64,000 nucleotides of DNA from Octopus vulgaris (lineage: Eukaryota). Position 1 is the first letter of the stretch. Each line of letters opens with the position of its first letter. Shown here in pieces: positions 1-64,000 of this stretch. Under the pieces are notes generated by a model. The model saw nothing but the letters and a program-made list of their open reading frames with translations. It did not search any database and was not told where the DNA came from. The position numbers were made by a program, and so were the translations under genes. The stretch spans positions 100,936,001-101,000,000 of the forward strand of contig OX597820.1 of NCBI GenBank assembly GCA_951406725.2, read 5' to 3'.

Positions 1-689
1 ACCTATTACTAAAAAATGAAAACAGGGAGCAAAACTGCTAAAGAAAAACCTGACGAAAATATTTCAAAAATAAACAAAAACACAAAAGATGAATTAATTT
101 ACATTTTTATATTTGTTATAAATACTGTATGAGAATGAATTTCAGGAAAAATAATGATCTCGGGCAAATTTCTTGCTTGGTTGTCAAACTCAATCTGATT
201 AGCTGATAATAGCAATTAGTGAAATACATTCAATGCTTGCTTGATGGCACACATAAAAATAAATTATTTGTATTTAGCTAAGAGGGTCCATGATTAATTA
301 TCAATTATTTGTTCAAGCTATGAAAATCCTCTGCTTGTCTTTTTACTGTTTATAATTTCATGTTTTATTTTGTTTTGTTTTTTTTAATGTACTACTTTGG
401 TTACAAACATGCAAATATGACCTGTGTGGTTGAGAAACTTGCTTGCCAACTATGCCTTGGGGTTCAGTCCCACTACACAATAGCTTGGGTGAGTATTTAA
501 AACATCATTTAGAAATGTCTGCCACGTTTCAGTATTGTTTCTCATTTTATCATTCTTGCCTTGTCCTTTCTCACCAAAGGCATCCTTGCAGAGATGTTAT
601 TTGCTTTCTATCATAGGCTTAGGTTGATCAAAGCCTTGTGGGTGGATATTGTTGATAGAAACAGCGAGAAGCCTATTGTACTTACTTAC

Positions 690-1330
690 TTGTACTTGTG
701 ACGGCATTCACCCAGGGCAGGTTGAGCCAGCTTCTTCTCTGGTCCTGACGGCATCATGAACCATGGCGGCCCACGCCCGATGGTCATGTGCGAGGTCACT
801 GGAGATAGCGAGCCATTCGCGGTTCCATCTGCGCAGACCAACCACCTGCAGACCTGGGAGTTCGGAGAGGTCCTCCTTTATCGTCGCTGCCCAGGTCTTC
901 AGCTGCCCACCCATGCATTTGTGCCAACCCCTCCTCAAAGTAGTAGGGTGATGTAAATGGGCAGTGTCAGAGCCATGCCATCAGGAACTTCGGTTCCTGG
1001 TAGGGCCACTCAAGGCGGATTGGTCTGGCACTGAGCAGTATTAGGACCACAGCCTGGCCAACTAATCCCCTATAGAACTTCATAGTCAAACTTCCACCAT
1101 CTGCATTGCCCACCTGTAGAGAGCTGTAAGTGCTTTCTGATACTCCAGGTGCCGAGCACCCTTTCTTGGTCTATGTTTGCTCCAGGACTGTAGCTCCATC
1201 AATGAGATGAGCTGCGGAAAATCCTGTGTGACAAACGGTGACCACTCCTACTTACTGTTAAGTAAGCACTGGAGATGTTGTAGCCGCAGCACACTTAACA
1301 CTGTAACGATGTTCTCATCTCTTAATGTCA
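690..1330 (-). mobile_element. Internally deleted RTE-clade LINE derivative (5'UTR-like part fused to ORF C-terminus, (TAAG)n tail)
   Basis: Minus ORF 708-938 GGQLKTWAATIKEDL...RRWNREWL..LAHDHRAW resembles RTE ORF C-termini. A (TAAG)n tail lies at ~680-690. The motif CCCTACCAGGAACCGAAGTTCCTGATGGCATGGCTC (minus, ~970-1005) resembles RTE/Expander 5'UTR motifs. Confidence 0.7.
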
Positions 1331-1359
1331 CTGACCAAACAACTAACAAGAGGTGAACT

Positions 1360-1628
1360 ATTCAAACCCCAAAGAATCCCTCTCAACACATGGCTATGAT
1401 GCTCCCCCACTACTTCTGCTTGTGATCAGAGATGCACATATCGTCAGCCACTAAGGGACATGCTCAACTGGTTAAGGTCAAACAACTGACAAGCAAATCT
1501 GTGGTATTGAGCAGAATATTTGCTGTAGCCCATCTTTTATACCAAGACAAAACAATGTACATGATAACACTTCTAATCAGTTAAGATCAGAAGCCATGAG
1601 AGCCACTGCCTGGTACTGCATCAGGGCA

Positions 1629-1630
<2 letters not shown>
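1360..1630 (+). mobile_element. Short interspersed repeat with (ATT)n tail
   Basis: A second partial copy lies at ~61452-61615. A 3' hairpin (TGCCTG..CAGGGCA) is followed by (ATT)n. Confidence 0.6.
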
Positions 1631-1662
<32 letters not shown>

Positions 1663-1790
1663 GTTGTTGTTGTTGTTGTTGTTCTTCTTCTTCTTCTTCT
1701 TCTTCTTCTTCTTCTTCTTCTTCTTCTTCTTCTTCTTCTTCTTCTTCTTGCTGCTGCTGCTGCTGCTGCTGCTGTTGTTGATGTAGTTGA

Positions 1791-1833
<43 letters not shown>

Positions 1834-1848
1834 ATTATTATTATTATT
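1631..1848. repeat. Compound trinucleotide microsatellite (ATT)(GTT)(CTT)(GCT)
   Basis: Read directly from the sequence. Confidence 0.95.
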
Positions 1849-1849
1849 T

Positions 1850-2242
1850 AAGGCAGCAAGCTTGCTGAATCATTAACATGGGCAAAATGCTTAGTGACAT
1901 TTCATCTGTCTTCATGTTCTGAGTTCAAATTCCGCCAAAATCAACATTGCCTTTCATCCTCTCAGGGTCAATAAATTAAGGATCAGTAAAACACTGGGTC
2001 AATGTAATCGACTAGTCTCCTCTAGCCCCAAAAGTTTCAGGCTTTGTGTCTTTAGTAGACAAGATTATTATTATAATTACTAAGGCTTACTGAGCTTACT
2101 GAGTTCAAATTCTGCTGAAGTCAACTTTGCCTTTCATCCTTTTGGGGTTGATTAAATAAGTACCAGTTGAGCACTGGAGTCAATGTAATCAGTTACTCCC
2201 CTCCCTCAAATTTCAGGCTTTGTACCTATAGCAGAAAGGATT
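1850..2242 (+). mobile_element. Two SINE family C copies (one 5'-truncated)
   Basis: GAGTTCAAAT B-box-like motif and TTGCCTTTCATCCT core shared with the copies at 13618, 27622, 31412 and 63701. Confidence 0.8.
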
Positions 2243-2329
2243 GTCATCATCGTCATAATCATTGTCATCGTCATCATCATCATCAACATCATCATCATTA
2301 TTATTATTATTTTCATATACACTCAACAG

Positions 2330-2671
2330 ATTAGACAGCTGGAAAAGAAAAGAATCCTAACATTAGGCTACCGTAGCCTTAGATGCCAAGAACCCTCCTA
2401 AGTATCCTAGCTGTCCCTAATAACACTGTTTTCTGGAGCCGTACTAAACTGGGTTTTATTCCTATTTCCTCTATCCATCTGTTCAGATCTTTAGGGATAG
2501 TTCCCAATGCACCTATAGCTACTAGGATACATCTTACCCACACTTTTCATAGACTCTGTAATTAAATAGCTAGGTCCTGGTACTTTGCTATTTTTTCTAT
2601 ACCTCTCGTATTAATTTTTTCATCATTTGGGACCGTAAAGTCAATTATCTGGCACTTTCCATTCTCTTTAT

Positions 2672-2753
<82 letters not shown>

Positions 2754-3028
2754 CAAATCAGGCCATCTAGCTTCTATTACTCTGTCAGTTTGACTGTTAA
2801 TGTTCCACTACATCTTGTATTTCTTACTTTCTAGTACTTTACTAGGTTCATGTTCATACCATTTATCAATATGTTCAACTCCTAGCTTTCTGCATAGCTC
2901 CCAGTGGATTGCTCTTCCTAGAATCATTATGTCTTTTCTTGTATTATTTCTGTGCCAGCATGCTACATTCATTTACTGTTTGAATTATGCTTTCCTCTTT
3001 TGATTTGCATAATCTACATTGGGAATCT
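2330..3028 (-). mobile_element. R4/Dong-like non-LTR retrotransposon 3' end (Zn knuckle plus restriction-like endonuclease), decayed
   Basis: Minus translation ...HWELCRKLG..KWYEHEP..RWPDL(V)nDKENGKCQIIDFTVPND..EKIAKYQDL..IGALGTIP..LQKTVLLGTARILRRVL. Confidence 0.85.
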
Positions 3029-3156
3029 ATCAGATTGGTGCAAAAGTAATGTCCGATTTCTAGAAAAAATGTTTCAGAGCGAATTAATCAATTTTTTAAC
3101 CTCTTATAGCTTTAAGGAAAGCTGAAGAGGGAGACAGAAAGTTTATTATTATTATC

Positions 3157-3215
<59 letters not shown>

Positions 3216-3229
3216 CATCATCATCATCA

Positions 3230-3298
<69 letters not shown>

Positions 3299-3299
3299 T

Positions 3300-3582
3300 A
3301 TGTTTGACTTTTGCTTTATATTTGTACAAGTTGGCTCCAAGTCTCACCCAGAGACCTCAAGAGACAACAGGGTTGGAAGTTCATGTTGTTGTTATGCCTA
3401 GTGTGCCATATATTTGGGGGGTGGGGGTGTTGTACTAATGAATGTCTAAAAATTTTTTTTTTTTTTGGTTTTTTTTTAAACCGAAAATTATGTTTGTTTT
3501 AAACCTTGAGATTACATAGAAAGTATTTTGCGTAGGATATGAGCAGTTCCCATGAGCACTATCTTTTGAATTTCTGCCATTT
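3300..3582 (-). mobile_element. Second R4/Dong-like 3' end fragment flanked by (TAA)n
   Basis: Minus translation MAEIQKIVLMGTAHILRKILSM* followed by a 3'UTR, with (ATT)n arrays on both sides. Confidence 0.7.
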
Positions 3583-3600
3583 ATTATTATTATTATTATT

Positions 3601-3664
<64 letters not shown>

Positions 3665-3665
<1 letters not shown>

Positions 3666-3900
3666 TAGCAGAGACACCCGGCATTGTTTGGGATTAAAAT
3701 GGCATAGTTTGTATATATATATATATATATTACAGTTATGTTGAAACAGGTGATATGGGAAAGTGCAGCATTGACAACAAAACATTTGTGGAGTAAATGA
3801 TTCAACTAAATGACACGTAATACGTCTATTTGGAGGATTCCAGGCCCTAATCTATCATGAAAAATTGTGAGTGGTGGGGTATGTAATTTTTGAACCCACC
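3665..3900 (-). mobile_element. Probable Helitron 3' terminus (5' extent unclear)
   Basis: Minus strand CCCAAACAATGCCGGGTGTCTCTGCTAG|T matches the hairpin+CTAG ends at 19814, 56524 and 57602. Confidence 0.5.
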
Positions 3901-4304
3901 AAAGAGCTGTCAGTGGATATACTCACCTCTGAGGTGGTCAGTGCTGCATCTAACACAACCCAGCATATGATTGACAGTCAATGAATGGAAGTGTAATGGA
4001 GATATTGTATATGAATGGGTACATTCAGGAAATGGGCTGCAATGGGAGAGGACAACGGTGAAGTGAACGGTTGAAATGTTGCAGAAGGCAACAGGTTGAC
4101 ATTGGATTGCTGGTGAGGCTGTAGAATAAGAAACGTAAAATGAGCCAATGCAGTCACATGAGAATATGTAGTAATGAATTACTTGTAAAAACAAGGCATA
4201 ATATATGTTTATAGTATGTCTGTATTTTTGTATGCAGTGTAAATTAATGAAATATAAGCAAATTACACAATAATTATTAGAGAGAGACAAAAAAATTATA
4301 TATA

Positions 4305-4539
4305 TCGCGTCTGACCACTGTTCGAAGTCAGGATGCCATGATAGATCGTTAGCTCCTACATGTATTTTTTTCTCTCCTTGTTTCTCTCCTTGTTTTTTTC
4401 TGTGTATCTTTCTGTCGAAGAGCGTAGGCTCGAAACGTAAAAGACTTTTTCTATTTCTATTCCTGAGCACCATACTAATACATTTGTTTGCTTGTACTCC
4501 ACCTGCCTTCGTCTTCTGTTTATTTTCGTAAACTTTCCC

Positions 4540-4542
<3 letters not shown>
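4305..4542 (+). mobile_element. Penelope-like pseudo-LTR fragment in (TA)n
   Basis: Contains a minimal hammerhead motif and a T-rich 3' part running into (TA)n. Confidence 0.6.
4407..4444 (+). ncRNA. Minimal type I hammerhead ribozyme motif (A6U core variant)
   Basis: TCTTT-CTGTCGA-A-GAGC(GTAG)GCTC-GAAAC-GTA-AAAGA gives stem I TCTTT/AAAGA, stem II GAGC/GCTC, a palindromic ACGT stem III and a GUA cleavage triplet. Confidence 0.65.
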
Positions 4543-4589
<47 letters not shown>

Positions 4590-4984
4590 GGATAAATTTT
4601 TTAATGTAAAGGTAAATATGTAATTGTAAATACCTTGCAACCATGCAACTGCTGCGATAATTATTAACTGGTAATGGAACAGTAAATGTGTATTTTTATA
4701 TACACCTTGGACCTTGCCTCCTCATTGTTTTTCTTTTTTGAAAAGTTTCACCTCTAGCACTCACATATATGCATTCTGGTATGTCAGTTGTAACATATGT
4801 ATATGTATGTGTAGATGTGTGTGTGTGTGTGTTTCATAACATACATAATGCGAAAACACACACACACTCACAGACACTACACTACTCTCTGTGGTTTGTC
4901 CTCATACCACATCTTGCCTCTCTCTAGCCCCCACTTTTCACACAGTTTCTGATGTAGCACTTTCACTACCTTATCATGTCATCA

Positions 4985-5755
4985 CAACTTGTAGTGGTTT
5001 TGGGCAAGTCTAGGTAATTCATTCATGATATAGGCAATGGTTTCATCCATTCTGTTATAGAGGCAGCACAGCAGAAACACTTGCTCATTCCTAAGGTTGA
5101 TCCTCCAATTCATGAGCAAAGCTTGGTCTTGCGCTGCCAGTATGGTGCTCTCAGTATTTTTGTTCCAGTGCTCCTTTCATCAGCCAATCCCACCTATTTT
5201 TTCTAGCAACTTCAGTTGTGGCGACATGGAATTGATTGTGTAATCCCTTCTTGCATAATTCTTCTTCCTGTCCTTTTTGTACTTCTTCCTTTGTTTTTCC
5301 ATTTTTCTCTGCTTTCAATATTCCCTCACTCCTAACTGTCAATAGCAAGGTTTCCTTACTTCAGGCTAGGCATTTCATTAAACTCTAGAGTTCAATACAC
5401 GTGTAGTCTTCCATACTTATCAGTCCCCTTCCTCCATTTGCTGTTTTCATGTATAGGCGATTAGTGTCTGCACGTGGATGATGGGCTCCACGCATCATTA
5501 GGAGCTTTCTTGTCTTCCTGTCCATCTCCTTTAGCTCTTCCACTACCCACTTCAGGATTCCAGTGCCATACCAAACTACTGTGACTGTGCATGAGTTTAT
5601 TGCTGAAATTATGTTTCTGACATTCAGCTTTGAAGCCAATATTTGTCTCTCTTGCCACAGGTACTGTTTCTATGTCTTTTCTTTCATATTGTGTTTAATT
5701 CCATCTTCTTTAAGTATTCCCAGGTATTTATAACTGGATTGAGGTTCAGTTGCCA
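4985..5755 (-). mobile_element. R4/Dong-like reverse transcriptase C-terminal/thumb fragment, decayed
   Basis: YKYLGILKED...SKLNVRNIISAINS...ELKEMDRKTRKLL...HPRADTNRLYMKTANGGRGLIS...ESTILAAQDQAL. Confidence 0.85.
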
Positions 5756-5778
5756 TTATTATTATTATTATTATTATT

Positions 5779-5837
<59 letters not shown>

Positions 5838-5869
5838 TGGCATCATCATCATCGGCATCATCATCATCG

Positions 5870-5917
<48 letters not shown>

Positions 5918-5978
5918 GCACCATCATCATCACCACCAATATCGTCGTCGTCACCATCATCATCATCATCATCATTAT
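5755..5978. repeat. (ATT)n/(CAT)n microsatellite
   Basis: Read directly from the sequence. Confidence 0.95.
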
Positions 5979-5979
5979 C

Positions 5980-7220
5980 AGTGGTCTTGGGATGTGATCC
6001 TTAATGATGCAGCACCACGCTTTAAGGCTATCACACCTACAGAAATATCTAAATCACTGCGATGAGGTGGATGAAGATGATGTCGAAAATAACAGTGAAC
6101 TGGTGTGGGCGTTTTTGTGCAACACATCTTTCTGCAGCTCATCTCATTGACAGAGCTGCAAATGTTGACCAAGGTTGGGCATTTGTTATCTAGAATGCTG
6201 CCAGGTGCTCACTGCATTGTACCAGCTGCCCAAAACTGGTAGCAGGATAACAACCCAAGATTTCTGTAGGGGTCTAGGTGAGGTTATGAGTGGTGATAGC
6301 CTAGGATTAAATCTAGGCATCAACAAGAACAGTCTGAGTAGTCTCTGCTGGAAAACTTTCAGGTTGAAGATCATGGACAGTTTCCAAAAGTCTTTGATTT
6401 GGCAGTGCTACAGAGGGGCATTGCTTGTTTGAGACAAGCTCTTCAGGCATGGCAGTGCCAACAGCCAAACCTGCCTAAAATGCTTGCAGGGAGACAAAAC
6501 CGTCCTGCATGCAATAATTCAGTGTCCATGCATTAGAGAGTTGTGGAATTGTGTGCAGCAGCTGTTGTTGTGTCTAAGATGAATCCAGCAGTCTGCTGAG
6601 TGTATAGGGAAGATCAATGCACCACCTTTCCTTAGCAGAGAAGGAATGTAGATCTTTCTCTGCTTAGTGGCTGTGGCAAAAAGAGGCTGTGTGTATAGGG
6701 ACCCATCTGAAAGGTTTGAAAACAGGCACATTTCTATCTGGTCAAGCCCTTATCAATTTCTTCAAATTTCATTTGAAGAGGAAGGTAAGAGTAGAGAGGG
6801 AGGTACTGCCTTCTAGTGTATTTATCAAAAGGTGGTCGACAGTGGCAAGACTGGTGAGACTGAATGGATCTACTTAATATTTTTCTAAGCCAGAGGGAAG
6901 ACACTTGAAGAGGGCACTTTTCCATACCTTGGAGATGGCAGAGTAATATGGGGTTTTTGAGTGGGGTTTACCCCAGATTGCCCTAAATGGACTGCCCCAC
7001 TATTGAGAATTCTGCTTATTTATTTATTTATTATCTATATCTCTATTTTCTATTTTATATCCTCTGTTATATCCTTTAATGAGGTAGTATCTCCCCTTCA
7101 TTGATGTAAACCCCACATGCTTTTATTTTTGGGTTCTTTTTGTAATATTTTTTCGTGCTGTAACTTGTCCTTCAATATTGCCCTGCATGTCTTGGGCACT
7201 TGTAGACAATAAAGGAAATC
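5980..7220 (+). mobile_element. L1/Tx1-clade LINE 3' fragment with CCHC (zf-RVT-like) motif and 3'UTR
   Basis: FQKSLIWQCYRGALLV*DKLFRHG..TCLKCLQGDKTVLHAIIQCP..LWN. AATAAA at ~7208 is followed by an (ATT)n tail. Confidence 0.8.
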
Positions 7221-7266
7221 ATTATTATTATTGTTATTATTATTTCCCTAGTGGCAAATAAAAGAA

Positions 7267-7647
7267 ATGATGATGATGATGATGATGATGACGTTGATGA
7301 CGATGATAGTGGTGGTGATGGCATTGGTGGAGGTAACGATGGTGATGATGGTGGTGGTGGTAGTGGTGGTAACGATGATGATGATGATGACAAGTGATGC
7401 TGACGATGATGATGGTGGTAATGATGATGGTGGTGGTGGTGGTGGTGATGATGATGATGATGATGATGATGATGACGATGATAGTGGTGGTCATGGCAGT
7501 GGTGGAGGTAACGATGATGATGATGGTGGTGGTGGTAACGATGATGATGATGACAAATGATGCTGACGATGATGATGGTGGTAATGATGATGGTGGTGGT
7601 GGTGGTGGTGGTGGTGGTGGTGGTGGTGGTGGTGGTGGTGGTGATGG

Positions 7648-7704
<57 letters not shown>

Positions 7705-7726
7705 GGAGGAGGAGGAGGAGGAGGAG
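7267..7726. repeat. Compound (GAT)/(GGT)/(GAG) repeat with a duplicated ~165-bp higher-order unit
   Basis: TGATGCTGACGATGATGATGGTGGTAATGATG recurs at ~7395 and ~7558. Confidence 0.9.
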
Positions 7727-8311
7727 GTTGTACTTGCTTATGTGCATACATAAATGTGTACTTATATCTCAGTAACTATTCTATTTTCATCTAAACCCTT
7801 CATCAATGCTGGCATTTGAGCCGATATGAAGCTAAGCATACATCAGCAAACCTAATTTGGATGCAGGTATTAAAATCCTGTCAAACATCGATATGAAAAT
7901 ATGATATAGATTAAATGAACAAAACATAAGGGACTAATAAGGAATTATGAAAAATCCTTATTAAAAGATTTAGAAGTAAATTATTGCGGTGGTTTGGATA
8001 ATAACAACACAGATTGGAAAGATAAAAGTAAAGCCTTATGTATGTATGTGGGTGCATGTGTGTGCATAGCTGTGTGCATGTGTATGAGTGTGGGGCAAAA
8101 AGCGAAGGAGAGTGAGAGATAGAGAGAGATGTGGGGAGAAAAAGAGAGAGGCCCAGAAATAGAAAGGATTTTGTTAGCAACACGTAAGGGAATTTCCAGT
8201 ATAATGGGCTTTCATTCAATATCAAAAATGATTAAATTTTGTTGAGTATTGATGAGATTTACCCATTTTTACATGTGATGACAAAAACACTCAGTAAATT
8301 GTTAGTGGCTT

Positions 8312-8640
8312 GAAGGCACACGGCTCAGTGTTCAGGGTGTTGCACTCACAATCGCAAGATCATGGTTTCAATTCCCAGGCTAGCTATACATTGTGTTTTT
8401 GAGCAAAACACTTCATTTTTTTTACATTGTCCCCAGCCATTCTGTTGTAAATTGGCCACCTTATACAGAATAGCTTGCAAGGGTGAGATTGTGACTCAGG
8501 AAAATTACACAAATCGAATAGGGGTTTCACAGACCGCATTTTATATTCAGCAATCAAAAAAGATGAATAGTAAAATCCATACAGTGAATCCCAACTGACT
8601 GAGGCTGGTTGTTCAGCAACATCAATGGATGATGATGATA
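8312..8640 (+). mobile_element. Decayed tRNA-derived SINE with CORE-like body
   Basis: GGCTCAGTG..GTTTCAATTCCC head. The TTGAGCAAAACACTTCATTT body is shared with 39590 and 39898. Confidence 0.65.
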
Positions 8641-9093
8641 AATGGAATGAATTTAGCATTACCTGTACAATAGTGACATTATCCTTGAGACTGGAACACA
8701 ACTAATATCAAATAAAAACCATTCCTAGTACATCTATAAGAGATATTATCTCAAGAAAAATATCACAGTAAATTTAGTTTTCTGTGAGGTAACTGCATTC
8801 TCTATGATACACAGCATGCTATTTTAAACTAAAACTGCTTCTGTTGCTCATAACAAATTTTTATTTAGCTGGATGGCTAATTGCAACATCAGTGATTTTT
8901 CAGCCACTGTTTTCTTACATCAGCGACAATTGATTTTGACATACCATGTGATTGCTTGTAGATACTTGCTATTGATGAAGTTCAGATAGTAGAAATGCAC
9001 ATCTAGAAATAACATCACCACTACTGGATGATATTCATCTGCTACTAATATATTTTTGTGTTTTTTTAACACAGTATGTCCATAAGAGATATT

Positions 9094-9478
9094 GGTGGAA
9101 GCTCTCCGTCGGTTACGACGACGAGGGTTCCGGTTGATCCGACCAACGGAACAGCCTGCTCGTGAAATTAACGTGTAAGTGGCTGAGCACTCTACAGACA
9201 CATGTACCCTTAACGTAGTTCTCGGGGATATTCAGCGTGACACAGAGAGTGACAAGGCCGGCCCTTTGAAACACAGGTACAACAGAAACAGGAAGTAAGT
9301 GTGAGAGAAAGTTGTGGTGAAAGAGTACAGCAGGGATCACCACCATCCCCTGCCAGAGCCTCGTGGAGCTTTAGGTGATTTCGCTCAATAAACACTCACA
9401 ACGCCCGGTCTGGGAATTGAAACCGCGATCCTATGACCGCGAGTCTGCTGCCCTAACCACTGGGCCATTGCGCCTCCA
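9094..9478 (-). mobile_element. tRNA-derived SINE family B, full length
   Basis: A-box TGGCCCAGTGG and B-box GTTTCAATTCC. 13-bp TSD CATAAGAGATATT at 9081-9093 and 9479-9491. Confidence 0.9.
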
Positions 9479-9729
9479 CATAAGAGATATTATCTCAGAT
9501 TGAACACCACAATTAATATGCTTTCCATGATATATCTGCATTTAGTATGATACACAGATTGCTATTTAAAATAATTACATCATAGTAAACATCAGCTAAC
9601 AGGTTTAAAATAACCAATATAGTTGTTGCAGAAGTAGACGTGACATATATATAAAATTGTTCAACAGAATTCTGATTAAAGGCTTGAATAATTTATTGCA
9701 AATATGTTAATCTCATTATAGAGCATTTT

Positions 9730-9814
9730 CGGCAAGTGTCTTTTCTATAACTCCAAGCCTAACAAATTTTTGTGAATTAATTCAGTAGATGGAATCTGAG
9801 AGAAGCCTGTTGTA

Positions 9815-9857
<43 letters not shown>

Positions 9858-10255
9858 ACATGTGTATGCATGTGTGTGAGTGTGCATGCCTATGTGTGCA
9901 TGCACATACACGTGCATGTGTGTGTATGTATGTATGTGTGTGTGTGTGTGTGCGTGTGAGCATGTGTATGTGTGTTAGCATGCATGCACACGCACACGTG
10001 TGTGTGTGTTAGCATGTGTGTGTGTGTGTGTTTGTGAGTGGTTATGTTTGTATTTGACTTCCACCACCACTCAGCAACCAGTGTTGGTAGTTTATATCCC
10101 AATAACTTAGCATTTCATCAACAGAGACCAATAGAATAAGTACCAGGATTTCAAAGTATGTACTGAGGAAGATTTGTTTGACTAAACTTTTCAAAAGTGG
10201 TGCCTTGCCATGGCTGCAATCCAATGAGTGAACGAGGTAAAAAGTAAAAAACAAA
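9730..10255 (+). mobile_element. SINE family A, diverged and 5'-truncated, with internal (TG)n
   Basis: Similar to the full copies, e.g. 38159-38560. Confidence 0.75.
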
Positions 10256-10659
10256 AAGTAAAAGGTACATCAGAACTGAGGCTTAGACATCCAAGATGAT
10301 AAAATTCTGATGAACTCTTTAAAAAGTCAAGCATTTGTGTTGCTGTTGTTGTTAAGCAACAAGACAGGTAAGGGTGATTAGGTGATGGCCTAGGGCTTAG
10401 GGGCAGGAGACCCCAGACCTTGGTAAAAAAAAAAAAAACTTTGGTCTTCTTGTTGCCCGACACCACTGGAAGGTGGCCCTCAAAGTCACCATAAATGGAG
10501 ATCTCCAGGTCCAAATTCTTGAACAGTAGCATTTGTGTTGTAATTCATGATCAACTGATTTTGCAAGCTCTTCTGCAAACGAATGCTACATGTAGAAGTT
10601 ACTGAAGTAGGAAATGAGTACAGTGTATAATTGGTGAATGAATTTTGTTACTTTACAAT

Positions 10660-10749
10660 TTATATTGAAATTCTTCTCTGATTATTGCTTGGAGAGACAC
10701 AGGGTCCACTTGGGGAACTTGCTCTAGATACACTGACTTGCTCTCTATC
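10660..10749 (-). CDS. Candidate terminal coding exon (DREQVSVSRASSPSGPCVSPSNNQRRISI*), gene unknown
   Basis: Acceptor ttattttgctgtcag, 30 codons to TAA, non-repetitive Ser/Pro-rich peptide. No upstream exon could be linked with confidence. Confidence 0.3.
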   Translation of the reverse strand, partial: DREQVSVSRASSPSGPCVSPSNNQRRISI

Positions 10750-10817
10750 CTGACAGCAAAATAACTGGGTCCCATTAATTTCATATGTTGTACTTAAAGG
10801 CATCAGCATTGTCATCG

Positions 10818-10855
<38 letters not shown>

Positions 10856-10944
10856 GTCGTCGTCGTCGTCGTCGTCATCGTCATCGTCATCATCATCACC
10901 ATCATCATCGTCATCGTCATCATCATCGTCATCATCATCATCAT

Positions 10945-10982
<38 letters not shown>

Positions 10983-11770
10983 TGTTATTATAATGTCAAC
11001 TTTTCCATGTTTGCAGGAGTCAGATAGAATCTATTGAGGCAGATCTTCTATAGCTTGATACTTTTCCAGTTGCAAACCCTCAACTGTTTCCAAGCAAGTT
11101 AATATTTCCTCAAGGCCAGACTTGTTTTCATGAAAGATTTGAAATAAAGGACACTGCTTGTATAACAGTGATGCTTGTTTACAACTATTGAGAAACGTCA
11201 AAACAAATGCACATATACCCATGCACACATACAGCCACACATTTACACACACATGCACACACATATGCACATACATACACAATTGCATACATATGTACAA
11301 TGGACTTCTTACAGCTTCCATCAACCAAGTCCACTGACAAGGTTTTGGTCAGCCCAAGGCTATAGATGAAGACACTTGCTCGAAATGCCTAGCTGTAGGA
11401 CGGAACCTAAAACCATGTGGTTGGGAAGTGAAGTTCTTAACAACGCAGCCACGCCTACATCTATCACCTGAACAAAATTTAGTGAAAAGACACTATCATA
11501 CTCTGAAGATGTTTCCTTACCTGCCTCTTCTGTGGCCTCCAACAAAACTTGGGTATATACAGATCAGACAGCAGAAGAAACATTGCACTCCCAGACTGCT
11601 AAACTGTTCTCCACACAACAAACTATTGCCCGTCTTCAATCAGATGTTCAACTACTTATGTAGATGTTCAATCAGGATTGAACATAATCGAACAGAGCTA
11701 TATAACAACCACAATAACAACAATAACAGCAACAACAATCGCATATAAATTTACCTGAATCATTTATCAT

Positions 11771-11935
11771 ATATTCAATCCTTTTGGTGTCAAACTACCT
11801 GAGACTACTCCTAGTGCAATGATCGTATATTCAATCCTTTTGGTGCCAAACTACCTGAGACTACTCCTAGTGCAATGATCGTATATTCAATCCTTTTGGT
11901 GCCAAACTACCTGAGACTACTCCTAGTGCGATGAT
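11771..11935. repeat. 56-bp tandem repeat x3 (left end of a decayed TTAA-type MITE extending to ~12118)
   Basis: Units start at 11771, 11827 and 11883. Downstream sequence resembles the MITE at 32282-32501. Confidence 0.85.
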
Positions 11936-13004
11936 ACAAGTTTCATGTTTTAAAGAGATCTAAATCATAGCCTTCCATCAAACATCTATGTTGATTTATG
12001 TTCCAAACACAAATTTAATTGAGACACAGTTATTTTATTAAACCTTTTACTATTTTCGAAATGAATTGCAACAACAGTCATGTTTTTCAACAGAAATATT
12101 GTAAAAAAAAAAGGGTTGATTGATAAAAATTAACTTTTATAAGACAGAAAAATATACATTGCAAACATTTGCTCATTTTCTAAATAAGCCATAGTGTTAG
12201 ATAAATTTTACTTGAAGTTGGTATGCTTTTGTGAAATACATTTACAGGCCAAAGTAATACAATAAAAGTTCTAGTTTTGTTTCTATAACTTTGAGAATTC
12301 TTCGAACTGTTGACAGGAGTTTTATAAATCATTAGGAAGATGTCAATATTCGAAGAAGAGCTGATATTCCTTTCACAACCAATAATACTGGATGCACTCA
12401 AGAAGAGTTAGTCGTAAATAAGTGTTGTTATATATGAATAGACAAGAAAAACTATCGATATAATATTATTAAAAGCACACACACAAACTAAATGATAAGA
12501 AACACTGGCTATTTCAATCAATATTATAGAGTTATCAGAAAATATTTCATGACAACACAGGAATCTAACCAGTAATCAAAAGTGGTGAAGAACATTCATT
12601 GGCAGCAGAGAATTGAAGAAGAATAATGAATTCCTGCTAGACTACAATCTCCCTTGCTAAAAATAAAAATCAATGTTATTGATTTTATAAATCCCCATTT
12701 TGATAACCTTACTATAAATCTATGTGTTTCAAGATGGGTGGCTTTGTATTATACTATAAAAGTCCATAAAAATAGACAAACTGTTTCTATTTTATGTTGA
12801 GCAGTTTTGATGAACTATTATTTGGATCTGCTTTTAGAAGAATTCCCATTTATTTTGTCTTTAACATTTCCTCTACTGAAGCTGTAGGTACTGAATCCTA
12901 GAGATTTGACAGCCACAATCACCATCACTGAGTCAGGTTTTTCCAGAACAGCAAATAGCAAAAATACCTTCAATTTTCATTTTGCTTTATTTATCATTGT
13001 TTTA

Positions 13005-13005
13005 T

Positions 13006-13037
<32 letters not shown>

Positions 13038-13335
13038 TGCTTTGTCATTGTCATCGGTGGCTGCATCGACAGCAGCAATGGTATCATCATCATCATCATT
13101 GTTATTGTTTGTCACCATTACTTTTATAATTGTCATCATCATCACCATCATCATCATCGAATCAACATCATTATCATCATTGTCATTCCCCCTCTTCCTC
13201 TTCCCTATCATCATCATCATCATTATTGTTGTTCTAATCCTCATCTTCGTTATCATCATTGTCATAATCATCGTCGTTGTTGTTGTCATCATCGTTGTCA
13301 TCGTCATCGTCCTCCTCCTCCTCATCATCATCATT
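13005..13335. repeat. Degenerate (CAT)n low-complexity tract
   Basis: Read directly from the sequence. Confidence 0.9.
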
Positions 13336-13399
13336 TTAAATGTCTGTTTTCCATACCTGTATGGGTTGAGTAAGTCTTCTCCAGCACAGTGTCTTGCCA

Positions 13400-16300
13400 T
13401 TTCATTCCATATGATTCAGTTTCCTGAGATCAACTTTCACCACTTCTCATATTTTGACTGATCTCCATGGGTCCTTCAAACAATGGTCTTTCATACGCCC
13501 ATTCCAGTTCTTCTTCCTAGAATACATGTGATTTCTCTTATAAAGTTTGCCTCTCAGTTCATTTTGTGCTCCATGGTTCATGCACACTGACATTCAATAG
13601 AGCAGGGCTGTTTTATTTATTTCTTATTTCTTTATTGCCCACAAGGGGCTAAACATAGAGGGGACGAACAAGGAGAGACCAAAGGGATTAAGTCAATTAC
13701 ATCGAACCCAGTGCATAACTGGTACTTAATTTATCAACCCCAAAAGGATGAAAGGCAAAGTCAACCTCAGCGGAATTTGAACTCAGAACGTAACAGCAGA
13801 TGAAATACCGCTAAACATTTTGCCTGGGGTGCTAATGATGCTGCCAGCTTGCCACCTGTTTTATTTCTTTCTAGCTTTCACACACATCCTCTACATCAAG
13901 TTTTGCTACCATGCAACAGTGCCCTTCATACACAAGCACAAGAACATTTAATCTGTTCTTCCATCATAAAGAGAATCCCTTTATTACCATCAGAGGTAAT
14001 GTTTCCTTGAATATCCCCAGCGCATGTTCTTACTTTTGCTGCTATACTTTTGGAACACCTTAATCCACTGCTAAATTGATTGACTGAATAACAGAAGCTA
14101 TTGACTATTTCTATGGAATCCTCAGAGCATTTGATAGAATTTGCTTTATAGATGCTCTTACTGCTAATTACTTTAATTATTTCAGCACATCTACTCCATA
14201 GGAAATCCAATTTTTCTGTCAGCCTGCCTCCGATTCCAATGCATCTCTTGCACAATCATAGTTTATACAGTGTACAACATATAGTATTTATACCTATTCC
14301 ATTCTGCATATTGAGCATGGTTCTTTTCCAAATGGCAGTGCAATCCTATCTTTTTGTCCAGGCTGACTAAAACTTTGCCCTTTGCAACTTGACTTCTCAG
14401 CTCTAGGTTTTGTCTCATTTTGAATTTCTTCTCTAATTCTTCAACATATTCAGCTAAGTGCACTAAGACATCATGATACAGAAGTTCCTCTGAACAACTA
14501 ATATCAAGCTTTTACCACCTGAAGAGCAGTAATAAACTAAAGGGGCTGAGAACCAAGTCCTGGCAACCATTTAACTGCATGCTCAATTCCTCACTGAACT
14601 CACTTTGCTAATAGCAGAGCTCTTCATGGCTTGAACATCTCTCATTAGGCATTCACCTACACTTGATTTTTTCTTAGCAATTATCAAACTAATAGGGTAC
14701 CTGGTCAAAGCCTTCTCCACTTCAATGAATGCTGAATATACTGGCTTATTTTGCCTGTAGTTGTCTCATTAAGAAGAAGGCATTGGTGGTACCTCATTCT
14801 AATTCAATCTGTTTCTCATCTAAGCTAATTTTTATCTGAATTAGTTGTGCTATAACTCTGTTACTTACATACAATCAGTTCATCATCAATTTGGTGCCTC
14901 TAAAGCATCTCCTTGTGCCATTGTAGCAATCAATGGTTATGTTATATAAGTTACTTGAAATGACTCCTTCCTGTATTACGTCATTATTATGTATCCTGCT
15001 TCACCAGATATTTTCAGCACCCCCAGTGACTATTCTTTAGGCCCTAGCTGTTTTCCTTGCCTTTTTATCCTTAATGGCCTTCTGACCAGACAACTTTAAT
15101 TTTCAACATCTGGTCTCCACTGTGAGGCCTAGATATGATTGTCCTTGTCTTTCACAAGTATTCTTCTCCTTCAGCATTTCCTTGGCACAGCATTTCCACT
15201 CTCTTTCTTCTTTCAGAATGAGTGTGTCACTATCATTTCATACACACTTTCACCAATGACATTCTGATTCAAACCAACACACTGTTTTGCAGTATGGAAC
15301 ATTCCATGCCCCTGATCCTCATGTAACAGAACATAGAAAAGCCTTTTACTTTTTGTTTTTATCCTTGTTAAGAATACATAATGTCTTGCTCCCTCTTATT
15401 TCCATTCTTTCCAGGCCTCTCAGTTTTCATTTCCCTATTTGCCCTACAATTCTATCACCATGTTACTTTCTACTTACCTGCAATCTTTCTCAAGCCAAAA
15501 ATCTTATCAATGGCATGCAGCTGGTTACCTCACAAAAGCTCTCACTTATCTTTTATAAATTATAGGCCTATCTCCTCTTCCTTCTCAACATACACATCTA
15601 CCAGCAATATGATTCGTCTTTTATGCCTTCCTTCTCTTAATGCAGCACAGAATTTTGTCAGTGAACAGGTCGTGGTCTCAAAGCGATGAAAATATTTAGA
15701 CAAATTAAATTTAAAGTGAATCTAACGGATTATGTGTGTTTCTTAAATGGCTTATAAACAGCTTCCATGCTGCAATCGTTTTCGTTCCAGCACACAATCT
15801 CAGATCAGGTCATTTGCTATGCAAGTACATCTCCGTAACTTCTCTTAATTGTTTTGTGTCTAACTCTTACTCTGACATCACTAGTCTTTATTGAATGGAA
15901 CATTCTTCACTAGAGAAATACGTAGTATTCACAACCCTCTATATATCCTCTATATATGCAAGTCAAATCGGCTTCCGATTTGACTTGCATGCTCATCTGC
16001 ATAGTAGAAGATTAAGTAACAGACTGGTTATCTGAGGTTAGTGTTTCAAATGGTTAGTCATTTGCATTGTAGAAATCCAATTACCTTGCATTCTTTTAAT
16101 TCTGTGTACCATGATTTACATTTCTTGTACAATGGAAATATCCATCATAACATTACCCAATATTTCCATTAAAGATACAAGCTATGTATGATATTTAAAT
16201 GGTTTCCATCTGTTATGAAGATAGTCTGCAAGAGGGCCTCATAGAAACGGTCATTTTGTTCCTCATTCAGTCCTTATTGTGGTGCATATGCAAAGATGCT

Positions 16301-16440
16301 TGCAGTTATGTTGCCCATGACAAGTTTAAGCTTAATTATTCTGCTTCATACTCTGATTACCTCAATTACTCTATTTATTTATCTGTCAATAATATGTCTA
16401 CTAAACCAATTCCAACTCTGTTACCAATCCAGAAAAATTT
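13400..16440 (-). mobile_element. Heavily decayed RTE-clade LINE (APE endonuclease, RT with Cys-rich PHD-like insert)
   Basis: Minus remnants AYAPQ*GLNEEQNDRFY and HASQI (APE); LEKKFK..LE; CKRCIGIGGRL..DFLWSRC..IEIVNSFCY..CSKSIAAKVR (RT C-terminus). Confidence 0.75.
13618..13856 (-). mobile_element. SINE family C nested in the RTE
   Basis: Full copy with TSD-like CTGTTTTATTT on both sides. Confidence 0.9.
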
Positions 16441-16447
16441 GAACCTT

Positions 16448-16682
16448 TAGTGAGGCCGGTGCCAGTACCGCCTGACTGGCCGTCGTGCCAGTGGCACGTA
16501 AAAAGTACCCACTACACTCTTGGGGTGGTTGGTGTTAGGAAGGGCATCCAGCTGTAGAAACATTGCTAGATCGGATTGGAGCCTGGTGCAGCCTTTTATG
16601 GCTCGCCAGCCCTCAGTCAAACTGTCCAACTCATGCCAGCATGGAAAGAAGACGTTAAACGATGATGATAATGATGATGATG
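16448..16682 (+). mobile_element. RTE 3'UTR fragment (family D) with (GAT)n tail
   Basis: GGTGTTAGGAAGGGCATCCAGCTGTAGAAAC motif, homologous to 37110-37826. Confidence 0.85.
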
Positions 16683-17015
16683 TTCCTTGTCTGAAAGAAG
16701 TTGATCTGAAGCTGTGGAGTAAACACTATACTTAGAAGAAAACCATAGGGTACTCACACTTAGGAATTCTTTGATCACAAGGTCTGATCAATCAAAGTGC
16801 AGTTGGGGCTAAACAATAACACGTATAAGAAATAGACTGGGCAATGAAGAGAATACATGCATCAACTGTAATACCGCACATCATATAATTCAGCACAGAA
16901 TCTCTCTGTCTGTATATCTGTCTGTATGTCTATCTATCTAGCTAGCTAGCTATTTGTCAATCCATCCATCCATCCATCCATCTAGCCAGCCAGCCAGTCA
17001 GCCATCCATCCAGAT

Positions 17016-17233
17016 CAGTGTTTCTCAACCATTTGTTACCTATGGACTCCTCTGATTCCTATTTTACTCTTCTGGACTTCCATAGTCATTTGATGTATAT
17101 AAAATTAATTAAATATTGTAAGGAATTGTATAAGAAAAAAGTTGCTAAAATATTTTGTGTATTGTAGAAGTATACCTAATTTATTGCTCATAAACTTTAG
17201 CAGCAAAATGTTATATGGATCCCAGTTGAGACA
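17016..17233 (+). mobile_element. hAT (Charlie-like) MITE
   Basis: Begins CAGTGTTTCTCAACC and ends ..AGTTGAGACAG. A related partial copy lies on minus at ~48810-48937. Confidence 0.65.
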
Positions 17234-17264
17234 GATGGATGGATGGATGGATGGATGGATGGAG

Positions 17265-17346
<82 letters not shown>

Positions 17347-17416
17347 TTGAATGGATGGATGCCTAGCTGGCTGGATGGCTGTATGGATGGATGGATGGAT
17401 GGATGGTTGGATGGAG

Positions 17417-17506
<90 letters not shown>

Positions 17507-17536
17507 GCAGACAGACAGACAGATAATAGATAGACT

Positions 17537-17599
<63 letters not shown>

Positions 17600-17621
17600 T
17601 GATAAACAGACAGATGATAGA

Positions 17622-17657
<36 letters not shown>

Positions 17658-17709
17658 TGATAGATAGATAGATAGATAGATAGACAGACAGGCAGACAGA
17701 CAGACAGAT

Positions 17710-17751
<42 letters not shown>

Positions 17752-17780
17752 TGATAGATAGATAGATAGATAGATAGAAT
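17234..17780. repeat. Long (GATA)n/(GACA)n/(GGAT)n microsatellite
   Basis: Read directly from the sequence. Confidence 0.97.
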
Positions 17781-17811
17781 TGAATTGAATGAAGTGATTT
17801 CAATTCAAATT

Positions 17812-18039
17812 CAACCCGTTAGCATTTAGATTACTTTGTCAAAAGTGATATTTATTTATTCACATTTTTAAAAAGTTAATCATGTATATTATCTTGTACC
17901 TTCAAGATTTTGAGGACGTGACTTGATTTTTAGATTAATATTGAGGGTAGGTATGAGAGGCTGAATATGTCCAGGTTCAACATAAAACACGTAGAATATT
18001 TGGGCCCAGATATGGCCAGTTTATATGCTAAAGGGTTAA
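17812..18039 (+). mobile_element. TTAA-flanked (piggyBac-like) MITE
   Basis: Ends CCCGTTAGCAT / ATGCTAAAGGG|TTAA. A second copy lies at ~26168-26395. Confidence 0.7.
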
Positions 18040-18489
18040 ATTGCATCCAGCCATAGAAAACATGCAGTATTACAGTTGACACGTGTAAACTGACATAGAT
18101 TTACAGCGCTCAAACTGGCCAACTCTTGTCAGCATGGAGAACAGATGTTAAAAGATGATAATGAAGTTGATGGTGATGATGTAATTTCAATTGCATGACC
18201 ATATAACGAGTATATGTATTTAAAATACACACTGAATGAAAAAAAACTATATAAAGGGAACTCCATGTACTTTAGTCCAAATTTCTTTTTGTTGGTCTCT
18301 ATAGTTACAAAGAGCTCAGAATGCAACATAGGAAAGGCAAGTTTGATATATTCGCTCATAATTTATTCATAAACCACTCCAGTTTTGTTTGTATATATGT
18401 GTTTGTTTTGTGTGCTTGTGTGCATATGAGTGTGCATGCGTATGTGTGAGCATGTATGTATGCATGTTTATATATATATATATATATAT

Positions 18490-18859
18490 AATACAGTATA
18501 CATTAAAACACATTAAGAGGCTGACATCATAGGAATCCATTATGCTAGAAAGAACAGTTAAATTCCAAACCACCAAATAGGAATAAATTCTCGAAGGGTA
18601 TGAAAAATAAAAACATTTACCATCTAATTTAATTCCCGGACCATGGTTTCTGACTTATTTTAGTAAATAATAATTTTTATTTACTAAAATAAGTCAGAAA
18701 CCATGGTCCGGGAATTAAATTAGATGGTAAATGTTTTTATTTTTCATACCCTTCGAGAGAATTTATTCCTATTTGGTGGTTTGGAATTTAACTGTTCTTT
18801 CTAGCGTAATGGATTCCTATGATGTCAGCCTCTTAATGTGTTTTAATGTATACTGTATT
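18490..18859. repeat. Near-perfect 370-bp palindrome (Penelope-like inverted pseudo-LTR) among (TA)n arrays
   Basis: Arms 18490-18670 and 18677-18859 with a 6-nt loop. One substitution and one 2-nt indel were seen. Confidence 0.95.
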
Positions 18860-18953
18860 TTATATGAATAATATATAATCTATTGACTAATTTTTTTTTG
18901 TACACTAGACCACGGGTAGTAAAAATTTCTATAATTTTTATTATGTATATATG

Positions 18954-19015
<62 letters not shown>

Positions 19016-19293
19016 TCATATATATCATATATATATATATTCCTGTCATAACCTGGGACCTTGAAGACTACTTAAATGCAAGAAAGTATACTAGTCCCTT
19101 AATATTTGATATTCAATATTTCATCTATTCAATAAGACAATCAATACTTCATTTCATTTTACTATATATACTATTTATACTATATATTCTATATTCTACA
19201 TTAATATTATAAAGAATATAAATAAAACATAAAAAACAGGGTTGGAATTCCTTTGAATAATATATATCCCTCAATACACAATCATACAAACCT

Positions 19294-19346
<53 letters not shown>

Positions 19347-19360
19347 CATATGTGCATATA

Positions 19361-19722
19361 TGGGTACAGGATGTCACCAACAGTAAACAACATCAAATAC
19401 AAAAATAAAGGAGTTAAATACACAAATAACAAGAGGAAAAAAAGGACAAGTAATACAAAGAGTGACCCTTCATCAGTTGTTGGCTGTCTATCTACTCCCC
19501 ATTTCGAGCAATCAACAACAATATGAGTCTTCGAAAAGACAGTTGCTTCCATGAATACCAAATAAAATTTTGGATTTATGGTTAACTGATGAAGGACCAA
19601 TCTTTGTATTACTTGTCCTTTTACATTTTACATTGTATTACTTTTCCTCTCGCTATTTGCATATTTGACTTATTTGTTTTCGTATTTCATGTTGTTTACT
19701 GTTGGTAACGTCCTGTACTCAT
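19361..19722. repeat. Inverted-repeat element (arms ~120-140 bp, ~105-bp spacer) between (TA)n arrays; Penelope-like
   Basis: Arms 19361-19478 and 19584-19722. The inner end of each arm reads AACTGATGAAGG. Confidence 0.85.
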
Positions 19723-19729
19723 ATATGCA

Positions 19730-19770
<41 letters not shown>

Positions 19771-19813
19771 GTATGTAATATATATATATATCTACTATGC
19801 ATATATATATGTA

Positions 19814-21733
19814 CTAGCAGAATTGCTCGGCGATGCTCGTGGCTGAATTGCTTGAAAGTACTGTTAATGATTGCACTGAATTATGATGATTATTCAGGCA
19901 AATATTGATATAAGTTTACGGTGGGAGATAAGGACTTAACGATCAAACATGTGCCATTGCATTGTTTTGGGGGAACCAAATTTCTAATTAGCATTATAGG
20001 GGCACCAACTTTAAGTTTGAGAATGTGTGGATGTAGTCCGGGGTGCTCAAAGGAATTGAGTACCTCTATTGGATAGTTGATGACGTCTTCTGGGTCAGGA
20101 GTTGTATCGATAGACTTATATACATAGATTTCCCCAGGAATGAGTTTTAGCATCTCATCATTAATATGGTGAACAGTTTTATTCCTCGGGGCCAGAATAG
20201 CCCTTTGACCAATCCAATCCATATTCTGATAATTAGCTTGTAGATCTGGGAACACTGCATCTCTGAGATCAGAAGGCGTTTTAACAATGGTACAAATGGA
20301 ATCGATGGCAATATTACCATTTTCATCCCCTGGTATTTTGCCTTCGCCAAGTGCAAGGAGGGTGTGAGAAAATGCTGCTGACGTGATATTACGTCGCATA
20401 TGAGCACGCATATTGGTGTGAAGTTTGAGAGTCTTCACCAGCAGCCACAATGTGGATGACTTAAGACACACACTTACTGCATCAGCTCTAGTCTCTTTGG
20501 GAATAATGGGAAGTGTTTGTCGGAAGTCCCATGAAAGAAGAAGTGTTATGCCTCCCATGGGAGCTGAAGAGTGTTTGATGTCCCTGAGAGATCAATCTAG
20601 TGCCTCAAGAGCACGTCTGTGGGCCATCGTGCATTCATCCCAAACGATAAGCTTGCATCGTCTGAAGACTTCTGCCTGATCGAAGCTGTTACTGATGTTG
20701 CAAGTTGGTGTCTCAGTCTTCGCTAAGTGAAGTGGAAGCTTGAAAGTGGAGTGAACTGTCCTGCCGCCTGGCAACAAAGTAGCCGCAATTCCAGATGATG
20801 CCACAGCTAGGGCAATGCCTTGTGTTCGCCTAATCTCAGCCAATATTAATTTGTTGACAAAAGTTTTCCCAGTGCCCCCAGGAGCGTCCAGGAAAAAAAA
20901 TCCTCCCAAAGGCATTTTAACAAAAATGCTTCCGTAAAGACGGTGAAAATATTGTCAATTTCCCCAAACAGGGACACAATTCAATTTTGAAACAATAACC
21001 AAAGCCCCTTCTCCGAAAGGGGGAGGGTTACGCTTTACAATTATTTAACAAATGCAACACAACAATGTTTCCCTGGCGAGGAACCAACAAACGTGATTAC
21101 AATAGTCAAACAGTAATAATAACAACAAACCCTTTTAATTTATCCCCATTTATGTGAAACCACTTATTCAAGTTCAAGTCATTGATGCAATTTTATACGA
21201 ATTGCTAATACACACACACATAATAAGGGTGAAAAATTGAATATTAATTTGATTAATATGAATTGAAAACCAGTGGTGTAGCATATAAGACCATAGCTGA
21301 TCTTCCTCTAGCAAAAAGGATGACCTCTATTAATGACTCATCCACACATGCACACACACACACACACACACTCACACATACACACACACATGCACACACA
21401 CACACACATACACACCTTAGCTTACAATTTTCTTTCAACAATTGACACTGTCATATATGTATAGGTTTGCGTGTCTATGTGTGTAAAGAGGAAGTGGGAG
21501 TAATAGGCGGAGTAAAGCCTTTGAAGTGAGAGAGGGAAATCGTAAAATATTGAGTTTTCTCGAAATTTTGCTTAATTGGGGTCAAATAGAAAAAACTTTA
21601 CATGCCATGACCCAATCGAATCTACTTGTAAAAATCGTAGGTAAATTCCAATTGAAGAAATTCTATATTGTACAATTGTATAAAAAACGAACGGTTTGGG
21701 AGGCAGAGAAAATCTGCCATTTATCATAAGAGA
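19814..21733 (-). mobile_element. Internally deleted Helitron with both termini
   Basis: 5' A|TCTCTTATGATAAA at 21733 and 3' GAGCATCGCCGAGCAATTCTGCTAG|T at 19814, no TSD, internal PIF1 helicase. Confidence 0.9.
19890..20915 (-). pseudogene. Helitron PIF1-family helicase fragment (one in-frame stop, truncated at both ends)
   Basis: FFLDAPGGTGKTF, AVASSGIAATLLPGGRTVHSTFKLP, IVWDECTM, DFRQTLP, LHTNMR, RAILAPRN, LKLKVGAPIMLIRNL..CNGT. Confidence 0.95.
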
Positions 21734-21876
21734 TATATGTGTGTGTATATATATATGTATGTATATGTGTGTGCATATATATATATTTACGCATACATAA
21801 ATATATACATACTTATATATATATGTATGTATACATGTATATAATATATTTTATAATAAGAGATATATCTACTGTG

Positions 21877-21919
<43 letters not shown>

Positions 21920-21990
21920 ACATATGTATGTATGTGTGTGTATATATATATATGTGTGATATATATATATATGTGTGTGTACATATGTAC

Positions 21991-22024
<34 letters not shown>

Positions 22025-22026
<2 letters not shown>

Positions 22027-22320
22027 CACGTGATCACGTGACCGACCAGTCCATCAGATGTAGTTACACATCGCTGGTCACAATGCATTTGCATTGTTTT
22101 AGCCTTCAAATGACGCCACCCCGCTGGCTAAGCGAGCTGGCCAACAGAAGAAAGAGTTGGAGAAAGAGTGGTGAAAGAGGACAGCAGGGATCACCACCCC
22201 CTGCTGGAACCTCGTGGAGCTTTTAGGTGTTTTCGCTCAATAAACACACACAACGCCCGGTCTGGGAATCGAAACTGCGATCCTATGACCACGAGTCCGC
22301 TGCCCTAACCACTGGGCCAT
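22025..22320 (-). mobile_element. SINE family B, alternative-tail variant, in (TA)n
   Basis: Head and body as in 9094-9478, but the tail ends CTGGTCGGTCACGTGATCACGTGA(TA)n. Confidence 0.9.
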
Positions 22321-22914
22321 ATATATATATTTACACATACATAAATATATACATATATACATACATACGTACATACATATATATATATACATAGTTAGAT
22401 AGATAGATAGATAGATTGACAGACAGGTAATAGATACATAAATAGATATAGATACAGATACACACACACACATACCCACACAGAAACACACACTTGCTCC
22501 CATGTCTCACATACACACATATGTACATATACATATATGGGCATACCTTAACTTAAATCATTTCAAGTTTGGCCTTTTTTGATTTTTCATTGCTTTTTTT
22601 TTAAAAAAAAAAGAAATTAATGGAAAAAATAAACCTCTACATCAATCAAATTATCCAGCTTTACATCGGTTTCAGCAAACGTATTTTAAAAGCATGATTA
22701 AAAATTAAACACCTAAAAACCAATACTGAAGTGGAAAATCAAATAAAATACTTAGGAAAACATGCGCAAGCCATTTATTAAAACAGGTATAAGCTAATAA
22801 AGGTTTTAAAATATTTTTTCATGTTACATTGTTTTTCAAGTTAAGTTGCATATCTTGAAACCAATTACCAACATAAATTGATTGAGGTATGCATATATAT
22901 ATATATGTATGTAC

Positions 22915-23024
<110 letters not shown>

Positions 23025-23025
23025 A

Positions 23026-23187
23026 AGCACAAGTATGGCTGTGTGGTAGGAAACTTGCTTCCCAACCACATGGTTCTGGGTTCAGTCCCACTGCATAGCA
23101 CCTTGGGCAAGTGTCCTTCTAATATAGCCTTGGCTGACAAAAGCCTTGTTAGTGGATTTGGTGGAAGGAAACTGAAAGAAGGCTGTC

Positions 23188-23226
<39 letters not shown>

Positions 23227-23438
23227 CATGCGCGTATGCGTATGTAGTTGTGTATTTGTTTGTCCCCCCACCACCTTCGCTTGACAACTATTGTTGGTGT
23301 TTACACCCCCGTAACTTAGCAGTTCAGCAAAAGAGACCAATAAAATAAGTACTAGACTTACAAAGAATAAGTCTTGGGGTCAATTTCTTCAACCCTTTAA
23401 GATGGTGCTTTAGCATGGCTGAAACAAATAAAAGAATA
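23026..23438 (+). mobile_element. SINE family A (tRNA head, internal microsatellite)
   Basis: TGGCTGTGTGG A-box, GGTTCAGTCCC B-box and CCTTGGGCAAG. Confidence 0.9.
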
Positions 23439-23638
23439 TATATATATAGGCCAAGGGTGTCGAAAGGCCTGGCTGGACTCCCAACCTTGCGAGTTCTTTT
23501 ACAGGGCTTTAGAAAAACTTAAGGACCACTGCAATAAGTGTGTGAATCTGAGAGCAGAATATGTTGAATAAAATCATAATTAACCGATCCTCCTGTATTT
23601 TCTTTTACCCAAAGCCAGGAATGTATGTTTCAGCACCC

Positions 23639-23685
<47 letters not shown>

Positions 23686-23699
23686 CTATATATAGTACA

Positions 23700-24332
23700 T
23701 ATTTCTTCAAACTTGGCACGACTCTACAACACTGTCTCTCTCCCCCCTCTCCTACATTTCTCTGCCTTTCACACTTTGCACTCCACTTTGATCTGTCTCT
23801 CTCTCTCTCTTCTCCTCCTCCTTTGTTCCTTGTTCCCCTTTTTTCTCATCTGTCCCTCTTTTCCTCTCTCTTCTCCTCATACGTGACTGACTGACCGATT
23901 GCCGGCCTTTCGTGCTCAGCAGTCGTTGCGGCAAGACACATTTTTTTCTCTCTCTGCCCTAAGGCATTTTTCTAACACGCCAGCTCAAAGTTCACTCGTC
24001 CTGTCAAAAGACGCCTGTCTGTGACATCCTGTTTTTGTTATTATTATTATCATTATTGTTTTCACGTATTTTCGTATTCTTATTCATGTAACATCGTCCA
24101 TTTTCCCGTCCTTGTTTTGTATATATTCGAGGCTTTCTTCCAAGGAATCTAATGCGCTTGGCTTAGATTTTCCAGATTTTTCAGATTGGAGCAATCTCAA
24201 GATTAATCAGCCAAAATTGTGAGGATGATCCGGTTCTTGACTGAAGATTGAAGGCTTTGAATGTCCTGTCCGTGTTTTTTGTATCGTCTTCTAAATGTTT
24301 TGCGTTCTTGTCCCAGTTTGTATTTTTTTACA
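23700..24332 (+). mobile_element. Possible Penelope-like 3' fragment between (TA)n arrays
   Basis: FFKLGT-like ORF end, CT-rich tract, CTGAAGA at 24241 and a T-rich end into (TA)n. Confidence 0.35.
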
Positions 24333-24444
24333 TATATATATATAGCGGCGCCCGTTCCCTTTTGGTCTTATATATATATATATATACATGCATAGTTAAT
24401 CATAAATCTGAAATGGATACACATACACACATGAACATATACAT

Positions 24445-24863
24445 TATCATCATTATCATAATCATTTAATGTCAGTTTTCCATGCTGACATGAGTTAGGT
24501 AGATTGACAAGAAGCTGGCAAGCTGGAGAGTTGCACCAGACTCCAATTGTCTGTTTTGGCATGGTTTCTATTACTGGGTACTCTTCCAAAAGTCAAGCAC
24601 TTTTTACAGAATCTACTGGTTACTTTTTACACGAGTGCTTTTTACATGGTACCAGTATGGAGGGGCTTTATATGTAGAACCTGCATGGGTGCTTTTTATG
24701 TGGTAGCAGCATGGGTGCTTTCTATGTGGTGCCACCATGGATATCTTTTACATAGTGTTAACATGGGCATTTTTCATGTGGAGCCTCAGTAGATGCTTTT
24801 TATGTGGCACCAGCATAGGTGCTTTGCACAATGGCTCCAGCACAGGTTTTTTTATGTGGCACC
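24445..24863 (-). mobile_element. Diverged RTE 3'UTR fragment (family D) with degenerate ~29-bp tandem units
   Basis: (CAT)n tail and repeated GTGCTTTTTA(C/T)GTGG(C/T)ACCA units. Confidence 0.7.
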
Positions 24864-25273
24864 ACTCTTCTACTCTTTTACTTGTTTCAGTCATTTGACT
24901 GCAGCCATGCTGGAGCACCGCCTTTAATCGAGCAACTCGACACCGGGACTTATTCTTTTGTAAGCCCAGTACTTATTCTATCGGTCTCTTTTGCTGAAGC
25001 GCTAAGTGATGGGGACATAAACACACCAGCATCGGTTGTCAAGCAATGCTAGGGGGCCAAACACAGACACACAAACACACACACGCATATATATATATGT
25101 ACATATATACGACGGGCTTCTTTCAGTTTCCGTCTACCAAATCCACTCACAAGGCTTTGGTCAGTCCAAGGCTATAGTAGAAGACACTTGCCCAAGGTGT
25201 CACGCAGTGGGACTGAACCCGGAACCATGTGGTTGGTAAACCAACTACTTACCACACAGCCACTCCTGTGCCT
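24864..25273 (-). mobile_element. SINE family A, full length
   Basis: Very similar to 42740-43140. Confidence 0.92.
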
Positions 25274-27284
25274 ATAGGTATGGGTACTTTATATGTGGCC
25301 CCATATGGTTGCCAAGTACTTGCAAGGCAAAGATCTCTCAGTTGAGAAAAGGAGTGGAGCAGAGACAAGTAACTGTGTGCCAGGCGAGAGGTTAGAGAAA
25401 GTTGGAGAGACATGGATAGCTGTCTTACTACAAAGGAGATACATGACTACCTCAGTTGGACAAGGAGAGGGAGTTGGGTGAGAGTTAGAAAGAAAGATAG
25501 AGACACTCAAACTGAGGGTGAGAGAGAGAGGGCCTACCCACAGGGAACAGTGGGGGGAGAAGTATAAGTAATACAGAGGGGATAGAGGAGATGTGCCGTA
25601 AGAATGTGACAGGTGATGGTTGGAGAGGATGTGATGATGAGAGGAATTGGAATAGCTGTGTGATGGGTAAGGTAGATATGAAAAGGCGTGGAGAGTGTGT
25701 TGGTAGGCACATGTGGGAGAGTGGTGGGGGGAGATGTGTTGAGAGGAGTTTTGCCAGAGGATAGAATTGTGTGTGTGTTAAATGCACAAAATTGTAATGA
25801 TCTTTTGAATGTTGACTGATGAAGAATTAGCTATGAATTCTCTGTTTATAATGTTTTTGTAAAATTTTCCATTCGTTGTGTTTTTGTTAACTTTTTGAAA
25901 TACACACACACACACACACACACATACATATTGGAGGGCTAACATTATTTTCATTCAATATAGATACATATCTCTGGGTTACCTAAAGTTAATTAGAAAA
26001 CAAATATATCTTAAATCTCAGTCTAGATTAGTACTCAGTATTGCAGATAATTTTACTGAAAGAGCATATGAATTTATTACTTCAAGATTACAAAACACCC
26101 ATCAATTATATAGTGCTCCTACTGTCCCCAACACAAACTGTTCATCATCATATCACACTACATCCTTTTAACCATTTAGCATTCAGATTAATCTGTCAAA
26201 TGTAAAGCCTGTTTAATTACATTGTTTTAAATTAATTGTACAGCATCTTATAACTCTGAGATTTTGATGATGCCCCTGTTTATTTTTAGACTGACTTTGT
26301 AGGGTAGGTGTGAGAGGTCAGAGCTGGCTGGTTTGAGCATAAAACAGGAAGACAATTTTGGCCTGGTATGGCCGGTTTAAACACTGAAGGGTTAAGTGAA
26401 TAAACATTAGCCATGTTATCATTTCCAGGGACATATCACAATGCTACTGATGGGATGTGAACAATCATCTCTTTGGCTGATAGATCTAACTTTTCACCTC
26501 TTTAACCAGTTACAACTATGATGTGTATTTATATGCATGAATGCTCCTTGGTGTTGTAGCAATAACATCTGTTACACTTATCACAAATGTATTGCTCCAA
26601 ATATCCCCTTTTAGATTATTGATTGTTAAATATCACTGCATTCGAATATACTGTTCTTGACTGTACTGCTGTTCTATTTCACAACTGCTCTTTAAAATAA
26701 TGTACATCTTTGATTTTCTTGCTATAGATAATGTACATGCAATCTATGTAGAAAATATATATTTCAGGATAAGTGGATGTTGTACGTGCATGTTTACATG
26801 TATAAACTATGTATTTATTTTGGTATTTAATTGCTCATAATAACGCTCAGATAACAAATATTTATTTCTTAGTCTGTCAGTTACTTAAATGTCTTGTTTC
26901 TCACTGCTATCTTTACAAATCCATTTATTTTTAGTAGTCGTGTATGAAGAATCTGACCTGTTGGCCTTAAAAATTAACAACCCAAACATCTTGCTAAATC
27001 ATAGAAAGATTGCTATCATTTCTCATCCGTTATCCATTTCCTTAAACATTCTGAAAGTAGCAAAATTTAGTTGTGCTACCAAGAGATAGCACAAATATAA
27101 CTAATTTAAAATACAAGAATAATTCCAAATAAAATTATCATTACAATAGAGTTTAGAGTGCTTCTGACATTAACCCTTTTGTTGCCATATTTCTGTTCAA
27201 ATTTCTATAAATTTTGAAAATAATAAAAAAATTTATTAAAATAACCTTCCAAACTACTAACTTGGTCACCTAAGTAATAAAAAC

Positions 27285-28225
27285 TGCCTTAGAAGAAGTG
27301 GACAGTTTCTGTTACTTAGGTGACCAAGTTAGTAGTGGGAGAAATTGTTCTGAAAGCATAGCTGCTACAATAAGAATAGGCTGGGTGAAGTTCAGAGAGC
27401 TATTACCTTTGTTAGTAATGAAGGACCTCTCCGTCAAAGTGAAAGGCAGATTGTATGATGCCTGTGTATGAATGACTATACCACTATTGCAGTGAGACAT
27501 AGGCTGTGACTACTGAGGATATGAAGCCTGTATGCTCCACTGGTAATGTCAGTGTGCATATATGACAGAGTGTAAGTGATTTGAGAGAAAAAAGATGTCT
27601 GCACTAGTATGGTCATGTAATTTAAAAAAAAAAAAATTTTTATTGCCCACAGGGGACTAAACACAGAGGGGACAAACAAGGACAGACAAAGGAATTAAGT
27701 TGATTACATCGACCCCCTAGTGCATAACTGGTACTTATTTAATCGACCCCCGAAAGGATGAATGGCAAAGTCGACCTCAGCGGAATTTGAACTCACAACG
27801 TAAAGACAGTCGAAATACTGCTAAGCATTTCACCCGGCATGCTCATGTTTCTGCCAGCTCGCCGCCTTACTATGGTCATGTAATGCATATGAATGAAGAC
27901 AGCTGCATCAAGAGGTGTCGATCTCTAATTGTAGGGGGAACATGTGGAAGGGGTAGACTCAGGAAACATGGGACGAAGTGGTGACAAAGGATCTACAGGT
28001 GCTGGAATTCACAGAATGGATGACATGGGACCAAGACTCTTGGGGTTTGCTGTGCTTGAAAAGACACGTCAAGCTAAATAGAATCAAAGTTGTCCTTGCA
28101 TATAGGCATGTCCCTTGCATCCCTATCTTGCGGGTTTGTGGGTGCTGGTGCCATGTAAAAAGCACCCATGCTTGTGCTGCGTAAAAGTATCCAGTACACT
28201 CATGAAGTGGTTGGCATTAGGAGGG
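27285..28225 (+). mobile_element. RTE-clade LINE 3' fragment
   Basis: LEEVDSFCYLGDQVSSG..CSESIAATIRIGWVKFRELLPLL..VKGRLYDACV..GTCGRGRLRK, followed by the family D 3'UTR. Confidence 0.88.
27622..27870 (-). mobile_element. SINE family C nested in the RTE
   Basis: 14-bp TSD TATGGTCATGTAAT at 27608-27621 and 27871-27884. Confidence 0.92.
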
Positions 28226-28508
28226 GGAGGAGGAGGAGAGGAGCAGGAGCAGGAGCAGGAGGGGGAGGAGCAGGAGCACGAGCAGGAGCAGGAGGAGAAG
28301 GAGGAAGCAGTGGATATAGGCTATACTTTTGGCATACTAAACATACATATCCACTCTATCCAACATACTGAGTTCTACATGAGATGTTCTTTGCAGTACA
28401 TAAAATGGTTCTTAATATAATTCCCACAACTGTGTGCAGTTTCTCTGTATGTATGTATGTATGTATGTATGTATGTATGTATGTATGTATGTATGTATGT
28501 ATGTATGT

Positions 28509-29061
28509 CAGGTCACTTTCGAGTGCTACTGGTAACATGTAACCCAGTACAACCTGTTGCATGGTCAGGTCGTCGGCAACTAAATTGGCAACCCCACCAA
28601 GCTTGCTTGGTGAGGAGGGTGTTTATTGGACACCCTGCGGGATGAAAAACAAAACCCGTCAAAGGGCGGAGGAACTCTTGAGAGTCAACGGCCATCCAAT
28701 AAATGTCTTAGGGCTGTGTCATGCGCGGGGACATAGAAATAATCGGACTGAATACCTGATCGCGTGGTTAAGCCATTGGGAGTGAAGGACTCCTAGCCTT
28801 TGTTAGGGCATCCTTCTAGGAGAAGGTAACTCAGGTAACTGGGATAACTCCGACATAAAACCTGCGGCTCAGTGGTTACCGATGATGTTGATTTGTTCTT
28901 CTTTTCAGATTATGGCTGCTGTTACTTAGTGAGTGGGATTGACTCAGTGCACAGCCTTTCCTCACTTTAAAAAAAAAATCTTCTTGCACAGGCATTGCAT
29001 GATAACAACATTGATTAAGCTTCGTGCAATGGCCATACTCGATAACAAGGGGGAAGCCACC
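28509..29061 (+). mobile_element. Non-autonomous bipartite RTE derivative (5'UTR plus 47-bp 3' end) inside (TATG)n
   Basis: RTE 5'UTR-like GGCATCCTTCTAGGAGAAGGTAACTC. The 3' 47 bp (29015-29061) match 54719-54765. (TATG)n lies on both sides. Confidence 0.8.
28536..28588 (+). ncRNA. Degenerate HDV/CPEB3-like ribozyme fold (candidate)
   Basis: P1 CATGTA/TGCATG, P2 CCAGT/ATTGG, P3 ACA/TGT, GTCA after P1 and CTAA before P2'. L3 is only 3 nt (canonical is 7). Confidence 0.4.
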
Positions 29062-29894
29062 ATGTATGTATGTATGTATGTATCAAATAGATGTCTTGAA
29101 AAACTATTCTGCACATGCAATAACAGCCGTACCAACAATCCAACATGCCTCCATCATTAGCTGTCCCACGGATATCACTATGGTTTAAGTATGTATGTAT
29201 GTATGTATGTATGTATGTATGTATATATATATGTATGTATTTATGTATGTATGTGTGTACGTATGTATGTATGCATGTATGTGTGTATGTGTATTTAATT
29301 ATCAAATGTATTGTTTGCTAATAAAGCAGTGAAAGACAGGTTGTGCTTAGGCTAATAAACTTACAGCTTATAGGGAGATTAAATGCAGAGAAAGAGAACT
29401 GGAAGGATGTAACACTGACGTCAGTCAACATAAGACATTCACTACTGATTCATAATAATTTTGTCTTTGTTGGTGTTGCTATTGTTTTCAACAGTTGTTG
29501 GTCTAATCACTTTTAATTGAGCAAAATATGACACAGGGATGATGGATGAGTCTAATATGATACAGGGATGATGGATGAGTCTAATATTTGGTTATAAATT
29601 ACAACTGTATACTGGATATGCTATGTCTACGGTTGGGTCTAAACTCCCAGCAGGCAATGGTTGGTCGTATTTTTATACAATAAAGCAGTTATTTTCATAT
29701 GCAAGTGCAGGCATGGCTGTGTGGTTGAGAAGTTTGCTTCCCAGATATGTGGTTTGGGGTTCAGCCCCCACTGCATGGTACACTGGACAAGTGTTTTTTT
29801 GCAACAACCCTGGGTCAACCAAAGGATTGAGTAAAGTGGATGTTAATATGAAGATGATGATACATATGTGTGTATATCTGTATATTCATATGCA

Positions 29895-29933
<39 letters not shown>

Positions 29934-29966
29934 ACATACACACACACACACACACATATATATATG

Positions 29967-30252
29967 TGGAGGCGCAATGGCCCAGTGGTTAGGGTAGTGG
30001 ACTCGCGGTTGTAGGATCACGATTTCAATTCCCAGACCGGGTGTTGTGAGTGTTTATTGAGCAAAAACACCTAAAGCTCCGGCAGGGGCGGGGGGTGGTG
30101 ACGATCCCTGCTGTACTCTTTCGCCACAACTTTCTCTCACTCTTCTGTTAGCCTGCTCACTTAGCCAGCGGGGTGGCGTCATTTGAAGGCTAAAACAATC
30201 CAAAGCGCATTGTGACCAGCGATGGGTAGCAACATCTGATAGCCTGGTCAGT

Positions 30253-30260
<8 letters not shown>
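29967..30260 (+). mobile_element. SINE family B, alternative-tail variant, in (TA)n
   Basis: GGAGGCGCAATGGCCCAGTGG head with the same tail as 22025-22320. Confidence 0.9.
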
Positions 30261-30289
<29 letters not shown>

Positions 30290-30291
<2 letters not shown>

Positions 30292-30590
30292 TCATCATCA
30301 TCATCATCATTATTAACGTCTTCATTGTCATTTAACGGTCTCCTTCCATGCTGACATGGGTTGGACAGTTTGACAGAAGCTGGCCAGGTAGAAGACCACA
30401 CCAAGCTTCTGTGTCTGTTTTGGCATGGTTTTTACAGTTGGATGCCTTTCTTAACACCAACCACTCCGCAGAGTGGGCTGAGTGCTTTTTATCTGGCACT
30501 AGCACAGGTGAGGTCGGTATTGGCATGGTTTTTACAGCCGGATCTCCTTTCAAATCCCAACCACATTACAGTGTGGACTGAATGCCTTGG
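30290..30590 (-). mobile_element. Diverged RTE 3'UTR fragment (family D-related)
   Basis: (CAT)n tail and GGATGCCTTTCTTAACACCAACCACTCCG. A related copy lies at ~33505-33740. Confidence 0.7.
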
Positions 30591-30897
30591 AAGTCAAAAT
30601 CTCAAACAAGATGTTGTGGTGAGAGTCACGACACCCCCTCGCAAGAATAGACTGACCAAATGATTATAACTAATAGTGGTCTGAGTGAGATAGAGAGACA
30701 GAGTAGGCAATAATTGCAAGGAAGTCGTGAGGTGTCATTTTGGTAGTTTGTCAGAATATTGTTTGTTGGTTCGTGTATAGTTCATGGAGAGTTTGTTGGA
30801 TTTTTACGTTGTTGTTATCCTGCTTCGTTATATGTTTTATTGTTACTACATGGTTATAGCGTAAAAAAGTATCGTCATAACAACTGCCAATACAACA

Positions 30898-31165
30898 GTA
30901 TGTATGCATGTGTGTATGTATGTGTGTATGTATGTATGTATGCATGCATGTATGTATGCATGTATGTATGTATGCATGCATGCATGTATGTATGTATGTA
31001 TGTATGAATGTATGTATGTATGTATGTATGTATGTATGTATGTATGAATGTATGTATGTATGTATGAATGTATGTATGTATGTATGTATGTATGTATGTA
31101 TGAATGTATGTATGTATGTATGTGTGTATGGATGTATGCCTGTGTATGTGCATGTGTGTGTCTGT
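30898..31165. repeat. (TATG)n microsatellite
   Basis: Read directly from the sequence. Confidence 0.95.
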
Positions 31166-31411
31166 GTATTTGTGTTTCCCTGTCTTAACATTGCACAATA
31201 GTTGTGAATGAATGCCATCTTCATGCACAGGGAGTCATTCATTTCCAACTTTCTGTGAAAACATGTCCAGCTGTGGAGAAGCATTACTCAGCTTGGAGAC
31301 AGGCAAGCAAGGGTCGGTGATAAGAAGGGCATCCAGCCATAAAAATATTCCTCAACAAATTCCTAGCATGCAGGCATTCAAACAATGATGATGATCATGG
31401 CATGTACACAA

Positions 31412-31641
31412 GGCGGCGAGCTGGCAGAATCATTAGCACGCCAGGCGAAATGCTTAGCTGTATTTCGTCTGCGTTACGTTGTGAGTTCAAATTCCGCCGA
31501 GGTCAACTTTGCCTTTCATCCTTTAGGGGTCGATAAATTAAGTACCATTTACACTCTGGGGTCGATGTAATCGACTTAATACCTATGTCTGTCCTTGTTT
31601 GTCCCCTCTGTGTTTAGCCCCTTGTGGGTAGTAAAGAAATA
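31412..31641 (+). mobile_element. SINE family C, full length
   Basis: 13-bp TSD GGCATGTACACAA at 31399-31411 and 31642-31654. Confidence 0.93.
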
Positions 31642-31994
31642 GGCATGTACACAAAGACACACAGACACATAAGCATGTGTGTATAAATTCTTGCATGTTT
31701 TGTAATAAAAAAACATCCAAACGTCATTACATCAATTAAGTTTCTACTTAAAATCTGGGTTACCATCCTCTTATAATAAATTTATGCAAGCAATCACTGA
31801 CTGAGACTGCATCATTGAGTATGAAAATATTGGACTGGATCACAAATAGACTGGACAGTACAAACTAGACACAACATGTCAGGACTGCTTCGTTTGTGTG
31901 TGTGTGTGTCTAAGAAAGAGGGAGAGAGAGAGAAAGAAAGGGTGGGGGGACTAAGGGTCAACCAACCATAAAAGTACATGTAATATAAATACTT

Positions 31995-32770
31995 TTAAAT
32001 GCCTAGAAGACTACTTCGAAGTACTTAATGCATCCTGTTACCTTGGTGAACTAATAAACAGTGAAGGAGGGTGTAACAAAAGTCCAGAGTGGAACGGGGG
32101 TGGGAAAAGTTCAAGGATCTATTAATTCTGCAGGTAAGAAACAGTTTTTAATCTCAGAGAGCAATGCTGATTGCAAAATGCTTAATGTTGCATGGTAATG
32201 AGGCATGAGTTTGAATGAGAAGGATTTATGAAGGTGAGACAGAAACAAGGCAAGTATGCTCTGATAGTTGGGTAATGTTAACCCTTTTGTTACTTACCTG
32301 GCCAAAACCGGCTCTGGCTCTGTGGTAAAATGTTTTGTTTTCATAAGTTTTCAATTAAAATCTTCCACCAAACCTAAGTCACAATTTATGTTCCTAACAC
32401 TAGCTGAATGATAACTAAGTTATTTTACTAAATTCTTTGTTATAATCAAAGTAATTGAAAGAAATACAGAGCATCTCAAAATAAATACAGTAACAAAAGG
32501 GTTAATGTACATGTACAAAGAAGTATATAAATGAGCTGAAGGAAAAGCTAGATATAAGAGGAATCAGATTTAGTGTGCAAAAGAGAAGACTGCTTTGGTA
32601 TGGGCACATGATGCATATGGAAAATGTCAGTTGTATAGAGAAAACCCAAATATTCTATGAAACTGGTAAGAAAGACATGGGGCAAAAGGATGAATCTCAC
32701 AAATGAACTGGTATATGACCATGATAAGTGATGTGAAATTGTGCTGGAGAAGACTACCCACCCATCCAGG
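31995..32770 (+). mobile_element. Very decayed RTE RT C-terminal fragment interrupted by a MITE
   Basis: EVLNASCYLGELINSEGGCNKS..WEKFKDL; similar to 27285-28225. Confidence 0.6.
32282..32501 (+). mobile_element. piggyBac-like MITE, 220 bp
   Basis: TIR CCCTTTTGTTAC / GTAACAAAAGGG with TTAA on both sides. Confidence 0.9.
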
Positions 32771-32949
32771 CATGGTAGAATAGTGTTGATAGAGGCTAGC
32801 ATGGGTTGGACGGTTCGACCGGAGATATGGGAAGCCAGAAGGCTGCACCAGACTCCAGTCTGATCTGGCAGTGTTTCTACCACTGGATGCCCTTCCTAAT
32901 ACCAACCACTCTGTGAGTGTAGTGGGTGCTTTTTACGTGCCACCTGCAC

Positions 32950-33066
<117 letters not shown>

Positions 33067-33239
33067 CATGCAGCAGGCTTTTTTTAGTTTCTTTCTATCA
33101 AATCCCTTCACCAGGTTTTGGTCAGCCCAGAGTGTCACATGGTGGGACAACTCGAAACGTCATGGTTGGGAAGCAAACCACTTAATCACACAACCATGCC
33201 TGCAACTCCCAGTCATGTTATATTTTCCAAAAATATTAA

Positions 33240-33501
33240 CCTTCCAGCACTGGCTGCCAACCTGGATGTCGCCACCTGCCACCCGTAATGCAGAGGAGAA
33301 AAAAACAATAAATGCAGGGGCTTGGCTGGCTGCTATCAATTTGTACCAGCTGACATTGCCCATTGGAGCAAACCTTAGTCACAATTTATGTTCCTAACAC
33401 TAGCTGAATGATAACTAAGTTATTTTACTAAATTCTTTGTTATATTTAAAGTAATTGAAAGGAACACAGACCATCTCAAAATAAATGCAGTAATGAAAGG
33501 G
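33240..33501 (+). mobile_element. TTAA-flanked MITE sharing its right 130 bp with 32282-32501 but with a different left half
   Basis: 33370-33501 is nearly identical to 32370-32501, and TTAA flanks both ends. Confidence 0.7.
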
Positions 33502-34314
33502 TTAATGTCCTCATTCCATGCTGGCATGGGTTGGACAGTTTGATAGAAGCAGACCAAGCAGATGACTACACCGTATTTCTGTGTCTGTTTTGGCAGTTTT
33601 TACAACCGGATGCCCTTCTTAGCATCAATCATCCAACAGAGTGGGCTGAATGCTTTTTATGTGGCTTTTTACCAGTACAGGCAAGGTCAGTTTTGGTATG
33701 GATTTTACAACTGGATACCCTTCACAGTGTAAACTAAATGCTTACTAAGTGACACCAGCATTGGCAGGATCATTTTGCAAGACAAGGAGGGGAAGGAGCA
33801 TTGGAGGAGGTGATTTTGTGTCAGATGATGAAAGGTTAGAGTGTGATAGAGAGATAGAAACAGATGTATTACTGTAGAGAAGGTACATGGTTACCCTGCT
33901 AGAGAGAGGGGGGAGAAAGAGAGAGAAATAGAGAGGGGAGGGAGAAAGAGAGAGAAATAGAGAGGGGAGGGAGAAAGAGAGAGAGAGAGGGGAAGAATTT
34001 ACAAGAAAGATCCTTAGTTGTATTTAAATTTTAAACACCCTCTTGAGAGAATCTTTGTCTACTGATTGCATGGACAATCTGAGTTAAAAGACGTTTTTCA
34101 AATTATTGTATCACTTATGAGAAACCCTTTCATAACTGTGAGAATTCAGCATTCAAGAATGCTCCTCAGAAATATTTTTACCTCAGCTCAATTATGATGA
34201 TAATAAATCATGCGCAATAAATAATATCTATTAATAGAACACCCTCATAAAAGATGAGAATGGTTTCATAAAAATGGTAATAACAACTTGGAATTATTGA
34301 ATATTTTATTTCAG

Positions 34315-34402
34315 CCATAATTGAGATCGGAAGTGGGAAAAATGGCAAGATCTATGGGGGAAAAATAATAACAGGAACACTAACATATGAACATAAATTT
34401 TG
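34315..34402 (+). CDS. Candidate internal exon (IIEIGSGKNGKIYGGKIITGTLTYEHKF), gene unknown
   Basis: Acceptor attttatttcag, donor TG|gtatgt, 88 nt open, purine-rich island in AT-rich unique DNA. Confidence 0.4.
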
Positions 34403-34759
34403 GTATGTCTTTAGTTCGACCACATTGATATTTTCAGTTATAGCAGAAAATTTCTGAGACTTAAATCTTGAAATTTTCCTATACTTGCTTGATTGCAGTA
34501 GACGTCATTGTAAGACATTCATCTATTTCATTCTTTCCTATGTCATTTATCCTTAAATTTTCGATTTTTCGTATGACCTGTTACTCTAATGACTTTTAAC
34601 AATCTCTTTTTAACCAATAAAAAATAAAAACTATATGAAATTTATTACCTCAGTCAAAAAAAAAAAAAATGTCTTGCTTCAAATATTGAGCAGTCAACTT
34701 GTGATTTAGTATATCGAAATAATGACCTGAATGAAACTCTTTAAATTTGTTTCTTTTAG

Positions 34760-34814
34760 GGCATTTTTTAATATTGGTTTTATTCAATTATTTATTGTTA
34801 CTCTTAAAATCTAA
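34760..34814 (+). CDS. Candidate terminal exon ((W)AFFNIGFIQLFIVTLKI*)
   Basis: Acceptor tttgtttcttttag, phase-compatible with 34315-34402, AATAAA at ~34846 and ~34892. Confidence 0.25.
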
Positions 34815-35127
34815 AACTTTCATAAATCAACTCTGAGGTGAAGCTGAATAAATTCAACAATCGTATAAAAGCAAAATGTTAATTTGAATTGAATAAAAAC
34901 TTTTTACAGGTTTTTATTGAAATTCAATTCGAATTTGGATTCAAACTTTCAATTTTTTAAAAATTCTGTTTTACTCCACTGATTTTGTTTTGTGTAGATA
35001 AATTGTTTAAATTAAATTAAGATATCTTTATAACAAGACATCAAAAATGTTTGACGCATACATATAAGTTTAATTCATCAAAGTATTATCTTCCTATAAA
35101 ATATGAGGTTCTTACTAAAACAATATA

Positions 35128-35441
35128 TGAGGTGGTATCAAAAAGTTCCAGGACTAGTTATGTTTAATAAAACATAACTTATTTACCAAAGCTTTAACAT
35201 CCTCTCCTTTGAAATAGTTATACTGTACAGCAATTCATTCCTCTCCATGACAAAATTGCAGACTCAGCATACATGTGATCACAAAAACACAAATTTCACA
35301 ACTTGCAAAGTAAACACAGCGTTGTCACTCAGCACACTGCCTCATGAAGATCACAGTTAGCTCTCACTGCACATGCAATTGTGTGCTGCCATCTGTTGAC
35401 GTGATACAGAACTAGTCCGGGAACCTTTTGATACCATCTCA
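35128..35441. mobile_element. Tc1/mariner MITE, 314 bp
   Basis: ~32-bp TIR TGAGGTGGTATCAAAAAGTTCCAGGACTAGTT / AACTAGTCCGGGAACCTTTTGATACCATCTCA with TA on both sides. Confidence 0.9.
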
Positions 35442-35771
35442 TACAATGCCACCAATAGGAAATACAGTTCTGTGATAAATAGTTTTAAATACTACTGGCA
35501 TTGAGTTCATTAATACAGTTCAACATAAGGAATATTAGTAGGACATTCTCATTAAAAACCTCTGCCAAACTTAAACACAACAGATTTGGCTTGTTATCTG
35601 AAACAAAAACCAAAAATAGTATACTGTAGTCTAGTCTAACAGATGTGAATATTTCATTCAAATATATTCAGAAAGAGAGCATTTTTAGACAACTGTTTAA
35701 ATACCTACAACTTTTTTTAGCCGGATTATAAATCTACATTTGTTCCTGTAACCTTTAACACATGATTACTA

Positions 35772-36794
35772 TGTAACGTATGCTTAGTGAAATTCTCTCT
35801 CTGTGTTATATATACACAAATAAAGACATAGGAGATAACAGTTAGCCTTCGGCTGTTTGGACCCTGTTGTGTCCACTACTCTAATTGGTTGGTATTAGCG
35901 CAGTTTGTTTCTTGCTCTGTTATTCACCAATGTGCAACCCAACCAATTGCAGTCTTCTGATAAGATCACATGAGACAGTCTTTTCTAAATCTCCGTTTGT
36001 GCCAATAGCTTGCAATAAAACTTCAGTGATTCACTGAGTCAAAGTCATTCGGTTCTAGACCTTCTGAGGTCTAACCATTGACCACAGAGCACACAGCCAG
36101 TTCCAGCAACAGCACAACACCAACAGCCACATGGAGAAACATCAACACTTTGTCCAGCAGCCTCAGGACCTCCATCTTCATCGCCTTCATCTTAATGTTG
36201 CCAACAACATCTTTTTATGTACACAGCAACAGCAACATTCGTTCAGGTTCAACTCCTCACTGTTTGTGAATTACTTCACTGTGGTTAACAGCAAATACAA
36301 CCTGCGAGATCTTCCTGTATCAAATAACTGGCAGCAGCATAGTAGCCACAACTTCTTACACGACATGTGCTTCAACCGGCTCTGCTTCTTTGTGACAACT
36401 ACTTGTTACAGCACTTCAACTATTGTGTACCTTACTATGAACTGGTATTATCTTCATTGTGTCTGAACATTCTTCTAGCGTCCTATTATAGACTCTTTCA
36501 ATGCTCTGTATTTTATCTCACATGCATACACCCTTGTTTGTACACACATACACATTATGTATACATGACGGCCTGTCTATTGTTATTATTATTATTATGT
36601 ACTTATGACGTGCACACAGACCCACATTAACACCTAAAATAAAATCTTCTCTTTAACATTCTACCGGTTGTGTCGTCTCTTTTCCTTCTGGCACTCATAC
36701 ACATTTATTCTTTCCGTATTATTGTAAGCGACCATGTGGTGTATCAAAGGAGCCATTCTTCGTCCCCCCTCCTTCCATACGGTCGATTCTTACA
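35772..36794 (+). mobile_element. Solo LTR (~1.02 kb, Gypsy-like)
   Basis: TGTAA...TTACA termini, 4-bp TSD ACTA (35768-35771 and 36795-36798), internal AATAAA, more GC-rich than the flanks. Confidence 0.75.
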
Positions 36795-37109
36795 ACTAAA
36801 TATTCAATAAATAATCCTGAAAAGTTAGGAGTTTTCAGTAAAGTGAAAGGACATTTAAAACTTATTCTGCAAATTGTGAAATTCTGAAAATTGCCTGCAA
36901 ATGGAAAAGTATGACTACTTGCTGAGACAGGTAAATGAGTAAAAGGGTAATAATTAGTACAGTTTTATTTAAGTTTAGCAAATAAATATCTACAGGTGCT
37001 AATGTCTAAATACCAGTGATGGGGCTTTGGTTGTCAGCTCTTGCTTGAAAGGATGAATTCAAAAAATTATGGAAAACCAAATGACTGAAAGAACATAGCC
37101 ATTATATAT

Positions 37110-37826
37110 CATCATCATCATCATCATCATCGTTTAACGTCCGCTTTCCATGATAGCATGGGTTGGACGGTTCAACTGGGGTCTGGGGAGCCCGAAGGCT
37201 GCACCAGGCCAGTCAGATCTGGCAGTGTTTCTACAGCTGGATGCCCTTCCTAACGCCAACCACTCCGAGAGTGTAGTGGGTGATTTTATGTGCCACTGAC
37301 ACAGGTGCCAGACGAGGCTGGCGAACGGCCATGCTCGGATGGTGTTTTTTATGTGCCACCGACACAGGTGCCAGACGAGGCTGGCGAACGGCCACGATCG
37401 GATGGTGTTTGTTACGTGCCCACAGCACGGAGGCCAGTCGATGCGGTACTGGCTACGGCCACGTTCGGATGGTCTTCTTATGTGCCACCGGCACTGGTAC
37501 CACAAAGATACAAATTCCATTGATGTTCATCTATTTTGATTTGGTTTGATTTTCACTTGCCTCAACAGGTCTTCACAAGTGTCACAAGAAGGAAGGTATG
37601 CACAGGTGGACTGACTACGTCCCAGGTAGGGGCCACGGGTTATGGCCTCACTAGTCTTGCCGGGTCTTCTCACACACAGCATACTTCCATAGGTCTCGGT
37701 CTCTAGTCATTTCCTTGGTGAGACCTAAAGTTTGAAGGTCGTGCTTCACCACCTCGTCCCAGGTTTTCCTGGGTCTACCTCTTCCACAGGTTCCCTCAAC
37801 TGCTAGGGTGTAGCACTTTTGCACAC
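37110..37826 (-). mobile_element. Young 5'-truncated RTE LINE (ORF end plus 3'UTR with ~63-bp tandem units and (GAT)n tail)
   Basis: VEGTCGRGRPRKTWDEVVKHDLQTLGLTKEMTRDRDLWKYAV. 13-bp TSD AGCCATTATATAT at 37097-37109 and 37827-37839. Confidence 0.92.
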
Positions 37827-37830
37827 AGCC

Positions 37831-37863
<33 letters not shown>

Positions 37864-38158
37864 CAGCCGATCACATTTGGTAGCAGATATGATAGAAGTT
37901 GACAGGTATCAAAGGAAATATTTTAACTTTAGCATGACAAAAAAAAGAACATTCTAGAAAGTTATAGAGTGATTGTACAAACTCATGATTTTTGCTCTCA
38001 CCAGAGATAACCTTGATTGCAGTTGGAAACAATGTCCCACTGATTCCCATTGTATAAAACTATTTCTCAAATCTCTTTCTCTCTTACACATACAATAATC
38101 TTTCTTCCAACACTCTGTCTCACATACACACACACGTCATAGCTAAAAGATATTGTAT

Positions 38159-38560
38159 AGGCGCAGGAGTGGCTGTGTGGTAAGTAGCTTGCTTACCAAC
38201 AACATGGTTCCGGGTTCAGTCCCACTGCGTGGCATCTTGGGCAAGTGTCTTCTACTATAGCCTCGGTCTGACGAAAGCCTTGTGAGTGGATTTGGTAGAC
38301 GGAAACTGAAAGAAGCCCGTTGTATATATGTACACATATATATATGTGTGTGTATGTTTGTGTGTCTGTGTTTGTCCCCCTAGCATTGCTTGACAACCGA
38401 TGCTGGTGTGTTTACATCGCCGTCACTTAGCGGTTCGGCAAAAGAGACAGATAGAATAAGTACTGGGCTTACAAAGAATAAGTCCCGGGGTCGATTTGCT
38501 CGACTAAAGGCAGTGCTCCAGCATGGCCACAGTCAAATGACTGAAACAAGTAAAAGAGTA
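38159..38560 (+). mobile_element. SINE family A, full length
   Basis: GGCGCAGGAGTGGCTGTGTGG head and AAAAGAGT tail. Confidence 0.93.
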
Positions 38561-39589
38561 TATAACTGTATGCAGTTTGGTTGTTCACACAGATAAATAT
38601 CTAGCTACAACATTCTTCATTTGATTATGTTAGTCTTCATCTCTGTGTTTCATTATTGAATTCTCTAGATTCATTGTAAAACAGTTAATATTAGAATTAT
38701 TAAATGATTTTGATGTTGAAGATACCCCTTTTTTTTTATTCCTTGCCATTTGCATTCCTCACCATTTGCAGCACAACCGTGCTTGATGACTATACCAAAC
38801 ACAAAAGTTGATCAACCAACATATTTTCTCCTATTTATTTATTAATCAATTAAGATTTTTCAGAGTTATCTGTTTTGCCTTTCCTGATAACAATTATCAT
38901 CAACTTTAATTATGTTTCTTTTCATTACTGATGTAATTTTAAATATTAAGTTAGCTTTTCTTTTCTTTTCTTTTTCTTTCTTTTTTTTCTTTCTTTTCTT
39001 TTGGTGCACTACATTGAGTATGTCAATCTGTTTGCTATAAACGTCATGGTCATGAATACAGCATGGTACATGTGTTGAAATAAGAACCATCTTCCCTTTC
39101 AGCCAATTATCTAAACATGCTATCAATTTCACCGACATCTCTCCAATATGCTATCTAATTAACACCACTTCCATTTATTTTCTTTCAGTTGGGAGCCTGA
39201 AACAATGGATTTTCCATCGATCTTCACACATTGGTAATTTATTGATAGAAAAGATTGTTCTAGCACAGAGAAAATTTATTTTGGAAGCAAAGGTTTTAAA
39301 GGAAACCTGATAGTATTCTTCATTAGTATTCACAGAATGGAAGCTAATGGAAAAGACACTAATTCTAACCTATTTTGTTCAATTGAGTTAATATCACCTG
39401 TATTTGAAATAACAGCGTAAGTAAGAATAGAGAAGAGTAAAAGAAAATACTTAGTATCAACTAACAAATAAATTGGTTATCTTCAATTTGATAATGCATC
39501 AACATTTTGCTCACAGTATTTAAATACTTACAAACATTAAATTGGTTTGGTTAAGCAAAATGTCCAAGGTATACAGGATAGATAGTTGG

Positions 39590-39835
39590 TTCACGTGGCC
39601 TAGTGGTTAGGGTGCCAGCATCATGGTCATAAGATTGTGCTTTCGATTCCTTGACCGGGCGACGCATTGTGTTCTTGAGCAAAACACTTCATTTCACATT
39701 GCTCCAGTCCACTCAGCTGGCAAAAATGAGTAACACTGCGATGGATTGGCTTCCCATCCAGCTGGGTAACACATACACCATTGAAACCGGGAAACCGGGC
39801 CCATGAGCCTGGCTAGGCCATAAAAGGGTGCATTT
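39590..39835 (+). mobile_element. tRNA-derived CORE-like SINE
   Basis: TGGCCTAGTGG / TTCGATTCC boxes and TTCTTGAGCAAAACACTT..CAGCTGG..AAATGAG body. Confidence 0.85.
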
Positions 39836-39897
39836 TATTTAAATATATTACTATGCTGAACATGGGACAATGTATTACCATGATGTATATGTATGAA

Positions 39898-40225
39898 GTC
39901 ACGTGGCCCAATGGTTAGAGCATCAGGCTCACTATCATGAGGTAGTGAATTCGATTCCTGGACTGGGCTGTGTTGTGTTCTTGAGCAAGACACTTCATCT
40001 CATGTTGCTCCAGTTCACTCAGCTATAGAAATGAGTAGTGACATGCTGTATCAGCCTTTGCCTTTCCCTTGGATAACATCAGCAGCGTGGAAAGGAGAGA
40101 CTGGTATGCATGGGCAACTGCTGGTCTTCCATAAACAACCTTGCCCAGATTTATGCCTTAGAGGAGAACTTTCTATGTGCAATCCCATGGTCATTCATAA
40201 CTGAAGGGGGTCTTTACCCTTTCTT
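39898..40225 (+). mobile_element. tRNA-derived CORE-like SINE with a different 3' tail
   Basis: Same head and body as 39590 with an unrelated tail. Confidence 0.8.
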
Positions 40226-40360
40226 TAGATGGGACAACAAATAACCGGATTAGTAAGGAACTAAAAGAATTGTGCAGCTGTATTTAGCTACATCTCTGAG
40301 TTCAAATCCTACCAAGGTTTACACTGCTTCTGATCATGCAGGGACTGATAAAATAGGTAT

Positions 40361-40754
40361 ACTCTTTTACTCTTTTACTTGTTTCAGTCAGTTGACTGTG
40401 GCCATGCTGGAGCACCGCCTTTAGTCAAGCAACTCGACCCCGGGACTTATTCTTTGTAAGCCAAGTACTTATTCTATCGGTCTCTTTTGCCGAACCGCTA
40501 AGTGAAGGGGACATAAAAAACACCAGCATCGGTTGTCAGGCAATGCTAGAGGGACAAACACAGACACACAAACATACACGCACACATATATATATACATA
40601 TATACGACGGGCTTCTTTCAGTTTCCATCTACCAAATCCACTCACAGGGCTTTGGTCGGCCCGAGGCTATAGTAGAAGACACTTGCCCAAGTTGCCACAC
40701 AGTGGGACTGAACCCAGAACCATGTGGTTGGTAAGCAAGCTACTTACTGCGCCT
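40361..40754 (-). mobile_element. SINE family A
   Basis: Matches other family A copies. Confidence 0.92.
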
Positions 40755-41507
40755 ACGTTAGATATTTATTTAAATTGAGTAAACTGAGTAAATTTTCATC
40801 TCCAAAATGTGTTGCCTTGTGTCTATGTAATAAAATATTATTATGATATTTATGGCTCATTCTAAGGTTTTGGAAATGGTTTAGTCTTAGTTCCTCTTGT
40901 ACAGTTGGCTTATACATTGTACAGTTGCTAGAAATCCTTTCTTTACTAATTTATTTACTACTTTTCTTTTCAAAACAAGAATAAAGAAAAAAATAATATA
41001 AAAAAAGCAAAACAAAATTCCTTAGAAGAATAAAATTCCTTAGAAAGATGAAAGAAATAATACTGAGAAAAAGCAACGTCAACAACAACAGCAGCAACAA
41101 AATTATAAGAATTTAATTGGTTTTGGTATGAAAGAATAGGGTAGGCATAGCATGTCAGTGGTACTCAAAGTAGTCACAGTATGTATGTATGTATGTATGT
41201 ATATATTTATGCATATAGGCAAATCAAAAATAAAAACAAAGCAACAAAAGATAAAAGGCTGGACACTCAGTTTGAAAAAAGCACATGTGGCACTGGTCTC
41301 AAAGAACCCCCTCTCCCTGTTCACTGCTCCCCTGAGAACATTTATTGAAGACCATAGTACTACAAACAAACTTACATATACACACACATGTGTGTGTGTG
41401 TGTGTGTGTATATATGTATATATACATATTATAAATATGTGTGTGTGTTTCTGTATGTATGTTTATGTACATTTATCTATTGTCCGTCTGTCTAGCTATC
41501 TATGCAT

Positions 41508-41539
<32 letters not shown>

Positions 41540-41782
41540 GTGTATATAAGCATACATGGATCTAGTCTTCTTTATTCGCAAAATTAGCCCCCTTTAATTT
41601 TGCTCAGATTGCTTTCACTTTGAATTTTGATCACAATCAACTAATTACTTTATCTCATAAATTAAAGAATCTGATGTTATTTGGAATTAAGGTTGGGAAA
41701 TTTGGGTAATTTTAGTCAATCGACAGACAGCGAGGCATTAACAGCTTGTTAATATAACAACCGCACATTGTGTTGTATTTCA

Positions 41783-42112
41783 ATCTCCTCATCAAAACAA
41801 AACTCCGGAAAAAACCCAAAACTTTCAGATAGGGACTGTCAGACTCTTACAGAAACTGTTAGAAAGGATCACAAGACTACAGCTCCCAAAATTACTGCAG
41901 AGCTTAATGACCACCTCGAGAACCCAGTTTCCACAAAAACTGTTTACTGAGAGCTGCACAAAGCCAGATTTCACGGGATGGCTGCAATCAGAAAACCATT
42001 ACTTTCAAAAACAAACATTGCAAAGTATTTAGAGTGGAGTAAAAGCCTACAGAATTGATCCCTACAGCAGTGGAAGGATGTTATATTCTCGGACAAGTCA
42101 TCCTTTACCTTA
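41783..42112 (+). pseudogene. Tc1-like transposase fragment
   Basis: NSGKNPKLSDRD..TAPKITAELN..VSTKTV*.ELHK..AAIRKPLLS..LEW..WKDVIFSDKSSF. Confidence 0.9.
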
Positions 42113-42127
42113 TTGTGGGCAATAAAG

Positions 42128-42175
<48 letters not shown>

Positions 42176-42739
42176 GATGGTCTTCTTTCAGTTTCCGTCT
42201 ACCAAATCTACTCACAAGGCTTTGGTCGGCCCGAGGCTATAGTGGAAGACACTTGCCCAAGGTGCCACACAGTGAGACTGAACCTGGAACCATGTGGTTG
42301 GTAAGCAAGCTACTTACTATATGTATGTATATATACATTTCCATGTGTGCGTGAATGTGTGTGTGTGTATAAATATGTATTTATAGAAAAAGAGAGAGAG
42401 GGGGATGGAAAGAGAGAGAGAGAGAGAGAATTCTCACAAGAGCTATCTCAGTTCTTAGCAACAAGTTGATTTCAACATATTTTTACGAGACTGATCTCCG
42501 AGTTACCCAGTTTTTAAGGATAAAAGTAAGAAATTTTTCATATCTTCCACAACTGGTATTTTAACATATGTTCTAAGAAAAGAAATTTACAAATATTTTT
42601 ATCCATTACTGATAAATATAAAACTGAATATAACTTTTTTTTATGTTTTGGAATTTTCAGAAAAGTTTTGTGGATTTGTCTTCTACACATGAGAATTCAA
42701 ATGATTATGAAAAAAATTGTGTGATTTAAGAGCGATTTA

Positions 42740-43140
42740 CTCTTTTACTCTCTTTTACTTGTTTCAGTCATTTGACTGCAGCCATGCTGGAGCACCGCCT
42801 TTAATCGAGCAACTCGCCCCCGGGACTTATTCTTTTGTAAGCCCAGTACTTATTCTATCGGTCTCTTTTGCCAAACCACTAAGTAACGGGGACATAAACA
42901 CACCAGCATCGGTTGTCAAGCAATGTTAGGGGGACAAACATAGACACACAAACACACACACGCATATACATATATACGACAGGCTTCTTTCAGTTTCCGT
43001 CTACCAAATCCACTCACAAGGCTTTGGTCGGCCTGAGGCTATAGTAGAAGACACTTGCCCAAGGTGCCACACAGTGGGACTGAACCAGGTACCATGTGGT
43101 TGGTAAACAAGCTACTTAACACACAGCCACTCCTACGCCT
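42740..43140 (-). mobile_element. SINE family A, full length
   Basis: Short TSD ATTTA. Confidence 0.92.
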
Positions 43141-43962
43141 ATTTAGCTGTTATTTTTAGTACTTCTCATGGCCACCTGATCCATTCTTCGTTTCTTTGTC
43201 ACTGGCATGCGTTAATATTTTTTCAATATTTTTCTCCCCATAAACACATTTAGTGGAATGATGATGCACCCAAGGTTGGGATTTAAGCCAAAAATTCAGA
43301 CTAGCCATATTTGAAACTTCAATTTAAACAAAAAAAAAGAATACTACGAAGAGTATAGATGATGGTAGCAGGTGGTCATGGCTTTTATTTTTTGGAATTT
43401 TCAGAAAAGTTTTGGGATTCAGTTGATTTGGCTGCCAACATTTCAAAAATTAAAGTATATCGAAAATTTTAAAATTTGGCAGAGTAGAATATTTTTCCAA
43501 GCTGATTTGCTGGAGTTATTTCACTTTTTCCAGGAAAATGCTTTTAAAAAGTTATAGAGGTTTATAGTTTGATCATTTTCACCCAGTCAGAAAACAGGAT
43601 TTTAAAGCTGTCATCAGCATCTTGAAAATAGCATGTGTGGTCAATATTTGCAAACAACACATGTTTTGTAGTTTGAAGCATTCAATATGTATTTAATGCG
43701 ATAGCACAAACTTAAAAGATTTATCCAAAAAACGTTATTTAGGTGTTATTTTCAGCACACTTCACAACCACCTCAATGACAAAAAGAAATGAGTAGACAA
43801 GTAGTTTTAAGCATTCAATATGCATATAATGCAAATGCAATGAACAACACGTTACATGCAATAAACACATTACAATTTTACTCCACAAACAGTTTCAATA
43901 GTTTTAACAGAAAGATGTGGAAGAATTAGATGAAAGTTCTCTGATAATTTTCTTTCATACGC

Positions 43963-44160
43963 TTTACTCTTTACTCTTTTACTTGTTTCAGTCATTTGAA
44001 TGCGGCCATGCTGGAGCACCGCCTTTAGTCAAGCAAATCGACCCCGGGACTTATTCTTTGTAAGCCCAGTACTTATTCTATCGGTCTCTTTTGCTGAACC
44101 GCTAAGTGACGGGGACGTAAACACACCAGCATTGGTTGTCAAGCAATGCTAGAAACATAT

Positions 44161-44227
<67 letters not shown>

Positions 44228-44393
44228 TACGACAGGCTTCTTTCAGTTTCCGTCTACCAAATCCACTCACAAGGCTTTCGTCAGACCGAGGCTATAGCAG
44301 AAGACACTTGCCCAAGATGCCACACAGTGGGACTGAGCCCGGAACCATGTGGTTGGTTAGCAAGCTACTTACCACACAGCCACTCCTGCGCCT
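43963..44393 (-). mobile_element. SINE family A, full length
   Basis: Matches other copies; internal (TA)n. Confidence 0.92.
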
Positions 44394-45419
44394 ATGAAAA
44401 TAAATTCACATGTAAATAAATGCTGATGTTAATTTAAAAGATTTATCCCAAAAATGTTATTTAGCTCTTATTTTTAGCACACCTCACAACTACTTCGATT
44501 ATAAAAAGAAACAAGTAAACAAGTAATTTTAAGCATTCAATATGCATTTAACGCAAATGCGATGAAGAACTCATTAGAAATTAAATATTTAAAAAAAAAA
44601 ACATTTTGTTGACCAGTTCATAAATTCACATATTCAATTTTCAACAGATTGCTAAGACAAGTGGTTTCAATATAATTGTCAATAGATGCTTTCTCACAGA
44701 CAAAAGAAACCTTGTGTTCCACTTGTTACTATGGAAAGAGGCATGAATGTGTCTGTGACTAAAATTACCAAAATTTTCACTTTAATTGCTAATAATTCTT
44801 TATTTATTGATTTATAGCGAAAATGATTTTCACATCATTCATTAGCCTATAAAAGTGTATCATTACACTGAATATGAAATCAATTTGAACAGAATTTATG
44901 CTGGCAGCCAAACTGACTAGATCCAGTTCTTGTGAATTTGTGTTCTATACATTGGAGTGTATATGCTTATTCCAATAAAAATTTTAAAAAAAAACAATTA
45001 AGAAAATTTTTTTAAACCCCATAAATCCTAAAAATTTCCTACTTCACAATTTTTTTTTTTTAAATCAGTTTTTAAAATACAGACACTCTGAACTTTTTGC
45101 TTAAATTCCAGCAATGGACTACTCTTGAACAATATCAATACATCATAGTGACAAAGAAACGAGCAAGGTATCAGGTGGTTGTGTGATGTGCTAAAAACAA
45201 CAGCTAAATTGCCTAAATCACACATGAAATTTTATTTACATAATCTTTTGAATTCCCATGGTGAGAAGACAAATTTGCAAAACGTTTCTGAAAATTCAAA
45301 AACAGAAAAGTTATAAGGGGTTATATGGGGTGCTTAAACTAAAATTCTGCCCTTCCAACTAAGGGGAAATGCCAACAGTATTCCATTGAATATCTGACTT
45401 ATTTTTTTCTTTATTTATG

Positions 45420-45642
45420 AGCCCTTTTCAAGCCTAGCCAGGCTTATGGGCCTGGTTTCATGGTTTCTGTGGCATATGTGCTCCCCCCAGCTGGATGAGA
45501 TGCCCGTCCATCACAGCATTACTCAAGAAACAGGAAGAAAGAGTGAGAGAAAGTTGGGACGAAAGAGTAGAACATGGGTCACCACCAACCCCTGCCAGAG
45601 CCTCATAGTGCTTTTAGTGTTTTCGCTCAATAAACACACACA
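45420..45642 (-). mobile_element. SINE family B body carrying the 3' tail seen in the 39590 SINE
   Basis: TTTATTGAGCGAAAACACT body. The tail GAAACCAGGCCCATAAGCCTGGCTAGGC matches 39790-39830. Confidence 0.75.
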
Positions 45643-45965
45643 TTTTGCCTGTGGTATCTGTCATAGTTTTGTCATTTATGAAAGAAAATGCTTATGAATT
45701 TACTTGTAAGATTCTCATTAGTGCCACGGTGCATTGATGAAATAGCTAAGATGTGGAAAAGCAACTAGTAGCCAAATTATAAGCACAAAAATTCCCTCAT
45801 CAACTTGATGAATCTACCCTGAGAGATAGTAAAGCTATTTTATTGGCATATGGTCGTTTTTTGGATGGTAGTGAATTCTGAAAGGATATTCTTTTTGCCA
45901 GACATCTTAAAACACATGCTAAAGGCAAAACAATTTTCAAAGATGTAACTTATTTCAAGGTAAGT

Positions 45966-46334
45966 AGTGTGGTAAGTAGCTTGTTTACCAACCACATGGT
46001 TCCGGGTTCAGTCCCACTGCGTGTCACCTTGAGCAAGTGTCTTCTACTATAGCCTCGGGCCGACCAAAGCCTTGTGAGTGGATTTGGTAGACGGAAACTG
46101 AAAGAAGCCCATCGTATATATGTTTGTATGTTTGTGTTTGTCCCCCCAACATCGCTTGACAACTGAAGCTGGTGTGTTTATGTTTCCGTCACTTAGCGGT
46201 TCGGCAAAAGAGACCGATAGAATAAGTACTGGGCTTACAAAGAATAAGTCCCGGGGTCGAGTTGCTCGATTAAAGGTGGTGCTTCAGCATGGCAGCAGTC
46301 AAATGACTGAAACAAGTAAAAGAGGAAAAGAGTA
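45966..46334 (+). mobile_element. SINE family A
   Basis: Inserted in the hAT fossil. Confidence 0.92.
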
Positions 46335-46631
46335 AAGACTACATAATATTCCCCTCAGATGTATAACAGCTTGTGCTAATGACAGTGTCATTCATGATTG
46401 GCAGATATAGAGGTTTTATAGCCTATTTAATCAATTCTGTATTTTGTATACACTGTGTGATAACACCAGTAATACTTACTTGCAAAACAATTAAGTGCAC
46501 ATCAACACAATGCCCTTAATATTGTAATAATATTTACAAGACTGCATCTTTCATGAATTTTGTAATCAAAACGAAGAGTTTGAATGCTTTGTAATTTACA
46601 CAGAGATAAGATGGTTATCAAAAGGTAATTG

Positions 46632-47517
46632 TCTGTGTAATTTGTTTTGTTTTTGTACTTTGGTACACTATTGTCTCATTCCTGACTAACAACAATTTCA
46701 GCCAACAAATGGTTGCAGCTGAATGTGATATATTTAACAAATATATTTGATAAGATTAATTTGATTAACAAACAGCTTCAAGGAGAAAACTCTGATCCCC
46801 TATCCTCCAAAGGAGCTATTACTGATTTTCTAGGGAAAGTACAGCTCTAGAAAATAAATATTGTATACTCTCTCTCTCTCTTTTACTCTTTTACTTGTTT
46901 CAGTCATTTGACTGCGGCCATGCTGGAGCACCGCCTTTAGTCGAGCAACTCGACCCCGGGACTTATTCTTTGTAAGCCCAGTACTTATTCTATCTGTCTC
47001 TTTTGCCGAACCGCTAAGTGACGGGGACGTAAACACACCATCATCGGTTGTCAAGCAATGCTAGGGGTACAAACACAGACACACAAACACATACACATAC
47101 ATACACATATATACATATATATGACAGGCTTCTTTCAGTTTCTGTCTACCAAATCCACTCACATGGCATTGGTCGGCCCGGGGCTATAGCAGAAGACACT
47201 TGCCCAAGATGCCACACAGTAGGACTGAACCCGGAACCATATGGTTGGTTAGCAAGCTACTTACCACACAGCCACTCCTGCGCCTTTCTGTGTAATATTT
47301 TTTTTGTACTTTGGTACACTATTGTCTCATTCCTGACTAACAACAATTTCAGCCAACAAATGGTTGAAGCTGAATGTGATATATTTAACAGATATATTTG
47401 ATAAGATTAATTTGATTAACAAACAGCTTCAAGGAGAAAACTCTGATCCCCTATCCTCCAAAGGAGCTATTAATGATTTTCTAGGGGAAGTACAGCTCTA
47501 GAAAATAAATATTGTAT
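46632..47517. repeat. ~235-bp direct duplication (46632-46866 and 47287-47517) exactly flanking a SINE
   Basis: About four substitutions plus a T-tract difference between the copies. Confidence 0.95.
46867..47285 (-). mobile_element. SINE family A, full length
   Basis: Matches other copies. Confidence 0.93.
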
Positions 47518-47970
47518 GTTGTGTATTATTACAATTTCCTAATTTGGAATCAATTAACAGTAATCTGTATGATGATGACCTTGTATACTGAACATTTGAA
47601 AAACTTGCATAATGATATGCAAGCTCAGTTTAACAACCTGCTGAAGTTAAATATACTGCATTGGGTTACATTTGTTTTTGAAGTTTATGTTGCTGATGTA
47701 GATATTTGTTTGCAGGAAAACCTCTTTGTATTGCAGAGTGATGAAATATTTCAAGCAAGATTTAAAGATGAATATAATGTATGGAAAAGAAATGACACTG
47801 CTACAAAGTATCCACTATTCTGGTGGAGAAGCACAGTTGGACTTTACTGCTTTTCCTTTGATCTTACCTTGTTGAATCTGGTTTCAGCCATGTCACTAAA
47901 TTACTGTCAAAAGCTCGTAATTGAATCGACATTGTAGAAAAAGGTGATCTTCAATTATTGTTGACAATGT

Positions 47971-48414
47971 TAGGAGTGGCTGTGTGGTAAGTATAGGCGT
48001 AGGAGTCGCTGTGTGGTAAGTAGCTTGTTTACAAACCACATGGTTCCAGTTTCAGTCCCACTGTGTGGCACCTTGGGAAAGTGTCTTCTACTATAGCCTC
48101 GGGCTGACCAAAGCCTTGTGAGTGGATTTGGTAGATGGAAACTGAAAGAAGCCCGTCGTGTATGTGTATATATATATATATATATATGTAAGTATGTGTG
48201 TGTGTATGTTAGTGTATCTGTATTTGTCCCCCCAACATCGCTTGACAACCGATGCTGCTGTGTTTACATCCCCGTAACTTAGCGGTTTGGCAAAAGAGAC
48301 TGATAGAATAAATACTAGGCTTACAAAGAATAACTCCTGGGGTCGATTTGCTCGACTAAAAAGATGGTGCTCCAGCATGGTCACAGCCAAATGACTGAAA
48401 CAAGTAAAAGAGTA
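47971..48414 (+). mobile_element. SINE family A with duplicated 5' head
   Basis: AGGAGT(G/C)GCTGTGTGGTAAGTA occurs twice in tandem. Confidence 0.9.
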
Positions 48415-48612
48415 ATGTTGGAGTAGAATATTTTAAAATTAGCAGAGCAGCACTAACTGCCAGACTTGCATTAAATAAAATTAACAGTAAAGTACTGTCT
48501 TATTTTAATAAATATATACTTGTATATTTATGACTCATTTTACTTGTCAACATTCATTTTCCATAGAATTTAATTGTTAAGAAATTGGTTATAGGTCTAC
48601 AGTTCACAAAAT

Positions 48613-48802
48613 TATCATCATCATCATCATCATCATCATTGTCATCATCTTTGTTTAACGCCCGTTTTCCATGCTGGCATGTGTTGGACGGTTCGACTGA
48701 GGACTGGGAAGCCAGTAGGTTGCACCAGGCCCCGGTCTGATCCAGCAAGGTTTCTACAGCTGGATGCCCATCCTAACATCAACCACTTTAAGAGTGTAGT
48801 GG
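48613..48802 (-). mobile_element. RTE 3'UTR fragment (family D)
   Basis: Matches the 3' end of 37110-37826. Confidence 0.85.
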
Positions 48803-49152
48803 ATGACAAGTCCGAATAATATTTAATTATAAAAATACAATACGATTTTTTAAACATCGAATGGGTATGGTGGTGATGGAGTAAAATAGGAATCAAAGGT
48901 GTCCACAGGTAAAAAAAAAAAAAGGTTGAGAACCTCTGGTTTACATAGTTGTTGTTGAAGTTGAGAGTTTGAAAAATAGGTGACAAGTACTATTTTCAAG
49001 AAATTTTCCCCCAAATTTGACCCGATTGTAATTGAGGTAGTTAATAAAATATCTGGATAATTTTTTGACAAAGAAGCTATAGTGAAGAAGCTATAAAGAA
49101 GATTTTATGTTGAATTTTTAGATTTAGTTGAGTTTCATTAATTTCATATTAT

Positions 49153-49523
49153 ACTCTTTACTCTTTTACTTGTTTCAGTTATTTGACTGCGGCCATGCTG
49201 GACCCCAGGACTTATTCTTTGTAAGCCCAGTACTTATTCTATCGGCCTCTTTTGCCGAACCGCTAAGTGACGGGGACACCAGCATCGGTTGTCGAGCAAT
49301 GCTAGGGGGACAAACACAAACATACACTCACACACACATATACATATATATACATATATACGACAGGCTTCTTTCAGTTTCCGTCGACCAAATCCACTCA
49401 CAAGGCTTTGGTCGGCCCGAGGCTATAGAAGTAGACACTTGCCCAAGGTGCCACGCAGTGGGACTGAACCCGGAACCATGTGGTTGGTAAACAAGCTACT
49501 TACCACACAGCCACTCCTGCGCC
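49153..49523 (-). mobile_element. SINE family A
   Basis: Matches other copies, with two small internal deletions. Confidence 0.92.
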
Positions 49524-50078
49524 GATGTGCTATTTTCCCATAATCTTCTTTCATGTGACCTAGATATTTAAAATTTCGTTGCATTTCTAATCTTTTTGAT
49601 GTCTAAGAATGGATGTTTATATGTATGACTCTTTTTCCAAATTTAATTCTAAAGAACTTGAAGGGCTTGTTTTGTCCTGTCGTACCCATTTTGCCCCGCC
49701 TAAATTTGACTTTTATATGATCAATCAGTACAATGATAATTTTTCTGAAATAGTGTTCTGAATATATTATAGGTTTTACTGCATTTTGAGGTCTTTACTT
49801 TGCTGATATAGTTTGGGCATTTTGGCAGGGTAGTGAACTTTTGTAAAAAATATATTTTCTTCAAAGTCAAAAGTGCAGTAAATATTACTCATTGTGCCCC
49901 ATCTACTCTTGCTGGAAACTGAAAAAGCAGAGTTTTGGAAATAGCTGTTTGAATTTTCCTGTTTTTGCTGGGGTATCGCCCAGATTTTTTTTTCTTTTTT
50001 CACATATTGCAAAACAAGAAAGGAAGCTGTTTTACAAAAAGTATTTTTAAAATCCATCTTTTAAATGTTGGTATCTCC

Positions 50079-50155
<77 letters not shown>

Positions 50156-50629
50156 GCACTCACACACACACACGCATATCTTATTCCTCATTCTGAAACA
50201 TATGTAACTCACATTGAAAGAAAAAATCTCACCCCACTCTTCCCTCCTTTATTTTACTTTTCACAGTGAAGGAAAAGTCAAACACAGCAAGTGGATATGT
50301 GAAAAACAAAATTTGAATTTTGTAAAAATGTTTATATCTATAAAGTGACATTTTCAGTCATTTATTTAAACTCTCTCCTAACTCATCAAATTCAATTATT
50401 TGAAATAGTTGGGTTTTGAGATTTAAATTTGGTAATTTTCTAAGATTTTAATTCTTGCATATAAGGAGCCCACCGAACTTAAAGTCCCCTGGGCCCTCCA
50501 TGGTTTAAATCCGGTCCTGCCCACAGTCATCCTCTTTGTGTTCCTCTCTGTCCCTCATTCGTTCACTAATTGTCTTGTCTTGAACTATATTTATTTCACA
50601 TTTGTATTTTTTTTTTCTTTATTCTTTTC

Positions 50630-51030
50630 TTTTTACTCGTTTCAGTCATTTTGACTGCGGCCATGACGGAGCACCGCCTTTAATCGACCCACTCGACCCC
50701 GGGACTTATTCTTTGTAAGCCCAGTACTTATTCTATCGGTCTCTTTTGGCAAACCACAAAGTGACGGGGACATAAACACACCAGCATCGGTTGTCAAGCA
50801 ATGCTAGGGGGACAAACACAGATACACAAACATACATGCACATACATATATATATATACATATATACGACGGGCCTCTTTCAGTTTCCGTCTACCAAATC
50901 CACTCATAAGGCTTTGGTCGGCCTGAGGCTATAGTAGAAGACACTTGCCCAAGGTGCCATGCAGTGGGACTGAACCTGGAACCATGTGGTTGGTAAACAA
51001 GCTACTTACCACACAGCCACTCTTGCGCCT
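50630..51030 (-). mobile_element. SINE family A
   Basis: Matches other copies. Confidence 0.92.
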
Positions 51031-51267
51031 ATGTTAACTTTCTATATCACATAGTTGTTTATTTCTTGTCTGGCTTTCATTTTCTGTCTTGTTTTTTGGT
51101 TTGCCAATTCCCATTGGTGTTTTAACCATCCGTGCCACCAGATGGGGATCCAATATTACCATTAAGGCTCAAAAGTGCATTTGACCCTCTGGCCAATAAC
51201 TGATGAGGAATTGGTGGCCTTGTGTCTGTTTCCTGTTTGTTTGTACATTTAAAATGTTTTTAACTTA

Positions 51268-51462
51268 TCATCAGCATCATCATCATCATCTTTTAACGTC
51301 TGCTTTCCATGATAGCATAGGTTGGACGTGTGACTGAGGGCTGGCGAACCAGATGGCTGCACCAAGCTTCAATCTTGATCTGGCAGAGTTTCTACAGCTG
51401 GATGGCCTTCCTAACGCCAACCACTCCAAGAGTGTAGTGGGTGATTTTACGTGCCACCAGCA
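51268..51462 (-). mobile_element. RTE 3'UTR fragment (family D)
   Basis: Matches the 3' end of 37110-37826. Confidence 0.85.
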
Positions 51463-51507
51463 TGTATGTTTATGTACATATCTATGTGTGTATATATGTA
51501 TATGGTT

Positions 51508-51695
51508 GTTTCCGAGTGGTCGTTTCTGCTCGGAAACGACCACTTGGTGGCCTTCACAACGGTGGAGTTACGATTTCAGGAGGGTGATTGGTATCACATG
51601 GATGAGAAAGGCATGATCCAGAGAGGAGTGGACAGCATGCTGTGACCAGTGGTGTTAAATGGACACCCGACAAACTGGTCGGTCAAGGTGATCAA
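51508..51695 (+). mobile_element. Short LINE-like 3' end sharing its tail with SINE B (TA-associated variant)
   Basis: TGTGACCAG..CTGGTCGGTCAAGGTGATC versus TGTGACCAG..CTGGTCGGTCACGTGATC at 22025 and 30211-30260. Confidence 0.55.
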
Positions 51696-51710
51696 TGTAT
51701 GTAATTTTGG

Positions 51711-51993
51711 ATGTTCATATTTGACAGCTGAGCATGGAAAAAATTGCTTGCAAAACCCCAAATTTTTGTAATAGTTTCAAAATTTCCTGTTCTACACACT
51801 GCATGCTAGACACACATGCACACACACACGTATGTGTGTGTGTGTGTGTGTGCATGCATGCATGTGTGCATACATGCATGAATGAGTGTGTGTAACATTC
51901 CCTGTGTAGAATAGGGGAGACAGAAACTAATAATACAAAAATTGGTGATTTAGCAAGCAATATTTTCCATGCTCAACTGTCAAATATGAATAT
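51711..51993. mobile_element. Foldback MITE with ~90-bp TIRs and a central (CA)/(TG) tract
   Basis: TTCATATTTGACAGCTGAGCATGGAAAA.. / ..TTTTCCATGCTCAACTGTCAAATATGAA. Confidence 0.85.
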
Positions 51994-52752
51994 TTTAGGG
52001 GCCAAATTCCATCTGTAAATCAGCAGAAAATATGAATAAATCTATCTGTTTCTCAGCATTGTAAATATTTCAAGCATAGAACTAGATTATACCACCCCCA
52101 ATCACCACCACCACCAACACCACCACCAAAAAAAAGAAAAAAATTAGGGTTTATGAAAGTGCTTCTTGCTGTTGTAGACCTTAACATATAATCAGTGGAC
52201 GTTTGTAAAGGAAATAACAGCAGGTTTAGTGTCAAAATATACAGAAGCACAGACAAACTGTCTCCTTGAAATATTCCTTTTCAAATATTTATAACATCAG
52301 AGATAATTGTTCTCTATTCATTTACAAATGTGAGGGTTGTTGACTAGATTAATATGATCCTCTCAAAGACAGCAAGATATGCAGAAGGCATATGACAACT
52401 GCTTGTGATTTCAGCAGTGATGAGTGGAAAAAAGAATTGCTTTTCTGTAAATCAAGCCATATTTTCACAAAGTTTTCTGTTGTATTTTCTTTCTCAGAAA
52501 GCATAGATTTTTTTCTCAAAATTTATTTATCTTTCCACCATCCAATTTACCAATCACTATATTGTTAAACTCACAATGGTCTTAGAGGAACTGGTTGAGA
52601 TAGTTTGTATACAATTAATACATGATGTTTAGGCAAGCATTGAGTTTACAGTTTTCTGCTAAGTGAGTGTTTTTATTCTTGGCAGCAAGATTTATCTATG
52701 TTACGGCAAACCAATATGGTTTGCTAATCTACCCTTCATAGTTTTTTGAAAA

Positions 52753-52790
<38 letters not shown>

Positions 52791-52859
52791 ATGTGTGTAT
52801 GTTTCTATGTATGTGTATATGTATGAGTGTGCATGCATACATGTAAGTATTTTTTTTTT

Positions 52860-53053
52860 TTTTATTTGTTTCAGTTATTTAATTGTGTCCATGCTGGAGC
52901 AACACCTTTAGTTGAACAAATCGATCCCAGGACTTATTCTTTGTAAGCCTAGTACTTATTCTATCGATTTCTTTTGCCAAACTGCTAAGATATGGGGATG
53001 TAAACACACCAACATAAGTTGTCGAGCGATGGTGGGGGGACAAACACAGATAC

Positions 53054-53091
<38 letters not shown>

Positions 53092-53300
53092 ACACACATA
53101 CACATACATACATGTATATACAAGGGTTGGACAAAATAATGGAAACACCTAGCATCATAGCATCATAATTTTGAAATATCTATAAAAGCAAACCTCAATA
53201 TGTTGTTTATTTTTATGTTTATTGATTTATTATTAGAGTTGCTTAATATGTTTTGCTAAAATTGCTGTTTCTTTTCAGACACACAAACATATACATATAC

Positions 53301-53373
<73 letters not shown>

Positions 53374-53556
53374 ATATACATACATACATACATACATACA
53401 TACATACAGATGGGCTTCTTTCAGTTTCCGTCAAACAAATCCACTCACAAGGCTTTAGTCAACCTGAGGCTATAGTAGCAGACATTTGCCGAAGGTGCCA
53501 CACAGTGGGACTGAAGCCAGAACCATGTGGTTGGTAAGCAAGCTACTTACCACACA
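52860..53556 (-). mobile_element. SINE family A halves separated by a Tc1 TIR fragment (53121-53275)
   Basis: TA|CAAGGGTTGGACAAAATAATGGAAACACC lies inside the internal microsatellite. Confidence 0.8.
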
Positions 53557-53694
53557 TAACCTTTCTTTGAATTTTATTTAAGTTGTTCTTGAGAGAGTTC
53601 GAGCCAGTCATGAACAAAACAAGACTTTTTGAGTAAGGAGAGTTCCTGGTGTTTGTAAACATGTGGCTAAGTCATGTATGTATGTATGTATGTA

Positions 53695-53765
<71 letters not shown>

Positions 53766-54305
53766 AATTGAAAGGTATAATGAATAAACACTCCAATTGG
53801 TCAAAACAACTTTATATCATTCCTGAATTATCAAAAATCAAATATAAATATATATCAAAACAATAGGGCACCCAATGGTAAATCAAACAGTATAAAATAT
53901 ACGCATCTACATCATCATCGTTAAACGTCCGTTTTCCAGGCTAGCATGGGTTGGACGGTTCGACCAGGGTCTGGGAAGCTAGGAGGCTGCACCAAGCTCC
54001 AGTCTGATCTGGCAGTGTTTCTACAGTTGGATGCCCTATAAAAAGTGATAAAGCCTAAAAGGGTAATATGAGTGAAGTCGAAAGAAGAAAAATATATATG
54101 GAATAAATTAATGCATAATAAAGGTGACTAAAAATTTAAGGCAATGCAGCTAAAATAATATAAATATAAATCGATAAAAATACAAGAGTATAAATATAAA
54201 AAAAAAAGTGTAAGGTAACAACAATAAAGTATTTATATGTGGATGTATGTATATGTGTATGTACATAAGTATGCATACATGTATGTATGTATGTATGTAT
54301 GTATG

Positions 54306-54765
54306 AGAAATCTCAAGTTGCACATGAGAAAGTAAGGCGGGATGTCAGGAAGGGCATCGCTGTTAGACTTCCAGATGGGAAGGGTCTTCCTTTGATGCTG
54401 ACATGCAATGTCTGTGCAAGACCCTGCCTCAGTAAAGCTGGACTCAAGAGTCATCTTCGTAGTCATAAAGTGAGACAAATGAGTGACAACCTGGCCACTG
54501 GATGTGGTGTAACACACCATACTAATCATATCTGTCGGGCATGTGGAAGAAAGTGTAATTCGGCAGGAGGACTTCAACGACATGCAAAGGTACATGAAGC
54601 CCAGTTACAACTACAGCCGGCTATTATTGGTAAAGGTTTTAGTTGCCAATTCTGTACAAGACATTGTAGAACTTTAGCTGGGCTAAAAAGTCACATTCGA
54701 TCACAGTACCAGTAACAGTTAAGCTTCATACAATGGCCATACTCGATAACGAGGGGGCAGCCATA
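54306..54765 (+). mobile_element. RTE-type LINE 3' end encoding three C2H2 zinc fingers, inside (TATG)n
   Basis: Open frame to TAA at 54715: CNVCARPCLSKAGLKSHLRSH, CRACGRKCNSAGGLQRHAKVH, CQFCTRHCRTLAGLKSHIRSQ. No TGEKP linkers. 50-bp 3'UTR with CTCG-ATAA-CGAG stem-loop. Confidence 0.85.
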
Positions 54766-55072
54766 ATGTATGTATGTATGTATGTACATAAGTATGCATG
54801 CATGTATGTATGTATGCATGCATGTATGTATGTATATTTTTTGTCACTAAATGGTCATCAAAGAGTGAAAACGTTTGTCGTAAACAGAAAGACAAAGTGA
54901 CACTTCCTTGTCTCCCTTATAGTAAAAAATGCAGTGAACCAGTGACTGACCTGCAGCTAACTCTTCTATTGTTCACAAGTGCAATACAGTAGAGCTACCT
55001 ATTCATGGACAAGTATAGCTAGGTAATATGCCCCATACTTTCACTAATTGTGTATATATATATCTATATCTA

Positions 55073-55450
55073 TCATCATCATCATCATCATCATCGTTTA
55101 GTGTCCGTTTTTCATGCTGGCATGGGTTGGACGGTGCAATTGGGGTCTGGGAAGCCAGAAGGCTGCACCAGGTCCAGTCTGATCTGGCAATGTTTCTACG
55201 ACTGGATGCCTTTCCTAATGCCAACCACTCCATGAGTGTAGTGGGTGCTTTTTACGTGCCACCGGCACAGGTGCCAGACGAGGCTGGCAAACAGCCACGA
55301 TCGGATGGTGCTTTTTACGTGCCACTGGCACAGGGATCACAACTGCAGTTTCCATGGATTTTTGATGTTGGTGTACTTGACTCAATGGATCTCCTCAAGC
55401 ACAGGGTTGAAACGGTGTTTCTTTACTTGCCACCTGCACAGGAGTCAGTC
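55073..55450 (-). mobile_element. RTE 3'UTR fragment (family D)
   Basis: Matches the 3' end of 37110-37826. Shorter copies lie at 32795-32950 and 53908-54036. Confidence 0.85.
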
Positions 55451-55558
55451 CATATATATATATATGTATGTATGTATGTATGAATATATATATATATATA
55501 GCCATCTCAAGATGGTGCTCCAGCATGACCACAGTCCAGTGACTGAAACTAGTAAAGA

Positions 55559-55590
<32 letters not shown>

Positions 55591-55623
55591 GATAGATAGA
55601 AGGCAGACAGACATATGTACATA

Positions 55624-56524
55624 TCTACTACATGTGTGGAAATCTGTTGGTGTGTTTGTGGCATTGTTATCTAACTCCTCCAACATCGTTTTATTGACTT
55701 TGATGAAACTTGACATGTGAGTAGAACACATGTCTGGAAAACTAGTGACATACACAGATTGTGTAAAAAAATTGATAATAGGGTCCTTGGAAGGGATTCT
55801 TATATCTACTACATGTAACTAATATATAATTTTAAACATCCAAGGGAAATAACCCATTAGCTCCTGAAAGGGATCCTTATATATAGCCAAGGGAAATAAT
55901 CCATGTTTGTAAATTATTTTGTATAAATCAAATTGAGTATGCTTATTTCTTAGTATTTGAACTATTTGAGTTATTTTCGCAATTTATCCAGTACAATGCT
56001 TAAACAAGTAAATAGTATTTTCCTAAACAATACATCCACTCATTTTGGTTAGTGACTTATTCATGAATATACCAGCACTAGCGCCACTGACGGTAATATT
56101 CTCTGTGAATGTACAAAAGCTTTATCAGAGTTATTTTGAATTGTCATTATCTCATATCTGATTCACCTGTTATTACATAACATGCTTCATGATTTTAGTA
56201 TATCTACCTTATTAGTATTTCCTCCTAAATTCTATATACTCTGGGAATATATTAAAGCCCTTTTCGGGGCTACTTTATTTGAATTCTTCCTATCGGGTAA
56301 TAACTTTCATATTATTACCTAATTGACTTCACAATTTGGGTATTCATACCTTGTCTAAAAACAAGATCTTGTGTAAGACAGTTCGGTATTCTCAATAAAT
56401 GCACAGAAACCATTTTAAGGGCTACCTACTTTGTATTGTTGTTACTGGATTAGCAAATCAGTTATGAGAACGGAACCAAGTGATATGCCACGCTTTCCCA
56501 GGAATTACTGGGTATGTCAGCTAG
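55624..56524 (+). mobile_element. Non-autonomous Helitron, copy 1
   Basis: A|TCTACTACAT start, CCCAG-GAATTA-CTGGG hairpin, then CAGCTAG end. Confidence 0.85.
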
Positions 56525-57602
56525 TCTACTACATATGTGGAAAATCGGTGTGTTTGTTTGTGACATTGTTAGCTAACTCCTCCTACACCGATCTACTGAT
56601 TTTGATAAAACTTGACACATGAGTAGAACTCATGTCTGGAAACCTCGTGAAATACTTAGATTGTTGAAAAATCAATAATACGGACCCTTGAAGAAACCTT
56701 TATATCTACCTCATATAACTAATTTTTTTTAAACACCCAAGGGAAATAACCCATAGCATCTGCAAAATATTTTTTTAAACACTCAAGGGAGATAATCCAT
56801 TTCATTGTTTATCAGCTGACCTAATTCTGCATTTCACTGCTCACATTATTATTGTACTTCCTTAATTTGAATCTTAAACCTTAAAGATTTCATTCATACA
56901 TTTCTATACATACATACTTTTTTGAACACCCATTACTCCAATAATTCTGCATTTTTATAGTTACACTTTTTCCATGACAATAGATAAATTTTTTATTCCA
57001 CAACATATTTGTAGTAGCTTCATGCAGGCATAGCGTGAATTCAATCCTCGAATGCCAAATTTTTCTTAACACTTCAAGAGCGCTTTTCTCATGGTAAAAC
57101 AATAGTTTTTCTGCATATGACAGCCAGTATACATTTCCCAGCTGCCTTTGCTAAGCAGAATAATATCTTTGCCACTTGACCCTTCTAACCTCTTCTAGGC
57201 AACCACTGGCTGGAATGGAGATAACAGACCTCCAACAAAACCATTTGTTCTCAACAATATGTCTATCCTTCTGACTGCTTTTTGATAGTTATAAAAACAA
57301 AAACTCCATAAGCTAAAAGCAGTTACTGAGAGCGACCATCAGTGAGTGTGAACGTTATTATTGCACTTTCTTCGAACACTTCATTCATATATTTATATAA
57401 TCTCTCTCACCAACCTCCGACAATCTTTGTCACCAACCTCCAACAATCTCTCCCTCCTCCAGCTGACAATTTTTTGCACTTTTCCGTGACAGAAAATACA
57501 CCTTTTGTGGCAGTTATAACGAAATTGCTTTCTTACATCAAAGTATTAAGGCATTTCAATAGAACATCTTTACCCCCGGGAATTACCGAGTACACCAGCT
57601 AG
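56525..57602 (+). mobile_element. Non-autonomous Helitron, copy 2 (head-to-tail with copy 1)
   Basis: TCTACTACAT start directly after CTAG, first ~230 bp homologous to copy 1, CCCGGGAATTACCGAG..CAGCTAG end. Confidence 0.85.
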
Positions 57603-57789
57603 AATATACATGCATACTTATCTGCAGCTCTTGGTGGTCCAAATCAGATGTGGAATCTATGTGGGTGTCTTTTCAGAACATTGCCTGGTTTAAAATGCCA
57701 CATCAGATGCCATGATGGATCTAAGGTGTAGGTACAGGAGGTGGTCAAACTCTGCAGAAGGAGCAGACAACCATCATGTAATATGTGTA

Positions 57790-58333
57790 TCATCAGCATC
57801 ATCATCATCGTTTAGCATCTGCTTTCCATGTTAGCATGGGTTGGACGGTTCAACTGGGGTCTGGGAAGCCAGAAGGCTGCACCAGGCCCAGTCTGATCTG
57901 ACAATGTTTCTACGGCTGGATGCCCTTCCTAACGCCAACCACTCTGTGAATGTAGTGGGTGCTTTTTACGTGCCTGACGAGGCTGGCAACGGCCACCATC
58001 AGATGGTGCTTTTTACGTGCCACTGGCACAGAGGCCAGCCGGGGCGGCACTGGCAACGGCTACGTTCGGATGGTTCTCTTACGTGCCACCGGCACTGGGA
58101 TCACAACTACATTTTCCATTGATGCTGATCGATTTCGATTTTGATTTTCACTTGCCTCAACAGGTCTTCGCAAGTAGAGTTTTGTGTCCCAAGAAGGAAG
58201 GTATGCATAAGTGGACTGGCTACATCCCAGGTAGAGGACACGGGTTATGGTCTCACTTGTCCTGCCGGGTCTTCTCACACATAGCATACTTCCAAAGGTC
58301 TCAGTCTCTTGTCATTTCCTCGGTGAGACCTAA
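57790..58333 (-). mobile_element. 5'-truncated RTE LINE (family D)
   Basis: Colinear with 37110-37730, including the ORF end. Confidence 0.9.
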
Positions 58334-60390
58334 ATATATTGCAATACTCCAAATGCTAAACTGGAATTCACTTTCTTTATGGAGAGAAACTTTCTACTTC
58401 TATTGGTAAAAATAAGAATAGAGGAGAAGGGAGAAGTCCTTTCTACCCCACCACACCACCACCTCCATTTAATCAATAATGTCACAATTGAGTTAACCTG
58501 TGTCTTTATTCAATCATAGTTAACTTAAATAATTTTAGAGAGTTTCCCTGTACTGTTAAATAATAACTAAGAGAAACAAAGTAGAGAGCTTCCAGACAAC
58601 AAATTATCAAGGATAAATCGGCTTTGTTTGACATATCTCAGAAGTTTTTAGTAATATTTTTCATCAGTAAAAATGCAACGCAACAATAAGCTTCTTTCTT
58701 CTGAAGAAAAAGCAAATAAAGAAAAATAAGATTCTGTTTTGATGCTATGAACAGAAATAGGACCCATAACGATAATTATTTTATGTATGCTAAAAGTATT
58801 TCTTCTTAATGAATGCATGAGAGTAATTAACGGTAAATAAGTAATTAACACTGATTTCTGAGATAGGTACAAAGGCATAAATTAGCAGAAAGGAAGGGGT
58901 TCAATTGATTAGATACACCACCCTAGTTTTAACTGTTACTTTATTTTTATCAATTGTGGATGCATGGATGGAAAACAAAATGGATCCCAGTGAAATATGT
59001 ACAGAAGAAGGGTTTTTTTTTGTTCAGTTGTTCTTTTATTTCTGCTCCCTGACTGCCCTAAAAAGAACAAATTATTATGAAGAATTAACTGTGAAATATC
59101 GGTAACAATACTGGTTGACTTTTTTTTTAAATTTATTTATTTCCTTTTTTTTTCTTTTTTATCTTTAAACATAAATATAATCAACTTGTGTAAGATGATT
59201 CAAAGCGTTTAATGATAGGTCTGTTCAATCAGGTTTGGCCTGCAGCTAAACAACATCATTAACATCCTCACTGCATTACATTCCCCATCGCTGCTGCCAC
59301 CACCACCACCACCATTATGATTTTTACTGTCATTATTATCATTATCTGCACTATCACCACTACCATCATCACCATCTCCATCACCACCCTCATCATTATC
59401 ACAATTGTGATTAAATGATAGTTTTATTTCACACATTACAAAAGTAAGACAGACAGAGCTAGCTGCTACCAGTTTCATAAGTATGGATGCATTATAGGTA
59501 TAAGATTACATAAAAGAGAAGCAAAGGTTTTTAGCAATTTCATTTTGTTATTCTGTCCCTAACACATACTGAGAGGGATGGAAAAGGGAGAGAGAAGGTT
59601 ATAGGGAAAGAATGCTGTAAACCAACCTATCTATTAGGATAACATAAAATAAGAGATAAGCTCCTGAAAATTTGAGCCCTGGTAAATGAGGCTTAATTCC
59701 TGGATATTGTTTAGCCCAAGGTCAGCCTTGCTCAAGCAGACTTATAGTCAAAGGTATCCCAACCATGTCCAATACAGTGTGATTTGAGGGAGAAATAGCT
59801 GATATTTCTAACTAGTTCTAGGCTCCTTTGTTGGTTCAAATTCATAGAAATAGTTTGAGTGCAGAGGTTGAGAGAGATTCCTGAGGGTATAAATGAACAC
59901 ATGATTTCTGGTTGCTGCTCAACCTCAGGTTGAAAAGAAATCACTTGTCCACAAGATACTTCTCCAAACATGTACATAGGAGGCTTGCCTCTTGCTGCAA
60001 GCAAATATGTAGCCAGCCAACTCTTAGCCCAAACACAACTTATATTTGTAACTCTCTACCAGTAAAGTGATTATAGCTTCTGACAAAGTTAACAGTTGTA
60101 TATATTGTAAAGTCTATGTGCAAATAAAAGGTATCATCAAAAATCTAAGAGAACCATAACCAAATAATCAAATAACCTATTAAACCAATTCACAAGATAC
60201 TGCAATGAAAATAATTTTTTAGGTTATTCAAAAAAATTTGGAAAGAAATAAACAAATTTATTTGACAACCCAATGCATGTGTACATATGAACGTATGAAT
60301 GTTTATAACCCAGCCTATGAAATTTTGAAGCTATGAGATAATGATTAATTCAAAACAACGTAAATAAATAAGTTTCATGCTTGACAAAGT

Positions 60391-60391
<1 letters not shown>

Positions 60392-60439
<48 letters not shown>

Positions 60440-60662
60440 GTTTAACGTCCGCTTTCCATGCTAGCATGGGTTGGACAGTTCAACTGGGGTCTGGGAAGCC
60501 AGAAGGCTGCACCAGGCCCAGTCTGATCAGGCAGTGTTTCTACAGCTGGATGCCCTTCCTAACGCCAACCACTCCGTGAGTGTAGTGGGTGCTTTTTACG
60601 TGCCAGATGACTCTGGAAAACAGCCATGATCGGATGGTGCTTTTTATGTGCCACCGGCACAG
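60392..60662 (-). mobile_element. RTE 3'UTR fragment (family D) with long (GAT)n tail
   Basis: Matches the 3' end of 37110-37826. Confidence 0.88.
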
Positions 60663-61018
60663 AGACCAAATGCTGAAGGGTTTGAGTTTGCCACCTACCA
60701 CAAAAAATTTGTTCAACCATGGGGAAATGTTACCTTGCTTGTAAACAAGACATTTGGAGAAAAGAAGGGATGTAGAAAATCTGATTTAATGAATTCTGTC
60801 TGACCCAAACAAGCATGAAAAAGTAGGCATTAAAATTGCAATAATGGTGATGATAATGATGATGATGATATATTTTGGTTCTTATACTTCCAAGTTACTA
60901 AAATATGAGCCAATGATGAAGCCTCAATGTGGTCACTCAACCTGCTAGAAATAGCTGCCTATTACTCTGTGTAATATGATTTTTGTCCTTGGGTAGCAAC
61001 TGTTATTTCCTATTTGCT

Positions 61019-61391
61019 TACTCTTACTCTTTTACTTGTTTCAGTCATGTGACTGTGGCCATGCTGGAGCACTGCCTTTAGTCTTTGTAAGCCTAGTACT
61101 TATTCTATCAGTCTCTTTTGCCAAACCACTAAGTTACGGGGACATAAACACAACAGCATCGTTTGTCAAGTGATGTTGGGGGAGACAAACACATACACAC
61201 AAACATATCCACACACATACATATATACGACTGGCTTCTTTCAGTTTCCGTCTACCAAATCCACCCACAAGGCTTTGGTTGGCCCGAGGCTATAGTAGAA
61301 GATACTTGCCCAAGGTACCACGCAGTGGGACTGAACCTGGAACCATGTGATTCGTAAGCAAGCTACTTACCACATAGCCACTTCTACGCCT
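61019..61391 (-). mobile_element. SINE family A
   Basis: Matches other copies. Confidence 0.9.
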
Positions 61392-62059
61392 ACCCACAGA
61401 AAGTATGAAAAATGGTTAATATTTCCTTCAAACTTTACTTTTGTTACACTTATTCAAACCCCAAGGAATCCCACTCAACACATGACTATGATGCACCCCA
61501 CCACACACACAACTCTACTTTTGCTTATGATCAGAGATGCACGTATTGTCAGCTCCTAACAGACATGTTCAAGTGGGTAAGGTCAAACAACTGACAGCAG
61601 AATATTTGCTATAACGATATTTCTGCTTCAGCAACACAGTGCTAAGTCTGTCTGAAAAGTAATGGAAAATAGGTCAGTTTCAAATCATTGATGTTAGGTT
61701 ACAATAGCAAAGTTTGAAGGGAAGAGTAGCCATTTCCTTTGATTTCTAGATAGAAGAGAATAGGAATAAACCCATACTGACCAAAGACAAAAAACATTAA
61801 AACTTTGTTACATGGTGTTACCCTTCAAAATCACACTCTACTTCTTAAAAAAAAACAATGAAAGAAAACCGCATATTGGATAAAATACTCCAAGATAAAT
61901 TTTATCTGAAAAGACAAGTTAGACATAGCTAAAATTTTTTTATCATATGATTGTTCAACCAAGGTTAACATGAGGCTAAACAGTATCAACAGCTATTAAA
62001 AAATATGTTCATTCAAAAATAAACTGGACACAGAGTAAAAACAAATACTGATAACAGAG

Positions 62060-63161
62060 GGAGATGTTAACGTTTTATTGATTCAACAGAAGGAAATAAT
62101 GACAAGAAATATACAAAAATAGTTGTTGTAAGTCATTAAGAATGTCAATAGAAAAAAAAAATGGTTTTTTTCTAGAAAAAGGATTTTTTAAAAAATTAAA
62201 TATTTAATTTCAGGCTAACAAATTCATGACTAAACTAACTGCAGTAATAAATTGATGGGTAGGCATTGAATAATAAAAATACAATGTATAAAAGGCCACG
62301 TGTTGCATTAGAAGATAGAGTTACAGAATATGAGAAGAGAGGGTAAGCAACAGGAAATTGTGATAATTAAAAAATTAGGTACACAGTGTGTGTGTATATA
62401 TAAACATTTCATTTATTTTTACATTCTTGTCTTTAAAATTTCTATATTTAACATAAAAAAATAAATTATATTTACAAAGTTTAAAGTAACAAAGAAAAAA
62501 TGTTTATATACAATAAAAAGGATTACATGTTTTTTTTTTACTTCTATTTTTCTTACATTTTCAAACAATCTCTAAGACGAAAAAAACATCTCCAATAATT
62601 GTCAATTTAAGGGAAGGCAAAAAAAAAAGCATAAAAATGAACCATAAGTTACAATGTCAGCAGAGAGCACAACATGCTGACATTAGATGGAAGCAAACAA
62701 ACTCTACATATGGTAGCAGAGGCTGCTGTAGTGACTACATTTACACAACTAACTCTGTTCGTGTCTTTTAACAAGATTTCCATCAACAAAAGCAAATATA
62801 CCTTCTATTTTTTTTTTCAATAAACGATAACTTATTTGATAAAATATAACATTTTTCCTTCTTCTTTTCTTTTTCACCATTTTTGAATACTTGTCTTCCC
62901 TTTCTAGTTAAGATGCGATTTAAAAAAAAAAAGAAAACAAATAACAAAAGAGGCAGCAAAAAAAAAAAGAAATCTTCTCAATAACAGATAGAAGAAACAA
63001 ATCTCAGCTGCAATATTTGGCACCATTCTGATACTAACACATACACACATTCACTCACACACACTTACACACATGCTCCCACACAAAAACGCATACACGA
63101 CACAAAGTTGTGATTTTTTTAGTACCAGCTTATTGATTAAGTTATAAAATAGTTTTAACTG
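62060..63161 (-). other. Probable 3'UTR of the minus-strand host gene
   Basis: TE-free and U-rich on minus, directly after the stop codon. AATAAA on minus at 62412-62417 and 62074-62079. Confidence 0.55.
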
Positions 63162-63390
63162 TCAAGACGGTTTTGTTTTAAGAGGGAAATAAGAAGAGGC
63201 CAATGGTGGCTGGATAGGACGATTTATGTTAAGATGTGCAGGTAACCTGGATGATGTCAGGATGGGAATTGGAAGGGAAGGCACTGAATGGTTCTTGTTT
63301 GGAGGTATCCCAACTGTGGATTTAACTGGATTTTGATGAGGATCTGCTTCATTTCCTTTGGAAGATATATGACCATTATGGATTATGTCC
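63162..63390 (-). CDS. Terminal coding exon of an unidentified host gene (Pro/Ser-rich C-terminus DIIHNGHISSKG...SYFPLKTKPS*)
   Basis: Strong acceptor ttgtttttgccttttattttctttccctag at 63391, 1 nt plus 76 codons open to TGA, raised GC, followed by TE-free UTR-like DNA. Confidence 0.8.
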
Positions 63391-63700
63391 CTAGGGAAAG
63401 AAAATAAAAGGCAAAAACAAGTTTAAATATGTCATATCAGTGAGACAGTAGAGTGCGATTTCAGCAATATTTTCAAGGAAACAAATATTTCTCCTAGTCT
63501 TTCAACAATGAATAACTCCAAAGCCAGAGATGTTTCTACAGAGGATTGCAAAGAATGATACTGTTTACATCAATGGAGGAAAAAACACTTACACGCACAC
63601 ATCATCATCATCATCATCATTTTAACATCCACATGTCCAGGCTTGCATGGGTCAGGCAAAGTTTATTGAGGCAGATTTTCTATAGCTGGATGCCCTTCTT

Positions 63701-63935
63701 ATTTCTTTATTGCCCACAAGGGGCTAAACATAGAGGGGACAAACAAGGACAGACATAGGGATTAAGTTGATTATAACAATCCCAGTGCGTAACTGGTACT
63801 TATTTAATCGACCCTGAAAGGATGAAAGGCAAAGTCGATCTCGGCGGAATTTGAACTCAGAACGTAGCGGCAGACGAAAAACCATTAAGCATTTCGTCTG
63901 GCGTGCTAACGTTTCTGCCAGCTCACCGCCTTTTT
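63701..63935 (-). mobile_element. SINE family C nested in an older (GAT)n-tailed repeat (63600-64000)
   Basis: 15-bp TSD CTGGATGCCCTTCTT at 63686-63700 and 63936-63950. Confidence 0.92.
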
Positions 63936-64000
63936 CTGGATGCCCTTCTTGTTGCCAACCCTTACCGGTTTCCAAGTAAAGAAATATTTCTCCGAAACCA

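Follow-up and report, generated by a model that had tools for sequence, protein, structure and literature searches.

Results

The locus

The window, by which we mean the whole stretch of 64,000 nucleotides from Octopus vulgaris that was analysed, contains the 3′ end of a LINE with three C2H2 zinc fingers and a non-autonomous element at 28.5 kb. The features are:

28446..28507, no strand assigned: (TATG)n array 5′ of the non-autonomous copy
28508..29063, plus strand: bipartite non-autonomous derivative, LINE positions 1-525 joined to 4118-4162, ending in CACCAT
29064..29083, no strand assigned: (TATG)n array 3′ of the non-autonomous copy
54243..54305, no strand assigned: 5′ target microsatellite of the (TATG)n type
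54304..54764, plus strand: 5′-truncated 3′ end of a three-finger RTE LINE, corresponding to positions 3714-4163 of the full-length copy L072 (blastn, 92%)
54305..54715, plus strand: C-terminus of the LINE ORF, 136 codons and a TAA stop, continuous with the reverse transcriptase (RT) in longer copies
54404..54466, plus strand: C2H2 finger 1, helix SKAGLKSH
54533..54595, plus strand: C2H2 finger 2, helix SAGGLQRH in the window copy and SAGGLKRH in most copies
54644..54709, plus strand: C2H2 finger 3, final His changed to Tyr in the window copy only
54742..54753, plus strand: core of a putative 3′ UTR hairpin, 4-bp stem and 4-nt loop, with covariation across the clade
54765..54767, plus strand: (AAT)n tail, one unit, the AT of which overlaps the target repeat as judged from the junction phase
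54766..54835, no strand assigned: 3′ target microsatellite of the (TATG)n type

A preliminary description of this DNA had noted an uninterrupted frame of 136 codons with three fingers, long linkers without TGEKP, and (TATG)n on both sides. All of these are present. The frame covers 54305-54712 and is followed by the stop codon at 54713-54715, Pfam zf-C2H2_4 matches three stretches of it (E 3.8e-8), and the fingers are of the CxxC-x12-H type with linkers of 22 and 16 amino acids. The same description had read the last His as Gln, which is wrong: the last finger of the family is H-x4-H (HIRSQHQ). Of 27 copies parsed from L001-L030, 26 have QHQ and the window copy alone has QYQ, so the change of the ligand His to Tyr is private to this copy. 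A 21-nt motif of the 5′ array (54256-54276) is present again in the 3′ flank (54779-54799) and is a possible target-site duplication. Minus-strand copies of a short, highly abundant repeat, most of them ending in (GAT)n, lie at 53910-54037, 55090-55450, 33517 and 60457 of the window.

Longer copies carry RT and endonuclease upstream of the fingers, which bears out the reading of the stretch as a LINE C-terminus and not a host exon. A host C2H2 zinc-finger gene was considered and rejected on the same upstream RT, on the linkers (about 12 to 26 amino acids across clade proteins, without a TGEKP array) and on the at least 1,321 dispersed copies, a number obtained with an exact 21-mer of the 3′ end. 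The window stretch itself is an ordinary, dead LINE fragment, and its bipartite partner is ordinary too.

The full-length element

At first look the genome gave 2,388 candidates for the window stretch, the best 40 of which are 95-100% identical (best other copies 95-96%). Full-length copies are about 4.2 kb long, and their single ORF codes for an endonuclease, an RT and the three C2H2 fingers. The ORF follows about 600 nt of 5′ UTR and precedes a 3′ UTR of some 50 nt, which ends in (AAT)0-4 (tail units from 82 copies). The 5′ ends are staggered and 5′ truncation is frequent. Pfam finds Exo_endo_phos on L071 and RVT_1 on P0002, and in the relatives L138 and L141 both domains lie in one ORF of 1,171-1,199 amino acids, in which Pfam finds no RNase H; a separate ORF1 was not found there either. 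As judged from sequence, the element is an RTE-clade LINE: it has a single ORF with an APE endonuclease followed by RT, and a short 3′ UTR with a tandem-repeat end. Its RT is 49% identical at the amino acid level to that of RTE-2_OV, which was published as an RTE (PMC9115989), and its nearest named proteins are from Octopus.

None of the octopus three-finger copies examined has a wholly open frame; the longest, among the best 150 of 9,302 endonuclease-part candidates, is 857 amino acids, so no intact copy was seen. Variants shared between copies of this family showed no significant synonymous excess (p=0.55 and 0.26). Six full-length copies (L063, L065, L070, L071, L075 and L076) have up to about 855 nt of unique upstream DNA in common, which is cut at a different point in each copy and is mostly bordered by that copy's own microsatellite. 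This DNA identifies them as a 5′-transduction subfamily of one source locus. Inverted element sequence was found at the 5′ junction of L005, L008, L012, L025, L036, L041 and L053, and internal deletions in several other copies. In contigs from presumed RNA runs, coverage of the element is skewed towards its 3′ end; that they are RNA is a guess and they are not counted as evidence of expression. Sequence and fold searches of the PDB found no structure of an RTE; the matches were L1 ORF2p, R2 and generic C2H2 proteins. An AlphaFold model predicts three separate fingers joined by low-confidence linkers (mean pLDDT 65).

The non-autonomous derivative

The element at 28.5 kb had been proposed as the non-autonomous partner of the LINE, and this pairing holds: both LINE ends are kept and the junction, identical in 30 of 30 copies, has at least 1,893 exact matches in the genome. 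The likeness is not confined to the tail, as first described, but includes the 5′ UTR, to which the first 505 nt correspond with 92% identity. The alignment begins at LINE position 1, and the derivative consists of the 5′ and 3′ LINE ends without a small-RNA head. In an Rfam scan no ribozyme was found, the matches being repeat-driven and below the gathering score. The structure marks the element as an internal-deletion derivative of the three-finger LINE with its own amplification. Its junction also appears as a loose end (window position 54719) in the runs X15, X16 and X18, which are labelled as three different organisms; the LINE/derivative pair is therefore probably older than their split.

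Insertion into (TATG)n

We took an unselected sample of 30 LINE loci in genome order, 25 of which had the 5′ end within the fetched stretch. On the 5′ side, 15 of these have (TATG)n, five (TA)n and five other sequence, while 20 x 10 kb of random DNA contain 1.1% TATG per strand and 3.6% TA. The 5′ flanks of truncated copies are thus not random. Among the best-match derivatives, (TATG)n was found on the 5′ side in 23 of 30. Flanks read TATG and not CATA in a ratio of 48:1, which argues against passive accumulation. The corrected pool of 5′ flanks comprises 46 TATG, 11 TA, 1 CA and 18 other (n=76). As had been suspected, the LINE and its derivative home to (TATG)n; they do so in one orientation and, less often, enter (TA)n. 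In frequency, arrays of (AAT)n, (ATT)n, (ATC)n and (GAT)n each roughly equal those of strict (TATG)n (0.4-0.5%), and the element flanks contain AAT or ATT in 0 of 107 and GAT in 1, though the LINE's own tail is (AAT)n.

The bases directly after the tail are GTA in 64 of 108 cases and ATA in 22, and the junctions are in phase on the tail's final AT. Array runs have medians of 28.5 nt on the 5′ side and 23.5 nt on the 3′ side (n=98, p=0.80). Since the 3′ arrays are no longer than the 5′ arrays, the pattern is one of homing and not of the net seeding of the microsatellite that had also been suggested. Single loci may have gained repeat units. Duplications were informative in 20 of 125 cases. Six begin on the tail's AT; these are 12-47 nt long and consist of imperfect arrays duplicated across the element (control 0.7%). 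The other 14, the window copy included, are offset, with other bases between tail and duplication, and about 6 of 125 are expected by chance. Target-site duplications are mostly hidden by the repeats, and we infer that the arrays pre-date the insertions. The same repeat on both sides in a fixed orientation, with 5′-truncated copies included, is a feature of microsatellite-targeting elements and was found here.

Relatives of the element

Three fingers are present in 21 of 29 C-terminal homologues (40-46% identity), and the distant relatives come from marine samples. Eleven of 23 metagenome loci hold the 3′ end of a three-finger-type element; these include one near-duplicate and two loci whose fingers 2-3 are out of frame. 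Ten of them finish in CAT + (GTAT)n, and the remaining one, where its contig stops, in CATGTCTGTAT. Wherever the 3′ end of a metagenome relative is visible (11 of 11), the element terminates in (TATG)n or in the beginning of that repeat. (TATG)n also stands at the start of four metagenome contigs. A scan of viral contigs gave no usable flanks, nor did a scan of prokaryote genome contigs, which had one distant match.

Trees were calculated from the RT region with the fingers removed (LG+G4, midpoint root, no named outgroup), one with 45 rows (3 partial rows left out) and one with 39 rows (12 partial, long-branched or near-duplicate rows left out). All rows are RTE-like, with no named reference from another clade, and the clade is therefore placed among those rows only. 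A 100/100 branch separates the multi-finger proteins from the other rows, and TATG-ended members lie on both sides of the clade's deepest split. P0023 and P0026 are members with two fingers. In these trees the three-finger tail is the mark of one old RTE clade and not an octopus novelty, and three fingers and homing appear to have one common origin. With a single origin, their co-occurrence alone proves nothing.

A three-finger RTE protein filed under a bacterial MAG name (P0025) is most likely eukaryotic contamination. Gene models of the tapeworms Spirometra and Sparganum (P0050, P0089, P0112) combine an RTE C-terminus with several fingers of another type, likely an independent finger multiplication in RTE. 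Locus L255 (about 1500-5550, oriented) contains an older RTE that has at least two clade-type fingers and a terminal (TATG)n array; a truncated three-finger copy lies directly within this array, a case of nested homing.

Two one-finger families of the same genome

Family C (349 exact 21-mer matches in the genome) has a protein 52% identical to the three-finger protein and a (CAT)n tail. Nearly all copies read have a single finger, which corresponds to finger 1, and then a stop. In the tree it falls inside the three-finger clade, where its sister group is a pair of three-finger proteins (support 100/98). From 30 loci, 26 could be scored, and 14 of these have TATG on the 5′ side, a rate that does not differ from that of the three-finger family (p=0.78) and differs from that of RTE-2_OV (p=2e-4). 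The idea that finger multiplication confers TATG targeting is contradicted by this family, which homes equally with one finger from within the clade. Fingers 2-3 are thus not needed, unless family C receives help in trans. Synonymous to non-synonymous counts are 17:12 for shared variants and 128:352 for singletons (p=5e-4), and no shared frameshift was found in family C, one apparent shared indel being the reference copy's own. This indicates purifying selection and that the family relied on its own protein as it spread, though the similar 3′ hairpins would also allow the three-finger protein to act in trans. The dispensability of fingers 2-3 was observed in one finger-loss family.

RTE-2_OV lies outside the clade and has one finger and an (ATT)n tail. 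Its primer has 122 exact matches in the genome of the window. We fetched 59 loci, two of which had no readable 5′ end and two others of which (L195 and L196) resemble a duplicated pair. TATG was found in 7 of 57 scored loci, far less than in the three-finger family (p=2e-5). This is itself an enrichment over the 1.1% background (p=3e-6), so the contrast with the clade is graded. No visible homing subfamily was founded by the RTE-2_OV copies lying in TATG. At RTE-2_OV positions we found four open frames of 1,123 amino acids and one of 1,351, and L112 and L211 are bipartite deletion derivatives of RTE-2_OV with differing junctions.

Family C and the three-finger family are 95-98% identical at the start of the 5′ UTR (window 28508-28706; L072 1-199 compared with L262 and L191), of which the first 190-199 nt or so are 89% identical between the three-finger family and RTE-2_OV. 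The ORF proteins of the three families are only 45-52% identical. Near-identical 5′ UTR starts with divergent ORFs suggest that a 5′ module was swapped among the three families, and a comparable 5′ switching is known from tobacco RTEs (10.1101/2022.11.04.512097).

Fingers, endonuclease and 3′ hairpin

In 43 three-finger proteins the finger helices are nearly fixed, with Ser at -1, Ala or Gly at +2, Gly at +3, and Ser/Asn, Arg and Ser at +6 of the successive fingers. Gly +3 is found in 41, 41 and 43 of the 43 proteins for fingers 1, 2 and 3 and in 69 of 72 single RTE fingers; Arg +6 of finger 2 is kept in 39 of 43 and Ser +6 of finger 3 in all 43. The fingers thus appear to be under constraint. 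Canonical base-reading finger arrays differ from helices with Gly +3 and long variable linkers, and the usual base-reading residues are absent here. Ala +2 of finger 1 is diagnostic for the clade (17 of 17, against Ile in 9 of 12) and is kept in family C, which leaves finger 1 a candidate reader.

The other clade-diagnostic columns lie mostly in the linker and the RT, and just one is in the endonuclease. Homing and non-homing RTEs have an identical HPxSKxxH loop, the predicted specificity loop of the endonuclease by analogy with L1 and TRAS1. With this loop unchanged and one diagnostic column, the endonuclease is not visibly remodelled.

A 3′ stem-loop common to the LINE and the 28.5-kb element had been described as well. 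The common tail stands, the last 45 nt of the window copy being 91% identical to 29015-29059, but single-sequence folds of the 3′ ends are no better than shuffles (z -0.92 and -0.48). In the 28.5-kb copy one pair of the stem is broken (CTCG/CAAG). Across 11 distinct clade 3′ ends, a 5-pair hairpin covaries: 92.6% are paired, and 0 of 500 shuffles were as high, in a control that ignores relatedness. The hairpin is likely a recognition signal for the RT.

Discussion

How the target may be found

The window holds a dead, 5′-truncated RTE copy from an old clade whose members lie in one orientation within (TATG)n, and we consider it probable that this aim comes from the common enzyme core together with pairing of the last bases of the RNA, and not from fingers 2-3. 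The one-finger sister family lands in TATG as often, which favours core enzyme and RNA end over the extra fingers. Three different tails (AAT, CAT and CACCAT) on one target, and a target that has not drifted at about 50% protein identity, suggest a protein anchor. In the proposed mechanism, the element protein would bind the 3′ hairpin of its own RNA and nick the (CATA)n strand at an AT step. The terminal AU of the RNA, perhaps with a few read-through GUAU bases, would pair with the freed DNA end, and the RNA would be copied by target-primed reverse transcription. The derivative would borrow the LINE protein in trans. The reader of the repeat would lie in the core, that is in endonuclease, RT or finger 1, and fingers 2-3 would be accessory grips on nucleic acid that do not set the target.

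In the main alternative, the target is carried by the RNA. Here a read-through (UAUG)n would pair with nicked (CATA)n, and the target would be inherited from the flank of the donor without special recognition by protein. Such self-homing would account for the orientation, the phase and, via G-T wobble, (TA)n as second choice, and it agrees with the unchanged endonuclease loop. Flank sequence does enter the RNA, as the six copies with common upstream DNA indicate; RTE site choice is reported to correlate with the 3′ repeat of the RNA (PMC6007223), and SART1 RNA was proposed to anneal to its repeat target (PMC7265360). However, TATG is constant across a deep clade though AAT, ATC and AGAT arrays are equally common, RTE-2_OV copies located in TATG founded no visible homing subfamily, repeats are not in excess at the 3′ side, and the six informative duplications begin directly on the tail's AT. 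We regard RNA guidance without a protein reader as rather unlikely. The proposal that the clade is a microsatellite-homing lineage whose target is passed on through the RNA, the donor transcript reading into its own (TATG)n flank as a guide, is likewise tentative. If true, the landing site of a one-ORF enzyme could be reset by the RNA end alone.

The model of the preliminary description, in which the clade owes its target to binding of (TATG)n DNA by the three fingers, seems improbable to us. Three fingers and TATG ends do map to one branch, but this co-occurrence is a single evolutionary event. The conservation of Ser -1, of Arg +6 in finger 2 and of Ser +6 in finger 3 would fit a DNA reader; Gly +3, however, is also found in single RTE fingers, and the long variable linkers are unlike those of sequence-reading arrays. 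The far weaker homing of the outside single-finger RTE-2_OV speaks for the fingers, whereas family C homes equally with one finger and an ORF of its own under selection. The fingers could have begun the preference, with RNA pairing keeping it after their loss. Very improbable is an origin without homing to old arrays, whether the (TATG)n at both junctions is produced by the inserting element or microsatellites are simply places where copies persist. RTE elements do create repeats at their own 3′ ends (PMC2887409), and the bases between tail and duplication in 14 of the 20 informative cases would fit this. Against it stand the symmetric run lengths and the imperfect arrays duplicated across the element from the tail's AT, and survival would give no strand bias.

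Consequences

With the finger-loss control, the question of targeting becomes one about the core enzyme and the RNA end and no longer one about the finger array. How such elements choose a microsatellite is not well understood (PMC3812793), and one genome with three families (three-finger homing, one-finger homing and one-finger with weak bias) makes this choice testable. RTEs are described as dispersed inserters, and a deep clade with oriented homing would mean that target preference arose among APE LINEs one more time, independently; RTE-1_MD is in development for gene writing with random integration (PMC13708176).

The results also contain a warning about octopus TATG markers and about some small C2H2 gene models, since both are located on these repeats. 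The octopus gene model CAI9717719.1 (104 amino acids) is 89% identical over its first 53 residues to the finger-2 region of the LINE, so that in this instance an annotated model includes a fragment of the LINE. The suspicion that such fragments are mis-annotated as C2H2 genes may apply to at least this octopus model.

Comparison with known elements

RTE-2_OV is a single-finger octopus RTE, and its authors call a C2H2 finger rare in RTE (PMC9115989); the accessible part of their account of octopus RTEs reports no three-finger form. The two families are alike in RTE layout, C-terminal C2H2, start of the 5′ UTR and bipartite derivatives. RTE-2_OV differs in its one finger, (ATT)n tail, weak microsatellite bias (7/57) and intact 1,123-aa frames, and its four published primers mismatch five full-length three-finger copies by 4-7 bases. 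The RTE consensus of O. bimaculoides mentioned in the same paper could be the three-finger family. Bipartite non-autonomous RTEs are known as RTESINE1/2, WALLSI3 and Bov-A (PMC5786205). The derivative resembles them as a family of its own without an ORF, made of 5′ and 3′ ends joined by internal deletion, and differs from them, as far as they are described there, solely in its host and in the homing that it has in common with the LINE.

RTEs have a Tn-TA insertion signature and a correlation with the 3′ repeat (PMC6007223, PMC13295347), and the clade agrees with described RTEs in duplications that begin with AT, a tail that overlaps the target and a short repeat tail. They have been described as not sequence-specific (PMC2887409) or as weakly biased (PMC6007223, PMC13295347). 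Described RTEs make one-sided repeats (PMC2887409), whereas 60% of the three-finger family lie in one oriented repeat present on both sides.

Microsatellite-targeting non-LTR elements include Waldo (ACAY), Mino (AC), Kibi (TC), Koshi (TTC) and Dong (TAA), and the accessible part of the review names no RTE among them (PMC3812793). Target-specific APE elements belong mainly to the Tx1 and R1 clades (PMC4640811), and Waldo is assigned to R1 in the title of a reference cited in PMC3812793. Like the three-finger clade, Waldo-type elements insert into pre-existing microsatellites (PMC3812793). Since ACAT is the other strand of the clade's TATG target, the repeat of Waldo overlaps with it. Waldo has two ORFs. 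Membership of the octopus element in Waldo/R1 is ruled out by its single ORF and RTE-type RT, and TATG homing in RTE would be a parallel origin to that of Waldo. A literature search, with Repbase, Dfam and most subscription papers outside its scope, returned no account of an RTE that has three fingers or homes to TATG. LINEs of other clades are known to home to microsatellites; what appears to be new is a deep RTE clade with oriented homing to (TATG)n, together with a natural finger-loss control.
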